Positions 1 to 64,000 of a stretch of 64,000 bases of DNA are shown here, in pieces. Where the stretch lies: the IMG/VR virus record IMGVR_UViG_3300033984_000473, positions 62,001 through 126,000 of that record; one strand, 5' to 3'. The position numbers and the translations under genes were made by a program. The notes under the pieces are model-generated. The model did not search any database. It was not told the DNA's origin and saw nothing but the letters and a program-made list of their open reading frames with translations. Numbering within the stretch: the first letter of the stretch is position 1; every line of letters starts with the position of its first letter.

Positions 1-2
1 AT

Positions 3-1307
3 ATCGATGTACATATCGTACTAGACTTCTCACAATTAGAAGGTGGTGAACAATTTAAAGAAGATTTCTTCTATGCTCAAAAAGCCCTATGGAATCAAGA
101 ACATGATATTACAATACATAGCTACCCAATCGAACTATACGTTCAAGACGTTAAAGCTAAGCTAACAGCAACAGCAGTTTATTCTGTAAAGAATAACAAA
201 TGGATTCTTAAGCCAAAGCGTGAAGAATTCAAGGTAAATAAAAGCGTAATCAAAAACAAAGCCGATAAATTTATCGCAACCCTTAAAGATATAAAAAAAT
301 CATACGAAGAAAATGACTTTCAAGCAGTTGTAGATAAGGTAGAAGTTATCAAAGATAAAATCAAAAAATATAGAACAGCTGGTCTTGAAAAAGGTGGTGA
401 GTTCTCAATAGAAAACATGGTATTTAAGGTGCTTAGAAGAACATCGTTTATGGATATCCTAGATAGCTACAAAGCCAAAGCCTACGATACTCTTATGAGC
501 GTGAAAGAAGCAATAACCGAAACCAGAAAATTAATCAAACAAAGACTTGATGAGATTTCTTATGGAAGTATGTACGCAACTAAAAGCGACCTAGCAAGAA
601 CCATGGCCAGAGTTACAAACGCATACCAATTCGTTCAATCAAGACCCAAACCAGAACTAGTTAACTATTGGAACATAATCACACACAACCCAACAGAACA
701 AGGATTTATAGCTTCAGCTGTTATTGATATTCGTGGTGATGTGCAAATTAGAACATACAACGCTGCCGCTGGTGATGTTAGACAAAATAGATTCGACCTA
801 AGAGGTGAAGATTCAGAACATCTAGTTCTTCCAATCTCAGCCCACCCAGGTATCGACCACCCTAACGCAAAACAAAGAACAGGTTACGCTGTTACAAAAG
901 GTGGTATAAACAACCCAACAGCTGTGGGGCAAGGTGACTTCGGTTCCCCAGCATCAGACGCTCAAATAAAAGCATACTTCAAATATGGTGAAGTCATTAT
1001 AGATTTCGTTAAGTCTAAGATGGAAGAAAAAACAAAATCATATACAGACGGTAGTGGTGCCGAAGTTTCAGCACAAGCAATGGCCAACAACCCAGCACTG
1101 CAAAAAAAGAAAACCAAAAAGGATTTGGAAATGGAACTAGGTAGAAGAATTACTGACGCACAATTTCAAACATACTTAGATACAAACGAAAAACCAGAAG
1201 GTAGAAAAGCTACAAGCATCGAACCAGACAAAGCTGCCGAATTCGAAAAAAGACAAGCCGATGCCATCGCAAGAAGAAATCAAGCCATGGCAAGAAGAAA
1301 TAAATAA
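3..1307 (+). CDS. Pol-beta-like nucleotidyltransferase-domain protein, 5' truncated by window
   Basis: Frame is open from nt 3 (IDVHIVLDF...IELYVQD), upstream of the ORF-track start at 417; DxH and third-Asp motifs of the NTase fold; charged C-terminal extension. Confidence 0.7.
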   Translation: MDVHIVLDFSQLEGGEQFKEDFFYAQKALWNQEHDITIHSYPIELYVQDVKAKLTATAVYSVKNNKWILKPKREEFKVNKSVIKNKADKFIATLKDIKKSYEENDFQAVVDKVEVIKDKIKKYRTAGLEKGGEFSIENMVFKVLRRTSFMDILDSYKAKAYDTLMSVKEAITETRKLIKQRLDEISYGSMYATKSDLARTMARVTNAYQFVQSRPKPELVNYWNIITHNPTEQGFIASAVIDIRGDVQIRTYNAAAGDVRQNRFDLRGEDSEHLVLPISAHPGIDHPNAKQRTGYAVTKGGINNPTAVGQGDFGSPASDAQIKAYFKYGEVIIDFVKSKMEEKTKSYTDGSGAEVSAQAMANNPALQKKKTKKDLEMELGRRITDAQFQTYLDTNEKPEGRKATSIEPDKAAEFEKRQADAIARRNQAMARRNK

Positions 1308-1308
1308 T

Positions 1309-1333
1309 CAAGGGACCACACGGTCCCTTTTTT
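1309..1333. terminator. bidirectional intrinsic terminator
   Basis: AAGGGACC-ACAC-GGTCCCTT followed by a T run, between convergent genes. Confidence 0.7.
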
Positions 1334-1875
1334 TAATACTCATAAACCCCAGCTTGCCGCTGCAAGATTCCATAGCTATCCATGATAACCTTGCCGTTGT
1401 ATAACACAGGAACTTGTATGAACCCAGACTTGCAACTGCAATCTTTTCCAATATGCGATGGACACACTTCTTCCACAACCAAATATATCTCGTTCGTATC
1501 AGCAAACGTTACCCTATCCAAAAATCCTTGCATGTGCAAGTCTTCCACATATGCACCATTCCATATTGAATTATGGTCGTGTGGTGGCCCTTCATTATAA
1601 ACATACCCCATGTCGTTTGGCTTTGCAATAACCTTCATGGAATCAAGACCAAATTCAAAAGATAAGGTACTATCCAATTTATACTTAAAGGTTCCAGCTT
1701 TTCTATCTATCGAATCCACTCTCATGATACCATCTGGAGTATAAGCATAATCGTTAACAAATAACTTTTCATCTGAAAGGATAATGGGAGCAATACCACC
1801 ATCGCCATTAACTATAAACTTTAACTCGTATTTTTTTATTTCTATCATATCTAAAACTTTATTATTAAACCACAC
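1333..1875 (-). CDS. hypothetical protein
   Basis: 180-aa ORF ending at a bidirectional terminator-like hairpin. Confidence 0.6.
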   Translation of the reverse strand: MWFNNKVLDMIEIKKYELKFIVNGDGGIAPIILSDEKLFVNDYAYTPDGIMRVDSIDRKAGTFKYKLDSTLSFEFGLDSMKVIAKPNDMGYVYNEGPPHDHNSIWNGAYVEDLHMQGFLDRVTFADTNEIYLVVEEVCPSHIGKDCSCKSGFIQVPVLYNGKVIMDSYGILQRQAGVYEY

Positions 1876-2246
1876 CTATACGTATAATCACTAACTTGAA
1901 TCCCAGCAGCAACCATCTGACAAACAAATCTAATATCCCTACTCAAATAAACCCTTACACGAACATCATACTTGCCAATACTTAAATAATCTTCAGCTTC
2001 CAAATCCCCTATCGAAACTTCCTCAGAATCCAACTGCTCAAACACATCACCATTGATGCTCGTCTTAACAGTCACCTTCACCCACTTGGTCATACGAAAC
2101 TTCTCAACCGAATCATCAACAATAGGAACAATAAACCTATCATGCTTTAACGTATATATAGAATCCATACGCTTGCTAAACATAGATAAATGAATATGCT
2201 GCCCATAAGACATAATAGAGAATAATAAGAAGACAAATACTTTCAT
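1851..2246 (-). CDS. hypothetical protein with signal-peptide-like N-terminus
   Basis: MKVFVFLLFSIMSYGQ; TACCTTTG promoter directly upstream; start corrected from ORF track. Confidence 0.6.
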   Translation of the reverse strand: MKVFVFLLFSIMSYGQHIHLSMFSKRMDSIYTLKHDRFIVPIVDDSVEKFRMTKWVKVTVKTSINGDVFEQLDSEEVSIGDLEAEDYLSIGKYDVRVRVYLSRDIRFVCQMVAAGIQVSDYTYRCGLIIKF

Positions 2247-2305
2247 TTTACAAAGGTACAAATTTTTAACCTAATAACCAAATATTTATATACAAAATAA
2301 TATAT

Positions 2306-2863
2306 ATGAACACATACATAAAAACCCTACTCAAACAAAAACTTAACGAACACATATCATTCGCTGATAAATACGGTAAACATAAATACATAAACATTTC
2401 ACCATCTGACCTATCCGATTATAAAGAAGTTTTCTTCAACCTTATAAAAACAGCATACGCAGACAAAGGTGGAAACTTCGAAATAACCAATCCTAACGAC
2501 CTAACAACTTCCGACCTTAACTTCTGGCTAGCTAACGATATGGATGCCGACCCAGACGCAGATATAGCCATAGGTGGAAAACAAACTCCACACGGAACGA
2601 AAGTTACAGTAATGGGACAAGATGGAACCAGAGAAGCCAAAAAGGATATAATACATAAAGTAATCGAACTAATGCATACCAAAGGCTTCTATATAGAAAT
2701 GGACCCAGACTTGGCCAACAAGTTTAACCTACAACCCATAGATGATGAAGATAGAATAAGACAAGTGCTCAATAAAGAAATCTCTTATAATGGCAATGGA
2801 ACATATGATAGATTACTAGGTGGTCACATGCATACAAAGGTGCTAGTAGGACAACCTAAATAA
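2306..2863 (+). CDS. hypothetical protein
   Basis: 185-aa ORF, N-terminus MNTYIKTLLKQKLNE. Confidence 0.7.
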   Translation: MNTYIKTLLKQKLNEHISFADKYGKHKYINISPSDLSDYKEVFFNLIKTAYADKGGNFEITNPNDLTTSDLNFWLANDMDADPDADIAIGGKQTPHGTKVTVMGQDGTREAKKDIIHKVIELMHTKGFYIEMDPDLANKFNLQPIDDEDRIRQVLNKEISYNGNGTYDRLLGGHMHTKVLVGQPK

Positions 2864-3035
2864 TCACGCAAAATTTTCTGGAAATAATTTTTTTAAAAAG
2901 GGGTCATCCCCTTTTTTTATTGGAAAAAATCTGGAAAATAATTTTTTGAAAATAGGGTGCCTATATTTTAAGTCCAAAAAATTTCCCCAGAAAAATTTCA
3001 CGAACGTCATCATAGCCCCGATTAGCAACCCATAC

Positions 3036-3083
3036 GGGGGGGTATATAAGGGCAGTAACGGGGGTAGGGGTGCCATAGGGGGG
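3036..3083 (+). other. G-quadruplex-forming motif at strand-skew junction
   Basis: G7-TATATAA-G3-CAGTAAC-G5-TA-G4-TGCCATA-G6; all loops 7 nt or less. Confidence 0.55.
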
Positions 3084-3309
3084 TCTGCTATTGCATTATC
3101 TTTGTATTTACATATCCATATATCATATAAGGCTATCGTGTCTTAAATCGCCTTATTTAATGTGCTGTAAAAAATAGTTAGTATGCAAGTTTTTGAGTAA
3201 TTATTTTACATTATTATTTATTTGACAATTCCTAATTTATTTGTTATTTATATTCATTCTACATTAAATTATTTGACAAAAAATAAGCCCTTTTAAGGGC
3301 TTATAATTT

Positions 3310-3855
3310 TTAATCTATAACTTTGTACGTTTCACCATTTAGCGTTAATTTACGAACGTTTTTAAGGTATAATTTACGCCAAGTGATTTCACGTTCCGTA
3401 CCTTGATTTGTTGCGTGATTTTCAGTAGGTAAAAAATCAACAAGTTTCTTTTTGTCGGTAATTTTACCATTTGCAACAAATTTTGTACGAGGTTTTACAT
3501 TATCATTAGGACGGTATTGTAAAACAAATTCATTTTTGTACGTTCCAATAAATTGGTTATTTTCGCCAAATTCCAATACCATTGTATTTTGCCCTTGCTT
3601 GTAGTCGCTTGTATCTTTATCTTCTTTTACCAATTGATTTTCAACGGCTAAAATGTAGTTGCTATTTAAAAGAATACCTACTTTTGACAATTTAACAACA
3701 TTTTCAAAGTTGTTTTTTATTGTTTTGTCGGTACGGCTTTTTACCAACATTTTAGGACTTGATTTTTGTAATACACTTGCAAATACATTAACGTTTGCAA
3801 CAACTTTAGTGTTTAATAAAATTTGTGCTAATTCTTTTTGTGATACTTTTTTCAT
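3310..3855 (-). CDS. hypothetical phage protein
   Basis: 181-aa ORF with own promoter and terminator hairpin (AAAATAAGCCC..GGGCTTAT). Confidence 0.75.
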   Translation of the reverse strand: MKKVSQKELAQILLNTKVVANVNVFASVLQKSSPKMLVKSRTDKTIKNNFENVVKLSKVGILLNSNYILAVENQLVKEDKDTSDYKQGQNTMVLEFGENNQFIGTYKNEFVLQYRPNDNVKPRTKFVANGKITDKKKLVDFLPTENHATNQGTEREITWRKLYLKNVRKLTLNGETYKVID

Positions 3856-4157
3856 TTTGTGTGATTTTTAATTGGTTACTTATTTTGAACACTGCAAATA
3901 ACGTGAATAGTTTTGATATACGCAAGTTTTTAAGCAATTATTTTTAATATTTTTTTAAAATTTATTGTTACTAATAGTAAAACGCTGATTATCAACACGT
4001 TATCATAAATGGTCAATAAAGCAATAGAAGCAATTACGAAATTTGTAAGATTTTTCATTTTGTGTGATTTTTAATTGGTTATTAATATGGTGCAAATGTA
4101 AAACAAACTTTTTTAATATCCTAGTGTTTTTTATTTTTTTTTTAATTATTTTTTGTT

Positions 4158-4228
4158 TATCTTTGTAGTGTACAAAATGAGATACGGGTCACGGCAAGTG
4201 AGAGAGTAGACTCCGTCACGCCTATATG
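4158..4228 (+). ncRNA. AGTAGACTCC-family element, copy 1
   Basis: TATCTTTG promoter; ACGGG-TCAC(GGCAA)GTGA-GAGAGTAGACTCC-GTCACGCCTATATG. Confidence 0.6.
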
Positions 4229-4322
4229 TTACCCAGTAAAAAATTAACATAATATTAACATTTAAAATTTGGTAGTATGGTTTAAATGTCTTATATTTGC
4301 CCTATCAATTAAAACACACATT

Positions 4323-4598
4323 ATGACACAATTTGAACAAGCACAAGAGCAAGTAAAGAATGGAGAATTGAGAACGCCTAATGTTTCGGCTGGGGCAAAG
4401 ACTGTTGACTATTTTGGTTATCAGTTATCTGTTCACAAATTCAATTTATCGTTGATGGCAAAGGGAATGTCTTTCAAGGGTATTACGTTTACACAGATTA
4501 AAAAGTATTACGGATTGAAAGGTAGAAGTGCGAAAGATTGCCTACCGCAATTCCTTGAGATTGTCGAGAAATACAAACAAGAACTAAACCCTCAATAG
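4323..4598 (+). CDS. hypothetical protein
   Basis: Promoter 4268-4299, AAAACACACA leader, ATG at 4323, terminator AAACCCTC..GAGGGTTT-T run. Confidence 0.8.
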   Translation: MTQFEQAQEQVKNGELRTPNVSAGAKTVDYFGYQLSVHKFNLSLMAKGMSFKGITFTQIKKYYGLKGRSAKDCLPQFLEIVEKYKQELNPQ

Positions 4599-4619
4599 AG
4601 GGTTTTTTTTATGGGTCTA

Positions 4620-4635
4620 TGTACACAAATGTGTA
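4620..4635. repeat. TGTACACAAWTGTGTA palindrome, copy 1 of 6
   Basis: Other copies at 14575, 14734, 27858, 28264, 55749. Confidence 0.7.
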
Positions 4636-4693
4636 GGACGGAGTCTACTCTTTCACTTGACGTGACCCGTTGCTCTTTCAACACTACAAATAT
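4621..4693 (-). ncRNA. AGTAGACTCC-family element, copy 2
   Basis: Core at 4640-4650 on the minus strand behind a TATATTTG promoter. Confidence 0.6.
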
Positions 4694-4740
4694 AGAAAAT
4701 AAAATCCACACTACCTAATATAATGTGGATTTTTTTCAAT

Positions 4741-4920
4741 TTATTTTAGGCTTGTATCGAATAAGCATTTAAACCGATACCACATAGTTGTAAACCTAAC
4801 TATGTTAAGGTTTTTGGTTGCAAAGGTTTTGATGTTTCTTTGGTATCTTAAAATGTCATAATAGCAAGGTATGATTGTAACGCTACCAATAGTAAGTCCG
4901 AATAGTTTCCAATTGTTCAT
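4741..4920 (-). CDS. small hypothetical protein (59 aa, absent from ORF track)
   Basis: MNNWKLFGLTIG...; translated by hand. Confidence 0.5.
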   Translation of the reverse strand: MNNWKLFGLTIGSVTIIPCYYDILRYQRNIKTFATKNLNIVRFTTMWYRFKCLFDTSLK

Positions 4921-4925
4921 ATTTT

Positions 4926-5072
4926 CTATCTTTTTTTACGTTCTAATTTACGTCTTTCACGTCTCAATTCTTTACCACTTTTTGGTATTTCTAATTTGTC
5001 TGGGTGTTGAGCGGGATTAGTAATGTTATATGTTGGATAATTTTCAAATGGGCTTTTACCTTCATTTCTCAT
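4926..5072 (-). CDS. small basic protein (48 aa, absent from ORF track)
   Basis: MRNEGKSPF...ELRRERRKLERKKR; own promoter. Confidence 0.6.
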   Translation of the reverse strand: MRNEGKSPFENYPTYNITNPAQHPDKLEIPKSGKELRRERRKLERKKR

Positions 5073-5145
5073 AGTGTATGTCTTTTAATTAAAAAACAAA
5101 GATAAGGATAAGTTTTCACTTATCCAAATCTTTTTGTATTTATTT

Positions 5146-5595
5146 TTAAACTTTTTTGAATATCAAAAGTCTTGCACTATCAAATACGTTTGAACATTTA
5201 CCGCATGAACTTGCTTTTTTTGGCGTTTTGAATTTTCTATGAACGTGTGAACATTTAGGACAAACCGCTTCAAGTGTACCCTTAACAATGATTGTGTTAT
5301 TTTCGGTATAACAACGATTTCCATCACAACCGATTGACAATGCTTTACGTTTCCACGTGCTATCGTGTCCGTGTCCGTGTCCAACCAATGCGTGAGCAAT
5401 TTCGTGTAGTATTGTATTTTTTACTCTTGCTTCGTCATTCAATAGTATCAAATGTTTTGATAAGCTGATACGTCTGTAAGTGTAGTTGCAACAGCCAAAT
5501 CTACGCTTTGCGTTATCTAAATTAAACATCCAATTATCAAGTCCGTGTTCTTTCATTAATTTTTCCCCTAATTCACTTGCTTTAACTAATTCCAT
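5146..5595 (-). CDS. SprT-like zinc metalloprotease
   Basis: HEIAHAL (HExxH), GHGHDSTWK, C-terminal CxxC pairs. Confidence 0.9.
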   Translation of the reverse strand: MELVKASELGEKLMKEHGLDNWMFNLDNAKRRFGCCNYTYRRISLSKHLILLNDEARVKNTILHEIAHALVGHGHGHDSTWKRKALSIGCDGNRCYTENNTIIVKGTLEAVCPKCSHVHRKFKTPKKASSCGKCSNVFDSARLLIFKKV

Positions 5596-5689
5596 AATTT
5601 GTGTTTTTAATTGGTTACTTATTCAACACTACAAATATAATGATAATAATCCACACTACCAAATATAATGTGGATTATTTTCAATTATT

Positions 5690-5953
5690 TTATAAATTAT
5701 CTGCAAGTTCACAAAGTTGATGTGGTGTGAGTACGCTATAACAATAGGAATAGCCTTGATTATCGAGTATTGAATCGTTTACCAATTCATCGAGCCATCT
5801 ACTACCAACGAGGTTAAACGCTAATTCATCGGGAACTTTAATACAAGGTTGCCCCGTGTGTTTGCTTTTCTTTTTTGATTTCCTTGCTTTAAGGATAAGA
5901 CGCATTTCAATCTTATTGATAAACGTTTCGAGTTGTTGAGTTTTCGTTGTCAT
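5690..5953 (-). CDS. hypothetical protein
   Basis: ORF track; start at MTTK. Confidence 0.65.
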   Translation of the reverse strand: MTTKTQQLETFINKIEMRLILKARKSKKKSKHTGQPCIKVPDELAFNLVGSRWLDELVNDSILDNQGYSYCYSVLTPHQLCELADNL

Positions 5954-5955
5954 AA

Positions 5956-6078
5956 TTATACGCATCTATGGTTGCTCCAGTATCTACGTTGTTGTCCACA
6001 TCGTGAGGCACAACTTTGGCATAATAACCAAACAGAAAATAATACGATTGCTATTGCATAAGGTCTAAATGATTTCAT
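5956..6078 (-). CDS. small putative lipoprotein (40 aa, absent from ORF track)
   Basis: MKSFRPYAIAIVLFSVWLLCQSC...; own promoter. Confidence 0.55.
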   Translation of the reverse strand: MKSFRPYAIAIVLFSVWLLCQSCASRCGQQRRYWSNHRCV

Positions 6079-6117
6079 AATAAGTGTTTTAATTGATTAG
6101 AGTACAAATATAGTGAA

Positions 6118-6315
6118 TTAGTTTGACACTACCAAATTTTCATCTACTTTTTTTGCGTCAAGTATTAAAATAATTCCACACAAAGTGCCGAACCCTAAAA
6201 ACGTAAATAAACTACACATTAATTGGTCATTGGTTTCTGATACGAATATACCGATAAAGCCTAATATTTGACAAAAAAGTGTGATAAGAACAAAGATAAG
6301 ATTTAATTTTTTCAT
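6118..6315 (-). CDS. small membrane protein
   Basis: Two hydrophobic segments; own promoter. Confidence 0.7.
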   Translation of the reverse strand: MKKLNLIFVLITLFCQILGFIGIFVSETNDQLMCSLFTFLGFGTLCGIILILDAKKVDENLVVSN

Positions 6316-6404
6316 TGTGTTTGTTTTAATTGATTAGAGTACAAATATAGGTATTAGTTTTGACATATCCTAATTTATTTGCAATTATTTTTCGTGTGTG
6401 TTGG

Positions 6405-6485
6405 CTGCTGACGTATGTGCGTGTTGGAGTCTACTCTTTTGATATTCCCATATCAACCCGTTACTCTTTCAACACTACAAATATA
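6405..6485 (-). ncRNA. AGTAGACTCC-family element, copy 3
   Basis: Core 6426-6436; hairpin replaced by TTGATAT(GGGA)ATATCAA. Confidence 0.6.
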
Positions 6486-6526
6486 AGAAAAAGAAATGAC
6501 ACTACCAAACGATAGTGCCATTATTT

Positions 6527-6712
6527 TTAAATTAATTTCATTTCAAATCCGTAATGACAAAAGCCAGTGATATTTGAAATTTCGTCTGAAACAAAATCAT
6601 CAATGTCTTGTTCTTCTACGATGTCGCTTGGCACTTCGATTTCAAATTCAACAGGTAAGTCTACTACTTCTCCGTCTGTATCGAATTTAACATTTGTAAC
6701 GATTGCTTTCAT
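6527..6712 (-). CDS. hypothetical acidic protein
   Basis: Own promoter. Confidence 0.75.
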   Translation of the reverse strand: MKAIVTNVKFDTDGEVVDLPVEFEIEVPSDIVEEQDIDDFVSDEISNITGFCHYGFEMKLI

Positions 6713-6797
6713 AATGCTAGTATTAATTGATTAGAGTACAAATATAAGATAAAAAATCCACACTACCTAATATAATGTGGATTAATTTTAATTTATT

Positions 6798-7061
6798 TTA
6801 GTCAACTATTCCTATCAATAATTTGTCTGTGTAACGTCTACCTTTATTCAAGTCGTGTGCTATTCCGACAAGTACGCCATACAACGTATCTTTTATAGGC
6901 AAATCGGGATAGTCCATTTGTAACATTTCGATTGTGGTTTCTGCAACGTACTTGCACGTATCTTTATTTCCATAACCCCAATTCTCGCAATACCCAACCC
7001 TACGAATAAGGTCTGCATAAGATATAGGATAATAACCATTTTGAATTTTTGACTTTGCCAT
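6798..7061 (-). CDS. hypothetical protein
   Basis: Own promoter. Confidence 0.75.
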   Translation of the reverse strand: MAKSKIQNGYYPISYADLIRRVGYCENWGYGNKDTCKYVAETTIEMLQMDYPDLPIKDTLYGVLVGIAHDLNKGRRYTDKLLIGIVD

Positions 7062-7140
7062 AGTGTGTTTTGATTAGAGTACAAATATAGGTAAAAAAAA
7101 ATAACCTACCAAATATTTGATAGGTTATTTTTAATTTATT

Positions 7141-7428
7141 TTATTCTTCCCAAAACATTATCGTTCCAGCATCGTTCCATTCTGCCCACCAGCCGTGTTT
7201 TCTCAATAGCTTCATAAACTCGTTGTGAACTCCGAACTCGTATTTTGTGTAGTTTTCGGTGTAGTAACTGAATAGGTGCAACCCATCTTTTGCTTCGTCT
7301 CCGTTCTCTCCAGAACTCCAAATTCCGCCTTTAGAACCATTGAACTCCTCGGTTGTTCTCATAAACAAATTTGGATACTTTGCTTCGATTGCTTTCATCA
7401 TTGCTTTTCTTGTACTTGCCATAATCAT
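7141..7428 (-). CDS. hypothetical protein
   Basis: Own promoter. Confidence 0.8.
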   Translation of the reverse strand: MIMASTRKAMMKAIEAKYPNLFMRTTEEFNGSKGGIWSSGENGDEAKDGLHLFSYYTENYTKYEFGVHNEFMKLLRKHGWWAEWNDAGTIMFWEE

Positions 7429-7519
7429 AGTGTATTGGTGGTTGCTTCATTGCAACAGTACAAATATAGGTATAATAATCCACACTACCAAATGTAATGT
7501 GAATTATTTTCAATTATTT

Positions 7520-7702
7520 TTAAACTTTTTTTCGTAGTTTCAAATCTTTGATTACCTTTGCAACCATATCTTGCACTTCAAACTCGCTTTGATTATCAGT
7601 ATCGGTGCAATCGGGAACGTACCCCAATTCGATTAGTTTGTTGGTAATTGTGATACCAATTTCTTGTCGTTCATCTCGGTCTAACTTTCTTGTCTTAGCC
7701 AT
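7520..7702 (-). CDS. hypothetical protein
   Basis: Own promoter. Confidence 0.75.
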   Translation of the reverse strand: MAKTRKLDRDERQEIGITITNKLIELGYVPDCTDTDNQSEFEVQDMVAKVIKDLKLRKKV

Positions 7703-7777
7703 TGTGTATGTTTTAATTGATTAGAGTACAAAGATAAGGATAAGTTTTCACTTATCCAAATCTTTTACCAATTATTT

Positions 7778-7978
7778 TTAGTCTTTCTCAAAAGATTTTA
7801 CCCAAAAGATAGGTAGGTCTCCGTATTCTTGTTTGAATTGTACAACCCCTTTTTCTTGTGCGTCTTTGTCGCTGGTCGCTTGGATTGTAAGTCCATACTT
7901 TTGGTGGTCATCGCCTTGTTCTCTGCCATAGTGGTCGTTAGGGTCGATAGACATAATTGTAACGTGATAACTTTTCAT
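7778..7978 (-). CDS. hypothetical protein
   Basis: Start corrected to MKSY, downstream of the promoter. Confidence 0.75.
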   Translation of the reverse strand: MKSYHVTIMSIDPNDHYGREQGDDHQKYGLTIQATSDKDAQEKGVVQFKQEYGDLPIFWVKSFEKD

Positions 7979-8070
7979 AAGATAGTGTGTTAATTGATTA
8001 GAGTACAAATATAGAACATTCTTTTTTAATATCCTAATGAATTTCATTTTTTTTTAAACTTTTTTTACCT

Positions 8071-8135
8071 TATCTTTGTAGTGTTGAAAGGGTCACGACA
8101 AGTGAAAGAGTAGACTCCGACACGTCTATATGCGA
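8071..8135 (+). ncRNA. AGTAGACTCC-family element, copy 4
   Basis: TATCTTTG 8071-8078; core 8108-8118. Confidence 0.6.
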
Positions 8136-8221
8136 ACTGCTCCCGACAAGGCACAAAAAAAGAGGGACACAACTCCCTCTTTCCCCACGTTAATTGCTTA
8201 ACGTTTCACCAATTAAATATA

Positions 8222-8416
8222 TTATTCCATTCCGTATTTATTACATTTTTTCTTTGTCTTAAACTCAAATGTGGGTGCTAACATTCCACCCCAAAAGATA
8301 AAACAAACTACAAACCCTTTAAAAAACATTTCCCAAGTTGATGGCATACCACCAAATGCACTTGTTAATGATGCGAAAAATATAACTACTAATAATACTG
8401 ATAAATTCTTTGACAT
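8222..8416 (-). CDS. small membrane protein
   Basis: Two hydrophobic segments; start corrected. Confidence 0.7.
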   Translation of the reverse strand: MSKNLSVLLVVIFFASLTSAFGGMPSTWEMFFKGFVVCFIFWGGMLAPTFEFKTKKKCNKYGME

Positions 8417-8472
8417 AATGTTTGTGTTTTGATTAGAGTACAAATATAAGATTTTAATTTGACATATCCTAA

Positions 8473-8631
8473 TTAATATCTAAAAACTTTCGGTCTTGTT
8501 CTATTTTTTAAACCCACTTCTGAACACTTCATACATTGTTGTTTTCCATCATTGTGTTTTACAATAACAATATCAAAACCTTGATGTAATACTTCAACTT
8601 GTGTTTGAGTTCCAACGATTATAACTTTCAT
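8473..8631 (-). CDS. small hypothetical protein (52 aa, absent from ORF track)
   Basis: MKVIIVGTQTQVEV...; preceded by a structured leader. Confidence 0.55.
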   Translation of the reverse strand: MKVIIVGTQTQVEVLHQGFDIVIVKHNDGKQQCMKCSEVGLKNRTRPKVFRY

Positions 8632-8651
8632 AGTGTGTTTTTTGATTAAGT

Positions 8652-8715
8652 AATAACCGAGTGGGGATTGCTAGTCGGTTGTTAGTCCGTGCGTTCCAAC
8701 TCTACCTCGATTATT
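8652..8715 (-). promoter_or_regulatory. structured 5' leader
   Basis: AATAATCGAG/CTCGGTTATT 10-bp closing stem right after the promoter. Confidence 0.45.
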
Positions 8716-8764
8716 ACACTACAAATATAAGACTTTAATTTGATATAACCTAATTTATTTTGAA

Positions 8765-9064
8765 TTATTTTCCAATTCTTTTTCTGTGCATTGAACTTGG
8801 GTGCGTGTTGTCTGCTTTGCTTTCAAAACAATATGTAGGCATACCGCTCATTGAGTGTAAATCTGTCAATATGATTATGTACCCCTCGGTCAAACATCGT
8901 TTAAGATTTTCATTCATTTTAAACATTTTGATTTGTGGGAACTTTTTAGCAAATGCTTGTAAGTCGTCATCATTTTCAACTATGTATCTTTCAATTTCAA
9001 CTTCTCCCGATTGTGGACTTGTATAAACGCCCCATTTTAAATCTTTGTGTTTTACTACTAACAT
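8765..9064 (-). CDS. hypothetical protein
   Basis: Own promoter. Confidence 0.7.
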   Translation of the reverse strand: MLVVKHKDLKWGVYTSPQSGEVEIERYIVENDDDLQAFAKKFPQIKMFKMNENLKRCLTEGYIIILTDLHSMSGMPTYCFESKADNTHPSSMHRKRIGK

Positions 9065-9142
9065 AATCTATGTGTTTTGATTAGAGTACAAATATAGGTA
9101 AAAAAAATAAGACTACCAAATAAATGATAGTCTTATTTTAAA

Positions 9143-9385
9143 TTATTCTAAACTTGTTCCCTCAAAATCATACTCATATTGAATATGTGGATATTGTTTA
9201 TCCAAATATTTGTGTAGTCTATCTACACTTCTAAATCTTTTAACAATTTCTTTATCTTGCCACGAATCTAAAAATACATATTCTTTGATTATAGCAACAT
9301 AACCACCTTTGAATATTTTACCTTTATCGGGTATTGCCAAAACATTATCGGTCAAAACATTTTCTCTTAATATAAACTCTCTCAT
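9143..9385 (-). CDS. hypothetical protein
   Basis: Own promoter. Confidence 0.75.
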   Translation of the reverse strand: MREFILRENVLTDNVLAIPDKGKIFKGGYVAIIKEYVFLDSWQDKEIVKRFRSVDRLHKYLDKQYPHIQYEYDFEGTSLE

Positions 9386-9471
9386 TGTCTATTGTTTTAA
9401 TTGATTAGAGTACAAATATAGGTAAAAAAAATAAGACTACCAAATAAATGATAGTCTTATTTTAATTATTT

Positions 9472-10026
9472 TTATTCTGCCGCCCACCCAAAGAAAACGA
9501 ACTCGCCCGAACTTTCCGTAGTTGCTGACTTGTAGCGTATTGTTGCCACCGAACTACCACCACCTACAATACGTTTTTCTAAATGAATACGTGTAGTTTT
9601 TTTGGTTTTTTCAGTATGACTTCTTGCAATCTTAACCGCATCGCCTTTGGTTTTTTTCGCCCCTACTTCGTTGTCGTCCCAATCGGTTACAACATAAACA
9701 AGTTCCCATTTTTTTGTACCTTTGGTTACAATGTGGTCAACTTGGCTCTTAACCTTATTCTCATTGGCTTTAGGTTCTTTGGTACAAATACCCCACGCAT
9801 CGTCCCATTTTGAGCAATGATTTTCGATAGCATCATTGATAAATTCAGATAGTGATTTGCCACTTGCTTTGAATTTTTTAGTAGCATCAAAAACGCCACG
9901 TGTTGTACTAATTGTGCCATTGTAGGTATCGTTGCCGTATTCCTCAATTGCATCGCTTACTGCCTCTTTGTATGCCTCTTGCATACTAAATCCTTTTTGT
10001 CTTTGACTGAAACTTGATGCTCCCAT
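9472..10026 (-). CDS. hypothetical phage protein
   Basis: 184 aa; own promoter. Confidence 0.85.
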   Translation of the reverse strand: MGASSFSQRQKGFSMQEAYKEAVSDAIEEYGNDTYNGTISTTRGVFDATKKFKASGKSLSEFINDAIENHCSKWDDAWGICTKEPKANENKVKSQVDHIVTKGTKKWELVYVVTDWDDNEVGAKKTKGDAVKIARSHTEKTKKTTRIHLEKRIVGGGSSVATIRYKSATTESSGEFVFFGWAAE

Positions 10027-10105
10027 AATATGTGTGTGTTTTAATTAGAGTACAAATATAAGAATAAAAAATAAGACTACCAAATAAATGATAGTCTTTT
10101 TTTAA

Positions 10106-10423
10106 TTATTTTATTTCGTCTAGGATTGCTTGGCATTCCTCGTTAAACCTTTCAGAATTTCCATATAGGTAATCGTTGGTGCTGATAGAGGATAAGATAA
10201 ACTCATCGTCAATACTCATCAATTCCTTTAAATCGTCTTTCATTAATTGCTTATCTGACGTTTTACATTCACTTATCCACATAAAAAGATTGTCGATAAG
10301 AGTTTCTCGGTCTTCAATTCTATATCCTACAAGTTCCTCGTTGAATATTTCGCTAGGTATTCTATTACTATTGATATAGAAATTATCCCCTACTTCCTCG
10401 ATAACATATTTTGCTACGCTCAT
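10106..10423 (-). CDS. hypothetical acidic protein
   Basis: Start corrected to MSVAK. Confidence 0.75.
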   Translation of the reverse strand: MSVAKYVIEEVGDNFYINSNRIPSEIFNEELVGYRIEDRETLIDNLFMWISECKTSDKQLMKDDLKELMSIDDEFILSSISTNDYLYGNSERFNEECQAILDEIK

Positions 10424-10483
10424 AATGTGTGTTAATTGATTAGAGTACAAATATAGTGATAATAATTGACACTACCAAATTTT

Positions 10484-10804
10484 TTAGTATCTTTTTTCGC
10501 TCCTAATAAATTCGCCTACCAAAGTAAACTGATTATCTGACAAACTGCTATATTGTGCGGTAAGATAGCTTTTATACTTGTCATAGATTGATATTGACGT
10601 ATGTGGGTTAATTGATGCTACAAAGATATAACTCATACATATATCCTCGTAAGAGCTTCTAATTTTACTACTACCAAAACGACCATTTAAAATATCTCGT
10701 ATAAGTGGGTGATTTTCGTGTAGTTTAATTTCATTCAACTCAAATGGTAATGTTGGTAAAACTCTCGGTTTAAGTGTTTCTTTTGCAAATGTGTGTAAGC
10801 TCAT
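10484..10804 (-). CDS. hypothetical protein
   Basis: Own promoter. Confidence 0.7.
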   Translation of the reverse strand: MSLHTFAKETLKPRVLPTLPFELNEIKLHENHPLIRDILNGRFGSSKIRSSYEDICMSYIFVASINPHTSISIYDKYKSYLTAQYSSLSDNQFTLVGEFIRSEKRY

Positions 10805-10904
10805 AATATGTGTGTTTTAATTGATAGTACAAATATAGGATAAAGTTTTTTAATATCCTAATAAATTTGTAGTTATTTTATTTGTTTATTAATTTTCTTT
10901 TGTC

Positions 10905-10975
10905 TATCTTTGTAGTGTTGAAAGAGCAACGGGTCATGACAAATGAAAGAGTAGACTCCGACACGCCTATATGCC
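10905..10975 (+). ncRNA. AGTAGACTCC-family element, copy 5
   Basis: Core 10949-10959; hairpin TCAT(GACAA)ATGA. Confidence 0.6.
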
Positions 10976-11000
10976 ACGTGAACCCCAAACAAAAAAAACC

Positions 11001-11198
11001 CTAGTAAGGGTTTCTTGGTGTGTGTGTTTTGCCTGTGGTTATATCCACCCACTTTTGTTTTGATTCTTTTTTGGCTAGAGCTTCAACGCTTTTGATTTTG
11101 TCTTCTCCAGCTTGGGTTGCTTCAGCGTGTGTGTGACCGCATTTGATAGCGAAGTTGTAAGCTGATTTTCTTAAGATTTCTTGGACTCTTGCATTCAT
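11001..11198 (-). CDS. hypothetical protein
   Basis: Own promoter. Confidence 0.75.
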   Translation of the reverse strand: MNARVQEILRKSAYNFAIKCGHTHAEATQAGEDKIKSVEALAKKESKQKWVDITTGKTHTPRNPY

Positions 11199-11307
11199 AG
11201 TGTTTGTGTTTTAATTGGTTACTCATTTTCAACAGTACAAATATAGGTATAAAAAAATAACCTACCAAATAAATGATAGGTTATTTTTAAATTATTTTCA
11301 ATTTTTT

Positions 11308-11826
11308 TTAGATATTCAGCGTGAGCCCCAGTGTTCCTTGATTAAACGTATCGTAACCTAAATTGACATTTAACTTGTCGCTTAACTTATACCCGACATA
11401 TCCACCATATAAAAACTCATAATTTGTGGGCGACTTGCTTTCGTGTACCACGCTTATCGGTGTAGTTGTTACATACCTATTATAATTCGCATCGTTGCAT
11501 ATTCCACCCCTCAACCCTAAAATGATTTTATTTATTTTCTTGCCGACCAATAGATAAAATGCTTGGTTCTTGGTTCGATAACTATCGACATACGTGTAGT
11601 TATTTGCACCGACATTGCTTTGTGCTTCATTCCCTACATACCGACTATACCCAACTCCTACTATGGTGTTGTTTGTGGTTTTGGTTAATTCAGCACCGAG
11701 TGTGTTTGCCGTTCCGTACTGAAACGTAACATCAGTTGAATTTTGCTTGACCTTTGAACATTGTGCGTAGCTTGTTGCCGAGAACAAAAACGCCAATAAC
11801 ATAAACATTCCGAGAATTTTCTTCAT
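11308..11826 (-). CDS. putative outer-membrane beta-barrel protein
   Basis: Signal peptide (..ATSYA), alternating aromatic/hydrophobic strands (VGVGYSRY, YGGYVGYKL, LNVNLGY). Confidence 0.6.
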   Translation of the reverse strand: MKKILGMFMLLAFLFSATSYAQCSKVKQNSTDVTFQYGTANTLGAELTKTTNNTIVGVGYSRYVGNEAQSNVGANNYTYVDSYRTKNQAFYLLVGKKINKIILGLRGGICNDANYNRYVTTTPISVVHESKSPTNYEFLYGGYVGYKLSDKLNVNLGYDTFNQGTLGLTLNI

Positions 11827-11904
11827 AACTTAAAAAGATTTAATTATTAATGATTAGAGAACAAAGGTAGTTTTTTTAATTGATACTACCAAACAATTTA
11901 ACAT

Positions 11905-12234
11905 TTATTTTATTGCTAATAATTCAGCCAATTTGTCTGTGGCTTTTGAACTATGACCGCCAATGTGCCAATTTGTGATTTTGGTTTTTGCTAAACCCCT
12001 TGCACCATTGTAATTTTTACCATTTTTCCAATTGTATATGGTTGCAATTGTGCCATCTTCAAATTCGATTTCCCATTCAGCATCTACCTTGTAGCCATCG
12101 CCATCAGTAGGTTGTCCAAACATTGCTTTTAATTTTGCATAGGTTGTTTGGATTTCGCCTTGCAAGTGAGTACCACAAGCATCAATACTTTTTGTGTTGT
12201 GAGTGTGAAACGGAATTGTGATTTCTTTTGACAT
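11905..12234 (-). CDS. hypothetical phage protein
   Basis: Own promoter. Confidence 0.8.
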   Translation of the reverse strand: MSKEITIPFHTHNTKSIDACGTHLQGEIQTTYAKLKAMFGQPTDGDGYKVDAEWEIEFEDGTIATIYNWKNGKNYNGARGLAKTKITNWHIGGHSSKATDKLAELLAIK

Positions 12235-12305
12235 ATTTTCTATGTGTTAATTGATTAGAGTACAAATATAAGAATTAGTTTTGACATATCCTAATAATTT
12301 TCAAT

Positions 12306-12467
12306 TTATTTTTTTGCTAATAAAGTACCAAATGCGTATCCACCGATACCACACATTAAATAAGATATTAATACCATTGGTGTATTATAAAAAAATTGTA
12401 TTGATAATATTCCAAAGATTACTAATAACGATAATAGAGCAAGTGTTTTCTTTCCAAGGTTTGACAT
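12306..12467 (-). CDS. small two-helix membrane protein (53 aa, absent from ORF track)
   Basis: MSNLGKKTLALLSLLVIFGILSIQFF...; own promoter. Confidence 0.55.
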   Translation of the reverse strand: MSNLGKKTLALLSLLVIFGILSIQFFYNTPMVLISYLMCGIGGYAFGTLLAKK

Positions 12468-12531
12468 AATATGTGTGTTAATTGATTAGAGTACAAATAT
12501 AGTGATTAGTTTTGATATAACCTAATTTATT

Positions 12532-12900
12532 TTAATTTATTTTTGAATAATACCAATTAATTATTTTGTAGATAGTTTCAGCATTAACCAATAAATTAAT
12601 CATTGGCTTATCGTGTCCGTACTTGGCACTTTCCCATTCTTTGGTTTTGTGTTGATTATAGATTTCAGCCAACAAAGTTTCTTTCGGATTGTCATTCATT
12701 AACAATTCAACGTTAAACATATCAGTTTTGTCGCTTGGTGTAATGTATAGACATTTTGCCCAATCAAATAGGTTTCTGTTTGTCTTAATGATTACTACCA
12801 TTTCTTTGATAATATCAGCATCATCAAGTGTAGGTGTAAGTTTTTTAGTTACCTTTGCAACTTTTTTATTCCAACCTAAAATATTTGATAATTGTTCCAT
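12532..12900 (-). CDS. hypothetical protein
   Basis: Own promoter. Confidence 0.75.
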   Translation of the reverse strand: MEQLSNILGWNKKVAKVTKKLTPTLDDADIIKEMVVIIKTNRNLFDWAKCLYITPSDKTDMFNVELLMNDNPKETLLAEIYNQHKTKEWESAKYGHDKPMINLLVNAETIYKIINWYYSKIN

Positions 12901-12954
12901 GATGTGTGTTTTAATTAGAGTACAAATATAGTGATAATAATTTACACTACCAAA

Positions 12955-13158
12955 TTAATAACTAACTAATTTGCAATATTCTCTTAATTCAGCCAAAGGG
13001 ATTCGAGTACCCCTAAATGAATAGTAGCCTTGACGCTCAAAACGTTTTGCCCATTCAATAAACCCTTGTTCAGCTTTTTCAGCACTTGCAAAATCTTTGT
13101 CCATATACATTCCAATTCCATCGGGACTTAAAATATCGTAACGTTTTTTCTTTGACAT
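12955..13158 (-). CDS. hypothetical protein
   Basis: Own promoter. Confidence 0.75.
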   Translation of the reverse strand: MSKKKRYDILSPDGIGMYMDKDFASAEKAEQGFIEWAKRFERQGYYSFRGTRIPLAELREYCKLVSY

Positions 13159-13210
13159 AATATGTGTGTTTTAATTAGAGTACAAATATAAGGATTAGTT
13201 TTGATATATC

Positions 13211-13366
13211 CTAATAATTCTCTAGGTTTTTTTTAAATTCTTTTCGGCTGTACGTTTTCTTGCTTGTGTGTACTCTATGACGTGAGAAATTCATTCCCAA
13301 TTCAATTTGTAATTCACGTTCAATTTTACGTGCATTTTTGATAATTTGTGTTTGTGTAAGTTTCAT
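13211..13366 (-). CDS. small basic protein (51 aa, absent from ORF track)
   Basis: MKLTQTQIIKNARKIERELQIELG...HTSKKTYSRK. Confidence 0.65.
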   Translation of the reverse strand: MKLTQTQIIKNARKIERELQIELGMNFSRHRVHTSKKTYSRKEFKKNLENY

Positions 13367-13465
13367 TATATGTGTCATTTAATTAGAGTACAAATATAGA
13401 ATAAAAAAATTACAATTCCTAATAAAAAAGTGATTATTTTATTAGGTTATTAAAAAACTTTTTTC

Positions 13466-13540
13466 TATCTTTGTAGTGTTGAAAGAGCAACGGGTCACGG
13501 CAAGTGAGAGAGTAGACTCCGTCACACCCTATACTCACTT
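13466..13540 (+). ncRNA. AGTAGACTCC-family element, copy 6
   Basis: Core 13510-13520. Confidence 0.6.
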
Positions 13541-13594
13541 CAAGCCAAAAACAAAAAAAACCCTAATAGGGTTTTTAGTTCCAGATAGTTTTAC

Positions 13595-13921
13595 CTATCT
13601 TTGCATTCTGCCAAGTTGCTCACACTCGTACAAAAGCTCCGACTGGAACAAATCGCTGTCCAAAGCAATTGGTTCGCTAAAAACCAGCTCATGCTCGACA
13701 TACGTGTAACGTGCGTACTCGTTCGACTGCTTAGCCAAAAGCGTAGCAATCGCTTTCAAGCATTCAGCCTCAGCGTACATAAAGCTGTCGCTGTCGACTC
13801 GAAGCGTAAACACTTGACCACCTTTCGGTTTCCAAGCCTGTGGGCACTCGCCTTGACCGTCCCAGCTGTGTGCTCCGTAGTTCTCGTGATATTGTGCCGT
13901 AATGTTAAGTAATGTATTCAT
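13595..13921 (-). CDS. hypothetical phage protein
   Basis: Own promoter; higher GC than neighbours. Confidence 0.75.
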   Translation of the reverse strand: MNTLLNITAQYHENYGAHSWDGQGECPQAWKPKGGQVFTLRVDSDSFMYAEAECLKAIATLLAKQSNEYARYTYVEHELVFSEPIALDSDLFQSELLYECEQLGRMQR

Positions 13922-14099
13922 AATATGTGTGTGTTAATTGGTTACTAATTCAACACTGCAAAGATAGACAAATTTTTGATACTACCAAACTTTTTAGCAA
14001 TTATTTTTAAATTATTTTTTTTTTATTTTTTTACCTAAAAAATTTGCATATATCAAATATTATCGTATCTTTGCACTCTAATCAATTAATACACACATT

Positions 14100-14342
14100 A
14101 TGAGTACTCAAAGAAGTTTGAATGTTATTGCAAGTGAAATCAGAAGCGACTGGAAATCAGTAAACTACGGTGCAAAGCCTTACTTAGATGCAATGGGCTG
14201 TTTAACTAATGTATCGGATAATTTCGGTATGGATACTGGAAAGTCAATTGTGCTGTACTTCCTGTCGAATGCTAGTACATGGTGGGGCGAAACTGCCAAG
14301 CGTGTCAAAGCTGAATTAAAGAAAATGGTGGGGCTGAAATAG
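14100..14342 (+). CDS. hypothetical phage protein
   Basis: Plus-strand promoter at 14066-14073 and terminator AGCCC..GGGCT. Confidence 0.8.
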   Translation: MSTQRSLNVIASEIRSDWKSVNYGAKPYLDAMGCLTNVSDNFGMDTGKSIVLYFLSNASTWWGETAKRVKAELKKMVGLK

Positions 14343-14376
14343 CCCCTTTTTTTTATCTTATCTAAAAAAATTTATC

Positions 14377-14574
14377 ATGGCAAAATTTACCTGTGAAGAA
14401 TGTCTTCAAGAAAAAGATAGCTTCCACGAATCACTGGAAAAAAATAATATGTGTGATGACTGCTTCAACGAGCTATCACAAGCGGACGAGGGCTACAACC
14501 AATGGTGCGGTTGCTGTCAAATGTTTTCTCATATAACTGATAGCAATCCATACGGTACGTGTCAATGTAGTTAA
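14377..14574 (+). CDS. small Cys-rich (Zn-binding?) protein
   Basis: CEEC, CDDC, CGCC, CQC. Confidence 0.55.
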   Translation: MAKFTCEECLQEKDSFHESLEKNNMCDDCFNELSQADEGYNQWCGCCQMFSHITDSNPYGTCQCS

Positions 14575-14875
14575 TGTACACTTATGTGTAATATACCCAG
14601 CCCTAGACTAGCCTCTAGGGTTTTCCTGTTATATATCCTGTTCGCATAACACTACACAATCCGTAGTAGAACGCAAATCAAATATAGCTCATATAAGCCA
14701 CGTTCTCCCTGTGGGTGGCACTAGGCGACCCTATGTACACAAATGTGTATGTGTGGGGCTCTATACATGCGAAAAGGCCGCCTCATAAGAGACAGCCATT
14801 CGTTTTGAGGAACCACCCTCGTTTGTTTGCAAGCCATGCAACAATTTTCCGCTGGCCCATTGCTGGACCATTTTG

Positions 14876-15003
14876 TGTAAGAGACAGGGGTCGAACCTGT
14901 ACAAGAATCAAGCGGGCTACCCCTTTATTAAGGTTTTCGGGATTATGATTATTCCCTACTTATTATGCACAACCACTGCGTTTGCCAATTTCGCCACTCG
15001 AAC
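14876..15003 (-). tRNA. tRNA-like RNA with expanded anticodon region (128 nt)
   Basis: D-arm GCGAAATTGGCAAACGC, T-arm ACAGG-TTCGACC-CCTGT, imperfect acceptor, insert with two hairpins; no assignable anticodon. Confidence 0.55.
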
Positions 15004-15076
15004 ATGTCCACTTTATCAGATAGAGGCAAACTGGCTTTGTGCAATTAAGGGGGCACGATATGCTTACAACCACTTG

Positions 15077-15149
15077 TGGAACCGACAGGACTCGAACCTG
15101 TGACGTACTACGATGAAGCAGCTGCTCTAACCAACTGAGCTACAGAACC
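15077..15149 (-). tRNA. atypical tRNA-Met(CAT)-like / pseudo-tRNA
   Basis: Canonical D and T arms; 6-nt loop TTCATC; two T-T mismatches in acceptor. Confidence 0.6.
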
Positions 15150-15267
15150 ATTTGTTGATGACACAGTTATAACCTAATGCTCTTCACATTCGGTGGAGTG
15201 ACTTATGTGCTCCTTTCTCATCAACAGTACAAAGGTAGGAAATATAATTGACACTACCAAATGTTTT

Positions 15268-15546
15268 TTACTTTATTTTTCTATGTTCATCAATTTGTTC
15301 TGAAGCTATATCTGAATTGGCATAAAAGCTCATGTTATATACTGCCTGTGTTACTGGATGCAGCCTATGTCTGAAGCTGTGGATAACTTTATCCTTCTCC
15401 TTGAGGCTACCCATATATTGCCAAGCTTCTCCTTCGTTGAGAGCTTCTTTAGGATTTTCCAGCCCTTCGTTAACTGGATGTGTTGCCACCTTCTCCCACA
15501 TGGAAATCCATTCGGGGCTGTCTTCTTTTATTAGTAATAATTCCAT
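15268..15546 (-). CDS. hypothetical protein
   Basis: 92-aa ORF with promoter. Confidence 0.7.
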   Translation of the reverse strand: MELLLIKEDSPEWISMWEKVATHPVNEGLENPKEALNEGEAWQYMGSLKEKDKVIHSFRHRLHPVTQAVYNMSFYANSDIASEQIDEHRKIK

Positions 15547-15582
15547 AGTACAAAGATACTAATAAAAAAAGAAATATCCAAA

Positions 15583-15888
15583 TTAATTGGATATTCTTTT
15601 TTCAGTTTGAATTTGCTCGGCTTCCCACATTTCAGCCAACATAAGGATTTCTTCAAGAATGTCTTTGTCCAAGTCTTCGTAACTTATATAGTCTTCGTCA
15701 ACTACTGTTTCGTGAACATAGGTCAAAGCTGTTACTTTGTGTTCTCCAAACTCTTCTAACAACTGGTGCGTATCTTTGCCCAATGAAGCAATACAAGGAC
15801 TGCTATCGGCTTCAACATCGGCTGTGGTAAAACTACCAAACTTAACAATGATTTTGTTAATGTTTTTAATTACTGTTCTTTTTTGCAT
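15583..15888 (-). CDS. hypothetical acidic protein
   Basis: Own promoter. Confidence 0.75.
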   Translation of the reverse strand: MQKRTVIKNINKIIVKFGSFTTADVEADSSPCIASLGKDTHQLLEEFGEHKVTALTYVHETVVDEDYISYEDLDKDILEEILMLAEMWEAEQIQTEKRISN

Positions 15889-15947
15889 GACTACTGTGTT
15901 TTAATTAGAGTACAAATATAATGAATTAAATCTACACTACCAAACAA

Positions 15948-16181
15948 TTATCGAATTATTTTTAAATATAAATCAGTTCGTGTGTTACCACCATATCGGG
16001 GCATAAGGCTACCGTTTTTTCTCCAAGTGGCTACAACGTATCCACCGTGTAATGTTTCTTTGCCAACAACAGGGCATTTAACCAAACCACGAATAACATT
16101 ATCCAATGGCAACCAAGTTAAATCTTTGACAGCATATCCGTCAACCGTTTCAGTTATCTGTATTAATTGTTCTTTTTCCAT
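15948..16181 (-). CDS. hypothetical protein
   Basis: Own promoter. Confidence 0.7.
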   Translation of the reverse strand: MEKEQLIQITETVDGYAVKDLTWLPLDNVIRGLVKCPVVGKETLHGGYVVATWRKNGSLMPRYGGNTRTDLYLKIIR

Positions 16182-16278
16182 GTTGCAAATATATAACTTT
16201 TATTTTAATCTACCAAATTATTTAACATAAAAAAGTTGGATAATTTCTTACCCAACCTTTCCACCAATTAAAACATCT

Positions 16279-16914
16279 TTAATCCTCAATCAAGTCAAAG
16301 ATAAACTTTTCGTAACCTATTGGTTCTGCATCACTTACAGAAATCAAATCTCTAGCCCATAAACCAATCAATGAACTTTCGCCTCTGAAATCTCCACCGC
16401 CTCTGCCGTTGCCCTCGCAAGTCAAAATAGGTAGTGGGTGCAATTGCCAACCGTCATTAAATTTTGGTATTTTGCGTTTATCAACATAACATTTTTTGGT
16501 ATGGTTGATAATAAAACGATATTCTTTTCTTCTTGCTTTAGGAATGATTTTTGTATCATCATCACATAAACCGTAAAGGTTAACTTCTTCCTCAACATCT
16601 ACAAGGTATTTAATACCGTTCAATTCTTTTTCTTCTTTTACCGTAATTTTTTGGTCGGGTTCGTTATCTGCATAATCTCCAGCCCATACAACCCTTTGCG
16701 GATTATCAGCAATAAGCGTTTCAAATGCGTTAACAAAATTGTTTCGTCTGTACGAGTGTTCCATTAGTTTAAGTCCGTTACCCATACTAATTTTTGTACC
16801 GTCATCACGTTTCCACGTAGTCTTAATGTCGTGGGAATAAACCCAATTTACAACTTTCTCAATTTGTTTTTTTACCTTTGGTGCAAGGATAATTCCATGA
16901 TAATACTGTCCCAT
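16279..16914 (-). CDS. hypothetical phage protein
   Basis: 211 aa; own promoter. Confidence 0.85.
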   Translation of the reverse strand: MGQYYHGIILAPKVKKQIEKVVNWVYSHDIKTTWKRDDGTKISMGNGLKLMEHSYRRNNFVNAFETLIADNPQRVVWAGDYADNEPDQKITVKEEKELNGIKYLVDVEEEVNLYGLCDDDTKIIPKARRKEYRFIINHTKKCYVDKRKIPKFNDGWQLHPLPILTCEGNGRGGGDFRGESSLIGLWARDLISVSDAEPIGYEKFIFDLIED

Positions 16915-17007
16915 TTTTTGTGTTTTAATTGTTATTAATTTTCTTTAGCAAAGATAAGAATAATAATCTACACTACCAAATATAATGTAGATTATTTTCA
17001 TTTTATT

Positions 17008-17304
17008 TTACCAATCGTTTTGGTTGAAAGTGGTTTTGGTTTTAATCCAATCCATAACTTGCCCCGCATAATAGCTAGTAGTTAAGTCAAATAGAAACCA
17101 ATCCAATTGTCTTTCAGCTTCACTGCTACTGGTAGATACTTCAAGTCTATTCCACTCTTTAGCGTTTGACTGGTTACTACCTTTGCTACTACCTTGTGAG
17201 AAATCCCACTCTTTAGCAATAATGGTTACTTTGGTTTTACTTGCTTCAACGGTAATAACTCCACCTTTGCAATACTCTCCGATTTTAAATGTTTTACTTG
17301 CCAT
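17008..17304 (-). CDS. hypothetical phage protein
   Basis: Start corrected to MASK. Confidence 0.8.
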   Translation of the reverse strand: MASKTFKIGEYCKGGVITVEASKTKVTIIAKEWDFSQGSSKGSNQSNAKEWNRLEVSTSSSEAERQLDWFLFDLTTSYYAGQVMDWIKTKTTFNQNDW

Positions 17305-17365
17305 GTTTTCTAGTGTTTTAATTAGAGTACAAATATAAGGATAATAAATGAATATACCAAATAAT

Positions 17366-17644
17366 TTATAAAATAATTTCAATAAAAATACCTATCATAA
17401 AAATATCGCCAATGGTTACAACATCTTCGGGTGTTATTCTACCTAAACGATATGCAAGTATTTCTTTTCTATACTTTTCAGCAATTGTTTCAAAGTCGCC
17501 ATCTAATTTGTACTTAAAGGTTCTGTTACCTTTATTCTCTTTTGCAATGAACGTTCCAGTTTCGTTATTATACCACACATCAAACGTGTTACCGTTAGAT
17601 AAGTTTTCGTGCAATTCAATATCAGTTAAGATAAGTTCTAACAT
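17366..17644 (-). CDS. hypothetical protein
   Basis: Own promoter. Confidence 0.7.
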   Translation of the reverse strand: MLELILTDIELHENLSNGNTFDVWYNNETGTFIAKENKGNRTFKYKLDGDFETIAEKYRKEILAYRLGRITPEDVVTIGDIFMIGIFIEIIL

Positions 17645-17702
17645 AATTTCTTTGTGTTTTAATTAGAGTACAAATATAAGAATAATAAATGAATATACCA
17701 AA

Positions 17703-18212
17703 TTAAATTGGTATATTCGTATTAAATATTTCTTCGTTAGGTAACATTCTGCTTTTTACAGCCAAAACTAGACTTTTGATACTAGCCTCACTTAACACAC
17801 TCAACTTGATACCACCTACAAACCCCATGTGTTTATAAGTATCTCCGTTAGGTACACCCCAAACAACTTGTGTTTCCATAATTTTCTGCATCTTTTTATC
17901 TGCTTTGGCTTGTGCTTTGGCATCAGCAATTTTGCTAACAGCATCATCAATCCAACTTTCAAGGCTAGACTTAAATTCATAATCCTTGCCACCAACAGTA
18001 GCAAAAGTGCTAGGTAGTGTAAGTGCGAACGCTTCGGCTTTGGCTAAGGCTTCTCTTTGGTTTTCGTAAGCGTTGCACCATGTACAGCCACCGTGTCCGT
18101 CATTTTCTGCATAAGCAATTTTTTTACCGTCAGCAAATAGGTCGGCTTTGAACATTAGCGTTTCTTCACTAAACGCTTCATTGATTTTGACATTCTTTAA
18201 TTCTAATTTCAT
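17703..18212 (-). CDS. hypothetical phage protein
   Basis: Own promoter. Confidence 0.8.
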   Translation of the reverse strand: MKLELKNVKINEAFSEETLMFKADLFADGKKIAYAENDGHGGCTWCNAYENQREALAKAEAFALTLPSTFATVGGKDYEFKSSLESWIDDAVSKIADAKAQAKADKKMQKIMETQVVWGVPNGDTYKHMGFVGGIKLSVLSEASIKSLVLAVKSRMLPNEEIFNTNIPI

Positions 18213-18296
18213 AGTGTATATGTTTTAATTACAGTGCAAATATAAAACAAAAAATCCACACTACCAAATATAATGTGGATTATTTTTAAATTATTT

Positions 18297-18548
18297 TTAT
18301 TGCCAACCTTGTGTAATGATTTTTAGTTTACCATTTATCAAAGCCCAGTGTTCAAACCATTCGCCCCACTCGCCTCGTCTACTACGGTAAACACTTATAT
18401 ATGGTTCGTTGGTTACACCTAAAACTCTATGTAGATTTTTCTTTAATTCTCTATACGTTTTATACGTTTCTCGAACATACATAGAATTACGTCTACGTTG
18501 GTAATAGTCATCTATTGAATCGTTGGTAGTGTAAAGTATTGTAGCCAT
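18297..18548 (-). CDS. hypothetical protein
   Basis: Coupled to upstream ORF. Confidence 0.7.
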   Translation of the reverse strand: MATILYTTNDSIDDYYQRRRNSMYVRETYKTYRELKKNLHRVLGVTNEPYISVYRSRRGEWGEWFEHWALINGKLKIITQGWQ

Positions 18549-18549
18549 A

Positions 18550-18768
18550 TTACAGTACTGAAAGTGTTACTACTTCATCTAGGTATTGTGGCTTCACTTC
18601 AATTTTTTCTGTGTAGGTATCAGAAAAATCAGTAGTAATACCCATTCCAGTATTGGCTTCATTTTTGATAGCCCTAGCAATGTTACTTGCAATTTCCAGA
18701 ATATCGTTGTCATCGTTGATAGCACTCTCAAATGTAAGAGTAACGCTAAAGGTAAGTTTTTTGCTCAT
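18550..18768 (-). CDS. hypothetical protein
   Basis: Own promoter. Confidence 0.75.
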   Translation of the reverse strand: MSKKLTFSVTLTFESAINDDNDILEIASNIARAIKNEANTGMGITTDFSDTYTEKIEVKPQYLDEVVTLSVL

Positions 18769-18786
18769 AAGTTCTATGTGTTTTAA

Positions 18787-19050
18787 TTAGAGTACAAATA
18801 TAAGATTAAAATTCCTAACTTCCAAATTATTTGCAAGAATATATTTTTTTATTTCATCTTTATTTAAAAACTTTAATTTGTCATCAAGGTACAGCCTGTT
18901 TTCAGCAAAGCTCTCCATTACATTACAATCCCAGTATTTGATATGGTAAATTAATTTACCGTTAACAATATCAGATACCAAAAACCAAAAGTTATCGCCC
19001 TCAAAAAGCTCAACATTGTCATGACTTATATAAACTGCTTTATCTTCCAT
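18787..19050 (-). CDS. hypothetical protein
   Basis: Start corrected to MEDK. Confidence 0.6.
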   Translation of the reverse strand: MEDKAVYISHDNVELFEGDNFWFLVSDIVNGKLIYHIKYWDCNVMESFAENRLYLDDKLKFLNKDEIKKYILANNLEVRNFNLIFVL

Positions 19051-19052
19051 AA

Positions 19053-19292
19053 CTATAAATGTGTTAAACTTCCACAACCCATACACTCAATGTAAGGCTT
19101 TCCACCCTGTGAAACAGCACAGCTTTCCTGTGGCAATAATATCCATTTGTTCCCACCACATTCGCCACACTTGGCTTCTTCACTTCCCATTCTTTCAGTC
19201 ATGGTCATTCCATGATTTTTATGGTAAACGTGTTCAAGTACATCGCCTTTGACTTCCTGTAATACAGCTTGATAAAATTTAGGTTTTGACAT
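19053..19292 (-). CDS. zinc-ribbon protein
   Basis: CGEC...CMGC; own promoter. Confidence 0.7.
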   Translation of the reverse strand: MSKPKFYQAVLQEVKGDVLEHVYHKNHGMTMTERMGSEEAKCGECGGNKWILLPQESCAVSQGGKPYIECMGCGSLTHL

Positions 19293-19348
19293 AACTACTG
19301 TGTTTTAATTAGAGTACAAATATAGTGAATAGTTTTTACACTACCAAA

Positions 19349-19897
19349 TTATTCTTTGTTTTTTTGTATAATTTTTTTTAAGGTTTCAACATAGTTCGGG
19401 TCTTCTGCATAGTTTTGTCGTAGATACTCTAAATATTCAGCCTCGCTTTTCATATCATTCAAATAGGTTGCCGAATAGAAAGCATAATCTACCACACAAT
19501 CTCGCCACGTGTCAAATACAGCGTGTCCTTTGTTTTCTCCTTTGTTGGTTGTTGGTCGCCTTGTTGCCTGTTTCATTCCAAAAAAGTTATGATTCTCTTT
19601 GAATATCGGGCTGGTAAAATGCCCACTTTCAAGTTCAGCCTGTGCCAGTACTACCTGTGGAAATTTAATATTCAACTGTAAAATGTACTCCTTCAATTTT
19701 GCCCTAGAAAATTCGTTGTCTTCTCGCATTACAATTACTCTAGCTTCTTCCGTGAGAATAGTAGTCTTGTATAACTGTGTTGCAATAATGATTGAAAGGA
19801 TAAATGTAAACACAACAAATATTAGTGTGAAAAATGATAATTCTTTTGTTGTAACTTTCTTATATAAAAGTTGGTCTTCGTCAAATTTATAATACAT
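19349..19897 (-). CDS. membrane-anchored glucosaminidase (GH73-like peptidoglycan hydrolase)
   Basis: QAELESG, NHNFFGMK, YAEDPNY motifs; N-terminal TM helix. Confidence 0.85.
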   Translation of the reverse strand: MYYKFDEDQLLYKKVTTKELSFFTLIFVVFTFILSIIIATQLYKTTILTEEARVIVMREDNEFSRAKLKEYILQLNIKFPQVVLAQAELESGHFTSPIFKENHNFFGMKQATRRPTTNKGENKGHAVFDTWRDCVVDYAFYSATYLNDMKSEAEYLEYLRQNYAEDPNYVETLKKIIQKNKE

Positions 19898-20043
19898 ATT
19901 TTATATGTTTTGATTAATAGATTACAAAGATAATACTTTTATTTCATATAACCTAATTTTTTAACAAAAAAAATGAGAACCTTTCGATTCTCACTTTCTC
20001 CTAGCTTCGGACACAACTCCTAGGCTAACCAATTAAAACATCT

Positions 20044-20478
20044 TTATATCATTGTAATCTGTACATAATCTGTATCTACCATTTGAGCCAGTTCGTCCAG
20101 TTGCTTCATAACAGTTTCCTGTATAAACATTGGTGTATCTTCCAGTTCAGCAAATTCTCCTAGTATAGCCTCAAACACATCGCCACTATAAATTCTCTCC
20201 CCTAAATCAAAATCGGTGTCTTCAAACATTTCACGTCCTTGTAATTCTTTGATTACTTTATCTAGCAAAGCTGTTTTTGGTATCTGTGTAATAGTAGCTT
20301 TGGTTAAGTACCTAGATAATTCCACCAGTTCAATCTTACCACCAAACGTATTAGCTTTCTTCAATGCCTCGCCTCTAGTATAGATTGATTCGCTACTTTC
20401 GTTTCCTAGGTATCCTGTAGTTGTTACCTGGTCGGGTCTAGCGTTATGCCCCTCTTTTAATTTTACTTTGTAATTCAT
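20044..20478 (-). CDS. hypothetical protein
   Basis: Own promoter. Confidence 0.75.
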   Translation of the reverse strand: MNYKVKLKEGHNARPDQVTTTGYLGNESSESIYTRGEALKKANTFGGKIELVELSRYLTKATITQIPKTALLDKVIKELQGREMFEDTDFDLGERIYSGDVFEAILGEFAELEDTPMFIQETVMKQLDELAQMVDTDYVQITMI

Positions 20479-20552
20479 GGCTAATGGTTTTTAATTAGAG
20501 TACAAAGATAAGGATTATATTTCTATAATCCAAATCTTTTTTGAATTATTTT

Positions 20553-20759
20553 TTAGTCAACATCAACTTCTAACCTGTAGCCCTCGATTTCAAAAAAATC
20601 GCTGTCACCGTCTTCTACAATAACATTTCCGTTATCCAGTATATCGGCAATTGTACCTTGAAACTCGTGGTTATGAATGTCATCAGCTATTGGGTCTGGC
20701 ACGGTTACAACTTGCATCACTTCTAACTTAACTCCGTTTTTATCTACAAATGGATACAT
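20553..20759 (-). CDS. hypothetical protein
   Basis: Own promoter. Confidence 0.75.
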   Translation of the reverse strand: MYPFVDKNGVKLEVMQVVTVPDPIADDIHNHEFQGTIADILDNGNVIVEDGDSDFFEIEGYRLEVDVD

Positions 20760-20821
20760 AATATTTTTCTTTATTGATTAGAGAACAAAGGTATGGATTA
20801 ATATCCAGGTAACCTAATTTT

Positions 20822-21013
20822 TTAACATCTTTTTTTATAATCTCTTACTACGTTGGAATACTTCTCCAGTAAATCTTCATAAAGCCCTAGATTCACAAGC
20901 TTCAACTTATTCAAATGCAAACCTACGTTAGCATCCTTGGGGCTTTTGTTTCCCATCCTAATTGCACGGATTCCATTCTCAATGTGCCGTACATATAATT
21001 CCTCGCAACTCAT
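20822..21013 (-). CDS. hypothetical protein
   Basis: Coupled to upstream ORF. Confidence 0.7.
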   Translation of the reverse strand: MSCEELYVRHIENGIRAIRMGNKSPKDANVGLHLNKLKLVNLGLYEDLLEKYSNVVRDYKKRC

Positions 21014-21300
21014 TATTCAGCACACAAGCTCCACGCTTCCAGTTTTTTCATTGAGTGTCCAGTAATTTTCAACTGTTCACAAATATACTTGGCTAGTCGT
21101 TTGTTGCCTCTAGTACCCTCATCAATGATTCCTGTACCAATTTTTTTGACAATATAGCTTGGGTCAGCTCCTAGAACCCTTGTACAAAATTTAACATCTT
21201 GTCCTAGATAAAAAGATTTTGTTACCTTTGGTGTAGTTAACACTAACGTCCAGTTATGGTCAAAGCCGTATGAACTTCCTATTTTAATTTCTGCTGTCAT
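21013..21300 (-). CDS. hypothetical phage protein
   Basis: Own promoter. Confidence 0.75.
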   Translation of the reverse strand: MTAEIKIGSSYGFDHNWTLVLTTPKVTKSFYLGQDVKFCTRVLGADPSYIVKKIGTGIIDEGTRGNKRLAKYICEQLKITGHSMKKLEAWSLCAE

Positions 21301-21358
21301 CCTGTATGTGTTTTTAATTAGAGTACAAAGATAATAAATAAAATTGAATTACCCTAAT

Positions 21359-21544
21359 TTATTTTAAAATTAATGAATAAAATTCTCCCTCAATCCACTC
21401 ATTCCAACCCTCTTCCCAATCCGTTTCATCATAGTCAGTCCAACCACCACTTCTATCTCTATTTATTTCGTTTAAAATATCCGCTAGTGTCCATTCTTGA
21501 ATTTCGTTTGTTTCAAGTACCTTTATCTTATATGTTTCTACCAT
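21359..21544 (-). CDS. hypothetical acidic protein
   Basis: ORF track. Confidence 0.75.
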   Translation of the reverse strand: MVETYKIKVLETNEIQEWTLADILNEINRDRSGGWTDYDETDWEEGWNEWIEGEFYSLILK

Positions 21545-21560
21545 AGTGTTTTTAAATATT

Positions 21561-21851
21561 TTATTGGAATTCGTAACCTACTTCGGTAATGTGAATTGTA
21601 TTTCCGTAATAATCGGGTTTACGCAACTTCAAATAATAAACATCAATATCACAAAAAATATCTTTCTTCTCCAAACAACACATAAGATTGTAATCACTTG
21701 TATCACATTCATCTTTACCGTCAGTAACATCTTCGATAACCATTGGTGCATCTAACTTAAATTCTCCCTGTAAGTATTCAGCAAGTGTATCAATTGAAAA
21801 TCTACAACCAACCAATTCTTCTAAAATCTTAATTACTTTTTTCTGTTTCAT
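21561..21851 (-). CDS. hypothetical protein
   Basis: Start corrected to MKQK. Confidence 0.75.
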   Translation of the reverse strand: MKQKKVIKILEELVGCRFSIDTLAEYLQGEFKLDAPMVIEDVTDGKDECDTSDYNLMCCLEKKDIFCDIDVYYLKLRKPDYYGNTIHITEVGYEFQ

Positions 21852-21919
21852 GATATACTGTGTTTTAATTAGAGTACAAAGATAAGGATATGTTTTCACA
21901 TATCCAAATCTTTTTTGAT

Positions 21920-22294
21920 TTATTTTACAAATAGTTTATTCCCTATACTGTATATAAACCCAAACTTGTAACCGTCAGCGTTCACGCCATTGAATACCCA
22001 GTTCGGACATACTCTTGGATTATACGTTACAGCCTCGCCACCTAATCCGTATATCATATCTCGACAACGAATTTCCTCACATAGTATCCACGCACACACA
22101 ACTTTCTCGCCACCCTCAAAAATCTTTTGAGCTGTCTTCTTGCCACTACGCAACTCACAATCAATGAAGTGCATTTGACAAACATCTGGGTGTACATACT
22201 GTACAACGCCATTCGGGTACTGTATTTTCCAGTGCATGAAATGTTTTCCAGCCCCTAAATGAAATCTTACCTTAAACCGTCTAACTCTTGCCAT
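21920..22294 (-). CDS. hypothetical phage protein
   Basis: Own promoter. Confidence 0.75.
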   Translation of the reverse strand: MARVRRFKVRFHLGAGKHFMHWKIQYPNGVVQYVHPDVCQMHFIDCELRSGKKTAQKIFEGGEKVVCAWILCEEIRCRDMIYGLGGEAVTYNPRVCPNWVFNGVNADGYKFGFIYSIGNKLFVK

Positions 22295-22368
22295 AATTAC
22301 TGTGTTTTAATTAGAGTACAAATATAGAAATAAAAAATGACATTACCAAATGATAATGCCATTATTTT

Positions 22369-22602
22369 TTATAATCTTACTAATTCGTATTCATCACTCA
22401 CATTGTCGCCATATCCATTACCACTTAACCAGTCGAAAATTTCCTCTTGGCTATCAGTAAAATTCTCCAACGTCAAAGTAGTAATTCGTTTGGGTTCATT
22501 GTCGGTTATTTGATATACTGTAACATCTTTGTAACCTGTACACTCTTGGACATCATCAATATCCTGTACTTCTTTCTCGATAACATAATACAATTTTTTC
22601 AT
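22369..22602 (-). CDS. hypothetical protein
   Basis: ORF track. Confidence 0.75.
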   Translation of the reverse strand: MKKLYYVIEKEVQDIDDVQECTGYKDVTVYQITDNEPKRITTLTLENFTDSQEEIFDWLSGNGYGDNVSDEYELVRL

Positions 22603-22604
22603 AA

Positions 22605-22931
22605 CTATTCTAAATTGGTTTCCATTAATTCACAAATCGTAATACGGTCTTGAATACTTCCCAAATCAGATAACTTCAATAGGTGTCTTACAAAGCTACC
22701 GTCAGCCTCAACTACCAGTATTCCGTCCTGTGTTACTTTTAGTGGGTGTACATCAAATACGCCCCCTGTAATATCGTTTCTTACCTCTAGGTAATCATCG
22801 GGTGTATCGTTTTCCAAATCCACTTCATCAAAGATAGTGATTTCGGATTGCTTGGTTAATAATTCAGAAAAGTAGTTCGCAACTTCACTTTCTAAATTGT
22901 CTAAATCATTGTTGAAATTTTTGCTTGACAT
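22605..22931 (-). CDS. hypothetical acidic protein
   Basis: Own promoter. Confidence 0.75.
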   Translation of the reverse strand: MSSKNFNNDLDNLESEVANYFSELLTKQSEITIFDEVDLENDTPDDYLEVRNDITGGVFDVHPLKVTQDGILVVEADGSFVRHLLKLSDLGSIQDRITICELMETNLE

Positions 22932-22992
22932 AATATATGTTTTTAATTAGAGTACAAATATAAGAATAAAAATCCACACTACCAAATATTTT

Positions 22993-23220
22993 TTAAAGTA
23001 TTTCTAAAAATACTCGTTCAATTTGAGTAACTCGGTTTTCATTGTTCCAGTCAACAAATTCGTCAACATCGCAATTGTCTAAATCATGTTCTTCTAATAC
23101 ATGAAATTCATTCCAACTTTCTTTCACTTCCTCATCAAAGTTAGCAACCTCGCCAACATTGGTTACTTTAACAATACCTAAGTCTTCCCCACTATCGCTG
23201 TCTGTTAATTGATAATACAT
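22993..23220 (-). CDS. hypothetical acidic protein
   Basis: Own promoter. Confidence 0.75.
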   Translation of the reverse strand: MYYQLTDSDSGEDLGIVKVTNVGEVANFDEEVKESWNEFHVLEEHDLDNCDVDEFVDWNNENRVTQIERVFLEIL

Positions 23221-23305
23221 AATATATGTTTTAATTGATTAGAGTACAAATATAAGAATAAAAATCCACACTACCAAAAATAATGTGGATTATTTTCAAT
23301 TATTT

Positions 23306-23644
23306 TTAATAAGCCCCAATACTCCCATAAGATATTGGGTAACCTTTGTTGCCCCACATAACATTTCCGTCAACGTACTCCTGTTTTATATCAGTCAATA
23401 CCGTATCTAAATAATATTCGTAAGCAATTCTTAAACTATCAGCTTTGGTAGTCTGTGGTGGATAAAATGCAAATAGGTTTTCTCTAGGGTGTCCTACAAA
23501 TAGAATGTAGATTTTATTACGCCCACGTCCGTATTCGTGTGCGTTTACTCGGTTCTTAAAGCCTGTGAATGACAAAGGCTTTCCGTTCATAATAAGCCCC
23601 AACCACGTTAATCTTTCGTTAACTTCTTCTAATGGTAAATTCAT
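23306..23644 (-). CDS. hypothetical protein
   Basis: ORF track. Confidence 0.75.
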   Translation of the reverse strand: MNLPLEEVNERLTWLGLIMNGKPLSFTGFKNRVNAHEYGRGRNKIYILFVGHPRENLFAFYPPQTTKADSLRIAYEYYLDTVLTDIKQEYVDGNVMWGNKGYPISYGSIGAY

Positions 23645-23646
23645 AA

Positions 23647-23907
23647 TTATTGGATTTCAAGGTTATTCCAAATCATATCCCCATTGTCGTCAAGGATTTC
23701 CATTGTGGTTTGATAATCGTTTTCTTCGATTGTGATAAACTCTACGGTGTCTTCCAAAAGAGTAGCCCCAATACCTAAATAATCTGCAACGCTGTCGCTG
23801 TCAGTAAGTTCGCCACTTTGTAACTTTGCTTTTACGTCTTCCATTTGTTCCACGCTATCAAATTCGATACGTTCCCAAACTGTAACTTTTACATCTAAAC
23901 TTGCCAT
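23647..23907 (-). CDS. hypothetical acidic protein
   Basis: Own promoter. Confidence 0.75.
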   Translation of the reverse strand: MASLDVKVTVWERIEFDSVEQMEDVKAKLQSGELTDSDSVADYLGIGATLLEDTVEFITIEENDYQTTMEILDDNGDMIWNNLEIQ

Positions 23908-23976
23908 AATTTCTTTGTGTTTTAATTAGAGTACAAATATAGGTAATTAAAATGTAACTACCAAATTTTTATTGGA

Positions 23977-24303
23977 TTATTTCCACAAACAACATTCCTG
24001 TAAAAAATCGTATTGTTTATCAGTCAATTCTCCAACCGTGTCAAACTCAAACTTTTCGTTGAAATAGTTTTCGTCCTCAAGTTCAACCTTGGTAGTTACC
24101 GTAATATCCAATATAGCACCTATAAGACTTTCATAGCCCATACCACTATCAATACTGCCGTCCTTTAAAGCAACATTTGCTTTTTCTAACAATTCCTCTT
24201 TGGTATCAGCCGTGAACTCAATCGTTGGATACGAACCTGTACCACCGCCCCAATAATTCCCCAATACAAAACCTGTGGCTTTGAATGATTTTTTCTTTTC
24301 CAT
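23977..24303 (-). CDS. hypothetical protein
   Basis: Own promoter. Confidence 0.75.
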   Translation of the reverse strand: MEKKKSFKATGFVLGNYWGGGTGSYPTIEFTADTKEELLEKANVALKDGSIDSGMGYESLIGAILDITVTTKVELEDENYFNEKFEFDTVGELTDKQYDFLQECCLWK

Positions 24304-24425
24304 AATGATATACTTTTTATTTCTTGTACAAATATAAGACTATTATTCTAATCCACCTAACAAAATGTGAATTATTTTTTATTTATTTTTCTGCTGTTTT
24401 ATTTGGTAGTGTCAAAACTATTCCC

Positions 24426-24500
24426 TATCTTTGTAGTGTTGAAAACAACGGGCGAACCCTAGCAAGGTGGAAGAGTAGACTCCGTCCTACCTTATACTCA
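24426..24500 (+). ncRNA. AGTAGACTCC-family element, copy 7
   Basis: Core 24473-24483. Confidence 0.6.
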
Positions 24501-24557
24501 AATAAAAAAATTTCAAAAAAAAATGCCCTACCATTTCTGATAGGGCTAATTTTTATT

Positions 24558-24917
24558 TTAGCATTCGGCTTCAAACTCGCATTGTCCGTTTTCTTTTAGA
24601 TAATCTCGAATTTGTCGCCCAAGCCCCAAGTCAGCATAATCGCTTAATTCAGCTTTTGAAATTCCAGCTTCCTCTAATTGCTTGTCATTGTAGCCGTTTT
24701 TCTCTTTAAAGAAATTGTCAATAATTCCTAACTTGTCGCCTAGGCTTTCCTCAATGTTTTTGATTTCTTCCTCAACTCCTTCCAAATCTTCCTCTTGAAA
24801 ATTGTAGTTAAGAGTTTCGGGTTGAAACCCTGTTACTCCAAACCTGTCAGCCGCACTGCTACTTTGAACAGCAAACCAAAATTTTCCCTCGATGTCGCCA
24901 CTGTAATACCTACCCAT
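24558..24917 (-). CDS. hypothetical phage protein
   Basis: MGRYYSGDIEGKFWFAVQSS; own promoter. Confidence 0.8.
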   Translation of the reverse strand: MGRYYSGDIEGKFWFAVQSSSAADRFGVTGFQPETLNYNFQEEDLEGVEEEIKNIEESLGDKLGIIDNFFKEKNGYNDKQLEEAGISKAELSDYADLGLGRQIRDYLKENGQCEFEAEC

Positions 24918-25014
24918 AATTTCTAATTTTTAATGTGATTATTAATTTCTTTAGCAAAGATAGAAAAAATAATCCATACTACCAAATGTAATATGGATTA
25001 TTTTCAAATTATTT

Positions 25015-25896
25015 TTAAACCATTTCCAATACGCCACTTTTTCTAGCAACGAACTCCAAAGATTTTTGGTTCATTTTGTAACCACTACCCAACATAATCG
25101 TTTCCAGTTTACCGTTTTCACGTTTCGGTGCAGATAATTCGTGTGTAGTGAATTTCGTAATACCACTATGCAAACCCCAAAGGTTAAGCCCTTTGTCATT
25201 AAATTCGCCCTCAATACAGTTGTACAACGTTTCCATTTTGTTAATGCTACGTGTACTCTTTTCCGACAATTCCTTTATACTTGTCAATTCCTTGTCAAAC
25301 CCTAACAAATACTTAACCATTTCGTCAGCCAATTCTCTAGTACAATCCCTGTCAGCCAGTACGTTATATAGCTCAATTTGTTTAAGGCTACGGTTCAATG
25401 CAGTTTCAATCAAAAATGGAATTTCTTTGATACGGTGTTCAATACTAGCCGAGTGTCTAAATTTCGCTTCGCCTTGCTTATAGAACTTGAAAAACTGATT
25501 AGAACAGCTCATAGTAAAATCCCCAATACCAATAGACAATGAAGTACTACCGTCATTACTATCCAGTACTGTAATGAATTTTTTAATCCTGTCATGCCCT
25601 ACAACGCCATCGCCAGTAATACCTAACTGTAAAAATACCTTGCGACCCTCATTCATAGAACCAGCTTTGGTTACAATCAAATCGTTACCAAACGGTCTAA
25701 TGCCTTGAAGCACCATATCAACGATTTCGTGGTTCTGTGATACTGTATAACCGTCCTTAACAGTATTGATACACTTGCCTAACTTGTCATTGAATAAACC
25801 AAAGTAACCACTAGGATTAAGGTTAGAATCAAATAACGGTCTTTTGCTAATGTTGAAGTCTAAACCGTTCGCTACTAAAATGTCTTGTGTGTTCAT
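25015..25896 (-). CDS. DUF932 (DUF945/TIGR03299-like) protein
   Basis: YTVSQN, AGSMNEGRKVFLQL, DSNDGSTS, CSNQF, HSASI, NLWGL pattern typical of the family. Confidence 0.85.
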   Translation of the reverse strand: MNTQDILVANGLDFNISKRPLFDSNLNPSGYFGLFNDKLGKCINTVKDGYTVSQNHEIVDMVLQGIRPFGNDLIVTKAGSMNEGRKVFLQLGITGDGVVGHDRIKKFITVLDSNDGSTSLSIGIGDFTMSCSNQFFKFYKQGEAKFRHSASIEHRIKEIPFLIETALNRSLKQIELYNVLADRDCTRELADEMVKYLLGFDKELTSIKELSEKSTRSINKMETLYNCIEGEFNDKGLNLWGLHSGITKFTTHELSAPKRENGKLETIMLGSGYKMNQKSLEFVARKSGVLEMV

Positions 25897-26034
25897 ATCT
25901 AAAATTGTTTAATTGATTAGAGTGCAAATATACAACCTTTATTTCATTCCACCAAATAAAAATGCAATTATTTTTAATTTATTTTTTTATGTAAAATAAT
26001 CTATAAAAAATTAGGATATGTAAAAAACATTCCC

Positions 26035-26110
26035 TACCTTTGTACTGTAATTAAATTACGGGTCGCATAGGATGTGAAAGAGTAGACTCCACCGTACCTT
26101 ATACTCAAAT
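26035..26110 (+). ncRNA. AGTAGACTCC-family element, copy 8
   Basis: Core 26080-26090; hairpin TCGCAT(AGG)ATGTGA. Confidence 0.6.
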
Positions 26111-26204
26111 AGCCAAATAGCCAAATACAAAAAACAAAAATGCAAAATAAACCTATAACTTAATATAAGCCTATTTCGCATTTTAAGGTACTTTTAAAGG
26201 ACGT

Positions 26205-27023
26205 TTATACCAATTCCAATTCCTTGGTAGGAACGCTATCATAAATAGCGTTAACCTTATCAAAAATAGCTTGGCTATCTTTGGCTGTTTCAATTACAAA
26301 ACCACTTGTAAAAGCAATTTTATTATCAGCACCTTTGCCTGTCATTTTTTTGTATTTTAAACCACAAATAACATTCTGTTTATCCAAAAATCGTAGGTCG
26401 TCATTATCAGCATTGATAACCTCAAAACCGTTATAAGTAGTAGGTAATTTGTCAAATACCATTGCTACATTAAAACCACGTTTCAATAATTCTAATGATT
26501 TAATATCATTCGTTTCAGAACGTGAAAAAGTCAAATGATAATTACTAGGTAACACTTTGTCAAAACGAAAATGATTTTTTGTATAATCATAAAATTGTAC
26601 ATTCGGGTACATTTCAAAAATGTTTTTAGTATTATTGTCAAATACTTTGTATTTTTCAAATGGCAAATCACTTGTACCATTTAAACGTATAGTAACAATA
26701 GCTTTGTCAGTATGTTTTTTTACCGCTTTGCCAATTTCCACATATAATTGGTTCATAAATTCAATACGACTACTTAAAAAGTATTCAGTTTTGGCAACCC
26801 TACCTTGCATAACATTACTATACATACCGCCAAAACCACTACCAACAAGGCAACTATCAGCACAACCTTTACTTGCATGGCTACATACATTGATACCTTT
26901 GCTATTGGCTGTAAAAGGCGACATATACATTATATAGGTCATATAACCTAATTTTTCTCCTTTTACTGTTTTCGCATTATTAGTACTTAATAATGGTTTT
27001 CTTTTTACTACTTCTACATTCAT
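26205..27023 (-). CDS. GP88-like phage protein
   Basis: NVCSHASKGCADSCL Cys cluster, IRLNGTSD, FYDYTK, YHLTFS, DLRFLD. Confidence 0.8.
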   Translation of the reverse strand: MNVEVVKRKPLLSTNNAKTVKGEKLGYMTYIMYMSPFTANSKGINVCSHASKGCADSCLVGSGFGGMYSNVMQGRVAKTEYFLSSRIEFMNQLYVEIGKAVKKHTDKAIVTIRLNGTSDLPFEKYKVFDNNTKNIFEMYPNVQFYDYTKNHFRFDKVLPSNYHLTFSRSETNDIKSLELLKRGFNVAMVFDKLPTTYNGFEVINADNDDLRFLDKQNVICGLKYKKMTGKGADNKIAFTSGFVIETAKDSQAIFDKVNAIYDSVPTKELELV

Positions 27024-27161
27024 AACTAATTTGTTTTAATTGATTAGAGTGCAAATATACAACTATTATTTTAATATACAAGTTTTTTTGTAATTATTTT
27101 TAATATTTTTTTTATGTGTAAAATAATTCACTTTTTATTTGGTAGTGTCATTTATTATCAC

Positions 27162-27245
27162 TACATTTGTACTGTTGAAATGAAACACCCAAAGCAAGAT
27201 ACCACAAATCTGAGAAGTAGACTCCGTCCTACCTTATATCCAAGT
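27162..27245 (+). ncRNA. AGTAGACTCC-family element, copy 9 (divergent)
   Basis: AAGTAGACTCCGTCCTACCTTAT at 27215-27237. Confidence 0.5.
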
Positions 27246-27502
27246 TATTTAGAACGAATATAAATAAGAAAATAATTTGGTAGATTCAAAAATTTTTTGT
27301 ACCTTTGTGGTTATAATCTATACGAACCAAAAAAGTTTGCAAAGATACAACAAAAATAATTAATATGCAAATTTATTTTACTTGTTTTTTAAAAAAGTTT
27401 ATCGTACCTTTGTACTTCATTCTGCACATTACACATAGTAGTAGTGCCTAGACAAAAACTGCCCAAGTTCATTGTAACTCTGGGCTAAACTTGTTGCACC
27501 TA

Positions 27503-27518
27503 TGTTCCACGTGGAACA
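27503..27518. promoter_or_regulatory. parS site 1
   Basis: Perfect TGTTCCACGTGGAACA. Confidence 0.8.
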
Positions 27519-27540
27519 CTGGGGCGATGACCTATGCAAT

Positions 27541-27556
27541 TGTTCCACGTGGAACA
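27541..27556. promoter_or_regulatory. parS site 2
   Basis: Perfect TGTTCCACGTGGAACA. Confidence 0.8.
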
Positions 27557-27989
27557 TTCAAAAAAATTTTGGCTGAAAAATTTGTGAGAACGAACGGACA
27601 GTATAAAGTTTTTTAAAGATTACCTAGATTTTTTTTATTAACCCTAACACCCAATAATCCCAATGAAATAAGCACTTCCCATTTTTCGGCTATGAAAACT
27701 CGTACTTTTACCACATTATACCATTATTTACCACTTTTTGCTAAAAACTGCAAAAAAGTACATACGTGCTAATGAAGGTACATTTAGGAACATCATAAAT
27801 ACATATATCTGTGTATTAGGTAGATACGTTTTGCCCTAACGGGCAAGTCGATTCCACGTACACAATTGTGTACATAGGACAGTATTATTGCATCTCAATT
27901 TGTGGGAATGCGATATGTACTACTATGTGTTGTTCATAGAGTTTATGGAGTATCCTAGTTTTTCTTTCTTAAGAAATGCTATGCTTTTG

Positions 27990-28238
27990 TTATGCTTTTC
28001 CATTAGGGTTTTCTCCCAGTTCATTTTCTGTATATGAACTTCCTTTACGAAATGTTATTGTGGTAGAAGCTTCGTATGCCATATCTTTGCCACCTCTTAA
28101 ATGTCTAAGAGAATCTTCAAGTTCTGGTATTTCATTCTTGATTACTTCTGCTACGTTTCTTAGTTCGTATGTAGTTCCTAGTATTGGACTATATGACATA
28201 ACTAATATTGGATAGATATTTATTTCTGTTCCTTTCAT
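27990..28238 (-). CDS. hypothetical protein
   Basis: ORF track. Confidence 0.5.
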   Translation of the reverse strand: MKGTEINIYPILVMSYSPILGTTYELRNVAEVIKNEIPELEDSLRHLRGGKDMAYEASTTITFRKGSSYTENELGENPNGKA

Positions 28239-28286
28239 GTGTTTGTTGTTTTATGTTGTTGTATGTACACAATTGTGTGCATTGGG

Positions 28287-28652
28287 TTATTCTTTATTAA
28301 GAGTATCTAATTGTTTTTGTATATCGGATAGCTTTCCTTCAATTTCTTTTTGTTTCCCTATATACTTTTCTATGCTTGTTACATTATCGGTATATATTCT
28401 TGATAGGAATTTCTTTCTTAGTTCTAATTGTCTTATAAGGCATATTCTTTTTACATCGTTGAGATGTGCTGTATGTTGTGGGATTGGTTCAAGGCTTGTT
28501 ACTGGCATCATATCGTATATGTGACCGAGTTCATCTTTTATGTCATAGAAACCATCGTATGCGTAATGGATTTCCACTGGATATTTTTCGTATGGTGTAT
28601 CTAGTAGAGTTCCTGTAAATAGGACAGTTTGTCCTTTGGTGAATGTTTTCAT
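28287..28652 (-). CDS. hypothetical protein
   Basis: Start corrected to MKTF. Confidence 0.65.
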   Translation of the reverse strand: MKTFTKGQTVLFTGTLLDTPYEKYPVEIHYAYDGFYDIKDELGHIYDMMPVTSLEPIPQHTAHLNDVKRICLIRQLELRKKFLSRIYTDNVTSIEKYIGKQKEIEGKLSDIQKQLDTLNKE

Positions 28653-28656
28653 GGTA

Positions 28657-29022
28657 TTAACGTTTATTAGAAATTTTTGATAAATCAATAGTACCGACCA
28701 CTTTAAATGTTGCGAATTGCAATGCGATATTATTACTTCTTTGTTTTTCTTTAGCCAATTGTTCTTTGGTAGGATTTTCTTTTTGTAGCTTAGTTCTAAG
28801 TTTATTAGAGATTTCTTTTCCGTTTCTTCCTATGTGATAATTATGACATACGTTACATTTATAGGATATTACTTTGTGTATTCTATCTGGAATCGCATTT
28901 TCTTTTTTACATTCTTTTATGGCTTCCTCTAGTGTATTGAATTTTTTCTTATTCTTATACACTGGTTTTCCTTCTTCATAACGTAAGAGTGTTTGACATT
29001 GATTTTTGGTAGCGTTTTCCAT
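28657..29022 (-). CDS. basic zinc-ribbon protein
   Basis: YKCNVCHNYHIGR. Confidence 0.7.
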   Translation of the reverse strand: MENATKNQCQTLLRYEEGKPVYKNKKKFNTLEEAIKECKKENAIPDRIHKVISYKCNVCHNYHIGRNGKEISNKLRTKLQKENPTKEQLAKEKQRSNNIALQFATFKVVGTIDLSKISNKR

Positions 29023-29063
29023 AATACAAAGGTACATAAATTAATTGGACTGCACAAGTTTTT

Positions 29064-29408
29064 TTATGAAAAATGTGAGAAGATAAATAGCTTTGGATTT
29101 GTTTGTGGTTCAAATCCGAATACTTCAATGAACTTGGCGATTATCTTATCATCGTCAAACTTTTTAATATCAATATCTACAAAGTCCCACCCTTCATATT
29201 CTTCGTCACAGCTTTGCACGTTAAGTCCAAAGACGTTATAGCTACCACACATTCCATCACAGATTAGTGTATAGTCTTCTCCTTCAAACCCACACATCAT
29301 GGATTCAAACTTTTCATCATAGACATCAATTTCGTTTCCTTCGTTGTCTAGGATTTCGAATGGCAATTTCCAACCATATACAATGTAATCACTTCTATCT
29401 ACTCCCAT
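29064..29408 (-). CDS. hypothetical protein
   Basis: Start corrected to MGVDR. Confidence 0.75.
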   Translation of the reverse strand: MGVDRSDYIVYGWKLPFEILDNEGNEIDVYDEKFESMMCGFEGEDYTLICDGMCGSYNVFGLNVQSCDEEYEGWDFVDIDIKKFDDDKIIAKFIEVFGFEPQTNPKLFIFSHFS

Positions 29409-29758
29409 TATTCTTTTTCTTTTATAAGTTTTAATCCTTCTTGCAGTCCAATTTCCAATGCTTCTTCCCAAGTTGGGAATCTATTAATAGGAAGCTTTGG
29501 GTTATTATGTGAAACGTAAATATCATTTACGGTACATACATATTCTAGTGTTTTATCAAACGCATAACTTTCTCTGGGTGTTACGTGAATATGATATTTT
29601 TCTCTAAGCCATTTTTGAAGTATAGCTTGTGTTGGCACATAGGTATATTCAACATTTTTAATGGTCATATCGTTATTATAATGTATCATTCTACCTATTG
29701 GGTAATTTTTCCCAAAAGCTAAAATAGTAGTTTCAACATTAATTTTTTCTTCTTTCAT
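29408..29758 (-). CDS. hypothetical phage protein
   Basis: LQKWLREKY..EEALEIGLQEGLKLI pattern. Confidence 0.75.
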   Translation of the reverse strand: MKEEKINVETTILAFGKNYPIGRMIHYNNDMTIKNVEYTYVPTQAILQKWLREKYHIHVTPRESYAFDKTLEYVCTVNDIYVSHNNPKLPINRFPTWEEALEIGLQEGLKLIKEKE

Positions 29759-29836
29759 AGCATTATTTAATTTTCTTTATCCACCTTAACCAGATGAATG
29801 TTGTTTGTGTCAGCACCCATGTGATTATTCTCTGTT

Positions 29837-30034
29837 TCATACTAGGTCAGTGGTTATTATTTGTTCTTCTGGTGTTAGTGGTATATTGCTAGGTGATGTA
29901 GAGTGTTGTCCACATACTACGCACCATGTTATACCCAACTTGTTATCTCTAAACTTATGTTTACCGTTAGAACATTGTTGTCTTAGTTTCCAATAGTGTT
30001 CAAGTGTTTGAACCACCTTAACTATTTTACCCAT
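29837..30034 (-). CDS. hypothetical protein
   Basis: CxxC motif. Confidence 0.6.
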   Translation of the reverse strand: MGKIVKVVQTLEHYWKLRQQCSNGKHKFRDNKLGITWCVVCGQHSTSPSNIPLTPEEQIITTDLV

Positions 30035-30046
30035 AGCCTATATATG

Positions 30047-30442
30047 TTAAATTGATATGTCGTACTCTTTGATGAATTGAATGATTGCTCTTACGCATTC
30101 AAGTTCGGCTTCCATAAATGTATCATAGATACCTACGCTAGTTCCTTCTGTTGGTGTTCTTCCACCGTACCAAAACTTGGCTTCACATTTTCTAGGTTCT
30201 GGTGATAGGTATGGTTGTACCCATCCTTCGATTCTAAACTTCTCTCTAAAGAAATCGAATGCTTGTCCGTATGTCAGACCTAGTATGGTATCTAGTGTAC
30301 AGTGTGTAGAATGGAAGAAACCTAGTGCAAGTTTTTCGTTTATGTAGTTACCATGGCAAGTTACTTGTTCATTGTTAACACCGAAGTTTTTTAGTTCAAG
30401 TGCTTCTGGGTATGGTACGTAGTTTTCGTTAATATTTCTCAT
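30047..30442 (-). CDS. hypothetical phage protein
   Basis: Operon context. Confidence 0.75.
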   Translation of the reverse strand: MRNINENYVPYPEALELKNFGVNNEQVTCHGNYINEKLALGFFHSTHCTLDTILGLTYGQAFDFFREKFRIEGWVQPYLSPEPRKCEAKFWYGGRTPTEGTSVGIYDTFMEAELECVRAIIQFIKEYDISI

Positions 30443-30720
30443 TTGATTTGTTTTAATTTACAACCTCTAAATGTTTTCTGTCCTTTGATATATGGGAATA
30501 GGTTATAGAAGTTTCTCCATACCTTATCGGAACGTTTCAATGATGGCACTCTAACAGATATTTGACCGTAACCACCATCACCACTTTTGACATTGTAGGC
30601 TTTTTGGTTATCTCTGGTAACTTGCTTTGGCATATAGTTATAGTCTGGTCTTCCATTCCATCTAAGTCCCCAGTGTCCGTTATAGGATTTGACTAGTCTG
30701 TATATTGGTTTTTCTTCCAT
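30439..30720 (-). CDS. hypothetical protein
   Basis: Operon context. Confidence 0.7.
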   Translation of the reverse strand: MEEKPIYRLVKSYNGHWGLRWNGRPDYNYMPKQVTRDNQKAYNVKSGDGGYGQISVRVPSLKRSDKVWRNFYNLFPYIKGQKTFRGCKLKQIK

Positions 30721-31469
30721 TAGTATCTTTCGTTAAATCGTTTAAGGATATCTAGTAGATAAGGGTCTAGTTTACTTTCTACGTAGTCTATATCTGCTTG
30801 TGTTAGGTCTTGAAGGTGATAGTTTAGTAGTTCACCAACTATTGATGCGTTTGTATCGGTATCACCGCCACAGCTAACAACGTTTTTGATAGCATCTTGG
30901 GTGTTCTTATCTGAATGATAGATAAATGCACTTTTACAGAATCTAAAAGTATCTTTGGCTTTCACTTCAAACTTTTTAAATGGAAATAATTTAAACTTAA
31001 TAAAGTAGTCATACTCCTTAACGTTTGCATAGTACAGTTCAGCCAGTTCCAACGAATATACAATGCTTTCAGCGTTCACGTGTGATGTTAGGCAAGATTC
31101 AGCGATAAGTTCTTTGGTTGTTAACAAAGCATTTGATAGATACATAAACGGTGCTATTCTCATAAGACAGCCGTTACCCCAAGATTTATTAATGGTACCC
31201 ATTGGTGAGTTAAGCCATTCTTTGAAGTCTTTCCCATAGTGGTCGCCTTGGTATCTCATACCAACTTCTTTGTATGCTTCCTCGAATGATTGGTTATCTA
31301 GGATTGCTTTGGCAGTTGCCAGTGTCATTAGCGTATCATCGCTAAATACTGAATCTGGGTTATGTAGGTTGATTGTATCTTCTGGTGGGAAGTTTGCCAT
31401 AATGGGAAACTCGTAGGGTTGTCCTACGAGGTCACCAAGTATTGCTCCGTATAGTTTATCTTTTTTCAT
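30720..31469 (-). CDS. ADP-ribosylglycohydrolase (DraG/ARH family)
   Basis: GAILGDLVG, FSDDT, GNGCLMR, GGDTDTNASI. Confidence 0.9.
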   Translation of the reverse strand: MKKDKLYGAILGDLVGQPYEFPIMANFPPEDTINLHNPDSVFSDDTLMTLATAKAILDNQSFEEAYKEVGMRYQGDHYGKDFKEWLNSPMGTINKSWGNGCLMRIAPFMYLSNALLTTKELIAESCLTSHVNAESIVYSLELAELYYANVKEYDYFIKFKLFPFKKFEVKAKDTFRFCKSAFIYHSDKNTQDAIKNVVSCGGDTDTNASIVGELLNYHLQDLTQADIDYVESKLDPYLLDILKRFNERY

Positions 31470-31519
31470 AGTACAAAGGTACATATAATATTTCATATAT
31501 GCAAATTTAATATTAGAAA

Positions 31520-31927
31520 TTAGTCAACCAGAGCGTAGTAATGTACATTCCACAATTCATCAGCATCAATTTCTTTTAGCAATTGTAGTGCATCTTCATC
31601 AGACGTTGGTTCTCTATCAACTTTGATAGCACCTTCGTCACCCGATTCTGTTCTGTATTGTATGTACCAACCTTTTTCTGTTGGGGTAAATGACTTGTCG
31701 GTGTTTGACGAATAGAACACTGGGTTATTCTTTTTGACATTATTTTGCCAGAATAAGGTTTCCAATTCTTCATCGATTAACGGTTTGTAATCGGCTGTAT
31801 TATCTTCGTTAAGATGCCAAGTGATTGTTATTTCACCATCAACCCATTGGATTTCTTCTCTGACGTATGAGTGACCTTCGGCTTCGCATAGCCATTTTCT
31901 TCTTGATTCTAGTTTTCTGATATTCAT
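31520..31927 (-). CDS. hypothetical protein
   Basis: ORF track. Confidence 0.65.
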   Translation of the reverse strand: MNIRKLESRRKWLCEAEGHSYVREEIQWVDGEITITWHLNEDNTADYKPLIDEELETLFWQNNVKKNNPVFYSSNTDKSFTPTEKGWYIQYRTESGDEGAIKVDREPTSDEDALQLLKEIDADELWNVHYYALVD

Positions 31928-32088
31928 AGTATTAGTATTTACTGCTAAGATATTGGATTTCCTTTAAGGTGTAGCAACCATCAAAAACACTATTTGCTTT
32001 TGAAAGTAATTCCATATATCTTTTATGTGATATTTTATTGAATAGATTTCTTTTACCCTTTAGGTAAACTCGTAGTAGTCTAAACATA

Positions 32089-32373
32089 TTACTTCTTTTT
32101 AAATTGTTCTTTTAACTCCCTTTTGATATCTCGATATGAGTCTGGGTTTATACCATTAATCAAAAATGCCAATGGTATATAAAACAACAACATGATGTAA
32201 GTCAGTGGGTTATAGATGTTTATTCTAATTTCACTATAATAATCATTATTGTTTTTCCAAACATTCTGGTCGGTTATGATAAGTTTGAACAATTTTATTT
32301 GCACCATGAATCGCATAAAACCACTTAGTCTACGCATTTCAAATTTTCGATATTCTTTTAAGGTCATTTTCAT
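32089..32373 (-). CDS. hypothetical membrane-associated protein
   Basis: Own promoter; hydrophobic segment. Confidence 0.65.
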   Translation of the reverse strand: MKMTLKEYRKFEMRRLSGFMRFMVQIKLFKLIITDQNVWKNNNDYYSEIRINIYNPLTYIMLLFYIPLAFLINGINPDSYRDIKRELKEQFKKK

Positions 32374-32413
32374 ACTACAAAGGTACGAATACTATTTCAA
32401 AAAAGCAAGTAAA

Positions 32414-32752
32414 TTACAGAATATTTAGAAACTCTGCCAATTTATCTTCAATCATTTCACCCACGTCCAAATCGGTTCCTTTGGCTGACGTTCTAACAAG
32501 ACAGCTCATTAACCCTAAAGCTTCTGCTTTGGTTAATTCTAGTGTAAACTTAGGTTCTACATATAGAATTGAGTCTGATTCATCATCCAAGCAACTTATC
32601 CAGTAATCACCAAGACTTTCGTCATTGGCAAACGATGCACATTTAGCTTCTAATTTAAGTTCACAAGACTTTTCACCACCATTATTGGTGTTATGTAAAT
32701 TGCAAGTAGCACAGCTTCTATTTGAGTAATCTCTTACACGAGTTTCTGGCAT
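32414..32752 (-). CDS. hypothetical Cys-rich protein
   Basis: Operon context. Confidence 0.65.
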   Translation of the reverse strand: MPETRVRDYSNRSCATCNLHNTNNGGEKSCELKLEAKCASFANDESLGDYWISCLDDESDSILYVEPKFTLELTKAEALGLMSCLVRTSAKGTDLDVGEMIEDKLAEFLNIL

Positions 32753-32753
32753 C

Positions 32754-32942
32754 TTATTTCTTTTTAAGGATTTCTTTTAGCTTCGCCACGATTTCTCTGT
32801 AAGCATATTCCTCACCTACTTCAACGCCATACTCATAGCTATCGTCAAAGTTTCCATTGTCCCAGTGTTCCACTTCAAAATCAAAATCTGGGTCAATCTT
32901 TGATTCCATTTCGTTCAATAATCCTTCTAATTCTTCTTGCAT
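32754..32942 (-). CDS. hypothetical acidic protein
   Basis: Operon context. Confidence 0.7.
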   Translation of the reverse strand: MQEELEGLLNEMESKIDPDFDFEVEHWDNGNFDDSYEYGVEVGEEYAYREIVAKLKEILKKK

Positions 32943-32944
32943 AG

Positions 32945-33553
32945 TTATTGTTTTTTAAATTGTTTAAACCATTGTTTTAAATCTACCTTAACTAAAGCAG
33001 ATTGTAATGCTTCTGAAATTATAATTTTAACTTCTTCCTCATTATAAAGACTTTTCATCTTAGCATCCAAATCGTTAATGATTGATTTGAGTGCTGATAT
33101 TTCAAAGTTAAGTGCGTTGATATTCATGTTTTCTCTTTCCCATTTAACACCTTCCTCAAAGCTTTTAGGGCATTGCCAAACTCCGCTGTTTGCAAAATCT
33201 TTGGTTGCTTTCTCTAGCATTGCTTTTTTGATATCTTTCGTACCGTGATAGATTTCTTCAAGTTCTTCTGGCATGATACCAAATAGTGTATTGATACCTT
33301 TTGAATTACCGCCAATAAAGTAGTTTGTTATTAGGACACGTCTTTCAGTTTCTTGTTTGGCTAACCACCATGTTCTGACAATCTTATCGGTATATCGGTC
33401 TTCAACTTCTCTCTCCCACATTGTTTCAATTTCGCTACCAGTAAGGCTACCAGTTTGTCTATCTGGAAAATATAATCTTGTAGCATCGGCTTGACATTTA
33501 GCCATTCTACCGCTATTCCACCAACCCATTGCGTTTTCTCTCGTTGTAGTCAT
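32945..33553 (-). CDS. hypothetical protein
   Basis: 202 aa. Confidence 0.7.
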   Translation of the reverse strand: MTTTRENAMGWWNSGRMAKCQADATRLYFPDRQTGSLTGSEIETMWEREVEDRYTDKIVRTWWLAKQETERRVLITNYFIGGNSKGINTLFGIMPEELEEIYHGTKDIKKAMLEKATKDFANSGVWQCPKSFEEGVKWERENMNINALNFEISALKSIINDLDAKMKSLYNEEEVKIIISEALQSALVKVDLKQWFKQFKKQ

Positions 33554-34368
33554 TATCTTTTTAATTTATCAATGATTTCTTTAAATTTAATCATGTAATC
33601 ATAGTGTACATTTTCATTATGAACAATACTAAGTCTGTCAAAAATAAATGTTAAGTGTTTGATATCATCTTCGGATATATTTTCAGATATGTTTTCATCA
33701 AAGCCATCGATAAATCCAATACATTCCTCTTGTGTATGTTTTTCTTTCACATATTTATCCAAGGCTTTTGCAAGTCTATCTTTGTGAGTTACTTTAGATT
33801 GTTCTCTTATCTTAAACCTTTGCATTGGTGATAACCATTCACCATCGCCACCGAAATACTTTTTAGGTATCTTAAATATATTAAGAAAATCATCTATGTT
33901 TAATGTTTTTTCACTAGGTAGCTCAATGTAGTACATGAGTTTTTCGTAGTCACCTTCTTGACAGATTAAACTAACACAGAAACCATGTTTATCGTAAAAT
34001 TTAATTTCGGATTCAATCTTGACAAAATCATGCGTTGGGTTTTTGGCGTACCATTCCAGAACTTCCATGGATATTTCTTGAACACCCGCTCTGATAAGTT
34101 CTTGGTCGGTGGTCATAATGATTTTCTTACAGTATAGTTTACCGTATTCATCAGAGGTAAATCCTTTGTCTTTAAAGATAATATTATTATCAATGTTGAT
34201 TCCCCATTCATCAAGCTTCGGTTCTTCATTGATTGTGATGTGCATATCCAAGGCATCCATTCTAAGTGATGGTTCACCGAATATTGGTGTATAATCAAAA
34301 CGAACCCTACCATTCATGACGGTAAGGTAAGCTTTTTCTTGTGTTATTGTTAGGTGTATGTTTTTCAT
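33553..34368 (-). CDS. hypothetical protein
   Basis: 271 aa; own promoter. Confidence 0.75.
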   Translation of the reverse strand: MKNIHLTITQEKAYLTVMNGRVRFDYTPIFGEPSLRMDALDMHITINEEPKLDEWGINIDNNIIFKDKGFTSDEYGKLYCKKIIMTTDQELIRAGVQEISMEVLEWYAKNPTHDFVKIESEIKFYDKHGFCVSLICQEGDYEKLMYYIELPSEKTLNIDDFLNIFKIPKKYFGGDGEWLSPMQRFKIREQSKVTHKDRLAKALDKYVKEKHTQEECIGFIDGFDENISENISEDDIKHLTFIFDRLSIVHNENVHYDYMIKFKEIIDKLKR

Positions 34369-34404
34369 AGTACAAAGGTATGTAAAGTTTTTGGAATATC
34401 CTAA

Positions 34405-34695
34405 TTAATCTGTAACAAAATGACAACTTGCAAGTCCTTGAATTGAAATCATGCGATAGAAATCATCTAAGTTAATCATTCTAGGTGTTTTATCAGCATA
34501 AGAATGTGCATAATACATAATGGTAAAGTCATGGATATATTCTGTGATATGCCAACATGGTGACTTACTTGAATAGTAGGTATTGAATATTCCAGTAGGT
34601 TTATGTAGTATCATCAAATCAACAAATTCATCCATTGATAATTTTTCAGTTTTTACACTTACTACTTCGACTAACCTATATAATTTTATTTCCAT
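34405..34695 (-). CDS. hypothetical protein
   Basis: Operon context. Confidence 0.55.
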   Translation of the reverse strand: MEIKLYRLVEVVSVKTEKLSMDEFVDLMILHKPTGIFNTYYSSKSPCWHITEYIHDFTIMYYAHSYADKTPRMINLDDFYRMISIQGLASCHFVTD

Positions 34696-34864
34696 CTACG
34701 AGTTTTAATATACGAGAAGACTTAGGGCAAAGCACCATATCTTCTCCAATGCGTTCATATTGAACACCATTTATTTCTAGTGTCTTTCCGTTTCTCTTTG
34801 AGTTTCTGATTTCTTTCAGACTGGTTGAATCGTCTTCGCACCAGAATCTTTTTGATTTACTCAT
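34676..34864 (-). CDS. hypothetical protein
   Basis: Operon context. Confidence 0.6.
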   Translation of the reverse strand: MSKSKRFWCEDDSTSLKEIRNSKRNGKTLEINGVQYERIGEDMVLCPKSSRILKLVDGNKII

Positions 34865-35222
34865 GGTATTGTTCAGCCAATTCGATTACTCTAATTACCT
34901 TAGAGGTTTCTTGTTTGATGATAAGGTGTTGGAATCTCTCATAGAACTTCACATCGGTAGCTTCAAACTCATGGATAAACCAACCTTGTTCTTGTAGTTG
35001 TAGGATATCTTCGTTAGTAAACCAATTGTATAATGTTTCTAAGCTTTCGGTAGCTGAAAGCCAACCAACAATCTCTGGGTCGAAATCCATTTCAAGTTTG
35101 TTGTTCAAACAAAAGCTAAATTCCTCATGGATAAGTCCTGTAAATTGACCTTTCCAATCGTACCACAATCCTTGTAGGGTATCTTTGTGGCATACTCTGT
35201 AATATATTTTTTTATTGCTCAT
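34857..35222 (-). CDS. hypothetical phage protein
   Basis: Operon context. Confidence 0.75.
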   Translation of the reverse strand: MSNKKIYYRVCHKDTLQGLWYDWKGQFTGLIHEEFSFCLNNKLEMDFDPEIVGWLSATESLETLYNWFTNEDILQLQEQGWFIHEFEATDVKFYERFQHLIIKQETSKVIRVIELAEQYHE

Positions 35223-35406
35223 TTTTCAATGTTTTTCTGCCCACACATTTTGTTTCTTCTTTGCAATCCCATAACCCACCTCTTTTCTCTGATGGTATCA
35301 TATGACAGTTATGTGGTTTGTTATGTTTTTTTGAATGTTCGATAATTATATCGTTATGCTGTGTTCTAACAACCCATGGACATTCCTTGCATGGTTTCTT
35401 ACTCAT
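35212..35406 (-). CDS. small Cys/His-rich protein
   Basis: PCKECPW...CH...C. Confidence 0.7.
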   Translation of the reverse strand: MSKKPCKECPWVVRTQHNDIIIEHSKKHNKPHNCHMIPSEKRGGLWDCKEETKCVGRKTLKNEQ

Positions 35407-35782
35407 TTTTCAATGTTTTTAACTTGGCTTCCAACGCTTCAATATCACGTTGTTTTTTGGCATCCGCTTTCACTTTCAATGCGTTGTGGTACGCTTCGAT
35501 TTCTACTTGTTTAGCAAGACGATATTCAACACCGTACAAATCCAACTCGCCATGGTCACAGTGCCAGTCACAACTAACGTGTGTTGCACCATGCGACCTC
35601 ATTTGAGTTAGGTTATTGATAAGAGTTTCAATATCTACAAGACCAACATCGGTCAATGCACCATCACCTAATTCAATATAGTTATCGTGTTTGTCGTAAT
35701 CGTAACCCATTTCCTCATATGGTCTTGAGTCCATTGAGATTTCTTGAATATTTTTCTGATGTAAATAGATAGCGTTTTTCAT
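35399..35782 (-). CDS. hypothetical protein
   Basis: Operon context. Confidence 0.75.
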   Translation of the reverse strand: MKNAIYLHQKNIQEISMDSRPYEEMGYDYDKHDNYIELGDGALTDVGLVDIETLINNLTQMRSHGATHVSCDWHCDHGELDLYGVEYRLAKQVEIEAYHNALKVKADAKKQRDIEALEAKLKTLKNE

Positions 35783-35786
35783 TGTT

Positions 35787-36143
35787 TTAAGATTTGATTG
35801 TTGATACTTTAGTTATTCTTCCACCGCCACCCCAAGAGTAGAAATCTGGGTGTTCCACTGCGTAGCTTAGTGCTTCTTTAAGAGTTCCCTCGAAGATACC
35901 TAAGTCTGGTTCGTGGTGATATCCACCCATATCACAGTTAGGGTCTTCACCTTTGATTTTCCATAAGCCAAAATCATCAAGGTTATTCTTAGCCATTAGT
36001 TCTTTGGCAGAGTAAGCACCATCTAAGTATTTTTGAATCTTGCGTTCAACCAGTGGTATTCTCTCTATGGCTTCTAGCTTTTCTTTTTCAAGGTTTAGCT
36101 TTTGAATTTCTTTTTCGATTTCGTTGATGCGGTTTTGACTCAT
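35787..36143 (-). CDS. hypothetical phage protein
   Basis: Own promoter. Confidence 0.75.
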   Translation of the reverse strand: MSQNRINEIEKEIQKLNLEKEKLEAIERIPLVERKIQKYLDGAYSAKELMAKNNLDDFGLWKIKGEDPNCDMGGYHHEPDLGIFEGTLKEALSYAVEHPDFYSWGGGGRITKVSTIKS

Positions 36144-36195
36144 AGTATTTCGATATTAGATTACAAAGGTATGAATAATATTTCAGACTACCAAA

Positions 36196-36780
36196 TTAAA
36201 ATGTAAATTTTAATTTATAATTGTTTGATTCCCAGATTTCACTCGTAATGTCTAGTTTATCTTTAAGAATTTCTAACATTTTCTCGTGATTCCTAGACCG
36301 ATACAATGTCATTTTACCAGTACAAGTTTCAATAACCCATGGATAATTTTCCTCATTTTTCCTACACTTCAATTTAAAATCGTTCAAACCATGGTCTTGG
36401 TTTATAATCGTAACCACCAACTGATAATAAACCAAATGATACATATAACCACCTTCACCACAATGTCTATTTTCACATTTAATAATTCTAAACTCCATAG
36501 TTTCTCTAGGGAAATAAAAACACTCATAGTAAACACCTTCGGTATCTTTATAATAATCTAAAATATCATCATTTATTAATTTAGCACCATAATCACTAAT
36601 GTTGGCTTTGAACCTTTTTTCCATGGTAAAACCCTTACCATCTGCGAAAAATATTTGATTGCGTCTTTCATCGTATCTTTCGAATGTAGTAAGGGTGTTA
36701 TCGTAATACTCTTTAAACTCTTTCAAGTCAAAGTTATCGTAATAGGTAGTTTCTTGTCTAACTAACTTCTTCATTGACAT
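36196..36780 (-). CDS. hypothetical protein
   Basis: 194 aa. Confidence 0.7.
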   Translation of the reverse strand: MSMKKLVRQETTYYDNFDLKEFKEYYDNTLTTFERYDERRNQIFFADGKGFTMEKRFKANISDYGAKLINDDILDYYKDTEGVYYECFYFPRETMEFRIIKCENRHCGEGGYMYHLVYYQLVVTIINQDHGLNDFKLKCRKNEENYPWVIETCTGKMTLYRSRNHEKMLEILKDKLDITSEIWESNNYKLKFTF

Positions 36781-37240
36781 CTTCCACTACTTCAAAATAA
36801 AAAGTTTCGTCATTATATTTAAGTGAAAACTTTAATTGGTTGTTAATAACCAATGAACTAGAAATCATAAACCCAACAGCATCTTTGTAGTATTCAGAAC
36901 CTTTAGGTATTGTACACTCATAAATCTTGTGAATTTCGTTACCTTCAACTAAAACCTTCTTTGCACTTTCCAGATTATCAATCGAATGGAACCCTTGTCC
37001 TAGACAAATCAAATCTGGTTCTCTTTTCCACCCATTAGGATAATTTGATTGTAACCATTCAACATCGAGAATACCTAGACAACACCATTCATCTGAATGT
37101 TCTATCTTTTCTGTATAAACCTTACCTATTTCATAGGTGAATAACTGATAAACAGCACTCTCATTTTCGGTTAATACTTTGAAAACAGTAATGTCTTCAT
37201 TAGCAATCAATGCTATTTTTTGTGTTGTAATTAAGCACAT
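36758..37240 (-). CDS. hypothetical phage protein
   Basis: GFH..ECTIPKGSEYY pattern. Confidence 0.75.
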   Translation of the reverse strand: MCLITTQKIALIANEDITVFKVLTENESAVYQLFTYEIGKVYTEKIEHSDEWCCLGILDVEWLQSNYPNGWKREPDLICLGQGFHSIDNLESAKKVLVEGNEIHKIYECTIPKGSEYYKDAVGFMISSSLVINNQLKFSLKYNDETFYFEVVEDVNEEVS

Positions 37241-37258
37241 AATATTTTTGTTTTTAGA

Positions 37259-38332
37259 TTAATCTTCGTCTTCTTCGTATTCATCAACATACGATTTGTT
37301 GATTTCAGCAAATGCTTCAAGCAACTTTTGGTGGTGTGCGTGTTCGCCACATTGTGGTGTTAAGTACAAAACGTGTGGGTAAAATCTACTAGACATTGGG
37401 TGCATATTACCTCTAATGTTGATAAGGTCAACAATTCTATCACCATAAGCATCCAAGTCCTTGAAATACTTATTGACAATTGTTGCTGATTTTTCAGCTT
37501 TGGCTAATATTTTCTTAACGCTTTCTTCGTTTTTAACATCACCATCACTTGCCAACTCTAACATCATTGCTTTCAAGTCCAACTCTCGTTCCATATTTCC
37601 AAATCTGTCACCAAAGATGTAATTTAGCGTTGACATTTGTTTTCTTTCTGACATCAATCTCCATGCTTCGCTTTTGGTTTTACCTTTAAGGTATTGCAAT
37701 TCTTCTGGAACATCAATGTACGTTTCAATGCTACTCTCGTTTCCTTTACCCATGTGGTAAACATATCGCCTACTTTGACTTAACAAAGTGCTTCCATCGG
37801 AGTACAAGATAGTATCACCTTTTTTGTATGCAGTCTTAAATCTTGTTGGGTCGTAGTTGTTAATCTCAAATCCTTCAACTATTTCTAAACCTAATAGCTT
37901 TGTCATTTCTGGTGTGCCATAGTCCATATACCCTTGGTCGTGAATGTTTAAGTTTTGAATCATTACTTCATATACTTGTTTGTCAACCCACATAAAACGC
38001 CAGTTAGCAACTTCTTCCAGTCTATCGTTAGCTTCCAGTTTTGCTTTGGTAGCTTTAGCTTCATCTCTATCGTAGGTAAATTTACCATCGACCAAGAACT
38101 CAACAAATTCATCAATCGTGATACCTAAGTGGTCTTCGATTAATTTGGTGTTGTCGTCATGAATGATGTCTTCCATTCCACCGTAGTCATTGTATCTACC
38201 GAAGATAGGCAACGTAGATGGTAAGTAACCGCCATACTCACTGCTATCACCTTTGATAGGTATAATTACACATTCATTTCCAGATGTAATAGCGATATTA
38301 CTTATTCCACAGCTTACTGACCAACTTCCCAT
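37259..38332 (-). CDS. hypothetical phage protein
   Basis: About 357 aa; start corrected to MGSWSVSC. Confidence 0.85.
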   Translation of the reverse strand: MGSWSVSCGISNIAITSGNECVIIPIKGDSSEYGGYLPSTLPIFGRYNDYGGMEDIIHDDNTKLIEDHLGITIDEFVEFLVDGKFTYDRDEAKATKAKLEANDRLEEVANWRFMWVDKQVYEVMIQNLNIHDQGYMDYGTPEMTKLLGLEIVEGFEINNYDPTRFKTAYKKGDTILYSDGSTLLSQSRRYVYHMGKGNESSIETYIDVPEELQYLKGKTKSEAWRLMSERKQMSTLNYIFGDRFGNMERELDLKAMMLELASDGDVKNEESVKKILAKAEKSATIVNKYFKDLDAYGDRIVDLINIRGNMHPMSSRFYPHVLYLTPQCGEHAHHQKLLEAFAEINKSYVDEYEEDED

Positions 38333-38391
38333 AATAGTTTCTTTTAGATTAGAGTACAAAGGTATGTATAATATTTTAGATATGCAAATTT

Positions 38392-38631
38392 TTAATCAAA
38401 AAAATCAGTATCAAATGTCCAATTAAAAAATGCAAAGAGAATAGCTTGGCAAATCCCTACAAAACCAAACATTAAAACAACACCAAGACCTATTAGTGTG
38501 AACATACCAATCATTAATGGTATTACTAACCAATTTGATGTATTGTTACTCATAAAGACTACACTATACACAGAAAATAACCAGAATAATAAAAGTAAAA
38601 TTCTGGTTATTAGTTTTAATTTATTTTCCAT
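38392..38631 (-). CDS. small membrane protein
   Basis: Hydrophobic; start corrected. Confidence 0.65.
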   Translation of the reverse strand: MENKLKLITRILLLLFWLFSVYSVVFMSNNTSNWLVIPLMIGMFTLIGLGVVLMFGFVGICQAILFAFFNWTFDTDFFD

Positions 38632-38888
38632 TATCGATTTGGATTTGTTCCACACCCACAACCCTTAGACCCAACATATTGAGCTTTGTTATAGACTGAA
38701 CTGGATAAATAATAATGTCCGTTGGTACCAATTGGTGGTGTAACAGATAGTCCACCGCCAGATGATTCAACACTCCAAGCCTTAACGACTTGACCATCAT
38801 TCATGTAGATAAGGTATTGATAAGCACCTTTCTTTTGACAACTGACTACCATTAACATAATGGCTAGTAATAATAAGATTTTTTTCAT
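38631..38888 (-). CDS. putative lipoprotein
   Basis: MKKILLLLAIMLMVVSC lipobox-like. Confidence 0.7.
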   Translation of the reverse strand: MKKILLLLAIMLMVVSCQKKGAYQYLIYMNDGQVVKAWSVESSGGGLSVTPPIGTNGHYYLSSSVYNKAQYVGSKGCGCGTNPNR

Positions 38889-38891
38889 AAT

Positions 38892-39146
38892 TTAAGGCAT
38901 TACCCAATATAGCTTTCCATGTTTGTAGCATACTGGTATGTTTGTTAATGGTTGTTCCAATGGTACTCGGTGTATAACTACTTCACCGTTAGGTGTTTGT
39001 ATCACTACCATTCTTGTTTTGTTCGGTGTTGGTATTGCGTAGGTTACTTCACCGTTTATACGGATTGATTCTTTACAGATATTTTCAAGGTTCACACAAG
39101 ATATGGTGAAAATAAAAAAGATTACGAAAGCATAAAGATATTTCAT
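38892..39146 (-). CDS. putative lipoprotein
   Basis: FFIFTISC lipobox-like. Confidence 0.6.
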   Translation of the reverse strand: MKYLYAFVIFFIFTISCVNLENICKESIRINGEVTYAIPTPNKTRMVVIQTPNGEVVIHRVPLEQPLTNIPVCYKHGKLYWVMP

Positions 39147-39391
39147 TATTGTTTGATTTGTTTTACGCTATTCATTACAGTATCAACAGCTAGTTGTAAG
39201 GCATCTTCTTTGATTACGTAGATTACGCTACCTTTGATATCGTAGTGATGTAGTTTGTTATCAACTGCCCACAGTACTCGGACAACATCAGCCATTTTGA
39301 TACACATCACTTCGATTGCAGTAATCTTAGTGATATGTTTCTCCATTGCTTTGGCAGACTTGATTTTAAATTTGTCGTCTATGTATTCCAT
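39146..39391 (-). CDS. hypothetical protein
   Basis: Operon context. Confidence 0.6.
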   Translation of the reverse strand: MEYIDDKFKIKSAKAMEKHITKITAIEVMCIKMADVVRVLWAVDNKLHHYDIKGSVIYVIKEDALQLAVDTVMNSVKQIKQ

Positions 39392-39951
39392 TAGTTCTGT
39401 CTACCATCATTCCATTCAATCCTAGGACAGTATTCACCATATTTAGCTTTGATAAACTCAATTGCCATGTTAGGTGTTTTTTCTTTAGGTTTTTCCCAAA
39501 TTCTGTACCCATTTTCATCGTATTTTATTCTACTATTAATGATGTATTCACGCCATGCTTTGATTCCTTGATAACCACCTATTATGATAGTAGCAATCCA
39601 TAATAAAATACCAATAGGTACAACTTTAGTACAGAAACCATACTTGGCATACGTTATAAAAAACGCCCCCACTGCTATAACCATAAAACTAGCCAATAAA
39701 ACTGCTACATACATAAGGAAACTCAAACCAAGTCTTTCACCAGTTTTATTGTCACCGTTGGAATAGTTTTTATCCAACAATTCAGTAAAAACTATCATTG
39801 GTAACGAGAAAATAGCATAAGGGATAAACAATATGTAAGCCAACACCAACTTCCAGAAATATGGACATAAGTTGTTAGGTAATTGTTTCACACGTTTAGC
39901 ATAAAACCAACAATATAATTTTGCACTAATAGAATTTGTATTCGCTTTCAT
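39391..39951 (-). CDS. membrane protein
   Basis: About 3 TM segments; own promoter. Confidence 0.8.
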   Translation of the reverse strand: MKANTNSISAKLYCWFYAKRVKQLPNNLCPYFWKLVLAYILFIPYAIFSLPMIVFTELLDKNYSNGDNKTGERLGLSFLMYVAVLLASFMVIAVGAFFITYAKYGFCTKVVPIGILLWIATIIIGGYQGIKAWREYIINSRIKYDENGYRIWEKPKEKTPNMAIEFIKAKYGEYCPRIEWNDGRQN

Positions 39952-40003
39952 AATTATTATTTTTAGATTAGATTACAAAGGTATGTATAATATTTGGAAC
40001 TAC

Positions 40004-40276
40004 CTAATTTTTTAACTTATTTTCTTTATCATAAAGTTCTGAACTTATATAATTACCATCTTTATCATAGTAATTCTTACCCCAGTCGCCAGTGTGTGGG
40101 TTGTCTATACCTCTATTTATCTCTGAATAGTAGGCAACATTGGTTGAGCAACCCGCAATGTCTAGGTTTGAGTGTTCAATCCCTTCTTCAATCCAATTAT
40201 CATCAGACCAAAGCGTGTGCCAACCATGTGTTCGTAGGTATTGGCTTTTTTCTTCGTAAGTCGGTTCGTTAGTCAT
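40004..40276 (-). CDS. hypothetical protein
   Basis: Operon context. Confidence 0.65.
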   Translation of the reverse strand: MTNEPTYEEKSQYLRTHGWHTLWSDDNWIEEGIEHSNLDIAGCSTNVAYYSEINRGIDNPHTGDWGKNYYDKDGNYISSELYDKENKLKN

Positions 40277-40679
40277 GGTATAATTTATCTGTTATTTTTT
40301 TTTTGATTTTATCAAACCATTCTTTACCAGATTCAGTTATACCATTTTCATCCCAATAATGGCTTGTATCGTGAAATTCTTGCAAATCAGTCCAGAAATC
40401 AAATTCGTGTCCTCTATATCTAGGTGACAACATTGGGTCAATATTACCAAATTGATAATTTTCATACAAAACAACAACACCCCAATCATTTTTTTGTAGT
40501 TTGTTACCTAACTTGAGGTATTTTGTCATAAGGCATCTACCCACAGCACAATGTGTTCCATCAGCACCATTATACACACAGTTGCTATCGGCATCCATTG
40601 AACGTCTTTTAGGGTCGGCAGTGTAAAACGCCAACGTTTCTTCAAGTATTTCTAACTTGGTTAATTTTTTATATCCCAT
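40269..40679 (-). CDS. hypothetical protein, tandem paralog A
   Basis: CVYNGADGTHCAVGRCLMTKY. Confidence 0.8.
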   Translation of the reverse strand: MGYKKLTKLEILEETLAFYTADPKRRSMDADSNCVYNGADGTHCAVGRCLMTKYLKLGNKLQKNDWGVVVLYENYQFGNIDPMLSPRYRGHEFDFWTDLQEFHDTSHYWDENGITESGKEWFDKIKKKITDKLYHD

Positions 40680-41076
40680 TGTAAGCTTCTTTTAATTCGT
40701 TAAGATTTTTAAGTCCTTCTTCGGTAAAACCTTCTTCATTCCAGAACTTACTACCATCATGAACACGTTGCATAGAACTCCAAAATTGTTTTGAGTGTCC
40801 TCTATAACGAGGAACCAACATTTCATCAAGCATATCGACTTTATTCATTTCAAGCAAATCGCTAATAACGTTTTGGTTTCCTTCCAAATTAGCACCCATT
40901 TTTTTGTATTTTGTCATAAGGCATCTACCAACAGCACAGTGTCTTCCACCACCACCATTATACATACAAGTATCTGGATTACCTTTAGGGTTCTTACCTC
41001 TCAATAAAGGATTTGCGATAAAAAAATCGAATGTTTCATTGATGATTTGCGTTTTGGTCATTTTAGTTTCTGACAT
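40669..41076 (-). CDS. hypothetical protein, tandem paralog B
   Basis: CMYNGGGGRHCAVGRCLMTKY. Confidence 0.8.
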   Translation of the reverse strand: MSETKMTKTQIINETFDFFIANPLLRGKNPKGNPDTCMYNGGGGRHCAVGRCLMTKYKKMGANLEGNQNVISDLLEMNKVDMLDEMLVPRYRGHSKQFWSSMQRVHDGSKFWNEEGFTEEGLKNLNELKEAYNGI

Positions 41077-41135
41077 AATAGTTTTTATTTATTGATTAGA
41101 TTACAAAGGTAATAATAATATTTGACACTACCAAA

Positions 41136-41363
41136 TTATTTCTTAAAAAGAATTTTAAATTCTATCTGTAACATTTTATTCATAATCGAAATTGTAAATC
41201 TAGTCATGTTTTCACTAAGATAGCTTTCATACATTCCCATTGATAAAATATGAACCAATACATCAATGAATAACAATAACCAAACAATCGGATATGTGAT
41301 TATAAAGAACAACCCTTTTATGATTGTCATTAACGCTAATTTAACTGTATCTCTTTTTCTCAT
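41136..41363 (-). CDS. small membrane protein
   Basis: Hydrophobic core. Confidence 0.6.
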   Translation of the reverse strand: MRKRDTVKLALMTIIKGLFFIITYPIVWLLLFIDVLVHILSMGMYESYLSENMTRFTISIMNKMLQIEFKILFKK

Positions 41364-41725
41364 TTTTTTGTTTTTTTATCTAATAAACGACTATCAATGC
41401 AGACATCTGTTTCTGCGTTAAAAATGCCAATCCAGATAGATTTTTCAGCGGGTCGGTTTACCATTAACCGATAGGTATTATTGGTTTTTGAATACGAATA
41501 TTTATCCCATTGACCGTCTGAATAATGCTTACTTATCAATTTTTTACCTCGATACTTTGATATTCGAGAAAGAATAACAATACCCGAAACATCATCCATT
41601 ACTTCTTGATGTGTTTCTTGCCCCAACTTATTGTATTGAATGTATCTAGTTAAAACACCACCAGTAAATTCACTGAATGTCTTGATTGTAAAGTCCTCAT
41701 AGTAAGTGCTTTCTTGCCTAATCAT
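41360..41725 (-). CDS. hypothetical protein
   Basis: Operon context. Confidence 0.6.
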   Translation of the reverse strand: MIRQESTYYEDFTIKTFSEFTGGVLTRYIQYNKLGQETHQEVMDDVSGIVILSRISKYRGKKLISKHYSDGQWDKYSYSKTNNTYRLMVNRPAEKSIWIGIFNAETDVCIDSRLLDKKTKK

Positions 41726-41853
41726 TAAAAAATCTTTTGGCTAATGGAAACCACTTCAATATTCGGCATCGATTCTTGGCTCTCTTGAAACCTTCTGCTC
41801 TCACCTTATCTTTTACCTCTTGTGGTGTTTCCTGTAAGATACGCTGTGCTGTT

Positions 41854-42348
41854 TTACTTCTCATTGGTTTTCTTGTTAGGAATCTCATAGTTCTTATCCA
41901 ACCATTCAAACAATTCGTTTGGTAAGATACAAGGATAAAAATCAATAAAATCGAATAGAATTTCTTCCCAATCATTCTCAACTGGTTCTGGCTCTGGCAA
42001 ACTTATCATGTTTGACAACGCATCTCTTGCGTGGTCGTTAAGTCTTTTGAATAATTCTTGACCTTCAAGTTTTTTAGCGACTTCTTTGATTCTCTCGTAG
42101 CTACCATCCAAAACAATTGCCATGTCTTCAAACTCACCGCCATTGTGTAGGTTAGGACAACTTTTAATATAGAACTCACATTCTTTATCAACCTTAGCCA
42201 AAGAGTATTGGTTTGGGTGTAATGATAATCTCTTGGTTATAATGATATCATTTTCAGTAGTTTGATACACTACATCCCATGTTAGTTCTGATATATCCCA
42301 GTTTGTATTAGGCAAATCGAATTTACCTTTTAATTTTGTTTGTTCCAT
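41854..42348 (-). CDS. hypothetical protein
   Basis: Own promoter. Confidence 0.7.
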   Translation of the reverse strand: MEQTKLKGKFDLPNTNWDISELTWDVVYQTTENDIIITKRLSLHPNQYSLAKVDKECEFYIKSCPNLHNGGEFEDMAIVLDGSYERIKEVAKKLEGQELFKRLNDHARDALSNMISLPEPEPVENDWEEILFDFIDFYPCILPNELFEWLDKNYEIPNKKTNEK

Positions 42349-42426
42349 TTTGTTTTATTTGATACAAAGGTACTAATTAAAATCCATATAAACAAAAAAA
42401 GAGAGTAAAATTTACCCTCTTTATTT

Positions 42427-42738
42427 TTATTCTATTTTCCAGTTAATATTTTTAGGATTGACAAACTTAGGAACGCTAGATGTTATCAAGTCGATAACAC
42501 AGTCACTAGCTGAATCAGAGATTACAACACTAATAACTTCGATTTCAACGAGGTTCTGGTAAACTTCCACAACTCTTACCTTTACGAAGATATTGTGCTT
42601 TAAACCATCCGTTGTGTCGTTTGAACTAAAGAATGTCAGAATGTCTTGAAGTACTCCTTCATCACCCTTGTTTGGTATTCTAATTTTTTTAAAAAAATCT
42701 ATGAATCTATCATAGAATGTTGTTTCTTTATTACCCAT
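42427..42738 (-). CDS. hypothetical protein
   Basis: Start corrected to MGNK. Confidence 0.7.
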   Translation of the reverse strand: MGNKETTFYDRFIDFFKKIRIPNKGDEGVLQDILTFFSSNDTTDGLKHNIFVKVRVVEVYQNLVEIEVISVVISDSASDCVIDLITSSVPKFVNPKNINWKIE

Positions 42739-42801
42739 AGTTTTATTTTGTAGGTTAGAGTACAAAGGTAGGAAAAAGATTTCAATCTACCAAATATTTT
42801 G

Positions 42802-43101
42802 CTAAATTATTTCACCTCTTTTTATTTCGTCTTTTCTATCCAATAGTTCTACTTCACGTTCAAGCCATTTTCTAATTTCAGCTTTGGTATAGGTTTCACT
42901 TTCAATGTTTTTCCAAAGGTTAAAAGCAAACCTAGGTTCTATCTTAACAAGTTCTTCACCAAATAACCAATACTTTTTGTAAATGGTAGTTGTTGTCCCT
43001 TGATAAAACTTCGTCCATTCAAAAGAACCATCTTCACCATTATCAATTATTACTTGATATTGAAATTCTTTTCCGTTTATTTTCAGTGGTTTTAGTATCA
43101 T
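42802..43101 (-). CDS. hypothetical protein
   Basis: Operon context. Confidence 0.7.
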   Translation of the reverse strand: MILKPLKINGKEFQYQVIIDNGEDGSFEWTKFYQGTTTTIYKKYWLFGEELVKIEPRFAFNLWKNIESETYTKAEIRKWLEREVELLDRKDEIKRGEII

Positions 43102-43349
43102 ACGTAATAGGTATATTCGTGGTAATGGTATTCGTTGGGTCTAGGTTGGGTGATTTCACCATGTCGGTTGCAATACACTTTGATTATTCGATGTTCTGCT
43201 TCAACATAAGAACCAAATTCCAACTCAACTAAATCACGATTTTCACCACCTTTAACGGTTTTCCAACCCCAGAAGGTTTTATATTGGATTTTCCATTTAA
43301 TCTTGGTTAAATCGTTTGCAGATACGGTAATTATTCTATACTTTGCCAT
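43098..43349 (-). CDS. hypothetical protein
   Basis: Operon context. Confidence 0.65.
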   Translation of the reverse strand: MAKYRIITVSANDLTKIKWKIQYKTFWGWKTVKGGENRDLVELEFGSYVEAEHRIIKVYCNRHGEITQPRPNEYHYHEYTYYV

Positions 43350-43687
43350 TAGTTCCTATCTTCTATGTCTTCTTTTAAATCATCAATAAAATCAGAAATT
43401 ACGTCAATATAAAACACACATTGAAGATTATGCCAAAACCCTTGTCTAGGTTGTGCAATAATTCTAACTATTCCGAAGAATATTATGATTCCTAATATGA
43501 TTAAAGCTATAACCATTTTTTAAAATCCAAATCAATTGGTCTTAAATAAGCCAATAATACTGCCATAACAACTCTCATTGGTATGAAACCACCAATACCT
43601 GTTAGTAATGCGAAAAATCCAACTACAAGTGATAGTAATACGTAGTAGATTGCGAATGTTATAAAGAATTTTTTCATAAGTTTTTTT

Positions 43688-43882
43688 TTAGTTTTCCCAG
43701 TCTTTGATTAAATAATATTTGACGATTGTTAGAATAAGATTTAACGGTGCAAATGTGACACCAAAAAGACAATGCGTGACAGCATCATCATCTTCGTTTT
43801 TATACCAGTTTCTTTTTTTACAGATGAATAAACCTAAGTTTATCCAAACAATTATAATAAGTATGATTTCAAGTGTGGTCAT
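43688..43882 (-). CDS. small membrane protein
   Basis: Likely start MTTLEII; ORF-track extension runs through a structured intergenic region. Confidence 0.6.
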   Translation of the reverse strand: MTTLEIILIIIVWINLGLFICKKRNWYKNEDDDAVTHCLFGVTFAPLNLILTIVKYYLIKDWEN

Positions 43883-44202
43883 TTTTATTTTTTTAAGTAT
43901 CGATGTCGAAGGCAACCAAAATGCAAAAAAAGATTGCCTTCTAACCGATTGTGATTCGTTGTCTTTCCAACTGTCTGTCTTCACCGCCAAACGCTAATCT
44001 AGTACTAGCACGTATGTAAGTCACCAAAACCCAAATTATGTCTAAGGAGTCGAGGGGGGTTTTTGGAGCCGATGGCGAGTGATTTCATTATCCGACAAGA
44101 TAAATCCCTAGCTAGTATTTCCCTCTATCCTATATATTGTTAGGGCTACCTACATCCCTTGTAGGTACTTTCCTCTCCCGTGTATAAGAGAACCCGATTA
44201 TC

Positions 44203-45192
44203 CTATGCTATGATTTTAGTGTCATGTGTAACTGTATTGAAGAAGTTTAAAGCTTTTTCATTTAAGTCACCACTAAATTGAACGTTGATAAGATTTGAAC
44301 CATTTGGTCTACCAACCAATTTTTTTCTTGGTTTCATTTCAACATTTTTCATGAATTTGTTTGAAGCATCAATCATCAAACCTAACAAGTCTTTCGTCTT
44401 GAATTTAAGACCAAACTTTTTCATTGCGTTTTCTTGTAACACATCTCTCAATTTGGTTGCGGGACAAGTTGTTGGATTTTGAGCAACTTCATTACCACAC
44501 ACAATATTAATAAATTGAGTTATACGTCTTTTGTTAAAGAATTTGTGCATTTGGTACACAAAGAATAAATGTGTATCTTGTGCATATTTACAATTCTTAC
44601 TCAAACCAGTAACGTATAAAACTGATTCCATCAATTCATCTTCATTTTTTTGAACGAAGTCAACAATTTCATCATTTGTAATTATATTACCAAATGCTTG
44701 AATGTTATTGAAACGATTTGTTTGGTGTAAAATGATGTAAGCCGATACAGATGCCAACAATTTTGAGTAATCTCTTTTCTTACCTTTTGCTTCTTTTAAA
44801 CCTAAGTTCATCATTTGAAGCGAATTAGCATGACTTCTTTTACGACCAGTATCTACTACTAACCTAGCTTTTGGGTCTAAGTTTCTGGCAACAATCATTT
44901 CAACAGGTACGTTTGATTTGACAATTGCACTCAATCTTTGCTGACCATCAGTCAATACATTGTTTGTGTCGATACCGACACCAACGTTTGTGGTAACGAA
45001 CGAACCGTTCACCATGCTTTGAGCAATACGATTAACCGTTGAATGACAAATCTTACGGTTTTGTGTATTTAAGCTTAATAACTCTGTTGCTCTTTGAGGT
45101 GTAATAAGCTCAAAAGCTACTGTACGAACTTTTTGTTTCGTGTACTTTCTTTTTGGTTTTTCAACTAATAATTTTTTTGTTGACATAGTCAT
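44203..45192 (-). CDS. ParB-N/DGQHR-like domain protein
   Basis: LLSLNTQNRKI...LTDGQQRLSAIVKS pattern. Confidence 0.7.
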   Translation of the reverse strand: MTMSTKKLLVEKPKRKYTKQKVRTVAFELITPQRATELLSLNTQNRKICHSTVNRIAQSMVNGSFVTTNVGVGIDTNNVLTDGQQRLSAIVKSNVPVEMIVARNLDPKARLVVDTGRKRSHANSLQMMNLGLKEAKGKKRDYSKLLASVSAYIILHQTNRFNNIQAFGNIITNDEIVDFVQKNEDELMESVLYVTGLSKNCKYAQDTHLFFVYQMHKFFNKRRITQFINIVCGNEVAQNPTTCPATKLRDVLQENAMKKFGLKFKTKDLLGLMIDASNKFMKNVEMKPRKKLVGRPNGSNLINVQFSGDLNEKALNFFNTVTHDTKIIA

Positions 45193-45269
45193 AACAGTTT
45201 TAAATTTAACATTACAAAGGTAGTCATAATTTTTTAAACTACCAAATTTCTTTCTCTTTTTTTTTCTTT

Positions 45270-45560
45270 TTATTTCAATTGATATTTTTCTTTCAATATC
45301 GAATCAACTTCACTAACTAATGTTTCAAACAAAGTTTGTATTTTTTTACAATCATGTGGTTTAATTAAATCATCAAACCCACGATTATTAACTCTTTGTA
45401 AAACATTTTTAACTTTCAACCCAGATAACATTAAATTCTCGTTGTCAGTTAAATGACCTCTCAAACGACCTTGTTTTAAAATCTTTGCTTTGTTTGGTCT
45501 TTTTCTAGTAGATGTTGTTAACTCATTTCGATTAACAACATTAGATACTTCTACATTCAT
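45270..45560 (-). CDS. hypothetical protein
   Basis: Own promoter. Confidence 0.6.
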   Translation of the reverse strand: MNVEVSNVVNRNELTTSTRKRPNKAKILKQGRLRGHLTDNENLMLSGLKVKNVLQRVNNRGFDDLIKPHDCKKIQTLFETLVSEVDSILKEKYQLK

Positions 45561-45636
45561 AATAATTAGTATTTTAGGATTAGATTACAAAGGTATGAAA
45601 TGTTTTTGACATACACAAGTTTTCCTTGTTTTTTTT

Positions 45637-46074
45637 TTAATTATTTCTAATTTCATTGATAACACTAGGAAGGATTGCTTTTAGATTAATTCTAAATCTA
45701 ACATTACTTGCATACTCACCCATGGATAATCTGTACGATGCACCCAATAATTCTTTTTCCTTATTTTTGATAAGGGTTTCATCGTTTTGTCCCAGAATTT
45801 TTTCTACTTCAAGGATTAATTCTAATTCTTGACGAGAATTAATTATCTTTTCTTTTTTACGGTCATTGACACCTATAAATAAGTTAAGTTCTTGTTTCGA
45901 TAATTCTTCAACAATCAACATACCAATAGCGTGAATTTTTTCAGAAGTAATTTCTACTTCGTTATGTGAAACAAAATATCTTTGAACAATAACGTGCCTA
46001 TCTTTATTATAGATAGTTAAATTATGTGTCTGATTTTTTTCTTTTTTTAACTTTTCCTCTAATGTCGATTTCAT
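45637..46074 (-). CDS. hypothetical protein
   Basis: ORF track. Confidence 0.6.
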   Translation of the reverse strand: MKSTLEEKLKKEKNQTHNLTIYNKDRHVIVQRYFVSHNEVEITSEKIHAIGMLIVEELSKQELNLFIGVNDRKKEKIINSRQELELILEVEKILGQNDETLIKNKEKELLGASYRLSMGEYASNVRFRINLKAILPSVINEIRNN

Positions 46075-46084
46075 TTTTTTATTT

Positions 46085-46549
46085 TTAATTAAACCATTCT
46101 GGTATTTCTCTGTTTTTCCAAACTGCTATGCTACGTTTCTCAACCATATAATAAGTTCTATATGCTTGAACTATATCATCATTTTTACATTCATCTGGCA
46201 TAGCTACTGCGAACTCGGTAATGTCACCATTGTCACGTAAATCGGGTTGGTTCATCAAACACCATTCAATGATGTCTTCCGACTTATGTCGTTTACCATA
46301 ACGATACGTGTATTCGGCACATAGTTCAAGACCCAAGTCACATAACCAAATGTAATTCTCAATACATTCACGTGTCCAAATGGCACATGGATGATTCTTG
46401 TGTGAAAGTTTATATGGTGCTTCACCACCCAACACCCAGTGTACACCACAAAGAAGTTGTGCAGTTTCAAGTATCATTTTTACGCAGTGCTTATCATTAT
46501 GATATTCAGCACATTTTTTCGGATTGGAATCTAATACAAATATATTCAT
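46085..46549 (-). CDS. pyrimidine dimer DNA glycosylase family protein (DenV-like)
   Basis: MNIFVLD...DKHCVKMILETAQLL...HKNHPC...AYRTYY. Confidence 0.85.
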   Translation of the reverse strand: MNIFVLDSNPKKCAEYHNDKHCVKMILETAQLLCGVHWVLGGEAPYKLSHKNHPCAIWTRECIENYIWLCDLGLELCAEYTYRYGKRHKSEDIIEWCLMNQPDLRDNGDITEFAVAMPDECKNDDIVQAYRTYYMVEKRSIAVWKNREIPEWFN

Positions 46550-46568
46550 AGGGCAAAGGTAGTAAAAA

Positions 46569-46838
46569 TTAATCTTCTTTCCAAATTTCTTTTGAAGAAT
46601 TATTCTCCTTTCCGTTAATTGTCCGTGTAATACCTAAGTTATTACCAAAAAGTAAACAGAAAATAGCGAAAACAACCCAACCATTGGTGTTGTACCATAA
46701 GAAACCATAACCCAAGGAACTTACAAATAGTTCAAACCATAATCGTTTTCTTTGTATCCTACGTTTCTTTGAAGCCATTCTTTGACTTAATTCATTTAAT
46801 TCGCCAAGCAATTCGTTTTTATCTTTTAAAGTACTCAT
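46569..46838 (-). CDS. membrane protein
   Basis: Two hydrophobic segments. Confidence 0.65.
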   Translation of the reverse strand: MSTLKDKNELLGELNELSQRMASKKRRIQRKRLWFELFVSSLGYGFLWYNTNGWVVFAIFCLLFGNNLGITRTINGKENNSSKEIWKED

Positions 46839-47170
46839 ATCTCTATTGGTTTTGTATTGGTATCATTCATAGAAGTATAAACATGAAGCTTTAATCTATT
46901 GTACTCATTGGTATCAGTAGCTTGTTCAAAGTTCATAAGCATTCTCATTTGTGCCAATTCGCCATAGTCTAACGATTTAGCGTTCTTACTAAATCTAACA
47001 CCATTGCCAGTGATAGTCATTTTCATAGCCAACTTACCTCTAATTCGAGAAGACCAGAAATCAGCCTCAGAATAGTGCAACGATAAGGTTCTACCATTCT
47101 TTCTTTCTCGCTCTATGATATTGTACTCGTGTTGTCCATTGTCCAAGACAACGTAGGTTTTATTCTCCAT
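46835..47170 (-). CDS. hypothetical protein
   Basis: Start corrected to MENK. Confidence 0.65.
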   Translation of the reverse strand: MENKTYVVLDNGQHEYNIIERERKNGRTLSLHYSEADFWSSRIRGKLAMKMTITGNGVRFSKNAKSLDYGELAQMRMLMNFEQATDTNEYNRLKLHVYTSMNDTNTKPIEI

Positions 47171-47384
47171 CTTTGATAAGTCTTTGAAGTTCGTTAAAGT
47201 CTGAATCACGTAATGCTTCATCTTCGTAATAAACATAGCTACTATAAGCCATTTCCTCTTTGAAGTCCACTTCTATTGAGAAGCCACTTACAGTACCCTT
47301 TTCAACTCTTGATACATTTCCTGGATTTTCCAAGATAAGCTTTAAGTCGTTTTTAAGTCCGATATTTAGTATTTTATTTTTCAT
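47160..47384 (-). CDS. hypothetical protein
   Basis: Own promoter. Confidence 0.7.
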   Translation of the reverse strand: MKNKILNIGLKNDLKLILENPGNVSRVEKGTVSGFSIEVDFKEEMAYSSYVYYEDEALRDSDFNELQRLIKDGE

Positions 47385-47421
47385 AGTACAAAGGTATGGA
47401 ATTAATTTAGATATTCCTAAT

Positions 47422-47727
47422 TTATTCGTATTTTATTTTCCCAATCCAAAATCCCTTATCGATGATGTCAGCGTTAGGTTCGCCAGTGGTGTAACCTTTA
47501 CTAATCAAAGCATCAATTTCGTATCTGAAAGAGATAAGTGGGTGATAAGGCAGTCTAAGACAACCAAAACGGTTAGCCAATTCTTCAATGATAACCATTG
47601 GTGGTTTTGTTTCCAACACTATATTGAAATAGTACCATATATTTGACAAGTGTTGGTGAGATAGCTTAGATATCTCCATTGTCGTTCCGTAGTGGGTTCC
47701 CCACATTGTTGGTTTTTTTTCAGCCAT
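47422..47727 (-). CDS. hypothetical protein
   Basis: Operon context. Confidence 0.7.
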   Translation of the reverse strand: MAEKKPTMWGTHYGTTMEISKLSHQHLSNIWYYFNIVLETKPPMVIIEELANRFGCLRLPYHPLISFRYEIDALISKGYTTGEPNADIIDKGFWIGKIKYE

Positions 47728-48077
47728 TAGTAATCTAATTTACATTCAAATTCTTCGGTAATAGGTTCTTCGGTTACAAAATACCCAATTCGATTGACAA
47801 GGTGATATCCACTAACGTAGTAGATTGTAGAACCACATTGACAAGCTTCACACTCACCAGAACAAGATTCATCATCACCTTCAAGTATAGTGATAACTCG
47901 GTTCTGTTTAGCCATTTCTATTACGAAATCAACTTCTTCACCAAAGGTTTCAAACATATGTCCGTTGAATGAACAAATGTCTTCGTTAGCAACCGTGTCT
48001 GGTTGTTTGGCTCTCTCAAAATGGTTGAATGCCAATTTGTATTTTTCGTCAAATTCTGTTTCGTCTATCTGTTTCAT
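47727..48077 (-). CDS. hypothetical phage protein
   Basis: FETFGEE...SGYHLVNRIGYFVT. Confidence 0.8.
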   Translation of the reverse strand: MKQIDETEFDEKYKLAFNHFERAKQPDTVANEDICSFNGHMFETFGEEVDFVIEMAKQNRVITILEGDDESCSGECEACQCGSTIYYVSGYHLVNRIGYFVTEEPITEEFECKLDY

Positions 48078-48087
48078 AGTTCTAATA

Positions 48088-48438
48088 TTAAATGAATCCT
48101 AAATATCTACTTGGTTTATCAAAACCTTCCAACGCCATGTACTCTTTCGCTCTAACCTCGGAAGTTCCTTCGGCAACGTATTGAGCCGTTTGAGCTTCTT
48201 TAAATCCTTTCATAAGGGTTTGTGCCACTTTCTTGGAATCAGCGTTTCTGGCATCGGTATGATACTCGTCAGAAGCCATGTGTTCCATCAATTGAAGTAC
48301 CAACCCAAATGCTGATTGTTGTAGTGTTCGGTGTTGGTTGCTGAATGATTGAATAAACTCTTGATACTTCTCTTTGTTGCTAGAGTTAACGAAGTCTGCT
48401 AACTCTGATGCTAATTCTTTACCTGTAAGTCTTGACAT
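48088..48438 (-). CDS. hypothetical phage protein
   Basis: HRTLQQS; own promoter. Confidence 0.8.
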   Translation of the reverse strand: MSRLTGKELASELADFVNSSNKEKYQEFIQSFSNQHRTLQQSAFGLVLQLMEHMASDEYHTDARNADSKKVAQTLMKGFKEAQTAQYVAEGTSEVRAKEYMALEGFDKPSRYLGFI

Positions 48439-48488
48439 GATAATTTGTTTTATTGATTAGAGTACAAAGGTAGATATAATAATTTAAA

Positions 48489-48920
48489 CTACCTAATAAT
48501 AATTGAGTTATTTTTAGTTGTTACCATTTTATTATTGTCAGTCGTTATCGTAACGGTTAAAATATATTCACCTTTTTCAACATTTTCAAATAAAAAATTA
48601 TAATTCTGTTTTAACCATTTGCAATTTTTGATGTTCTCATAAAATTCTTCACTATGGTTAGGTCTTGTAAACCCACTAAACGCAAAATAGTTATCACCAA
48701 CACTATATTGGACACCATCTATTTCCATAACCAAATCGTATTCTCTGGTTATCCTTACATTAAAATTTTTGTCATTGGTTGAGAACACCAAACACTTAGG
48801 CGGTATTACAATAAGCATTGACTTGGTTTTTTGTTCATAGGTAAGTGTAACGTTTTCAACCGTAATTGATTGTCCGAAACACATGGTAGATACCAGTAAA
48901 AAGAATAATAGCTTTTTCAT
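48489..48920 (-). CDS. secreted hypothetical protein
   Basis: MKKLLFFLLVSTMCFG signal-like. Confidence 0.65.
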   Translation of the reverse strand: MKKLLFFLLVSTMCFGQSITVENVTLTYEQKTKSMLIVIPPKCLVFSTNDKNFNVRITREYDLVMEIDGVQYSVGDNYFAFSGFTRPNHSEEFYENIKNCKWLKQNYNFLFENVEKGEYILTVTITTDNNKMVTTKNNSIIIR

Positions 48921-48921
48921 A

Positions 48922-49419
48922 TTAGATTTTTTTAGTTGCACCGTTAGCATCTGTAGCTATCATATAGCTATTCAACCTTGTTAACCATTTATGGTTAGTT
49001 ATGAAGTCACTTGCTCTGTTAAGACTTTTTGTTTTGAATAACAAATTATCTGTTTGGTCGTAAACTCTAAAGGTAAGACTTGATGTTGCATCAAATCTGT
49101 ATTTGAAACGGTCTTCTTTGAAGTAATCATCACGATTACCTATTGCTTTCACTTTGATTGATGTGTAATCATCCCAGTTGGTTGATTGGTAGCCATCTTC
49201 GTTTGGTTCTTCCAAAGCATAGATACTAAGATAAGGTTTTTCACCTTTGGTATCTTCCCATGTAAAGTTGATATCCCATACTACATCGTTTTGGTCTTGG
49301 ATTGAGTTCCAATTATCGTGTAAGTCACCCTCTCTTAGGTCAACTACGTGTTCTTCTCCGTTGAAGATAATTGTAAGTGTTTTAGTTTTGCAATTTACAA
49401 TGGCTGAATTCTTTTTCAT
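48922..49419 (-). CDS. hypothetical protein
   Basis: Own promoter. Confidence 0.75.
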   Translation of the reverse strand: MKKNSAIVNCKTKTLTIIFNGEEHVVDLREGDLHDNWNSIQDQNDVVWDINFTWEDTKGEKPYLSIYALEEPNEDGYQSTNWDDYTSIKVKAIGNRDDYFKEDRFKYRFDATSSLTFRVYDQTDNLLFKTKSLNRASDFITNHKWLTRLNSYMIATDANGATKKI

Positions 49420-49478
49420 AATTATTGGTTTATGTTAATGATGATACAAAGGTAAGAATAATATTTTAGATAACCTAA

Positions 49479-49787
49479 TTAATTCTTAGAAATATTTAAC
49501 TCAATACCCATTGAAGTCATTAGGGTTTCAAAAGAGTTGATTTCAAAATAATCTAAAGCATCTTTAAATGTTAGTATATTTAAAGCCAAATACCGTAATT
49601 GTCTATCAATTGATGCTTTGATTGTTCTTTCTGGAACACTGGTTAAGTTAGATAGTGCATATTTTTCATATGTTAATTCACTTGAAACTTCTTCCAAGTT
49701 GATTATCATTTCTAATGTTTTAGAATAATTTAGTTTAGTAATAACTTCTTCGAGTGTGAAAAGTTTAGTATTAACGTTGATTGCCAT
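49479..49787 (-). CDS. hypothetical protein
   Basis: Own promoter. Confidence 0.6.
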   Translation of the reverse strand: MAINVNTKLFTLEEVITKLNYSKTLEMIINLEEVSSELTYEKYALSNLTSVPERTIKASIDRQLRYLALNILTFKDALDYFEINSFETLMTSMGIELNISKN

Positions 49788-50052
49788 AATTTATATTGAT
49801 TAGAATACAAAGGTACATATAAATATTGATATATCCTAATTTTATATAAAAAAAGGGTAGACTAGCTACCCATTTCTCCAATATACAAGAACCACCAAGT
49901 ATATTTATCACTAACATAAAACTAATACCATACTAGTATAGTTATTATAGTTAGTTATTTATATATTATTTATTATATTTTATTATTATAATACAAAGGT
50001 ACGGATTTTTTAGGACAATTTCAAGTAAATTTACTTTTATTTTTATTAAATT

Positions 50053-50673
50053 TTAGATATTATCGTAATTAAGTGGTTCATCAAGTCTTAAACGGTTAGG
50101 TGAATCGTTATAATCACCCAACTTTAGTACTTTATTTACCCAATCTTTGTCTTTATTAACGATAGAATTACCTTTTATACACCCAAATACGAAAAGTAGT
50201 AGTACAAATCCAAATAAATATGCTAACTTGCTATGATAATTTTCAATTTTTTCATTTATCCAATAAAATAATGGTCTTCCAAACAACATCAACCCACTAA
50301 TTGTAATCAAAACACCTAGATTTATAGATACCAATAGGTTAATGAACCAATAACACCCTGTTCCAGTGTCACCATTACAGATAAAACTTAATAATAGTAG
50401 TATTAACCACCCATGGTAACAATCATATAGGAAGTACCCACTAAATATGATACCTAATACATATAGCATATTAAACCTACCATTGAAAGATAGTATTGAT
50501 ACCAATAAAACAATAGGTGCTACAAATCCAGAGAACAACGCACCGAACAATAGATATACAAAGAAATTAGCAGAAGCTATATTTGCATACGTTGAGAAAT
50601 CATATTCGTTGGCAGTAAACTTACTACCATCAGCGTTCGTGCCTTTAAAGACACTCTTTGGAAATATATTCAT
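50053..50673 (-). CDS. polytopic membrane protein
   Basis: About 4-5 TM segments. Confidence 0.75.
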   Translation of the reverse strand: MNIFPKSVFKGTNADGSKFTANEYDFSTYANIASANFFVYLLFGALFSGFVAPIVLLVSILSFNGRFNMLYVLGIIFSGYFLYDCYHGWLILLLLSFICNGDTGTGCYWFINLLVSINLGVLITISGLMLFGRPLFYWINEKIENYHSKLAYLFGFVLLLFVFGCIKGNSIVNKDKDWVNKVLKLGDYNDSPNRLRLDEPLNYDNI

Positions 50674-50683
50674 AGTTTTGTTT

Positions 50684-50902
50684 TTATAGTTCGTCTATCG
50701 AATCCAAATAAATGATTGTATCATTCACTGTAATGTACTCTCTATCTTCCATTTCGGAATCATACCATACTTGAAACCAACCCAACGTACATGGTTCACT
50801 TAAATCATCATAAAGACAAACAACATCACCCTTATGCTCGAAGAATAAGTTTTCTTCGCTTGAAAAATCTGCGTACTCGATTACTTTTATTGTGTTTGAC
50901 AT
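50684..50902 (-). CDS. hypothetical acidic protein
   Basis: Operon context. Confidence 0.7.
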   Translation of the reverse strand: MSNTIKVIEYADFSSEENLFFEHKGDVVCLYDDLSEPCTLGWFQVWYDSEMEDREYITVNDTIIYLDSIDEL

Positions 50903-50914
50903 GGCTTTTGGTTT

Positions 50915-51253
50915 TTAGTTATAGTTAAAGGTATTTGCAACTTCATTCATTCTGGCGTAAGCACGTTCAAGGTTTCCAAATGAACCCACACTAGCAGTTT
51001 CATCTTTCAAGTCTTTGTAGACTTCCGTACCATCAGCAAATTCAGTACATTCTTCAACTACAAGCCAAACCTTGTATGTTTTTTTAACCACTAGGGTTGA
51101 TAAATGGTCACGTAGTGCTTGGAAGCAAAGAGTTCCACCAGTACATTCACCAGTTTTGATATTGATTTTACCGTAAGATTTCGTGTTGTCTTCGGCATCA
51201 AAGGCTACAATGTTGTTACCTTTCTTTTTAAATTTAAACTTTAATTCTGACAT
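50915..51253 (-). CDS. hypothetical protein
   Basis: Own promoter. Confidence 0.7.
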   Translation of the reverse strand: MSELKFKFKKKGNNIVAFDAEDNTKSYGKINIKTGECTGGTLCFQALRDHLSTLVVKKTYKVWLVVEECTEFADGTEVYKDLKDETASVGSFGNLERAYARMNEVANTFNYN

Positions 51254-51331
51254 GACTTTTGGTTTTTATTAATGATTAGAGTACAAAGGTAAGGAATGTT
51301 TTTGACATATCCTAATTTTATTAAATATTTT

Positions 51332-51727
51332 TTATTCAGTTTCAAATCCTTCGTAGTATTCGATTTCTTCTAAAAATTCTTCACAAGTGAATGTATTAGA
51401 TACCTTATCCCAAACGATTATCCCATCAACCCAATCAACATACGCATCTTGGTCTTCGTGGTTAACAACGGCTCTAACAGCTTCAACAACTTCTTCGTCA
51501 GTATCTAACTCGCAAAGTAAATGACGTACTCTGGTGATTACATTCTGTTTTTCAGTTGGCACCACACCCATTCCAGATTGTGCGATTTCATCAACGTGGT
51601 CTTCTTCGACATACATCAAAGCATTGGCTTTCATTGTGTCACGTTCATCATCGTTGGTAGTAAAATTATCGATATAGTTTTCGATAATCATCAATTTAAT
51701 CTCTTGTGTTTTTGTTAATTTTGACAT
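51332..51727 (-). CDS. hypothetical acidic protein
   Basis: Own promoter. Confidence 0.75.
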   Translation of the reverse strand: MSKLTKTQEIKLMIIENYIDNFTTNDDERDTMKANALMYVEEDHVDEIAQSGMGVVPTEKQNVITRVRHLLCELDTDEEVVEAVRAVVNHEDQDAYVDWVDGIIVWDKVSNTFTCEEFLEEIEYYEGFETE

Positions 51728-51817
51728 AGCTTTTGGTATTTGTTATTGATTAGAGTACAAAGGTAAGTAAAATCCTGGACACTTGCAAATTTTTGCCCAG
51801 GTTTTTTTAAATTATTT

Positions 51818-52450
51818 TTAGATGCACTTGATAATCCAGTGTTTATCACCTCTTTCCAATTCAAAAGTTTCTGGTGAATCATCCCAATCCAAGAATGTTT
51901 GAACACCCTCTCTTACATCACCTTCGCTAAATTTTAAGCTTAATGTAGTTGAATAAATCATTTCACCACTCGTTACATCAGAATGCAAGTATTCATCACA
52001 CAAGATATCGTAAACTTCGTCTGACTTATCATCATCAACTTCAACAGTTTCAAAATAGTTACAAAACTTTTCAAGACTAGCATAATCTTCTCTATGGATT
52101 CTTAGGTTGATATTCCAGTCGTCTTCGTGAGTCATTCTGGACTCGTTATCGTGATGATTTATACCATCGATAGAGAAAGACATGATTTCTTCTTTACAAC
52201 GCAACCACGTGTCTAATTCAACACTAGCGTAAACATCAATATAGTTTTCGATGTCTTCATCTTCTGATTCTTCGTAAGGACATTCGGTATCATCAACGAT
52301 TTCATCAATGCTATCAAATGGAGAATCCATAAGATTTTCAGATAACTTTGGAACTGCAAGTTCCATTATCTCTTGTTCTGTTGCATCGATATCAACAATT
52401 ACTCTTGTTACCAACGATACTCTTACTAATTTTGCTACTTTTTTTGACAT
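51818..52450 (-). CDS. hypothetical acidic protein
   Basis: 210 aa; own promoter. Confidence 0.75.
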   Translation of the reverse strand: MSKKVAKLVRVSLVTRVIVDIDATEQEIMELAVPKLSENLMDSPFDSIDEIVDDTECPYEESEDEDIENYIDVYASVELDTWLRCKEEIMSFSIDGINHHDNESRMTHEDDWNINLRIHREDYASLEKFCNYFETVEVDDDKSDEVYDILCDEYLHSDVTSGEMIYSTTLSLKFSEGDVREGVQTFLDWDDSPETFELERGDKHWIIKCI

Positions 52451-52525
52451 GACTTTTGGTTTTTGTTAGTGTTACTATTTTAATACCCGACAAAGGTAAA
52501 ACAAATTTTTGATTTGTGCAAATTT

Positions 52526-52807
52526 TTATAGAACTTTTTTTGGTTGACCTGTTGGTTTACTATAACCATCTTTGGATTCAACAGCGTATATACAAGGTTC
52601 TGTAATTTCAATACCTTCCATAACTTCAGTACCATCGTTGCCCCATGATTGGTAAAAGTAATCTCTAACATAACTTATAGATATTCTTTTACCTATGGTA
52701 TCAAATAATTCAACTACTTGCTTTTGAGAAGAAGCCATAATATAATATCGAGTTCCTTTATCTGACCCAAATTGACTCCAGTAACTAAATTGTTTTAATT
52801 TTTTCAT
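52526..52807 (-). CDS. hypothetical protein
   Basis: Start corrected to MKKLK. Confidence 0.7.
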   Translation of the reverse strand: MKKLKQFSYWSQFGSDKGTRYYIMASSQKQVVELFDTIGKRISISYVRDYFYQSWGNDGTEVMEGIEITEPCIYAVESKDGYSKPTGQPKKVL

Positions 52808-52835
52808 AGTACAAAGGTAAACAAAAAAAATGACA

Positions 52836-52982
52836 CTACCTAACGATAATGTCATTATTTTTTCTATTTTCTTCTATTTGTTTCTTTTCCAAGCTTTTAC
52901 GATAGCGTAACATTTTCTTACCATATTCATTTGCGAACACTGGGTCACCCATCCTTATAGGGTTATAGGTCGGAATCTTCAT
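52836..52982 (-). CDS. small hypothetical protein
   Basis: Likely start MKIPTY. Confidence 0.5.
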   Translation of the reverse strand: MKIPTYNPIRMGDPVFANEYGKKMLRYRKSLEKKQIEENRKNNDIIVR

Positions 52983-53095
52983 ATCTGTCTTTTTTGTTCT
53001 TATAGTATTTCTTAGTCCCAATGTGGATACTAGGAAAACCATTCATAAGAAATGCAAATGCTAAGATACATAATGGTATTGCGAATACTTCCATA

Positions 53096-53722
53096 TTACT
53101 TTTTCTTTTTTAAAATTTCACTCAACTGTCTTTCAGCAATCGTAATCACCGATACTATCTTTCTACAATCTTCATCGGATAATAGATTTGTACCACCAAC
53201 CATGTCTTTTATACCTCTAGCAGATAAATTGACATAGATATTTTTCAAGTCGTTTACCTTTAACATAGCACGTTGAACTGGCTTTGCGTTTCCACCTTGT
53301 GCCAATATGTCTGCGTTAATCTTTTCCTTTCCGTATCTACGAGGAATATCACTTTCTTTCTTCACGGACACTTTGTCCTTGATAATGTCCTTGATAGGTT
53401 CTTCAACCACTTCTTCGATAACTTCAACGACTTCTGGTGTTACCATAGAAACATTGATAACCTTTCCATCTTCACTAGCCAAACGCAAGTACTTATCGAT
53501 TAATTCTTTCTTGGTAAGAATAATCATCTGGAAGATACTAGAAATCAAGTCTTTGGTTTCATCATTAAGTTTACCTTCTTTCTGTAGTTTATATAACATA
53601 GAGAAAGGTATGTTGATTTCACCGCTGAATATGTCACGTAAATCATCATCTTGTTCAATGATAGCCAGTGTGATTAGTTCATCATAATCTAAATCACGTA
53701 TTTTTTCTACTGTTGTTGCCAT
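53096..53722 (-). CDS. hypothetical protein
   Basis: 208 aa. Confidence 0.75.
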   Translation of the reverse strand: MATTVEKIRDLDYDELITLAIIEQDDDLRDIFSGEINIPFSMLYKLQKEGKLNDETKDLISSIFQMIILTKKELIDKYLRLASEDGKVINVSMVTPEVVEVIEEVVEEPIKDIIKDKVSVKKESDIPRRYGKEKINADILAQGGNAKPVQRAMLKVNDLKNIYVNLSARGIKDMVGGTNLLSDEDCRKIVSVITIAERQLSEILKKKK

Positions 53723-53724
53723 AC

Positions 53725-54078
53725 TTATACTTTTACTGCTCTTTCTTTAATCTCAATTAAAATTTCGTCATGCTTCGCCAATCGTTTATCGTTAGCCACC
53801 TTCAACGTTTTGATTGAGTTTCTAAGAGTATCACAAGTAGATGATAATATGATTACGTCTAACTTGTTAATTCTACGCTTTTCTAACAACGCTTGTAAGT
53901 ATTTCAACTTCTCGTGTGACTTATAGGTAGCACCCAATTTCGTTCCTTCTAAGTTATGGTAAAATTCAGAGAGTTCGCAGTCAATTTTGCTTTGGTCTAC
54001 TCTGGAAGCTTCTAATAATGCTTCAATGTTTTCGTACTCTTTAATAAAGTTGGTAACGATGGTAATTTGATTGCTCAT
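53725..54078 (-). CDS. coiled-coil hypothetical protein
   Basis: Own promoter. Confidence 0.7.
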   Translation of the reverse strand: MSNQITIVTNFIKEYENIEALLEASRVDQSKIDCELSEFYHNLEGTKLGATYKSHEKLKYLQALLEKRRINKLDVIILSSTCDTLRNSIKTLKVANDKRLAKHDEILIEIKERAVKV

Positions 54079-54142
54079 AATGGTAAGTGTTAATGATTAG
54101 AATGCAAAGGTAAGAATAATATTTGAATATACCAAATAAATC

Positions 54143-54544
54143 CTAGAAAAAATCTTCGTCAAATGGTTGATTTAATAAACGTTCTCTTTCTGTTATAAAT
54201 TCTTCTTTGGTAATTTCAACAAAATATCGGTCTTTACCAAGCATTATCTCTAACGCTGTTCGTCTAATATCGTTGGTATCTGAAAGCCAGTAATCTTGTC
54301 TACAATCTTTAGTAGGTACAAAATCAGTATAGAATTGCTTTCCTCTCTCAACTTCAAAGAGTAAAAAAGTGGTTGAGTATTTTACAAGAATACCAAATAG
54401 AATAACACCTCTAGCGAAAAAAGCACCATCATCATTTCTTTTGTAAAACTTATCTTGTGTTGGATATTTTAAGTTGATTGTTTCTCTAACTTCTTCAACA
54501 ATTGTTTTTTTAGCTCTTGTAAGTAATTGAATTTCTTTTACCAT
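54143..54544 (-). CDS. hypothetical protein
   Basis: Start corrected to MVKE. Confidence 0.65.
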   Translation of the reverse strand: MVKEIQLLTRAKKTIVEEVRETINLKYPTQDKFYKRNDDGAFFARGVILFGILVKYSTTFLLFEVERGKQFYTDFVPTKDCRQDYWLSDTNDIRRTALEIMLGKDRYFVEITKEEFITERERLLNQPFDEDFF

Positions 54545-54769
54545 TTTATTGTGTATTAAATTAAAAGACAAAGGTACATATAATATTTGAACCTACCAAA
54601 TAAAAAATGGTAAATTTTACTTGCATATTAAAAAAGTTTGTTATACCTTTGCAGAACTTACATAAAACTTGTAGTCTAACCAACTACAACCAAAGCCATG
54701 CGACCCAACACCAAATACGGTGATTGGGTTTACGTGTTGACTATTTTATTTTTTTAACTATATTTGTAT

Positions 54770-55219
54770 ATGACAAAAGAAGAAAAGTGTAAAATAGTTA
54801 TAGATAAAGGTTTTACCTACAACCCAGAAACTGGAATTATTTATGGTGTTAGAGGTGGTGTTTTAAAAAATATGGACGGTAGAGGATATTTCGAAATAAA
54901 CTTCAATTATGAAAAAAAGAGATATTATTTAAAAGGTCATATCTTTGCATGGTATTGGGTTAATAAGGAATGTGTTGAAGAAATAGACCATATAAATAGA
55001 ATACGTTCAGATAATAGAATCGATAATTTAAGAAGTGTGACTCGTGGTCAAAATATGTGGAACACTAAAGGTAAAGGTTTTTATTATCATAAAAATATAA
55101 AAAAATGGCACGTACAAATAACCGTAAATAATGTTAAAAAACACATTGGTTATTTTGATACTGAAGAAGAAGCTAATAAAATTTATAAACTAAATAAAAA
55201 TCTATATCATTTAATTTAA
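54770..55219 (+). CDS. HNH homing endonuclease (HNH_3 with AP2-like C-terminus)
   Basis: IDHINRIRSDNRIDNLR; KKWHVQITVNNVKKHIGYFDTEEEA. Confidence 0.9.
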   Translation: MTKEEKCKIVIDKGFTYNPETGIIYGVRGGVLKNMDGRGYFEINFNYEKKRYYLKGHIFAWYWVNKECVEEIDHINRIRSDNRIDNLRSVTRGQNMWNTKGKGFYYHKNIKKWHVQITVNNVKKHIGYFDTEEEANKIYKLNKNLYHLI

Positions 55220-55297
55220 GAAAATCGTTTATATCGGCAGTAATCACCGTTAACTAATAAAATGTTAAACTATGATAGAAAAAAAGATTCAGAAATA

Positions 55298-55325
55298 AAA
55301 AACCCCGAACAGTGTCGGGGTTAGT
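55298..55325. terminator. bidirectional terminator
   Basis: AACCCCGA-ACAGTG-TCGGGGTT between convergent genes. Confidence 0.65.
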
Positions 55326-55330
55326 GTGTA

Positions 55331-55696
55331 TTAGTTATAAGCACCAGGATTCTTAGTTACCTTACTAAGAGCGGCTGCTTCTTTGGGTGAAAGATGTCTA
55401 TCATTTCTACCGAAGATTTTCTGTGTGAATTTACCTCTCGCACTGGCATCTGTTGCTGAACCTAAGTTAGCGTCTTCAATGGCTTGAGAAATCTTAAGGG
55501 ATTTACCAGGACCAACTGCTTGTCTTATCTCAATGGTTTGAGTATCCACTTTCTTTTGTTCTTTTGGTGAAAGCTCACCATATTCTTTGCTAGTTTCCTC
55601 ATCTTCAGATTTAGGCTCTTGCGTATTTTTACTTTTCTCTGCCAAGCGTTTGAATAAGTTCTCTCTCAAAGCTTGTTTTATAAATGTTTTTATCAT
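55331..55696 (-). CDS. hypothetical protein
   Basis: N-terminus MIKTFIKQALRE. Confidence 0.75.
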   Translation of the reverse strand: MIKTFIKQALRENLFKRLAEKSKNTQEPKSEDEETSKEYGELSPKEQKKVDTQTIEIRQAVGPGKSLKISQAIEDANLGSATDASARGKFTQKIFGRNDRHLSPKEAAALSKVTKNPGAYN

Positions 55697-55748
55697 GACG
55701 TATTTCTTTTAATATAAATATCTAGTTTTTCAATAAAAGACAACCTCT

Positions 55749-55768
55749 ATGTACACAATTGTGTACAT
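55749..55768. repeat. perfect 20-bp palindrome ATGTACACAATTGTGTACAT
   Basis: Best copy of the six-member family. Confidence 0.75.
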
Positions 55769-55771
55769 GAC

Positions 55772-56110
55772 TTATTCATTCATCCTTATTATTTGCTCTA
55801 AGTCGTCCTTACTTAAAACCGCATTTATTTCATTGATACCCACTTCAACATCTTGTCCAGTTATTTCAAAAATCTTATATCGAATATCAGTAATTCGGTT
55901 ATTCAATTCAATTATCTTTTTATCGGCCCAGAAATCCCAAATATCTTGAAGTTCGTCATCCTCAATACCAAAAATAACTTTAAGGTTTTCGAATACAGTT
56001 CTAAGATACACGTCTTTTTTCGTATATCTATCTTGTAACATGTAAGATGAGTACGTTGATAACGTAAAACGATATTGGTCGTCTAAGAATTTAGATACTA
56101 TCTCCTTCAT
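55772..56110 (-). CDS. hypothetical protein
   Basis: Operon with sigma gene. Confidence 0.7.
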   Translation of the reverse strand: MKEIVSKFLDDQYRFTLSTYSSYMLQDRYTKKDVYLRTVFENLKVIFGIEDDELQDIWDFWADKKIIELNNRITDIRYKIFEITGQDVEVGINEINAVLSKDDLEQIIRMNE

Positions 56111-56387
56111 AATCAAATTTTAATTGTTTGGATTGTAATTTTAAGATTTCTTCGTTACATATTTCTTTGAAGGCTGCCGCTACTATTGTATCTTCAACAC
56201 CAAATAATTTGTTCAATAAATTGTACACGTTGTAGTTATTAACTTCACACTTTTCCTCATAACTAAAAATACTAAAGCTTCTATATCCATTGGAAATGTC
56301 ATCAGTAAATGGATATATCCTATAAACTTTATAATGCTTGCGAATATAAACCTTCACAAGCATTACGTTATGTTTTACAATGTCCAT
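56091..56387 (-). CDS. hypothetical protein
   Basis: Operon with sigma gene. Confidence 0.6.
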   Translation of the reverse strand: MDIVKHNVMLVKVYIRKHYKVYRIYPFTDDISNGYRSFSIFSYEEKCEVNNYNVYNLLNKLFGVEDTIVAAAFKEICNEEILKLQSKQLKFDYEGDSI

Positions 56388-57271
56388 TAGTTCATCTCAT
56401 TGTATGCTAAATTTACTCTAGCATTTTGTCTTAATTTCTTAAGTGATTTTTCTTTGATTTGACGAGCCATCTCACGTGTGATGCCAACTTCATCACCAAT
56501 CTCTTTCAAGGTCATTGGTATCGCCCCATTCAACCCAAACAACGCTTCCATTACACGTTTATCTCTTGGTTTCAATATATCTAGACTAGCCGCAATCTCT
56601 GATTGGACATCTTGTTGATATAATAAATGGTCAGTAGCCTTATATGTTGAATCATCAGAGATTAAATCTGATAACATAGACCCAGAACCACCATCATCAG
56701 TTCCAATAGTACGGTCCATTGAGTCCATGTTGTATGTATTCAAGACATCCAAGAACATAAAGTCCTCACTAGATATCTCGTTTCCAAACTCACTTATCAC
56801 TTCGTTGATGTCAACACTACGACCAGCTTTTTGTTCCAATTCTTGGATGTACTTATCCAACTTAGACAAGTTATTAACCTTGTTTGCTGGAATACGAACC
56901 AACTTACCATATTTGGTAATGTGTTCCATAATGATTTTTCTAACCCACCATACAGCATATGAAATGAATTTGTAGCCCATGTCTGGTGTGAACTTTTCAG
57001 CCGCCAATACCAACCCAATGTTACCTTCGTTAACCAAGTCTTCCAAGTGAACATTTTCTGTAGCATATTGCTTAGCAACCGATACTACGAAACGTAGATT
57101 TCTACGTACCAATTCATCGATAGCCTTTCTATCGCCTTTACTAGCCTTTTCAGTACATATCTTTTCTTCTTCTGGTGTGAACATAGGAATACATGAAATG
57201 TCTTTCAAATACTGTTTAAACGATTCATTTTCCGTGTTCGTGTACTTCTGTGCAATTTTAAATTGTCTCAT
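56387..57271 (-). CDS. RNA polymerase sigma factor, RpoD/SigA family (short Bacteroidota type)
   Basis: YLKDI (1.2), NLRFVVSVAKQY, DLVNEGNIGL, KFISYAVWWVR, MTLKEIG..TREMARQIKEKSLKKLR. Confidence 0.95.
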   Translation of the reverse strand: MRQFKIAQKYTNTENESFKQYLKDISCIPMFTPEEEKICTEKASKGDRKAIDELVRRNLRFVVSVAKQYATENVHLEDLVNEGNIGLVLAAEKFTPDMGYKFISYAVWWVRKIIMEHITKYGKLVRIPANKVNNLSKLDKYIQELEQKAGRSVDINEVISEFGNEISSEDFMFLDVLNTYNMDSMDRTIGTDDGGSGSMLSDLISDDSTYKATDHLLYQQDVQSEIAASLDILKPRDKRVMEALFGLNGAIPMTLKEIGDEVGITREMARQIKEKSLKKLRQNARVNLAYNEMN

Positions 57272-57339
57272 AAAAAATTTTGGGGTTTAGTTGTTTATTG
57301 TTAAGTGCAAAGGTAGGAATAATATTACATATATCCTAA

Positions 57340-57783
57340 TTAATCTAAGTTTCTTTCAACTTCTCTTTTTAAGTCTTTCTCTTTCAAACTGTTGCGTTTG
57401 TCGTATAGGTGCTTACCTTTGGCAAGACCAATTTCCACTTTAATGAATCCAGTGTTCGATAGTATAATCTCTAAAGGTACAATAGTCAAGCCTTTTTGTG
57501 AAATACTTTCACGTAATTTGATTATTTCTTTCTTCTTCATAAGAAGTTTTCTATCCCTTAGTGGTTGATGGTTATAGTATTTACCACCTTCTTTGTGTTC
57601 AGTTACGTGCATTCCTTTGATGAAGATTTCATCATTGGTAATAAAACAATAGGCTTCTACTATAGAAACCTTGCTTGATTTTATTGATTTAACCTCGGAA
57701 CCTTGTAATTGAATACCAGCTATGTGCTTTTCGAGTATAATGTATTCAAAATATGCTCGTTTGTTTTTAGTTATTGATTTCAT
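57340..57783 (-). CDS. smpB: SsrA-binding protein SmpB
   Basis: NKRAYFEY, AGIQLQGSEVKS, RKLLMKKKEI, GLTIVPL, LAKGKHLYDKR. Confidence 0.95.
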   Translation of the reverse strand: MKSITKNKRAYFEYIILEKHIAGIQLQGSEVKSIKSSKVSIVEAYCFITNDEIFIKGMHVTEHKEGGKYYNHQPLRDRKLLMKKKEIIKLRESISQKGLTIVPLEIILSNTGFIKVEIGLAKGKHLYDKRNSLKEKDLKREVERNLD

Positions 57784-57815
57784 TGTACAAAGGTACGATT
57801 AAATTAGTTAATATC

Positions 57816-58511
57816 CTAGAGTTTTTTCGCTATCGGTATGTTTTTTTCTATTACTAGATACTCACCACTAGTACCTATGGTATCTATAGCAATGATTTTA
57901 TCAGTGATTACTATGTTTTCTTGTGTAGTATGCCCTATTACATATGTAATATCATCAATAGTATCAGCAAATAGCGATGGAATACGTACCCATATAGGTG
58001 ATTGGGTAACATCGTTACCTGTTTGACTCATATTTGGACCGTATGCAAAGCAAAATGAGTCTAAATCAGTAGTAAATTTATCATTTATTTCCTTTTCTAG
58101 GTCATTTGTTTTGATTCCATTGCGTAAACACCATGTTTTTGTTACTCCAGCATGTGTAAAAACATATTTATCATGTTGAAAACACATTTGGACTAGTCCA
58201 GAATCTATTGCTGGTTGTAAAACTGTGTTAATATCTAATGCTCTGTATGTATTATGACCAGAATATTTCTCTCCAGCACCTTTTAAATAGTGAAAATCAT
58301 GGTTACCAAGAAGTAAAACTACTTGTTCCATGTTATTTTTCTTAAATTCTAAGATTTTTGTGAAGTTTTCTATCTGTTGGTCAGTAGTAATATCATAATG
58401 AGTATCAAAATAGTCACCTATGAAGATAATTTTATCAGCATCCTTATTTTTTTTCACGATTTCTTCCCATAATACACGACCATGTGTATCACCTAGTGCT
58501 ACTATCTTCAT
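57816..58511 (-). CDS. calcineurin-like metallophosphoesterase
   Basis: GDTHG, GDYFD, GNHD, THAG, GHT. Confidence 0.9.
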   Translation of the reverse strand: MKIVALGDTHGRVLWEEIVKKNKDADKIIFIGDYFDTHYDITTDQQIENFTKILEFKKNNMEQVVLLLGNHDFHYLKGAGEKYSGHNTYRALDINTVLQPAIDSGLVQMCFQHDKYVFTHAGVTKTWCLRNGIKTNDLEKEINDKFTTDLDSFCFAYGPNMSQTGNDVTQSPIWVRIPSLFADTIDDITYVIGHTTQENIVITDKIIAIDTIGTSGEYLVIEKNIPIAKKL

Positions 58512-58528
58512 ATTCTATTCTTTTTATG

Positions 58529-58627
58529 TACATAGCGAGGGAATCGAACCCCCATCTCCGCAAGCGATTGGTACTGCATCTCACGATGTGCTCCCATTTC
58601 GGCACTCTACCACTGAGCTAGCTACAT
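58529..58627 (-). tRNA. tRNA-like RNA with extended anticodon arm (99 nt), G3-U70
   Basis: D-arm GCTCAGTGGTAGAGT; T-arm GGGGG-TTCGATT-CCCTC; no 7-nt anticodon loop. Confidence 0.55.
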
Positions 58628-58735
58628 ATTCGGTTATACTATATGGTGGTCTATCACCTTAGCCTTTCGCTAAAACTGTTAATGTGTGCCTCACTGGACT
58701 ACTCAACCAATGTCGCTTTAATAGTATAACCTAGA

Positions 58736-58804
58736 AACTCATACTGGATTCGAACCAGTGTCTGCGGGCTCCACGCCCCCCGTGGTTCCACTCCACTAAT
58801 GAAT
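58736..58804 (-). tRNA. atypical short tRNA (anticodon possibly TGG, uncertain)
   Basis: D stem GTGG/CCAC; T-arm ACTGG-TTCGAAT-CCAGT; irregular anticodon arm. Confidence 0.5.
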
Positions 58805-58902
58805 CAACTATCACCATGTCGCTCGGCAAAGCTAAACGTAATAGAAAGGATTATAACCGTCTGAAAGTTTGCCGACCTTCATGTTGCTATTCCCCAATTT
58901 TG

Positions 58903-59001
58903 TGCGAGAGGGTGGATTCGAACCACCGACACCTAGTCCCTAGTTGTTCCCTTGTACTTTGGGCTAAAGACCTTAGCGTTTACCAACTTCGCCACTCTCG
59001 C
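58903..59001 (-). tRNA. tRNA-Leu(TAG)-like with insertion in the anticodon loop (99 nt)
   Basis: Perfect acceptor GCGAGAG/CTCTCGC, Leu-type D-arm, TT-TAG followed by extra hairpin CCC..GGG. Confidence 0.65.
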
Positions 59002-59114
59002 AGTTTCTAGTCTTTCCCAGTGTCAACCATTGCAGTATGAAGAGTGCACATCGTCATTGCCAATTACCATAGTTTGTATACAGTGACCATAGGGCTTAAC
59101 CGTTGGATTTCTTG

Positions 59115-59188
59115 TGGAAGTAACGGGACTCTAACCCGTGTTCTCGCAGCTACAGCCGCTTTATACTATACTATTGTACTATACTCCC
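59115..59188 (-). tRNA. atypical tRNA (GTA in shortened loop; G3-U70 acceptor)
   Basis: GGGAGTA/TACTTCC-A; T-loop TTAGAGT is non-canonical. Confidence 0.5.
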
Positions 59189-59420
59189 ATTTGATTACTA
59201 CCAGCAACGAGTAACATATATCCGAATCATTAGCATCACGGAGCGTCTTTCTTTGTTACCCTACTCTCGGTGTCGCTAACGCCTCATGTCAAGTAGTAAT
59301 CTTCGTCTTTCCGAATTGTCAAGATATTTTCAGACACATTGTCCAAGACTGCTTCTCAATCAGCTAAGCACCTTATACGTCAGAGGATTACGCTTAGATT
59401 TACCTCTCGAACAGGCTTCG

Positions 59421-59624
59421 TGGTTAGAACAGGAATCGAACCTGTGTGTAATTATAGTCGCTTAGTCGACACCATTTGACTGGGACATAAGGTTTTATTA
59501 TTATTACGACTTTTATTGGGTTGATGAATGTTACACCTGTTTACACGACTTGTCCACTAACTCATCTCATCGGCAACCCATTACTTAACCTTGTTAATTA
59601 GCAATTCCATTCTGCCATCTAACC
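59421..59624 (-). ncRNA. 204-nt tRNA-like RNA with about 150-nt structured insert
   Basis: GGTTAGA/TCTAACC-A, D-arm GCAGAATGGAATTGC, T-arm ACAGG-TTCGATT-CCTGT; internal stems AAGGTT/AACCTT, TGGGTTG/CAACCCA. Confidence 0.65.
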
Positions 59625-59813
59625 ATTTGGGTGCTACCTTTAGCATCGGTCAACACACCCTCATGTTATTTTTGTTTCTGTATTAGGCTAGGAAACTCCT
59701 TTCTTTGGAAATAAGCCGTACTTTAATATGGTTTAACTTTTAACACCTCTATTTTGCAACCAGTTTCATAACTATCCAAACTGTTCTCCATAGTGGAGTA
59801 CCAAAGCGACTTG

Positions 59814-59864
59814 TGGTAAGGATGGGACTCGAACCCACAATCTCTGGCTTATGACCACCAGCGA
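59814..59864 (-). pseudogene. orphan 3' half of a tRNA-Met(CAT)-like gene
   Basis: CTGGT-GGTCATAA-GCCAG, T-arm GTGGG-TTCGAGT-CCCAT, CCTTACC-A; matching 5' strand not found. Confidence 0.5.
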
Positions 59865-60128
59865 ATACTTTTCTTTCTAATGCTAGGAACCTTGTTATCG
59901 GGTTACGTACCCCTCAAATTAAAAACTAAAATTTCAAACAAAAGAACTTCCAATCATTCTTCCTTACGAACGGTTTTGTTTAAGAACTTTTCCTCATAGC
60001 ACCATGACAATTCATGGGTATTAAAACCGCCAAACTGGGGGTTAGCTATAAGTAAAAGCCATGTGATTAATTAGGACACCATTTCTGGGATATCATTCTA
60101 CTTTCTTTCAACCACATATTTAACTTAG

Positions 60129-60294
60129 TAGATAAGGCAAGATTTGAACTTGCACCGCCAAGCTAGCCACGCTCGGATTGAGTGTTTAACGAGCTATCCC
60201 CAATTGCTCCAAGCCGTTATGTGTCTACTAATTTAAGATTCTCCCAGAACCACCACTTCTAATGAAGTCAGCTTAGCTTTTCCACCACTTATCT
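60129..60294 (-). ncRNA. 166-nt tRNA-like RNA lacking a D stem, long insert
   Basis: AGATAAG/CTTATCT-A, helix GCTAAGC/GCTTGGC, T-arm GCAAG-TTCAAAT-CTTGC. Confidence 0.6.
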
Positions 60295-60629
60295 AATTCT
60301 TGTCACCTATACAAATCGGTGAGTAGCGTACATGCACGAGAATGGAAGCATCTGCTCATCTCTTTAGGAACTTGTACTCCCTACTATTTACGGCATAGTT
60401 GCCAGTGCTACCTCTTAATTAACATACGTCATTTGTATTTGACTAATAGTGGATAGACATACCAAGTCTAATTGGTTTTGATTACACTCTCAGCCGCTAA
60501 GCTTTGTGTCACTTGCCAGACCTTACTGGCATTATTAGTGGTCCCACTATCTGTTAACCTCGAACAAAAAAAATCATCATGTGCAGAATCCCACTGCAAG
60601 TGCCAGTTCATAAACTGACTAAATTAGCG

Positions 60630-60723
60630 TGGAGAAGAGAGGATTCGAACCTCTACAAGCCGCTAAGCTATCAGCCATGACCTTCCTTGGGACTCGAACC
60701 CAACTTCCATCCAAAGCTTCTCC
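60630..60723 (-). ncRNA. 94-nt tRNA-like RNA with two T-arms
   Basis: GGAGAAG/CTTCTCC-A enclosing TTGGG-TTCGAGT-CCCAA and AGAGG-TTCGAAT-CCTCT. Confidence 0.6.
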
Positions 60724-60951
60724 AGTAATTACACATCCATCAAGATTGGGATTCCGAAGTAAGTAACTTAATCCTACCAGTTAATCATACTCAACAACCA
60801 TATTACTTCTTGTAGTAAACGCAATTTCTATACTAGCTTGCACAAAATCTAGTTATTTAACGTGCTTTATAGAATCTACTTGTTTGTCTTTCTATGCGTA
60901 ATTATAATACAAAGGTACTACCTTTTTATTTGATATGCAAGTTTTTTGCAA

Positions 60952-61803
60952 TTAATTTCTATTCAAAAGAATATTTGATGAAGAACCGAATACGTTGTTT
61001 GAACCGTATGGTGATTTACCCTTTTCTGCCCAAATTCTTTCAGTTTCTGCTCTATATAATTCTAACAACTTAGGTTGTGATAAAATCTCTTTCGTTTTAG
61101 CATCGTAGATAGCCGCTTCATAGTTACCTTTAGCCAAAGCTACTTTCTTCAAAGCTGTTTGTTCTGCTTGTACAGTTTGTGATTTAATCGTAGCCGTTTC
61201 TTGCAATACCGCAATCTTTCTTTCAATCGCTTGTTTATAAGATGGTGGCAATGCCATTTTCAAGATAGCAATATTGGTCAAGGTGAAACCTTCTTTCTCC
61301 AAAGATGCTGATAATGTTTTAGTTACATTTGCTTCATAAACATTTCTATGTTGTAATAAGCTATCAGATGCAAACATAGTAGCGTTGTCTAATAATTCTT
61401 TTCTAACAATTGTTCTAACTCTCGTATTAATTAAATCTTCCATCCCAACTCTATACTTGATGAATAAATCAGATGCTTTTGCTCTCTGTAATTGTAAGTT
61501 AACCGCTACATCTAATCCGAATGTTGCTCCATCTGCTGATGTTACATCAATATGTTCATCTGTTGGTGAATCTTCATCTACTGCTGATGTCCAAACCTTG
61601 TGTTGAACTGATGTTGGATACATAAACACGTCTTGTGTTGGTGGGAAATAAAAGATAAAACCAGAAGCCATTTCAATATTCGGAACCCCTTTGTCATTCC
61701 CAATCTGGTCAACGACCAATGCAACTTCTGCTGAGTCTGCTGTTGTACACGATGTAACACTCATTAATAATACCAACGATAATAATCCTAATAGTTTTTT
61801 CAT
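60952..61803 (-). CDS. SPFH/prohibitin (band 7) family lipoprotein
   Basis: Lipobox-like VTSC; TSADGATFGLDV, VRTIVR, coiled-coil AIERK..AEQ. Confidence 0.9.
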   Translation of the reverse strand: MKKLLGLLSLVLLMSVTSCTTADSAEVALVVDQIGNDKGVPNIEMASGFIFYFPPTQDVFMYPTSVQHKVWTSAVDEDSPTDEHIDVTSADGATFGLDVAVNLQLQRAKASDLFIKYRVGMEDLINTRVRTIVRKELLDNATMFASDSLLQHRNVYEANVTKTLSASLEKEGFTLTNIAILKMALPPSYKQAIERKIAVLQETATIKSQTVQAEQTALKKVALAKGNYEAAIYDAKTKEILSQPKLLELYRAETERIWAEKGKSPYGSNNVFGSSSNILLNRN

Positions 61804-61804
61804 T

Positions 61805-62011
61805 TTACTTTTTTGTTTTTGTTTTTGTTTTTAAATTTAGTTTGAAATTTGTGAATACTTTTGTTTTAATGATAACAATCACTAACGTTACCAATCCGAT
61901 AATTCCAGTAATGTTTAGTAATGTATTTGCTTTGCTTATTAATGGTAGCAAATTCATAATAGCGATTAAGCTTAGAAATATACCTAACGGTATCGTGTAA
62001 TAGTTTTTCAT
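61805..62011 (-). CDS. small membrane protein
   Basis: Two TM segments; upstream of SPFH gene; start corrected. Confidence 0.7.
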   Translation of the reverse strand: MKNYYTIPLGIFLSLIAIMNLLPLISKANTLLNITGIIGLVTLVIVIIKTKVFTNFKLNLKTKTKTKK

Positions 62012-62056
62012 ATTGTTTGTTTTTATTATAATACAAAGGTACAACCTTTTTTTTTA

Positions 62057-63103
62057 TTATGCAAGTATTTTTTCTAAAATTTCTTCTTTTTTATAATCTT
62101 TTTCTAAAGACTTGGCAAAGAATACTTTATCAGTAGTCATACCTTCTGTTAATTCAGCTAATTCTATGTTACCATCTAGTATTTCTAGACGTTTTGCGTA
62201 GGATGGGCCAGTTATTTCCCTAACGAACTTCATTCTAGACGGTCTATTCTTGATTGAATCATCGATTTTTTCGATATCATTACATGACATAACGAACAAA
62301 ACCTTGTTATACTCATTGTAAACTCCATCTAAGATACTTAATATAACGTCAAACGTAAATTTTACTTCATTATTCTTCATCAAACATGTTCTTTTATCGA
62401 AATAGTTATCAAAATCTTCAAATAATACGATACAATTCTCTGGTACATCGTTAAACATCACCAATATATCCAAGTTATTATACTCTGGGTTAAGATAAAT
62501 CGAATATATCGGTAAATTATACTTAAGAGAGAAGTATTTTACTAGTCTAGTCTTACCAGTTCCAGGAACACCATGTAATAAAGCACTTGTTTTACCACCG
62601 TTTTTTAGCATATTGACAACATCATTCTCTATATCACTATATTGTTCGTTATCTATATACACTTTAGGTACTTCTCTAGTATATATCTGCCCTAACTTAT
62701 CTGACCCCCATGGTGTCAACGCCATAACATTGACATGTTCCTCGTTGTTGACTATAGAGTGTATGAATTTCTCTACCTTATCTCTATGCCATCTTAAAAA
62801 ATATAGCTCAGATATGATTTCTTTGGACTGCCAACCAGCTGTAAGCAAACGCTCACTTCTAGAAAACAAAACTGGAATACCATTTACGATAGCAAAAGCC
62901 GAATAAGTAGATGGGTATTTTTTGTTAACAGTAATCTCGTTAACCAACTCAAACTTATATTTCGCACCTTTAACCAATGGTATTATCAACTTGCTCAAAT
63001 TGTTATCAAGTCTTGTATTTTGTGACACAAGATATTTCATTGCAGCCCAAATAGAAACCAATACACTTAATAAAACTCCAAATATTCCTAATAATCCTGT
63101 CAT
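62057..63103 (-). CDS. membrane-anchored AAA+ ATPase (BCS1-like)
   Basis: Walker A GVPGTGKT, Walker B VLFEDFD, ILDG, NRPSR; N-terminal TM. Confidence 0.85.
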   Translation of the reverse strand: MTGLLGIFGVLLSVLVSIWAAMKYLVSQNTRLDNNLSKLIIPLVKGAKYKFELVNEITVNKKYPSTYSAFAIVNGIPVLFSRSERLLTAGWQSKEIISELYFLRWHRDKVEKFIHSIVNNEEHVNVMALTPWGSDKLGQIYTREVPKVYIDNEQYSDIENDVVNMLKNGGKTSALLHGVPGTGKTRLVKYFSLKYNLPIYSIYLNPEYNNLDILVMFNDVPENCIVLFEDFDNYFDKRTCLMKNNEVKFTFDVILSILDGVYNEYNKVLFVMSCNDIEKIDDSIKNRPSRMKFVREITGPSYAKRLEILDGNIELAELTEGMTTDKVFFAKSLEKDYKKEEILEKILA

Positions 63104-63104
63104 A

Positions 63105-63335
63105 TTAGCATCTTAATGTTACTCCATCACTATCTTTACTCGGAAACGATGGTGCTGAATGTGTTTGGTTTAATTCTAATTGATGTTCTGGACCACCCAT
63201 GCTTGGGTCAATCTCATGCTTGAATACAAGATTCAAGTGTCTTTTAATCATTTCGGTTTCCACCTTCCCAATTTGAACTGGGTCTGAAACTTCGAAGTAT
63301 CCTTGAAGCCAGAATGCAAAATCTCTGCTTGTCAT
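63105..63335 (-). CDS. hypothetical phage protein
   Basis: FAFWLQGYFE..IKRHLNLVFKHEIDP. Confidence 0.8.
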   Translation of the reverse strand: MTSRDFAFWLQGYFEVSDPVQIGKVETEMIKRHLNLVFKHEIDPSMGGPEHQLELNQTHSAPSFPSKDSDGVTLRC

Positions 63336-63448
63336 AGTTATTGTTTTATATAGTTTTCATTTGAATCCAACACATACTCAATTAGAGTACCGCTATTTTT
63401 AATAATAAAGTTGGTTTTCTAGCGTATGGTCCTAAGTTATGTGCAAGG

Positions 63449-63631
63449 CTACTCCCCGACATAAGTCCACTTGAAATATAGGTTTACATAATCAAGTCCT
63501 GGTGCTACCGTAACATTATCTAAATACATATCCGATACGTCTCCAGCGTTCTTTTCAGTTTCTTGCGTAAACACTATATCATAATGCTCTGGAAACTCTT
63601 CTAAAATTGCTAATAATTCTTTCTTTGTCAT
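63449..63631 (-). CDS. hypothetical protein
   Basis: Operon context. Confidence 0.65.
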   Translation of the reverse strand: MTKKELLAILEEFPEHYDIVFTQETEKNAGDVSDMYLDNVTVAPGLDYVNLYFKWTYVGE

Positions 63632-63761
63632 TTTGTTTTTAAATTTAATTCAGTGCTGATAATCCGCCCAGCACATAACAGCGGTTTTGCGTCAGTCTTT
63701 CTATTATAGTCATTCCAGAATGTATCATCTGGATTATAACTTGGATATTTATTACTCATTG

Positions 63762-63944
63762 TTAACCAAATTTAGGTTCTTGATGAACCACGTTAATATT
63801 TGGTTTTGTTTTTTTGACTGGCTTCTCGTAGTTTGGTAAGTAATCACCAAATTCTCTAAGCATATTTACCTTAGCTATGTAATGATATTTTATTTCAACA
63901 TCAAAGTCTTTAGCTAGGATATTCCAAGCTGTACCTTTTGTCAT
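63762..63944 (-). CDS. hypothetical protein
   Basis: Operon context. Confidence 0.55.
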   Translation of the reverse strand: MTKGTAWNILAKDFDVEIKYHYIAKVNMLREFGDYLPNYEKPVKKTKPNINVVHQEPKFG

Positions 63945-64000
63945 ACCTTTATTAACCTTGCTAACTTTGGTCCAATCAGTAATATTACATTTAGCGTTGT

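What the first reader, a model, noticed from the sequence alone, without database searches (positions are those of the whole stretch)
27503..27556. Two perfect chromosomal-type parS sites in a phage intergenic region
Seen: TGTTCCACGTGGAACA twice, 38 bp apart start to start, in a ~950-bp gene-free stretch. Established: this fits the conserved bacterial parS palindrome bound by ParB, which also loads SMC. Inference: the phage recruits or titrates host ParB/SMC for positioning or segregation of its DNA (carrier or pseudolysogenic state) or to disturb host segregation.
Basis: partly seen in the sequence, partly recalled or inferred. Interest (0 to 1): 0.75.

Follow-up and report, generated by a model that had tools for sequence, protein, structure and literature searches.

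The report
Orphan host-type parS pair in phage
A freshwater jumbo phage of Bacteroidota carries two perfect copies of the bacterial chromosome "centromere" site parS but no ParB of its own, and relatives show the site is kept by selection, so the phage most likely borrows the host's segregation protein, as phage phi29 is already known to do in Bacillus.

Summary
TGTTCCACGTGGAACA occurs exactly twice, at 27503-27518 and 27541-27556, in a 966-bp gene-free stretch. These are the only copies (up to 3 mismatches) in the 232,931-bp virus record, where 2e-5 are expected by chance. It is not an assembly chimera: two independent lake metagenomes and a separate JGI contig carry the same pair joined to the same phage gene. 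Among related phages, 15 of 74 loci have parS-type sites in the homologous intergenic regions. The 16-mer is an invariant island (pairwise identity 0.97, against 0.30 for the flank). It varies only at parS-tolerated positions and is gained or lost as a ~30-bp cassette. The phage sequence held (about 64% of the genome) encodes no ParB, ParA or integrase. Promoter and ribosome-binding signals indicate a Bacteroidota host, and 60 of 81 Bacteroidota genomes carry clustered sites of this family. More than 100 other viral contigs carry such pairs, almost all without ParB. The concept has a precedent: phi29 has five parS sites bound by host Spo0J. I therefore file this as a new member of a known kind, in a host that does not sporulate. 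ParB binding and the biological function remain untested.

The parts
27503..27518 (.). parS copy 1: perfect 16-bp palindrome TGTTCCACGTGGAACA
   Evidence: Exact match. Homologous position conserved in relatives.
27519..27540 (.). 22-bp spacer between the two parS copies. It is not conserved among relatives that have two copies (spacings 38, 40 and 43 bp).
27541..27556 (.). parS copy 2: perfect 16-bp palindrome TGTTCCACGTGGAACA
   Evidence: Exact match. Absent in the single-copy relatives L155, L156, L162, L164, L167 and L175.
27461..27485 (-). Context: hairpin (GCCCA...TGGGC) followed by a T-rich tract on the gene strand, immediately after the parS pair. Possibly a terminator or RNA element of the upstream operon.
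   Evidence: Position conserved in relatives with some compensatory changes. Not called by the strict terminator scan.
27024..27989 (.). Context: 966-bp intergenic region containing the sites. It is a mosaic of promoter-like modules that recur in the intergenic regions of relatives.
   Evidence: ORF list. BLAST of the region against relatives.
27138..27169 (+). Context: Bacteroidota-type promoter motif (TTTG...TAnnTTTG), plus strand
27276..27307 (+). Context: Bacteroidota-type promoter motif, plus strand
   Evidence: Block conserved with L022.
27340..27371 (-). Context: Bacteroidota-type promoter motif, minus strand
27052..27059 (-). Context: -7 box (TATATTTG) of the conserved promoter of the GP88 gene
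27216..27225 (-). Context: core (GGAGTCTACT) of a ~60-nt element repeated 9 times in the small-gene block of the phage
26205..27023 (-). Neighbouring gene: GP88 family protein (PF17338). parS-type sites flank this gene in relatives.
   Evidence: Pfam E 1.3e-38. Site positions relative to the gene. Model pLDDT 82.7 with only weak radical-SAM/TIM-barrel-like fold matches.
25015..25896 (-). Neighbouring gene: DUF932 / TIGR03299 phage/plasmid-like protein. Present in all 9 parS-positive relatives with enough flank.
27990..28238 (-). Upstream neighbouring ORF (82 aa), no family match

Best explanation
The two 16-mers are genuine chromosomal-type parS sites kept by selection on the phage genome.

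The phage appears to have no ParB of its own, so the binder is the ParB of its Bacteroidota host. The proposed mechanism is inferred from established ParB biology and not shown here. A ParB dimer nucleates on each palindrome, closes as a CTP-dependent clamp and slides onto flanking phage DNA. This builds a partition complex that couples the non-integrated phage genome to the host ParA gradient and/or to SMC loading.

The most likely benefit is positioning and inheritance of phage genomes by both daughter cells while lysis is deferred (a carrier or pseudolysogenic phase). This would be the non-sporulating counterpart of phi29's Spo0J-dependent delivery of its genome into the spore. The trait is accessory: close relatives gain and lose it as a ~30-bp cassette.
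For: - **Identity of the site.** The 16-mer equals P. aeruginosa parS2/parS3, the highest-affinity ParB site. With parAB it stabilises an unstable plasmid (PMC4368675).
- **More than chance.** Two sites are observed against 2e-5 expected.
- **Real DNA.** Independent samples X2 and X3 and JGI contig L152 carry the pair joined to GP88.
- **Selection.** There are 24 parS-type sites in 238.5 kb of GP88-anchored relatives, against about 0.003 expected, all in the intergenic regions flanking GP88. Pairwise identity is 0.968 in the site and 0.297 in the flank. The only variants are C5>T and T1>G, and C5>T is a natural chromosomal variant.
- **Copy number.** Copies vary between 1 and 2 with unrelated spacers.
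- **No phage partner found.** There is no ParB_N, HTH_ParB, AAA_31, CbiA or integrase in the 233 kb.
- **Host.** The Bacteroidota promoter motif occurs 80 times on the coding strand, against 6 in the control. A Shine-Dalgarno core precedes 1 of 227 ORFs, and leaders are A-rich.
- **Host site usage.** 60 of 81 Bacteroidota genomes carry 1-5 clustered sites of this family, including pairs 37-58 bp apart. A canonical parAB operon is present in Flavobacterium soli.
- **Precedent.** phi29 has five parS sites bound by host Spo0J (PMC2731898). Four exact sites plus one degenerate site were found directly in its genome.
- **Generality.** 19 viral contigs carry pairs of this variant and more than 100 carry pairs of the other. 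Of these, 18 of 19 and 46 of 50 tested lack ParB.
Against: - There is no binding or functional data for this system.
- The host species is unknown, so its ParB and its own parS variant are unknown.
- The phage record is about 64% complete, so a phage ParB could lie in the missing part.
- The complete 362-kb relative lacks both parS and ParB. The site is therefore dispensable, and that genome cannot confirm the orphan status.
- No integrase, plasmid-type replication gene or other marker of a persistent lifestyle was found.
- The site is not at a GC-skew or strand-switch point.
- Only 23 of 301 Bacteroidota genomes have this exact C/G variant.
Confidence: 0.55

Rival explanations
1. Host ParB is loaded at the sites, but its role is regulatory. 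The ParB clamps spread over, or block, the dense cluster of early-type promoters around the site and silence them (KorB-like or P. aeruginosa ParB-like repression). This would set or stabilise a quiescent state, with no segregation role.
For: - The pair sits among at least five Bacteroidota-type promoter motifs on both strands within about 450 bp.
- In relatives the downstream pair lies exactly between a terminator-like hairpin and the next promoter.
- Silencing of nearby genes by ParB spreading is documented (PMC4820964; abstract of bioRxiv 10.1101/151340).
Against: - The position relative to promoters is not fixed among relatives: 480-990 bp upstream of GP88, or 29-83 bp downstream.
- Close relatives with 97% identical promoter regions lack the site.
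- This reading is compatible with, and not exclusive of, the segregation reading.
Confidence: 0.15
2. The sites act as a decoy. As the phage genome replicates, the sites titrate host ParB away from the chromosome, disturbing host segregation, SMC loading or ParA/DnaA control to the phage's benefit.
For: - The sites are of the top-affinity type, and they would multiply with phage replication.
- An ectopic perfect parS disturbs segregation in P. aeruginosa (PMC4368675).
Against: - There are only one or two sites per 230-360 kb genome, which is a weak sink.
- No obvious benefit exists for a phage that kills its host quickly.
- phi29, the one studied case, uses the sites in cis for its own genome.
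Confidence: 0.1
3. The palindrome is bound by a phage-encoded protein. This would be either a ParB in the unsequenced third of the genome or an unrecognised DNA-binding protein that has converged on the same sequence.
For: - The record is about 64% complete.
- All 9 parS-positive relatives with enough flank carry DUF932, against 6 of 25 parS-negative ones.
- An unrelated phage contig (L005) has a GP88 homologue about 0.9 kb from its parS pair.
Against: - No ParB-family or ParA-family match was found at E<=1 in 233 kb.
- GP88 models as an enzyme-like fold with three invariant cysteines, not a DNA-binding protein.
- DUF932 and GP88 are present in only 4 and 2 of 51 unrelated parS-pair contigs.
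- 0 of 9 near-complete parS-pair phages have ParB.
- The variants tolerated are exactly those of chromosomal parS.
Confidence: 0.1
4. The palindromes act as RNA or DNA structure (a hairpin, terminator or cruciform), and their match to parS is incidental.
For: - As RNA, the two copies pair with each other into a long stem (z = -5.0).
- A metatranscriptome contig covers 27467-27617.
- In some unrelated phages the site sits in an extended palindrome flanked by A and T runs.
Against: - Many relatives have a single copy, so the long stem is not conserved.
- The palindrome shows no compensatory change: sequence, not pairing, is what is kept. C5>T and T1>G are uncompensated.
- There is no T-run after either copy, and no terminator was called.
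- Chance identity to a 16-mer is about 2e-5 per genome.
Confidence: 0.04
5. The sites are an artefact or neutral passenger: either an assembly chimera with host DNA, or a recently captured host fragment with no function.
For: The local GC content around the sites is somewhat higher than in the AT-rich surroundings.
Against: - Contigs from independent samples span the junctions with 0 differences (X2 26880-27689; X3 27449-27604).
- JGI contig L152 has the same pair.
- The site is conserved across relatives with 72-98% GP88 identity while the flanks have diverged.
- Only about 30 bp differs between carriers and non-carriers, so no host gene fragment is involved.
Confidence: 0.02

Closest known systems
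phi29-family phages: parS sites bound by host Spo0J (ParB) for spore entrapment (Meijer et al. 2005, as described in PMC2731898 and PMC9437464)
   Same: - A phage without its own ParB carries chromosomal-type parS sites.
- phi29's four exact sites read TGTTTCACGTGGAACA, the same variant found in relatives L162, L164, L165, L167, L171 and L216 of this phage.
- Host ParB is the binder, and the effect is in cis on the phage genome.
   Different: - phi29 is a 19-kb protein-primed podovirus of a spore-forming Firmicute. Its five sites are dispersed over the right half and lie mostly inside genes, and they serve delivery into the prespore together with Spo0A boxes.
- Here the phage is a jumbo phage of about 360 kb in a non-sporulating Bacteroidota host. 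It has one tandem pair in one intergenic region, and the trait is polymorphic among close relatives.
- Spore entrapment cannot be the purpose here.
Chromosomal parS clusters (P. aeruginosa parS2/parS3; Bacteroidota chromosomal clusters)
   Same: - The 16-bp sequence is identical.
- There are few copies per replicon.
- Tandem pairs 37-58 bp apart also occur in Bacteroidota chromosomes.
   Different: - The sites are on a virus, not next to an origin or a parAB operon.
- There is no cognate ParB on the replicon.
Plasmid and phage-plasmid ParABS partition cassettes (P1, N15, F sopABC)
   Same: - A centromere-like repeat serves an extrachromosomal replicon.
- Some of the other viral contigs hold the site in 38-45-bp tandem arrays reminiscent of sopC.
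   Different: - Those elements encode their own ParA and ParB and use element-specific centromeres.
- Here no parA or parB was found, and the site is the universal chromosomal one.
KorB-OB of RK2/RA3: a ParB-family clamp as transcriptional silencer
   Same: A ParB-family protein loaded at a 16-bp-class palindrome next to promoters can silence them.
   Different: KorB is plasmid-encoded and recognises its own operator. No such protein is seen here.

Membership tests
Chromosomal-type parS (ParB nucleation site) | 16-bp palindrome fitting TGTTNCACGTGNAACA | tested here: met
   Two exact matches to the perfect palindrome.
Chromosomal-type parS (ParB nucleation site) | The same sequence is experimentally bound by a chromosomal ParB somewhere | tested here: met
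   It is identical to P. aeruginosa parS2/parS3, which has the highest ParB affinity (PMC4368675). This evidence comes from the literature, not from a test in this system.
Chromosomal-type parS (ParB nucleation site) | Few, clustered copies per replicon, far above chance | tested here: met
   There are 2 copies in 232,931 bp and none with up to 3 mismatches elsewhere, against 2e-5 expected.
Chromosomal-type parS (ParB nucleation site) | Sequence, not merely pairing, is conserved among relatives | tested here: met
   Pairwise identity is 0.968 in the site and 0.297 in the flank. Variants occur only at positions 1 and 5 and are uncompensated.
Chromosomal-type parS (ParB nucleation site) | A cognate ParB is available in the cell | tested here: inconclusive
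   The host phylum was inferred as Bacteroidota. ParB and this site family are common there. The host species is unknown.
Chromosomal-type parS (ParB nucleation site) | ParB binds and spreads from the site in vivo | not testable with these tools
   The complex-prediction job was not folded. ChIP or EMSA is needed.
phi29-type hijack of host ParB by a phage | The phage lacks its own ParB and ParA | tested here: inconclusive
   None was found in the 233 kb held, but the record is about 64% complete.
phi29-type hijack of host ParB by a phage | Phage sites are identical to the host-type chromosomal parS | tested here: met
phi29-type hijack of host ParB by a phage | ParB-dependent relocation of the phage genome (into the prespore in phi29) | not testable with these tools
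   Bacteroidota do not form endospores (general knowledge). An analogous segregation phenotype would have to be measured.
phi29-type hijack of host ParB by a phage | Coupled suppression of the lytic cycle through host-regulator sites (Spo0A boxes in phi29) | not tested
   No candidate host regulator motif was searched for.
Plasmid / phage-plasmid ParABS cassette | parA and parB genes encoded next to the centromere | tested here: not met
   The neighbours are GP88, DUF932 and small ORFs without Par domains. No Par families were found in the record.
Intrinsic terminator / structured RNA | A stem kept by compensatory change, followed by a U-run | tested here: not met
   The 16-mer shows no covariation. 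There is no T-run and no terminator call. No Rfam family matches in the region.

The most novel reading that the evidence does not exclude
Orphan chromosomal parS sites may be a widespread, repeatedly evolved phage device. Lineages from phi29-like podoviruses to Bacteroidota jumbo phages would insert one or two host-type parS sites, as ~30-bp cassettes, into insulated intergenic slots. That would give plasmid-like positioning and inheritance (and possibly SMC loading) with no partition gene of their own. Gain and loss of the cassette would toggle a carrier-state capacity among otherwise near-identical phages, well beyond the sporulation-specific case known for phi29.
Probability: 0.3. Interest if true: 0.75.

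Novelty: new member of a known kind. Interest (0 to 1): 0.5.

Why it matters
If host ParB is loaded on this phage's DNA, a virus with no partition genes can be positioned and inherited like a low-copy plasmid. That would give a concrete molecular handle on carrier-state or pseudolysogenic infection in abundant freshwater Bacteroidota, where such lifestyles are suspected but poorly explained.

The natural presence/absence polymorphism is useful for experiments. Near-identical phages with and without a ~30-bp parS cassette amount to a ready-made comparison.

More than 100 other viral contigs carry tandem parS pairs without ParB. This suggests the phi29 mechanism is far more general than the single sporulation-linked example in the literature. 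It also matters for annotation, because parS on a contig is not evidence that the contig is chromosomal or plasmid DNA.

Tried and rejected
- **Cultured phages.** BLASTN of 25000-30000 against cultured phages gave no match. GP88 protein against cultured phages gave only matches of 46% identity or less (pelagiphages, XacN1-like jumbo phages), so there is no cultured relative and no host from that route.
- **Rfam.** At gathering thresholds, only tRNAs were found elsewhere in the window.
- **GP88 as a partition or DNA-binding protein.** Rejected. It has no PDB sequence match. The model is good (pLDDT 82.7) but gives only weak TIM-barrel/radical-SAM-like fold matches with E>0.05. The atlas look-alike search added nothing.
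- **DUF932 or GP88 as general partners of phage parS.** Rejected as a general rule: they occur in 4 of 51 and 2 of 51 unrelated parS-pair contigs. The association within the clade is confounded by relatedness.
- **ParB-DNA complex prediction.** The tool did not fold it, so it is no evidence either way.
- **Origin-proximal location.** The site is not at a GC-skew or strand switch.
- **ParB-dependent phage T-dioxygenases** (PMC13229309). Those ParB-like proteins lack a DNA-binding domain and do not act at parS.
- **An 'ACAAGTTTAGC' block shared with L022.** I first took it as evidence of an RNA gene. A 14-mer with one mismatch between two 1.4-kb AT-rich regions is near chance expectation. The hairpin beside it is conserved only modestly.
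- **Literature.** Searches for natural orphan parS in jumbo phages or carrier-state phages found nothing beyond phi29.

Full report
**1. The observation**

The window carries TGTTCCACGTGGAACA at 27503-27518 and 27541-27556, and nowhere else even with 3 mismatches. The window is bases 62001-126000 of a 232,931-bp linear virus record that CheckV rates about 64% complete. The two sites are the only ones in that record. From base composition, 2e-5 exact sites are expected per genome.

The sites lie in a 966-bp stretch between two minus-strand genes. One is a GP88-family gene (26205-27023). The other is an 82-aa ORF (27990-28238). The spacer and outer flanks of the two copies are unrelated, so the repeat unit is exactly the 16-mer. 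The standard genetic code fits the genome.

**2. Not an artefact**

Contigs from two independent lake metagenomes span the region without differences: X2 over 26880-27689, reaching into the GP88 gene, and X3 over 27449-27604. A separate JGI contig (L152, GP88 98% identical) has the same pair 38 bp apart.

A freshwater metatranscriptome also contains a read-length contig over 27467-27617, at a depth similar to the flanking genes. This may be transcription or DNA carry-over, and I give it no weight.

**3. Host**

The runs that hold the sequence are from lake, river and other freshwater samples. Two independent signals point to Bacteroidota:

- The Bacteroidota promoter motif TTTG-N17-23-TAnnTTTG occurs 80 times on the coding strand, against 6 in the reversed control. 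It is conserved upstream of GP88 in relatives.
- Only 1 of 227 ORFs has a Shine-Dalgarno core upstream, below the 3% background. The leaders are A-rich.

Both are hallmarks of Bacteroidota gene expression (established knowledge). The host species is unknown, and no cultured phage is close.

**4. Comparative evidence: the key result**

I anchored on the GP88 protein and fetched 10 viral and 74 metagenomic related loci. Fifteen of the 74 carry parS-type sites with at most 1 mismatch. That is 24 sites in 238.5 kb, where about 0.003 are expected. All carriers have GP88 at 72% identity or more to the window's copy. Among loci with enough flank on both sides, 10 of 32 are carriers.

The sites always lie in the intergenic regions that flank GP88:

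- Some lie 480-990 bp upstream, at the position homologous to the window's pair.
- Others lie 29-83 bp downstream, between a terminator-like hairpin and the next promoter.

In the alignment of the upstream regions, the 16-mer is an invariant island in diverged DNA. Mean pairwise identity is 0.968 in the site and 0.297 in the adjacent 12 bases. Only two variants occur:

- C5>T, giving TGTTTCACGTGGAACA.
- T1>G.

Neither is compensated on the other arm. C5>T is a natural chromosomal variant that co-occurs with the C/G form inside single Bacteroidota parS clusters. Copy number is 1 or 2. Where there are two copies, the spacers (38, 40 and 43 bp upstream; 24-25 bp downstream) are unrelated in sequence.

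Two relatives with about 97% identical intergenic regions differ by a ~31-bp insert that holds the site (L175). The other one (L023, from a complete 362-kb genome) has a different 35-bp insert with another palindrome. That complete relative has no parS and no ParB anywhere.

So the site is selected for its sequence. It is dispensable, and it turns over as a small cassette.

**5. Who binds it?**

Six-frame HMM searches of the 233 kb found no ParB_N, HTH_ParB, AAA_31 or CbiA (ParA) and no tyrosine integrase. There was only a sub-threshold SMC_N-like match outside the window.

The neighbours are not Par proteins:

- GP88 gives a confident model (pLDDT 82.7) with three invariant cysteines. It has only weak matches to radical-SAM/TIM-barrel enzymes.
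- DUF932/TIGR03299 is a family of unknown function associated with mobile elements.

All 9 parS-positive relatives with enough flank have DUF932, against 6 of 25 parS-negative ones. This is confounded by relatedness. Among 51 unrelated viral contigs with parS pairs, only 4 have DUF932 and 2 have GP88.

On the host side:

- 23 of 301 sampled Bacteroidota genomes have the exact C/G palindrome.
- 60 of 81 have one of the four canonical variants, at 1-5 clustered copies per genome. The reversed control gave none.
- Canonical ParB is present in 4 of the 5 Bacteroidota genomes examined at E<=1e-10, including a parA-parB operon in Flavobacterium soli.

The exact 16-mer is the highest-affinity ParB site of P. 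aeruginosa. With parAB it stabilises an unstable plasmid, and excess ParB blocks plasmids that carry it (PMC4368675). Host ParB is therefore the most economical binder. That is an inference and has not been shown. An attempted ParB-DNA complex prediction was not folded and is not evidence.

**6. Structure alternative**

Folded as RNA, the two copies pair with each other (z = -5.0). This follows trivially from having two identical palindromes, and it cannot form in the many single-copy relatives. The palindrome shows no covariation, whereas the neighbouring hairpin (27461-27485, minus strand) keeps its place with some compensatory change. No terminator was called in the region, and no Rfam family matches there.

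**7. How general, and what is known**

Nineteen IMG/VR contigs with GC from 28 to 67% and unrelated flanks carry pairs of the exact 16-mer. Eighteen of them have no ParB above threshold, no ParA and no integrase. Several hold the site in 38-45-bp tandem arrays.

More than 100 contigs carry pairs of TGTTTCACGTGAAACA. Of 50 tested, 4 have any ParB_N match, and 0 of the 9 near-complete ones do. One complete 14-kb genome with inverted terminal repeats is a phi29-like podovirus.

That led to the precedent. phi29 carries five parS sites bound by host Spo0J and uses the host segregation machinery to enter the prespore (PMC2731898; PMC9437464). I confirmed four exact TGTTTCACGTGGAACA sites plus one degenerate site in the phi29 genome. 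They are dispersed and mostly lie inside genes. I found no report of natural orphan parS in jumbo phages, in Bacteroidota phages or in carrier-state phages.

**8. Mechanism and verdict**

- **Shown:** a perfect chromosomal-type parS pair, real and under sequence-level selection, in a clade of freshwater Bacteroidota phages. No phage ParB or ParA is in the sequence held, and the host phylum uses the same site family.
- **Inferred:** host ParB nucleates on the sites, clamps and spreads with CTP, and links the phage genome to ParA-driven positioning and/or SMC loading. The likely benefit is inheritance of unintegrated genomes while lysis is deferred.
- **Rivals:** ParB-mediated silencing of the surrounding promoters, titration of host ParB, and an unseen phage binder. 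None is excluded.

Because the core idea is established for phi29, I rate this a new member of a known kind. The points of real interest are the non-sporulating host, the jumbo phage, the cassette-like polymorphism and the apparent breadth across viral contigs.

Noticed in passing
window 4205, 4640, 6426, 8109, 10950, 13511, 24474, 26081, 27216 (core GGAGTCTACT): A ~60-nt element (core GGAGTCTACT, then CGTGACCC and TTTCAACACTACA) occurs 9 times, against 0 in the reversed control. It occurs only in the small-gene block, usually just after T-runs, and is also seen in relatives (L022, L171, L216). It looks like a phage-specific promoter or leader, perhaps for a phage RNA polymerase.
   Followed up: partly
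window 27858-27873, 28265-28280, 55751-55766 (degenerate copies at 4621 and 14735): A second 16-bp palindrome, GTACACAATTGTGTAC, recurs in intergenic regions of this phage and of relatives (L022, L023, L180). It may be an operator for a phage regulator.
   Followed up: partly
L023:3120-3160 (complete 362-kb relative): Near the homologous position, where L175 carries a ~31-bp parS cassette, L023 has a different 35-bp insert with the palindrome GGCCATGATGGCC. This intergenic slot seems to be a hot spot for small palindromic cassettes.
   Followed up: partly
window 26205-27023 (-): GP88 (PF17338) has invariant C47, C54 and C58 (Cx6Cx3C). Its confident model weakly resembles radical-SAM/TIM-barrel enzymes such as spore photoproduct lyase and lipoyl synthase. 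Its function is unknown. Homologues sit in the early regions of pelagiphages and in Xanthomonas/Stenotrophomonas jumbo phages.
   Followed up: partly
window 25015-25896 (-) and relatives: The DUF932/TIGR03299 gene is present in all 9 parS-positive relatives with enough flank, against 6 of 25 parS-negative ones. An unrelated contig (L005) has a GP88 homologue about 0.9 kb from its parS pair. This could be shared ancestry or a real link.
   Followed up: partly
L008:14060-14151, L017:19-75, L018:5459-5519: In some unrelated viral contigs the parS 16-mer is embedded in 38-45-bp tandem repeat units, often at contig ends where assemblies break. This resembles plasmid centromere arrays such as sopC.
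   Followed up: no
L239 (14,090 bp, ITRs, CheckV 100%) and many 13-18 kb contigs of the same data set (L226-L304): A large group of phi29-like gut podoviruses carries a tandem pair of TGTTTCACGTGAAACA in one intergenic region (L239:5963-6011), and those tested have no ParB. This extends the phi29 parS observation to uncultured relatives.
   Followed up: partly
window 58529-59188 and 15076-15149 (-): Rfam calls tRNAs of about 99 nt at 58529-58627 and 58903-59001 that ARAGORN does not report, so they may contain introns. ARAGORN reports a tRNA with an undetermined anticodon at 15076-15149.
   Followed up: no
window 27467-27617: A freshwater metatranscriptome (X22) has a 153-nt contig exactly over the parS pair (1 difference, AA inserted after 27559), at a depth similar to neighbouring genes. 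This may be transcription through the region or DNA carry-over.
   Followed up: no
G000:C1:169321-169842 (-), outside the window: A sub-threshold SMC_N-like match (E 6e-5, 19 bits) in a 274-aa frame. It may be a RecN/SbcC-type ATPase and was not examined.
   Followed up: no
window 30720-31496 (-): An ADP-ribosylglycohydrolase gene (Pfam E 4e-23) lies 3 kb from the site. It could relate to counter-defence against ADP-ribosylating host systems.
   Followed up: no

What the first reader, a model, noticed from the sequence alone, without database searches (positions are those of the whole stretch)
57340..60723. Cluster of tRNA-like RNAs that keep acceptor and T arms but lack a normal anticodon arm, next to phage smpB
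Seen: eight minus-strand elements between 58529 and 60723 have T-arms and (seven of eight) paired acceptor stems with an A discriminator, but none is a fully canonical cloverleaf. The anticodon arm is expanded (99, 99, 166, 204 nt), irregular, or accompanied by a second T-arm. Established: SmpB binds the tRNA-like domain of tmRNA and substitutes for its missing anticodon arm; host anticodon nucleases (PrrC/RloC type) cut anticodon loops. smpB lies within about 750 bp downstream. Inference: a set of aminoacylatable or decoy tRNA mimics working with SmpB (ribosome rescue or translational takeover) or resisting or titrating anticodon nucleases. Retained perfect acceptor stems and internal long-range pairing argue against simple decay.
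Basis: partly seen in the sequence, partly recalled or inferred. Interest (0 to 1): 0.85.

Follow-up and report, generated by a model that had tools for sequence, protein, structure and literature searches.

The report
Phage operon of remodelled tRNA-shaped RNAs
A large phage of Bacteroidota carries a promoter-driven, conserved 2.4-kb block of eight tRNA-derived RNAs with rebuilt or irregular decoding ends, mixed with other folded RNAs; they are real genes, their role is unknown, and no link to the neighbouring smpB shows up in relatives.

Summary
Eight minus-strand elements (58529-60723) each have a T arm and a 6-7-bp acceptor stem. Only one (E2) is called by default ARAGORN, and none has a regular 7-nt anticodon loop with U33. 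smpB is intact 746 nt downstream.

The elements are not decaying genes. Relatives keep six of them, with compensatory changes in the acceptor, D and T stems. All have U at -1 and C after the discriminator. A Bacteroidota-type phage promoter sits upstream.

It also holds a 277-nt multi-junction RNA (X1) and two structured spacers.

In E1, E3, E5 and E7 the anticodon branch is a longer, conserved helix that pairs with or replaces the former anticodon. In E4 it is a short tetraloop hairpin. E2, E6 and E8 keep irregular anticodon loops.

I read the block as an operon of tRNA-scaffolded, mostly non-decoding RNAs matured by tRNA enzymes.

The SmpB partnership is not supported. Most smpB-bearing relatives have no cluster nearby, no tmRNA-like features are conserved, and alanine identity occurs only in E4.

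The serious rival is that the inserts are short introns in working phage tRNA genes (Leu-UAG, Leu-UAA, Met-CAU). That fits codon usage but has no known bacterial mechanism.

The parts
60908..60947 (-). Bacteroidota-type promoter (-33 TTG-like element and -7 TAccTTTG) in front of the RNA block
   Evidence: TAnnTTTGTA occurs 66 times on the minus strand. Each copy has TTTG/TTAG about 20 nt upstream and an ORF start 2 or about 22-25 nt downstream. This copy is one of only three with no ORF behind it. No further copy occurs until 57795.
60630..60723 (-). E8: class-II, Ser-like tRNA-derived RNA. The D arm is reduced to an 11-13-nt loop. The anticodon arm looks like a T arm (loop UUCGAGU, CGA). The variable arm is long.
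   Evidence: Rfam tRNA 25.8 bits, below the gathering score. Homologues in L011, L043 and L029 have CGA or GGA at the anticodon. It is 100% identical in strain L050.
60296..60572 (-). X1: about 277-nt multi-junction structured RNA that is not tRNA-like. Its 3' closing strand ends 1 nt before the 5' end of E7.
   Evidence: Five-sequence alignment A11; RNAalifold gives 89 pairs, 15 of them with compensatory changes. No Rfam family matches at E<=10.
60129..60294 (-). E7: 166-nt tRNA-derived RNA with an acceptor stem, a T arm, a class-II-like 5' part and a large conserved middle. It has a cryptic UAA.
   Evidence: 82-83% identical in L011, L012 and L029, with compensatory changes in the acceptor and T stems.
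59814..59968 (-). E6: initiator-like tRNA-derived RNA (CAU anticodon, mismatch at 1-72) with a structured insert of about 76 nt between the D arm and the anticodon arm. It has G33, or an 8-nt loop.
   Evidence: Alignment A9; 8 of 36 pairs are compensatory, including pairs inside the insert. C1xC72 in the window and L011, C1xA72 in L029.
59421..59624 (-). E5: 204-nt tRNA-derived RNA with a long rod-like middle
   Evidence: A perfect 7-bp acceptor stem. The L029 homologue (5403-5601) has a compensatory G2-C71 to A-U change.
59115..59188 (-). E4: 74-nt tRNA-like RNA with G3.U70 and A73 (alanine identity). Its anticodon arm is a 5-bp stem capped by a tetraloop (6-nt loop in ARAGORN).
   Evidence: Rfam tRNA 40 bits and the fold. 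It is found only in the window and strain L050, so there is no comparative test.
58903..59001 (-). E3: tRNA-Leu(UAG)-derived RNA with a 23-nt insert whose CUA pairs with the anticodon, giving a 9-bp helix plus a CCC/GGG extension
   Evidence: Rfam tRNA 42.4 bits. Its first 26 nt and acceptor stem nearly equal a bacterial tRNA-Leu(UAG). In L040, two G.U pairs of the long helix become A-U.
58806..58902 (-). S32: structured spacer forming a 22-nt-arm hairpin
   Evidence: Inverted repeat I1. It is 38-40 of 40 identical to L011 and L043, more conserved than E2. L040 lacks exactly S32 plus E2.
58735..58805 (-). E2: near-canonical 71-nt tRNA with G33, a G.G mismatch in the anticodon stem, U73 and a fast-changing anticodon
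   Evidence: ARAGORN Pro-UGG. The anticodon is UUG in L050 (the single difference in 72 nt) and in L012, and UUU in L011.
58628..58734 (-). S21: structured spacer closed by an 11-bp stem
   Evidence: Inverted repeat I3, 100% complementary. One pair of the closing stem reads C-G, U.G and U-A in different relatives.
58529..58627 (-). E1: class-I tRNA frame with an invariant 28-nt insert after position 37, containing a CAUC-GNRA-GAUG hairpin and AGUACCAAUCGC
   Evidence: Rfam tRNA 41.5 bits. Seven homologues exist, including one on an unrelated viral contig (L017). Covariation is seen in the acceptor, D and T stems; the insert never varies except in the tetraloop.
57816..58511 (-). Calcineurin-like metallophosphoesterase, probably co-transcribed with the RNA block
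   Evidence: Pfam Metallophos 5.7e-12, and the PHROG family NinI-like phosphatase. No promoter motif lies between 60908 and 57795.
57340..57783 (-). smpB, with its own promoter motif at 57786-57795
   Evidence: Pfam SmpB 1.5e-52. It aligns to solved SmpB structures through the C-terminal tail.

Best explanation
The gene-free stretch 60947-58528 (minus strand) is one promoter-driven operon of structured RNAs in a jumbo phage that infects Bacteroidota. It holds eight tRNA-derived genes and at least three other folded RNAs (X1, S32, S21).

Every tRNA-derived unit keeps what the tRNA maturation enzymes read: U at -1, an acceptor stem, a T arm, and an unpaired discriminator followed by C. The precursor is therefore most likely cut by RNase P and a 3' tRNase into stable tRNA-shaped RNAs. 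The same cuts would free the RNAs that lie between them (inferred).

In E1, E3, E5 and E7 the anticodon branch has been rebuilt into a longer, conserved helix in which the old anticodon is paired or absent. In E4 it is a short stem capped by a tetraloop. As they stand, these five cannot read codons (shown at the level of sequence and structure). E2, E6 and E8 keep an irregular anticodon loop and may still decode.

The most likely working principle (inferred) has two parts. The tRNA top half serves as a handle for processing, stability, CCA addition and perhaps charging by synthetases that ignore the anticodon (Leu, Ala, Ser frames). The rebuilt branch is the specific effector part.

smpB is a neighbour among early, translation-related genes. 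It is not a demonstrated partner.
For: Promoter and host.
- Of 66 phage promoters of Bacteroidota type, one faces the block and has no ORF behind it.
- A T9SS sorting-domain protein in relative L043 points to a Bacteroidota host.

Maturation signals.
- All nine tRNA-like units in the window have T at -1 and C after the discriminator.

Structural conservation.
- Compensatory changes keep the acceptor, D and T stems: E1, E6, E7 and E5.
- E1's rebuilt arm is the most conserved part of E1. It recurs unchanged on an unrelated viral contig inside different acceptor and T stems.
- E3's long helix is improved in L040, where two G.U pairs become A-U.

Scaffold pattern.
- Paralogues in L013 (98, 124, 77 and 102 nt), E3 and the 15-kb locus share one Leu-like frame with different middles.

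Other RNAs in the block.
- X1 and the spacers are structured and conserved. X1's 3' end abuts E7's 5' end.
- Between strains, E4, E5, E7 and E8 are 100% identical while the leader and the E7-E6 spacer are scrambled by indels.
Against: - There are no expression, end-mapping or charging data.
- E3, E7 and E6 become plausible tRNAs (Leu-UAG, Leu-UAA, Met-CAU) if the inserts are removed.
- Those anticodons fit the phage's abundant A/U-ending codons, which is what real phage tRNAs look like.
- No target or binding partner of the rebuilt arms was found.
- The comparative set is small (4-7 sequences per element, a narrow clade). E4 has no comparative support at all.
Confidence: 0.5

Rival explanations
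1. These are working phage tRNA genes interrupted by short intervening sequences. A phage or host nuclease plus an RNA ligase removes the inserts, giving ordinary tRNAs (Leu-UAG, Leu-UAA, fMet/Met-CAU and a GGG-type).
For: - ARAGORN places the E1 and E3 inserts at position 37/38 and leaves 7-nt loops with U33.
- E3's frame equals a bacterial tRNA-Leu(UAG), and removal of 23 nt gives the loop UUUAGGG.
- The inserts pair with the anticodon, as pre-tRNA introns do.
- The cryptic anticodons UAA, UAG and CAU, and E2's UUG/UUU/UGG, match abundant phage codons: UUA 30.7, CAA 24.1, AAA 67.5 and AUA 21.5 per thousand.
- E6 has the initiator-type mismatch at 1-72.
Against: - There is no bulge-helix-bulge motif. 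E3's predicted 3' junction lies inside a continuous 9-bp helix (by inspection).
- Inserts of 23-135 nt are too short for group I introns, and Rfam gives no intron hit.
- No splicing endonuclease, RNA ligase, kinase or CCA enzyme was found among about 100 window ORFs.
- E1's insert is more conserved than its exons, while its 'anticodon' varies (GGG, GAG, CUGG) on one frame.
- Insert positions differ between elements: the loop, position 26/27, and whole-branch replacement.
- ARAGORN's intron position is partly imposed by its model.
Confidence: 0.25
2. These are SmpB-dependent tRNA mimics. One or more elements act like the tRNA-like domain of tmRNA. They would either enter stalled ribosomes with the phage SmpB or titrate SmpB, as proposed for a TLD-only molecule.
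For: - An intact phage smpB lies 746 nt downstream.
- E4 has G3.U70 and A73 and no usable anticodon.
- E8 lacks a D stem.
- There is a precedent: mycobacteriophage DS6A carries a TLD-only tmRNA, and such a molecule inhibits tmRNA, perhaps by titrating SmpB (PMC4131195).
Against: - Most phages of the same SmpB clade have no cluster near smpB.
- smpB has its own promoter.
- No element is called tmRNA, and there is no tag reading frame.
- E4 occurs only in two near-identical strains. Like most of the elements it keeps a D stem, and all keep an anticodon-side helix where SmpB would sit.
- E1's G3.U70 is not conserved.
Confidence: 0.07
3. This is counter-defence against tRNA-targeting host nucleases. 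E2, E6, E8 and the 15-kb tRNA would be replacement tRNAs with altered anticodon loops that escape anticodon nucleases. The non-decoding ones would be decoys for enzymes that attack tRNA ends or bodies.
For: - E2's anticodon switches among UUG, UUU and UGG on one frame. This includes a single-base difference between 99%-identical strains.
- From my own knowledge, Gln-UUG and Lys-UUU are classic anticodon-nuclease targets.
- The loops are irregular: G33, and 6- or 8-nt loops.
- The acceptor ends are fully conserved.
Against: - No defence or anti-defence gene context was found in the window.
- Decoys for anticodon nucleases should keep the anticodon loop, and these do not.
- The invariant rebuilt arms are not explained.
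- This idea overlaps with the best explanation rather than excluding it.
Confidence: 0.13
4. These are decaying tRNA pseudogenes, the remnants of a former phage tRNA island with no present function.
For: Irregular loops, mismatches (G.G in E2, C.C in E6 and E7) and patchy presence among relatives.
Against: - Compensatory substitutions in stems.
- 100% identity of E4, E5, E7 and E8 between strains whose flanking spacers are scrambled.
- Uniform U-1 and C74.
- A consensus promoter upstream.
- An invariant insert shared with an unrelated contig.
Confidence: 0.03

Closest known systems
Polycistrons of irregular tRNAs and allo-tRNA-like RNAs from metagenomes and metatranscriptomes (Mukai et al. 2017, PMC5389517)
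   Same: Arrays of tRNA-shaped genes with extra loops or stems and possible five-stem junctions. Their anticodons do not fit their frames. Some are charged but not used in translation, and their function is unknown.
   Different: Those have 8/4 or 9/3 acceptor/T geometry, were attributed to Acidobacteria and lie near toxin-antitoxin genes. Here the geometry is 7/5, the carrier is a Bacteroidota phage, and the anticodon branch is replaced by conserved long helices.
GOLLD and ROOL large ornate RNAs of phages and prophages, found next to tRNA islands (Rfam; bioRxiv 10.1101/2024.12.08.627333; PMC5737381)
   Same: Phage-borne, highly structured RNAs of unknown function sitting beside or around tRNA genes, probably co-transcribed. 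GOLLD can carry tRNAs in its linker.
   Different: Rfam finds no GOLLD or ROOL match here or in relatives at E<=10 or E<=1. X1 is only about 277 nt, and here the tRNA-like parts themselves are remodelled.
TLD-only tmRNA of mycobacteriophage DS6A, and tmRNA/SmpB pairs of huge phages (PMC4131195, PMC7162821)
   Same: Phage-encoded tRNA-like RNA without a decoding end, and phage-encoded SmpB.
   Different: No element here has the conserved alanine identity pair, a D-stem-less TLD joined to a P2 helix, or a tag frame. The cluster and smpB are not co-inherited.
Stable RNAs 'species 1 and 2' in the phage T4 tRNA cluster (from my own knowledge, not checked here)
   Same: Non-tRNA stable RNAs encoded inside a phage tRNA operon, matured with the tRNAs, with function still unknown.
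   Different: No sequence or model was available to compare. T4's neighbouring tRNAs are canonical.
Intron-containing pre-tRNAs of archaea and eukaryotes, and group I introns in bacterial tRNA-Leu(UAA) and tRNA-fMet genes
   Same: Inserts at or near position 37/38 that pair with the anticodon. The affected identities (Leu-UAA, Met-CAU) recall the bacterial group I cases.
   Different: There is no bulge-helix-bulge motif, the inserts are far shorter than any group I intron, and no splicing enzyme gene was seen in the window.

Membership tests
Canonical tRNA (Rfam RF00005) | Score at or above the Rfam gathering threshold (29 bits) | tested here: inconclusive
   E1 scores 41.5, E3 42.4, E4 40.0 and E2 40.4 bits, but E1 and E3 reach this only by skipping 39-41 nt as a local insert. 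E8 scores 25.8 and E6 17.1, both below threshold. E5 and E7 give no tRNA hit.
Canonical tRNA (Rfam RF00005) | 5-bp anticodon stem with a 7-nt loop carrying U33 | tested here: not met
   E2 has G33 and a G.G mismatch. E4 has a 6-nt loop or tetraloop. E6 has G33 or an 8-nt loop. E1, E3, E5 and E7 have expanded arms. E8's candidate loop has U33, but its D stem is missing.
Canonical tRNA (Rfam RF00005) | Acceptor stem and T arm maintained by selection | tested here: met
   Compensatory changes are seen in E1, E5, E6 and E7.
tmRNA or tmRNA tRNA-like domain (SmpB ligand) | Detection by ARAGORN or Rfam tmRNA models | tested here: not met
   There is no tmRNA call at default settings. The Rfam tmRNA hits of 10.7 and 7.8 bits fall far below the gathering score of 47. 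Permuted-tmRNA calls appear only at an 80% threshold.
tmRNA or tmRNA tRNA-like domain (SmpB ligand) | G3.U70 with A73 (alanine identity), conserved | tested here: not met
   It is present in E4 only, and only in two near-identical strains. In E1 it occurs in the window but is A3-U70 in L050, L011 and L012.
tmRNA or tmRNA tRNA-like domain (SmpB ligand) | Tag reading frame ending in a hydrophobic tail before tandem stops | tested here: not met
   No tmRNA-like tag was found in any of the three frames of the block.
tmRNA or tmRNA tRNA-like domain (SmpB ligand) | Physical binding to SmpB | not testable with these tools
   This needs a gel shift or pull-down.
Protein-spliced tRNA intron (archaeal/eukaryal type) | Bulge-helix-bulge motif at the exon-intron junctions | tested here: not met
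   By inspection of the folds, E3's junctions lie at the end of and inside a continuous 9-bp helix. E1 has a 5-nt/9-nt internal loop on the wrong strands.
Protein-spliced tRNA intron (archaeal/eukaryal type) | Splicing endonuclease and ligase available | tested here: inconclusive
   None was found among about 100 window ORFs. The other 170 kb of the phage and the host genome were not examined.
Group I intron in a tRNA gene | Group I core recognised by Rfam, and a length of about 200 nt or more | tested here: not met
   No intron family matches at E<=10. The inserts are 23, 28, about 60-76 and 135 nt.
GOLLD / ROOL | Match to the Rfam covariance models | tested here: not met
   There is no hit in window 57000-61500 at E<=10 or in L029, L043 and L013 at E<=1.
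Bacterial Y RNA-like (YrlA) tRNA mimics | Rfam match, with the tRNA-like module closed by a loop and a Ro-binding stem at the termini | tested here: not met
   There is no Rfam hit. Here the acceptor stems are open-ended like tRNA. No TROVE/Ro protein was found among the window ORFs.

The most novel reading that the evidence does not exclude
The inserts are deliberate anticodon masks. The phage would encode pro-tRNAs (Leu-UAG, Leu-UAA, Met-CAU and others) whose anticodon is locked in a conserved helix. They would become decoders only after a sequence-specific cut-and-rejoin step. That would be a tRNA splicing or activation pathway in a bacterial virus, perhaps involving the co-encoded ornate RNA X1 or an unidentified phage enzyme.
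Probability: 0.15. Interest if true: 0.9.

Novelty: new variant of a known kind. Interest (0 to 1): 0.62.

Why it matters
Phage tRNA islands are usually read as codon-supply kits. Here a conserved, promoter-driven island contains no regular tRNA. Every unit keeps the maturation handle of a tRNA and changes the decoding end, and the units are interleaved with other conserved folded RNAs.

If the rebuilt arms are effectors, this is a natural tRNA-scaffold design for stable small RNAs in a bacterial virus. If the inserts are removed, it is a tRNA splicing route not known in bacteria.

Either outcome is directly testable with small-RNA sequencing of one infected culture or of the source lake metatranscriptomes. 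The locus also yields several RNA families with no Rfam match (the E1 arm, E7 and X1) and a clean set of Bacteroidota-type phage promoters.

Tried and rejected
- A blastn of the whole locus against 50,697 phage genomes found no match.
- Genome-collection scans for the E1 arm in bacteria failed. The first pattern was mistyped with an extra N and found nothing. Presence in bacteria therefore remains unknown.
- Exact or degenerate motifs of E1, E3, E7 and X1 occur only on 3-4 IMG/VR contigs.
- I read E5 as a mini-tmRNA because of conserved tandem UAA triplets. I rejected this because there is no G3.U70 and the frame encodes only 1-2 codons (by inspection).
- I compared E3's loop with the sarcin-ricin loop (AGUAC...GGAAC) and X1 with RNase P conserved regions. 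These are resemblances from memory only, with no model support, so I dropped them.
- Single-sequence folding energies were mostly not better than shuffles. The structural claims rest on covariation instead.
- The sigma-70 consensus promoter and terminator scan gave nothing above chance. The real promoters are of Bacteroidota type.
- Other isolated T-arm pattern matches in the window (21353, 45242) are AT-rich chance hits.
- I saw no sign of stop-codon recoding.

Full report
**Source and setting**

The window is part of IMG/VR contig IMGVR_UViG_3300033984_000473 (232,931 bp), a jumbo phage with 33.5% G+C.

Nearly all genes lie on the minus strand. Sixty-six of them are preceded by TAnnTTTGTA, with TTTG/TTAG about 20 nt further upstream and an ORF start 2 or about 22-25 nt downstream. 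From my own knowledge, this is the -33/-7 promoter type of Bacteroidota. A relative also encodes a protein with a T9SS sorting domain. The host is therefore very probably a member of Bacteroidota. I saw no sign of stop-codon recoding.

**The observation**

On the minus strand the order is:
- SPFH/Band7 gene (61803-60952)
- 2.4 kb without ORFs longer than 64 aa
- a calcineurin-like phosphoesterase (58511-57816)
- smpB (57783-57340)
- a sigma-70 factor (57271-56387)

Default ARAGORN calls only E2. Rfam tRNA passes its threshold for E1, E3 and E4, and for E2 in E-value mode.

T arms are strongly enriched: 9 in 2.2 kb against 7 in the remaining 61.8 kb of the same strand. SmpB is complete, including its C-terminal tail.

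**Are the elements real genes?**

Six further independent loci carry homologues: L050 (a 99% strain), L011, L012/L043, L029, L040 and a diverged L013.

- E1 (seven sequences): 97.4% of cells pair and 9 of 28 pairs change on both sides. None of 500 shuffles, and no slid control, comes close.
- E6: 8 of 36 pairs are compensatory. E7: 5 of 49. In both this includes acceptor and T stems.
- E5: its acceptor stem changes G2-C71 to A-U in L029.
- Between the window and strain L050, E4, E5, E7 and E8 are identical, while the leader and the E7-E6 spacer are scrambled by indels.
- All nine tRNA-like units of the window have T at -1 and C right after the discriminator. From my own knowledge, U-1 is the base that bacterial RNase P prefers.
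- One of the 66 promoters (60947-60908) faces the block and is one of only three with no ORF behind it. The next promoter is the one in front of smpB.

These are therefore selected and very probably transcribed, and they are built to be matured like tRNAs. Simple decay is excluded for practical purposes.

**Anatomy of each element**

- E2 is a near-normal 71-nt tRNA, but it has G33, a G.G mismatch and U73. Its anticodon is UGG here, UUG in the 99% strain (the only difference in 72 nt) and in L012, and UUU in L011.
- E4 has G3.U70 and A73. Its anticodon arm is a 5-bp stem with a tetraloop. It exists only in two near-identical strains.
- E1 is a class-I frame with a 28-nt insert after position 37. 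The insert (a CAUC-GNRA-GAUG hairpin followed by AGUACCAAUCGC) and the flanking CCG/CGG never vary, while the three 'anticodon' bases do (GGG, GAG, CUGG). The same arm sits in different acceptor and T stems on an unrelated 43% G+C viral contig, L017.
- E3's first 26 nt and its acceptor stem nearly equal a bacterial tRNA-Leu(UAG). A 23-nt insert supplies a CUA that pairs with the UAG, giving a 9-bp helix. In L040 two of its G.U pairs become A-U.
- E7 (166 nt) and E5 (204 nt) keep a class-II-like 5' part with large conserved middles.
- E6 has a D arm, a structured 76-nt insert, and then an anticodon arm with a conserved CAU. It also has a mismatch at 1-72 (C.C, or C.A in L029), as in initiator tRNA.
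- E8 has a Ser-type anticodon (CGA, or GGA in L029) in a loop that looks like a T loop, a long variable arm and no D stem.
- L013's four paralogues (98, 124, 77 and 102 nt), E3 and a second locus at 15003-14874 share one Leu-like frame with different middles.

**More than tRNA-like genes**

The stretches between the elements are not junk.
- Spacer S32 (58902-58806) is 38-40 of 40 identical to L011 and L043, more conserved than E2. It folds into a 22-nt-arm hairpin.
- S21 is closed by a perfect 11-bp stem, one pair of which reads C-G, U.G and U-A in different relatives.
- L040 lacks exactly the module S32 plus E2.
- Between E8 and E7 lies X1 (60572-60296), a multi-junction RNA with 89 predicted pairs, 15 of them compensatory. 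Its closing helix ends one base before E7's 5' end.
- Rfam knows none of these RNAs.

**The SmpB idea**

Among about 35 loci of the phage SmpB clade with at least 3 kb upstream (several come from the same contigs), only four lineages have a dense cluster. L013 has a small one and the truncated L040 keeps two elements. All others have 0-3 scattered T arms.
- smpB has its own promoter.
- No tmRNA is found in the window or beside any phage smpB, whereas bacterial homologues at 41-51% identity often have ssrA next to smpB.
- Alanine identity is confined to E4.
- There is no tag frame.

Co-location is real. Co-function is not supported, though binding cannot be tested here.

**The intron question**

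Removing the inserts gives plausible anticodon loops for E1 and E3. The cryptic anticodons (UAG, UAA, CAU, and E2's UUG/UUU/UGG) match the phage's most used A/U-ending codons.

Several points count against splicing:
- There is no bulge-helix-bulge motif.
- The inserts are too short for group I introns, and Rfam gives no intron hit.
- Pfam finds no endonuclease, ligase, kinase or CCA enzyme among about 100 window ORFs.
- E1's insert is more conserved than its stems.
- Insertion sites differ from element to element.

I keep splicing as the main rival at about 0.25.

**Conclusion**

The finding is a conserved operon of tRNA-scaffolded RNAs plus other structured RNAs in a Bacteroidota jumbo phage. 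How they mature is inferred from sequence signals. What they do is not known.

The nearest described things are:
- the irregular tRNA polycistrons of Mukai et al.
- the GOLLD/ROOL-with-tRNA arrangement
- the TLD-only tmRNA of phage DS6A

The locus is a member of none of them.

Noticed in passing
window, 66 minus-strand sites, e.g. 57786-57795, 34371-34380, 62032-62041: A phage-wide promoter motif, TAnnTTTGTA with TTTG/TTAG about 20 nt upstream, which is the Bacteroidota -33/-7 type. ORF starts lie either 2 nt or about 22-25 nt downstream, so many transcripts would be leaderless or nearly so.
   Followed up: partly
window 15237-14874 (minus strand): A second promoter-driven odd-tRNA locus. It has a tRNA at 15149-15076 with a 6-nt anticodon loop (UUCAUC, CAU; Rfam 48.2 bits). 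It also has a Leu-like element of about 130 nt (15003-14874) that shares E3's D arm, with two acceptor mismatches.
   Followed up: partly
window 4694-4685 (minus strand): A third promoter copy with no ORF of 40 or more codons behind it. It may drive another non-coding RNA.
   Followed up: no
L017:375-575 (IMGVR_UViG_3300010338_000614): An unrelated 43% G+C viral contig carries two adjacent expanded tRNA-likes. One has E1's exact arm. The other has a 27-nt anticodon loop containing a GCA-GUAA-UGC hairpin.
   Followed up: partly
L029:2015-2665 and 7001-7705; L043:317-967 and 3770-4465: In two relatives the RNA cluster is bracketed by two calcineurin-like phosphoesterase genes. In the window only the downstream one is present.
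   Followed up: no
L043:10583-13741: A 1052-aa protein with DUF4874, DUF4832 and a T9SS C-terminal sorting domain on a phage contig. It is a host marker for Bacteroidota.
   Followed up: no
L043:6620-7570 and L043:6407-6481: A T5orf172 (GIY-YIG-like) nuclease gene sits next to a canonical tRNA-Ile(AAU) between the cluster and smpB. This suggests that mobile-element traffic reshapes the region.
   Followed up: no
L010:10896-10930, L004:10904-10937: Rfam DUF805b RNA motif hits (39.2 and 35.8 bits) about 4.5 kb downstream of smpB in two relatives.
   Followed up: no
window 58583-58570, 58951-58945, 60378-60372: A shared AGUAC motif occurs in exposed parts of E1's insert, E3's terminal loop and an X1 hairpin loop. 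It could be a common protein site or loop-loop contact, or it could be chance.
   Followed up: no
window 30720-31496, 26205-27023, 25015-25896: Neighbouring early genes include an ADP-ribosylglycohydrolase, a GP88-family protein and a DUF932 protein. A SprT-like protein, an HNH endonuclease and a glucosaminidase lie elsewhere in the window.
   Followed up: no

What the first reader, a model, noticed from the sequence alone, without database searches (positions are those of the whole stretch)
59421..59624. 204-nt tRNA with a ~150-nt folded insert too short for a typical group I intron
Seen: intact acceptor, D and T arms; the insert forms nested stems (TAATTA/TAATTA, AAGGTT/AACCTT, TGGGTTG/CAACCCA, GATGA/TCATC) plus 3' hairpins. 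No anticodon can be placed. Inference: novel tRNA-scaffolded ncRNA or minimal intron.
Basis: partly seen in the sequence, partly recalled or inferred. Interest (0 to 1): 0.6.

Follow-up and report, generated by a model that had tools for sequence, protein, structure and literature searches.

The report
Phage tRNA-like RNA carrying new pseudoknot domain
The 204-base "tRNA with an insert" is real, but it is a phage small RNA rather than an interrupted tRNA: a tRNA-shaped handle whose anticodon arm is replaced by a conserved, pseudoknotted 130-140-base domain that recurs in at least 60 uncultivated phage contigs and matches no catalogued RNA family.

Summary
The element exists at 59421-59624, on the minus strand. 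It has a 7-bp acceptor stem, D and T arms, and a 6-bp stem enclosing 140 nt. No splice register gives a 7-nt anticodon loop with U33.

It is not a one-off. Orthologs lie in syntenic jumbo-phage contigs, and two motif scans plus a covariance model found 62 copies in phage contigs.

Five helices are supported by covariation (93% of cells paired against 27-48% in slid controls). Two of them cross, so the fold is a pseudoknot rather than nested stems.

Three results argue against an intron:
- The same domain also occurs without any tRNA, closed by a plain helix right after a normal tRNA and before a terminator.
- Alleles of the same tRNA-like gene that lack the insert carry an 8-bp stem capped by GAAA, GTAA or UUCG, not an anticodon loop.
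- There is no P1/guide sequence, P6, P9 or terminal G.

It is also not a tmRNA (U3:A70, no conserved reading frame). Rfam 15 gives no family hit.

Best reading: a new phage ncRNA family displayed on a tRNA-like handle that serves processing and stability. Its function is unknown. The helix order resembles a group I intron core.

The parts
59421..59624 (-). Whole 204-nt tRNA-like RNA gene: tRNA-shaped scaffold plus inserted domain
   Evidence: orthologs L051 4394-4593, L054 5695-5894, L065 562-763(-)
59618..59624 (-). Acceptor stem, 5' strand GGTTAGA
   Evidence: 7/7 pairs with 59422-59428. G2:C71 becomes A2:U71 in L051, L054 and L065.
59421..59428 (-). Acceptor stem, 3' strand TCTAACC, plus discriminator A (59421). 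No encoded CCA.
   Evidence: The discriminator is A in the window and L065 but T in L051 and L054.
59601..59615 (-). D arm GCAG-AATGGAA-TTGC
   Evidence: read directly from the sequence
59429..59445 (-). T arm ACAGG-TTCGATT-CCTGT
   Evidence: stems identical and T loop differing at one base (TTCGATT/TTCGAGT) across the orthologs
59595..59600 (-). Closing stem (takes the place of the anticodon stem), 5' strand TAATTA
   Evidence: Pairs with 59449-59454. Orthologs have AACT/AGTT at the same place, with three pairs changed on both sides.
59449..59454 (-). Closing stem, 3' strand TAATTA
59447..59601 (-). Match to covariance model R1 of the new domain family
   Evidence: 100 bits, E about 1e-19, full model 1-150; the only copy in the window
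59587..59592 (-). S1, 5' strand AAGGTT (first partner of the pseudoknot)
   Evidence: Pairs with 59489-59494 AACCTT. Each lineage has its own complementary pair. Cognate versus non-cognate test: 0 of 5000 permutations reach the observed score.
59489..59494 (-). S1, 3' strand AACCTT
59574..59580 (-). S2, 5' strand TGGGTTG
   Evidence: Pairs with 59517-59523. 99.6% of cells paired; 6 of 7 pairs show changes on both sides.
59517..59523 (-). S2, 3' strand CAACCCA, followed by the conserved junction ATAA(A)
59560..59565 (-). S3, 5' strand ATGAGT
   Evidence: Pairs with 59524-59529 ATTCAT. All 4 modelled pairs of this helix covary.
59524..59529 (-). S3, 3' strand ATTCAT
59536..59553 (-). Conserved apical segment ACAAGTCGTGTAAACAGG (family consensus ACAAGTcGGGTAAAcAgCcGg)
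   Evidence: Most positions at least 90% conserved among 42 sequences
59506..59511 (-). S4, 5' strand AGTCGT (second partner of the pseudoknot)
   Evidence: Pairs with 59456-59461 GCGACT. 6 of 8 pairs of this helix covary in the family.
59456..59461 (-). S4, 3' strand GCGACT
59495..59505 (-). A-rich junction AATAATAATAA between S4 5' and S1 3' (family consensus GAAAATcATAA). The window copy deviates from the consensus.
59472..59483 (-). S5 hairpin CCA-GTCAAA-TGG, preceded by the conserved TGTCC
   Evidence: 99.4% of cells paired; 3 of 4 pairs covary
59462..59471 (-). Junction TGTCGACTAA (family consensus GTGCCgACTAAC)
   Evidence: ACTAA is invariant in 42 sequences

Best explanation
This is a gene for a small stable phage RNA, not a decoding tRNA and not an interrupted one. 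It has two modules.

Module 1 is a well-formed tRNA-like handle (acceptor stem, D arm, T arm). I infer that it lets the host tRNA-maturation enzymes cut the RNA out of a 2.4-kb polycistronic array of tRNA-like genes and protect its ends. The enzymes I have in mind are RNase P at the 5' end and RNase Z or exonucleases plus the CCA-adding enzyme at the 3' end.

Module 2 sits where the anticodon arm would be. It is a conserved domain of about 130-140 nt built of five helices:
- S1 and S4 cross to form a pseudoknot.
- S2 and S3 form a stacked arm with a conserved apical segment.
- S5 is a small hairpin.
- About 57 of 153 consensus positions are at least 90% conserved, mostly in the junctions.

Shown: the domain is the functional, mobile unit, because the same domain occurs in other phages without any tRNA handle.

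Inferred: it folds into a compact core that acts in trans by binding, or acting on, a host component common to many bacteria. That component is most probably part of the translation or tRNA apparatus. In this jumbo phage the gene sits beside a phage SmpB gene and a candidate tmRNA-like RNA that lacks a reading frame.
For: Scaffold and missing anticodon.

Orthologs with compensatory changes in the acceptor and closing stems.

Family size:
- Two exact-motif scans of IMG/VR returned 30 and 58 stretches.
- Model R1 gives 27 + 35 hits at E<=3e-9, including many sequences not used to build it.
- The pattern hits that looked like chance (L086, L101, L112, L113) get no model hit.

Structure:
- RNAalifold recovers S2-S5 on its own.
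- 93.4% of cells are paired, against 27-48% in slid controls.
- Covariation score is 0.611, against at most 0.106 in slid controls.
- 21 of 27 pairs show changes on both sides.
- Pseudoknot helix S1: 0 of 5000 permutations reach the observed score.

Free-standing copies: one starts within about a base of the end of a 72-bit tRNA (L089: tRNA 1373-1445, domain from about 1446). L119 is followed by an intrinsic terminator.

Insert-less alleles of the same gene at the same syntenic position carry an 8-bp stem capped by GAAA, GTAA or TTCG. One of these (L057) scores 49.5 bits with the Rfam tRNA model, so the handle alone is tRNA-like.

The discriminator base differs between orthologs (A or T), which argues against a conserved aminoacylation identity.

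Context: SmpB (E 1.5e-52) lies 1.6 kb downstream.
Against: - No expression, processing or binding data exist. The maturation route and the trans-acting role are inferences.
- No protein neighbour is shared across the phage groups that would point to a partner.
- The window copy departs from the family consensus at several otherwise conserved positions (GAAAAT -> GTAATAAT, GTGCC -> GTGTC, no C after ACTAA). It scores 100 bits against 160+ for its nearest relatives, so this particular copy could be drifting.
- The fold energy is not better than shuffles.
- The family was found with exact motifs, so its true range and contexts are undersampled.
Confidence: 0.6

Rival explanations
1. It is a minimal group I-like self-splicing intron, or a ribozyme derived from one, sitting in the anticodon arm of a tRNA gene. 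S1=P3, S2=P4, S3=P5, S4=P7, S5=P8.
For: - The strand order S1-[S2-S3]-S4-S1'-S5-S4' is the same as P3-[P4-P5]-P7-P3'-P8-P7' of the group I core (the group I order is from my own knowledge).
- The location matches that of bacterial tRNA group I introns, which also need the exon anticodon stem to form (my own knowledge).
- The Rfam negative is weak evidence, because Rfam also misses the genuine T4 td and nrdB introns at its gathering threshold.
Against: - Only 2 nt separate the closing stem from S1, so there is no room for P1, an internal guide sequence or P2.
- There is no P6 and no P9.
- The base before the 3' closing strand is A or T, not a conserved G.
- The junction between S4 5' and S1 3' is 9-13 nt and conserved, against about 3 nt in the Tetrahymena group I intron (my own knowledge).
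- The one invariant G:C pair of S4 lies at the end away from where the G-binding pair of P7 lies (the P7 position is from my own knowledge).
- No splice register yields a 7-nt loop with U33.
- Insert-less alleles have tetraloops.
- Free-standing copies lie between a tRNA and a terminator.
- R1 finds nothing in the T4 introns.
Confidence: 0.06
2. It is a reduced tmRNA-type rescue RNA that works with the phage SmpB encoded next door. The tRNA-like domain enters stalled ribosomes and the pseudoknot domain stands in for the pseudoknot ring of tmRNA.
For: - The layout resembles tmRNA: a tRNA-like domain whose anticodon arm is replaced by a helix leading to a pseudoknot.
- SmpB lies 1.6 kb away.
- Related phages carry Rfam-detectable tmRNAs, one of them permuted, downstream of the same neighbouring gene.
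- An RNase R/II-like gene lies nearby in relatives.
Against: - The acceptor stem has U3:A70 instead of the G3:U70 alanine identity pair. The true tmRNAs in L001 and L042 do have G3:U70.
- The D stem is intact.
- No reading frame is conserved between orthologs; spacings differ by non-multiples of 3.
- The Rfam tmRNA model scores 10.7 bits against a threshold of 47.
- The domain occurs without any tRNA-like part in 35-60-kb phage contigs.
- A separate 74-nt RNA with G3:U70 at 59115-59188 is a better candidate partner for SmpB.
- R1 does not hit the tmRNA-bearing loci.
Confidence: 0.07
3. The whole array, this gene included, consists of tRNA-shaped decoys that soak up a host factor acting on tRNA acceptor ends or elbows, for example a defence toxin or a processing or modifying enzyme. 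The inserted domain is only one of several interchangeable fillers.
For: - Most of about 8 tRNA-like genes in 58529-60723 lack a canonical anticodon loop yet keep the acceptor, D and T arms.
- Relatives swap inserts at the same position.
Against: - A filler would not keep about 57 conserved positions and five covarying helices across distant phages.
- A filler would not persist without the tRNA part.
- No defence or anti-defence gene association was seen.
Confidence: 0.1
4. It is a decaying tRNA pseudogene disrupted by meaningless inserted DNA.
For: - There is no anticodon.
- The fold energy is no better than shuffles.
- The window copy is the most divergent of its group.
Against: - 62 model hits, with 93% pairing and compensatory changes in all five helices.
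- The arms are intact and show compensatory change in orthologs.
Confidence: 0.02

Closest known systems
tmRNA (SsrA), including reduced forms that lack a reading frame
   Same: A tRNA-like domain (acceptor and T arm) whose anticodon arm is replaced by a helix that leads into pseudoknotted RNA. This phage lineage encodes SmpB, and its relatives encode tmRNA.
   Different: No G3:U70, an intact D stem, no tag reading frame, a single large pseudoknot instead of PK1-PK4, and 10.7 bits with the Rfam tmRNA model. The domain also exists without the tRNA-like part.
Group I intron catalytic core (P3-P9), as found in bacterial tRNA anticodon loops
   Same: The helix order matches P3-[P4-P5]-P7-P3'-P8-P7', with crossing P3/P7-like helices. 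The position is in the anticodon arm of a tRNA-shaped gene.
   Different: No P1/guide sequence, P2, P6, P9 or terminal G. The junction lengths differ. No canonical tRNA results after removal. Free-standing copies are not inside any gene. At 130-140 nt it is smaller than the smallest natural group I introns I know of (about 200 nt; my own knowledge).
Phage T4 species 1 and 2 RNAs (rnaC, rnaD)
   Same: Small stable RNAs encoded within a phage tRNA cluster. rnaC ends in a T arm (CCGGG-TTCGAAT-CCCGG) and an acceptor-like stem. As far as I know, its function is unknown.
   Different: No sequence or structure relation: R1 gives no hit on the T4 locus. The interiors are different.
Engineered 'tRNA scaffold' for expressing recombinant RNAs (anticodon arm replaced by a cargo RNA)
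   Same: The same design principle: cargo is grafted on the anticodon stem of a tRNA so that cellular enzymes process and protect it (my own knowledge; papers on the method are listed).
   Different: This one is natural, and the cargo is a conserved domain of unknown function.

Membership tests
tRNA (RF00005) | Acceptor stem, D arm, T arm with T-loop consensus, G18 G19 | tested here: met
   7/7 acceptor pairs, 4-bp D stem, 5-bp T stem, T loop TTCGATT. The insert-less allele L057 scores 49.5 bits.
tRNA (RF00005) | Anticodon arm with a 7-nt loop, U33 and a readable anticodon | tested here: not met
   No register gives U33. ARAGORN -i gives no call. No Rfam tRNA hit on the element at E<=10.
Group I intron | P1 formed by the 5' exon end and an internal guide sequence, with a U.G pair at the splice site | tested here: not met
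   Only 'AC' lies between the closing stem and S1, so there is no guide segment.
Group I intron | Terminal G at the 3' end of the intron | tested here: not met
   The last base before the 3' closing strand is A in the window and T in the orthologs.
Group I intron | Core pseudoknot with the order P3-P4-P5...P7-P3'-P8-P7' | tested here: met
   The order of S1-S5, with covariation. This is a match of topology only.
Group I intron | P6 stacked on P4, and P9 after P7 | tested here: not met
   S2 3' is followed by ATAA(A) and then directly by S4. S4 3' is followed by the closing stem.
Group I intron | Excision restores a functional host gene | tested here: not met
   No canonical tRNA is possible. 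Free-standing copies lie between a tRNA and a terminator.
Group I intron | Match to Rfam Intron_gpI | tested here: inconclusive
   No hit, but the model also misses the T4 td and nrdB introns at its gathering threshold.
tmRNA (RF00023) | G3:U70 alanine identity pair | tested here: not met
   The pair here is U3:A70. L001 and L042 tmRNAs do have G3:U70.
tmRNA (RF00023) | Resume codon and tag reading frame ending in a stop codon | tested here: not met
   No frame is conserved between the window, L051, L054 and L065.
tmRNA (RF00023) | Model score at or above the gathering threshold | tested here: not met
   10.7 bits against 47.
   100 bits, E about 1e-19, model positions 1-150. All five helices form. 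Several junction positions deviate from the consensus.
T4 rnaC / rnaD | Sequence or structure homology | tested here: not met
   No R1 hit on L115.
RNase P RNA | Sequence similarity to the specificity domain (a resemblance I recalled from memory) | tested here: not met
   Local alignment to E. coli rnpB is no better than shuffles in 5 of 6 members. The one exception aligns to a different region. No Rfam hit.

The most novel reading that the evidence does not exclude
The 130-140-nt domain is a new natural ribozyme or high-affinity aptamer class. It may be derived from, or convergent with, the group I P3-P8/P4-P5 core but stripped to about two-thirds of the size of the smallest known group I intron. 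On this reading, phages deliver it on a natural tRNA scaffold to act on a host RNA, protein or metabolite.
Probability: 0.15. Interest if true: 0.9.

Novelty: new variant of a known kind. Interest (0 to 1): 0.66.

Why it matters
If the reading holds, three things follow.

- Phages use real tRNA-shaped handles to express and stabilise cargo RNAs. Biotechnologists use the same trick. This would also mean tRNA finders and annotation pipelines silently skip a class of genes.
- The cargo is a widespread, strongly constrained pseudoknotted RNA that has no match in Rfam 15 and for which I found no match in the literature. Conservation concentrated in junctions is the signature of a binding pocket or an active site, so it is a concrete candidate for a new riboregulator or ribozyme.
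- In this jumbo phage it belongs to a dense 2.4-kb array of anticodon-less tRNA-like RNAs next to SmpB. That points to an unexplored way in which large phages manipulate translation or tRNA metabolism.

Tried and rejected
- **Folding energy.** The whole gene (z -0.5) and the insert alone (z +0.4) are no better than shuffles.
- **tRNA and tmRNA finders.** ARAGORN with introns calls two other genes in the array but not this one. ARAGORN in tmRNA mode at a low threshold gives only spurious models.
- **Rfam.** Gathering and E<=10 searches on the window, and an E<=1 search on 7 loci holding the motif, gave no family hit on the domain.
- **Searches for relatives that led nowhere:**
  - 42 IMG/VR loci anchored on the neighbouring SPFH gene lack the cluster.
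  - The sigma-factor anchor gave 4 loci without tRNA-like genes.
  - The phosphoesterase anchor in IMG/VR found only the source contig.
  - Exact 20-24-mers found only the source contig.
  - blastn against GenBank phages gave nothing.
- **What worked.** Phosphoesterase homologs and their contigs, a T-arm/acceptor pattern in metagenomes, and two conserved-motif patterns in IMG/VR.
- **Bacterial genomes.** The genome-contig scan gave only 2 chance hits.
- **tmRNA reading.** Rejected: no G3:U70 and no conserved frame.
- **Resemblances recalled from memory.** Similarity to RNase P RNA and to the 16S decoding-centre sequences was tested against E. coli rnpB and rRNAs and is no better than shuffles.
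- **T4 RNAs.** No relation to T4 rnaC/rnaD or to the T4 group I introns.
- **Protein neighbours.** None is conserved across the phage groups.
- **Spurious hairpin.** The small hairpin that RNAalifold placed inside the conserved apical segment is not supported (73% paired).
- **Literature.** No paper holds the conserved sequence strings. The supplements of the 10,006-motif phage RNA catalogue are not held, so I could not check whether the motif is listed there.

Full report
**What is at the coordinates.** The feature reads 5'->3' on the minus strand, from 59624 to 59421, and is 204 nt long.
- It has a 7-bp acceptor stem (GGTTAGA/TCTAACC) with discriminator A.
- It has U8, a D arm (GCAG-AATGGAA-TTGC) and a textbook T arm (ACAGG-TTCGATT-CCTGT).
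- Where the anticodon arm should be, a 6-bp stem (TAATTA/TAATTA) encloses 140 nt.
- No way of joining the flanks gives a 7-nt loop with U33.
- ARAGORN with introns allowed does not call it. The Rfam tRNA model does not reach it even at E<=10.
- Folding energy alone is unremarkable (z = -0.5).

**Setting.** The window is part of IMGVR_UViG_3300033984_000473, a 232,931-bp phage contig of about 33% G+C. The gene lies in a 2.4-kb stretch without ORFs (58529-60723, minus strand). On one side is an SPFH/Band-7 gene. On the other are a metallophosphoesterase, a full-length SmpB (Pfam E 1.5e-52) and a sigma factor. The stretch is an array of about eight tRNA-shaped genes, most of which lack a canonical anticodon loop.

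**Relatives of the gene.**
- Forty-two IMG/VR loci anchored on the SPFH gene do not carry the array, although three of the 11 that were scanned with Rfam carry recognisable tmRNAs there.
- Contigs found through homologs of the phosphoesterase do carry a syntenic array.
- L051, L054 and L065 hold 200-202-nt orthologs. Their T-arm stems are the same and the T loop differs at one base. Their acceptor stem has changed compensatorily (G2:C71 -> A2:U71). Their closing stem has changed on both sides at three pairs.
- The discriminator base is A in two orthologs and T in two. That argues against a conserved aminoacylation identity.
- At the same syntenic position, L057 and L058 have a 76-nt gene with the same acceptor and T arms but no insert. 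Similar 76-nt genes occur in L062/L064 and L060/L076 (the L060/L076 acceptor pairing is imperfect).
- In those genes the 'anticodon arm' is an 8-bp stem capped by TTCG, GAAA or GTAA. Swapping stable tetraloops is what a purely structural hairpin does. An anticodon loop does not behave that way.

The host gene is therefore an anticodon-less tRNA-like RNA, not a tRNA waiting to be spliced.

**The insert is a family.**
- Blocks conserved between the orthologs were turned into an exact pattern. It matched 30 stretches in IMG/VR but only two obvious chance sites in 185,579 species-representative genomes.
- A covariance model (R1) was built from nine sequences with the RNAalifold consensus.
- R1 finds 27 copies at E<=3e-13. 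These include 18 that were not in the seed, at 72-92 bits. The chance pattern hits score nothing.
- A second pattern from a different part of the domain added 35 more copies at E<=3e-9.
- The window holds exactly one copy (59447-59601, 100 bits).

The copies occur in three contexts:
- inside tRNA-like scaffolds, several of which share a Leu/Tyr-type D arm (GGCGGAAT.GGTAGACGC);
- free-standing, closed by a 9-10-bp helix that begins within about a base of the 3' end of a normal tRNA and is followed by a terminator-like hairpin (35-60-kb contigs; in L089 the tRNA is 1373-1445 and the element starts at about 1446);
- free-standing with other closing helices, in one case (L119) followed by a clean intrinsic terminator.

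None lies inside a protein-coding gene.

**Structure.** Per-sequence helix tables and pair counts on model-aligned sequences (41 distinct rows) give:
- 93.4% of cells paired, against 27-48% when partners are slid by 1-3 columns;
- a covariation score of 0.611, against at most 0.106 in the slid controls;
- 21 of 27 pairs with changes on both sides.

S2, S3, S4 and S5 are each 90-100% paired. Even the first pair of S2 switches from U:A to C:G in 12 sequences. S1 cannot be put into a covariance model because it crosses S4. In 13 lineages the cognate strands pair better than non-cognate combinations, and 0 of 5000 permutations reach the observed score.

The strand order is: closing stem - S1 - [S2 - S3 - conserved apex - S3' - S2'] - S4 - A-rich junction - S1' - S5 hairpin - GTGCCgACTAAC - S4' - closing stem.

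Fifty-seven of 153 consensus positions are at least 90% conserved, mostly in the junctions.

The GTCG/CGAC hairpin is replaced by the long-range S4 pairing.

**What it is not.**

*Not an intron.*
- There is no guide sequence or P1; only 2 nt separate the closing stem from S1.
- There is no P2, P6 or P9, and no terminal G.
- No functional product would result from excision.
- There are copies with nothing to splice.
- R1 does not hit the T4 td or nrdB introns.
- The Rfam negative for group I counts for little, because Rfam also misses those genuine T4 introns.
- The helix order is the same as the group I core (P3-[P4-P5]-P7-P3'-P8-P7'). I report this as a resemblance of topology, not as membership.

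*Not a tmRNA.*
- It has U3:A70 rather than G3:U70, an intact D stem and no conserved reading frame.
- It scores 10.7 bits against a threshold of 47.
- The domain exists without a tRNA-like part.

*Other resemblances.* Similarities to RNase P RNA and to 16S rRNA that I recalled from memory were tested and are no better than shuffles. T4 rnaC, a stable RNA with a T arm in the T4 tRNA cluster, is the nearest analogue in concept but is unrelated in sequence.

**How it most likely works.**

Shown:
- a modular gene;
- a conserved pseudoknotted domain that is the transferable unit;
- a tRNA-like handle that is dispensable in other phages.

Inferred:
- The handle recruits RNase P, RNase Z and the CCA-adding enzyme, so that the RNA is cut out of the polycistronic array and its ends are protected. 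Free-standing copies instead rely on the upstream tRNA and a terminator.
- The domain folds into a compact core and acts in trans on a broadly conserved host component. Conservation in junctions rather than in helices suggests a binding pocket or an active site.
- The neighbourhood of SmpB, a candidate tmRNA-like RNA without a reading frame, and an RNase R-like gene in relatives makes the translation and tRNA apparatus the most likely target in this phage. No protein neighbour is shared across the other phages, so this last step is the weakest.

**Novelty and caveats.**
- There is no Rfam 15 family and no hit to GenBank phages by blastn. No paper holds the conserved sequence strings.
- I could not check the published catalogue of about 10,000 phage RNA motifs, because its supplements are not held.
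- The family was sampled with exact motifs, so its range is underestimated.
- The window copy departs from the consensus at several conserved positions and may be a drifting member.
- I rate this a new variant of a known kind: a tRNA-like stable RNA of a phage tRNA cluster, with a tmRNA-like layout.
- I give about a 15% chance that the domain is a new ribozyme or aptamer class.

Noticed in passing
window 57340-57783 (-): The phage encodes a full-length SmpB (Pfam PF01668, E 1.5e-52), the protein partner of tmRNA. It is conserved in the syntenic relatives L050, L051, L053-L058.
   Followed up: yes
window 59115-59188 (-): A 74-nt tRNA-like gene with G3:U70 and A73 (the alanine identity elements). 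It has a 5-bp stem with a UGUA tetraloop instead of an anticodon arm. Orthologs (L054 6055-6131, L057 6408-6484) hit the Rfam tmRNA model at 22 bits. It is a candidate tmRNA without a reading frame and a likely partner of the phage SmpB. A similar form in mycobacteriophage DS6A is reported in PMC11915505.
   Followed up: partly
window 58529-60723 (-): A dense array of tRNA-shaped genes, most without a canonical anticodon loop: 58529-58627 (99 nt, with a conserved 28-nt insert holding a GTGA-capped hairpin), 58735-58805 (Pro-TGG but with G33), 58903-59001 (99 nt, Leu-type D arm, 99% identical to L054), about 59814-59967 (about 155 nt), 60129-60294 (166 nt), and 60630-60723 (94 nt, Ser-CGA-like loop, short D region, very long variable region).
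   Followed up: partly
window 60123-60627 and 59607-59977 (-): Long non-coding blocks conserved at 70-78% with L051, L054 and L057. They include about 350 nt upstream of the 166-nt tRNA-like gene and the spacer just upstream of the 204-nt gene (with a covarying hairpin GGGTG...CACCC versus GGGGT...GCCCC). There is no Rfam hit, so these may be further unknown ncRNAs.
   Followed up: partly
window 15077-15149 (-) and about 14940-15000 (-): A 48-bit tRNA whose anticodon loop has only 6 nt (TTCATC; ARAGORN reports a 2-base 'anticodon'). It is followed by another Leu-type tRNA 5' half with an odd interior.
   Followed up: no
L057 5403-5478, L058 5574-5649, L062 and L064 (76 nt), L060/L076: 76-nt tRNA-like genes without the insert; L057/L058 sit at the syntenic position, L062/L064 and L060/L076 are similar genes elsewhere (L060/L076 with a mismatched acceptor 5' strand). 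The anticodon arm is replaced by an 8-bp stem capped by TTCG, GAAA or GTAA, a swap between classic stable tetraloops.
   Followed up: yes
L001 7330-7663, L042 7973-8305, L037 8496-8760: Related jumbo phages carry Rfam-detectable tmRNA genes (permuted in L037) just downstream of the SPFH gene. They are followed by long tRNA-like genes (L042 8324-8434, L037 8367-8488), whereas an apparently related gene with the same acceptor 5' strand in L027/L028 is 71 nt.
   Followed up: partly
L053 350-2329, L054 1-500, L056 262-2193: Syntenic relatives encode an RNase R/II-like protein (RNB, S1, CSD domains) a few kb upstream of SmpB. This suggests a phage-borne module related to trans-translation.
   Followed up: no
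window 60905-60925 and 15225-15240 (-): The motif TACCTTTGTA(T/C) precedes both the ncRNA array and the tRNA at 15149, and it is conserved upstream of the array in L051. It may be a phage-specific promoter element.
   Followed up: no
L118 6517-6686 and 13 identical-scoring loci; L142, L126, L147: Variants of the domain family. One is a 170-nt form with an extra hairpin in the S3 arm. Others have the S2 first pair changed from U:A to C:G (ACGG...CCGATAA).
   Followed up: partly
L091 1710-2801 (-): An adenylosuccinate-synthetase-like ORF (Pfam E 2.6e-44) lies directly upstream of a tRNA-embedded copy of the domain. Phage homologs of this enzyme can mark 2-aminoadenine (Z-base) genomes (my own knowledge).
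   Followed up: no
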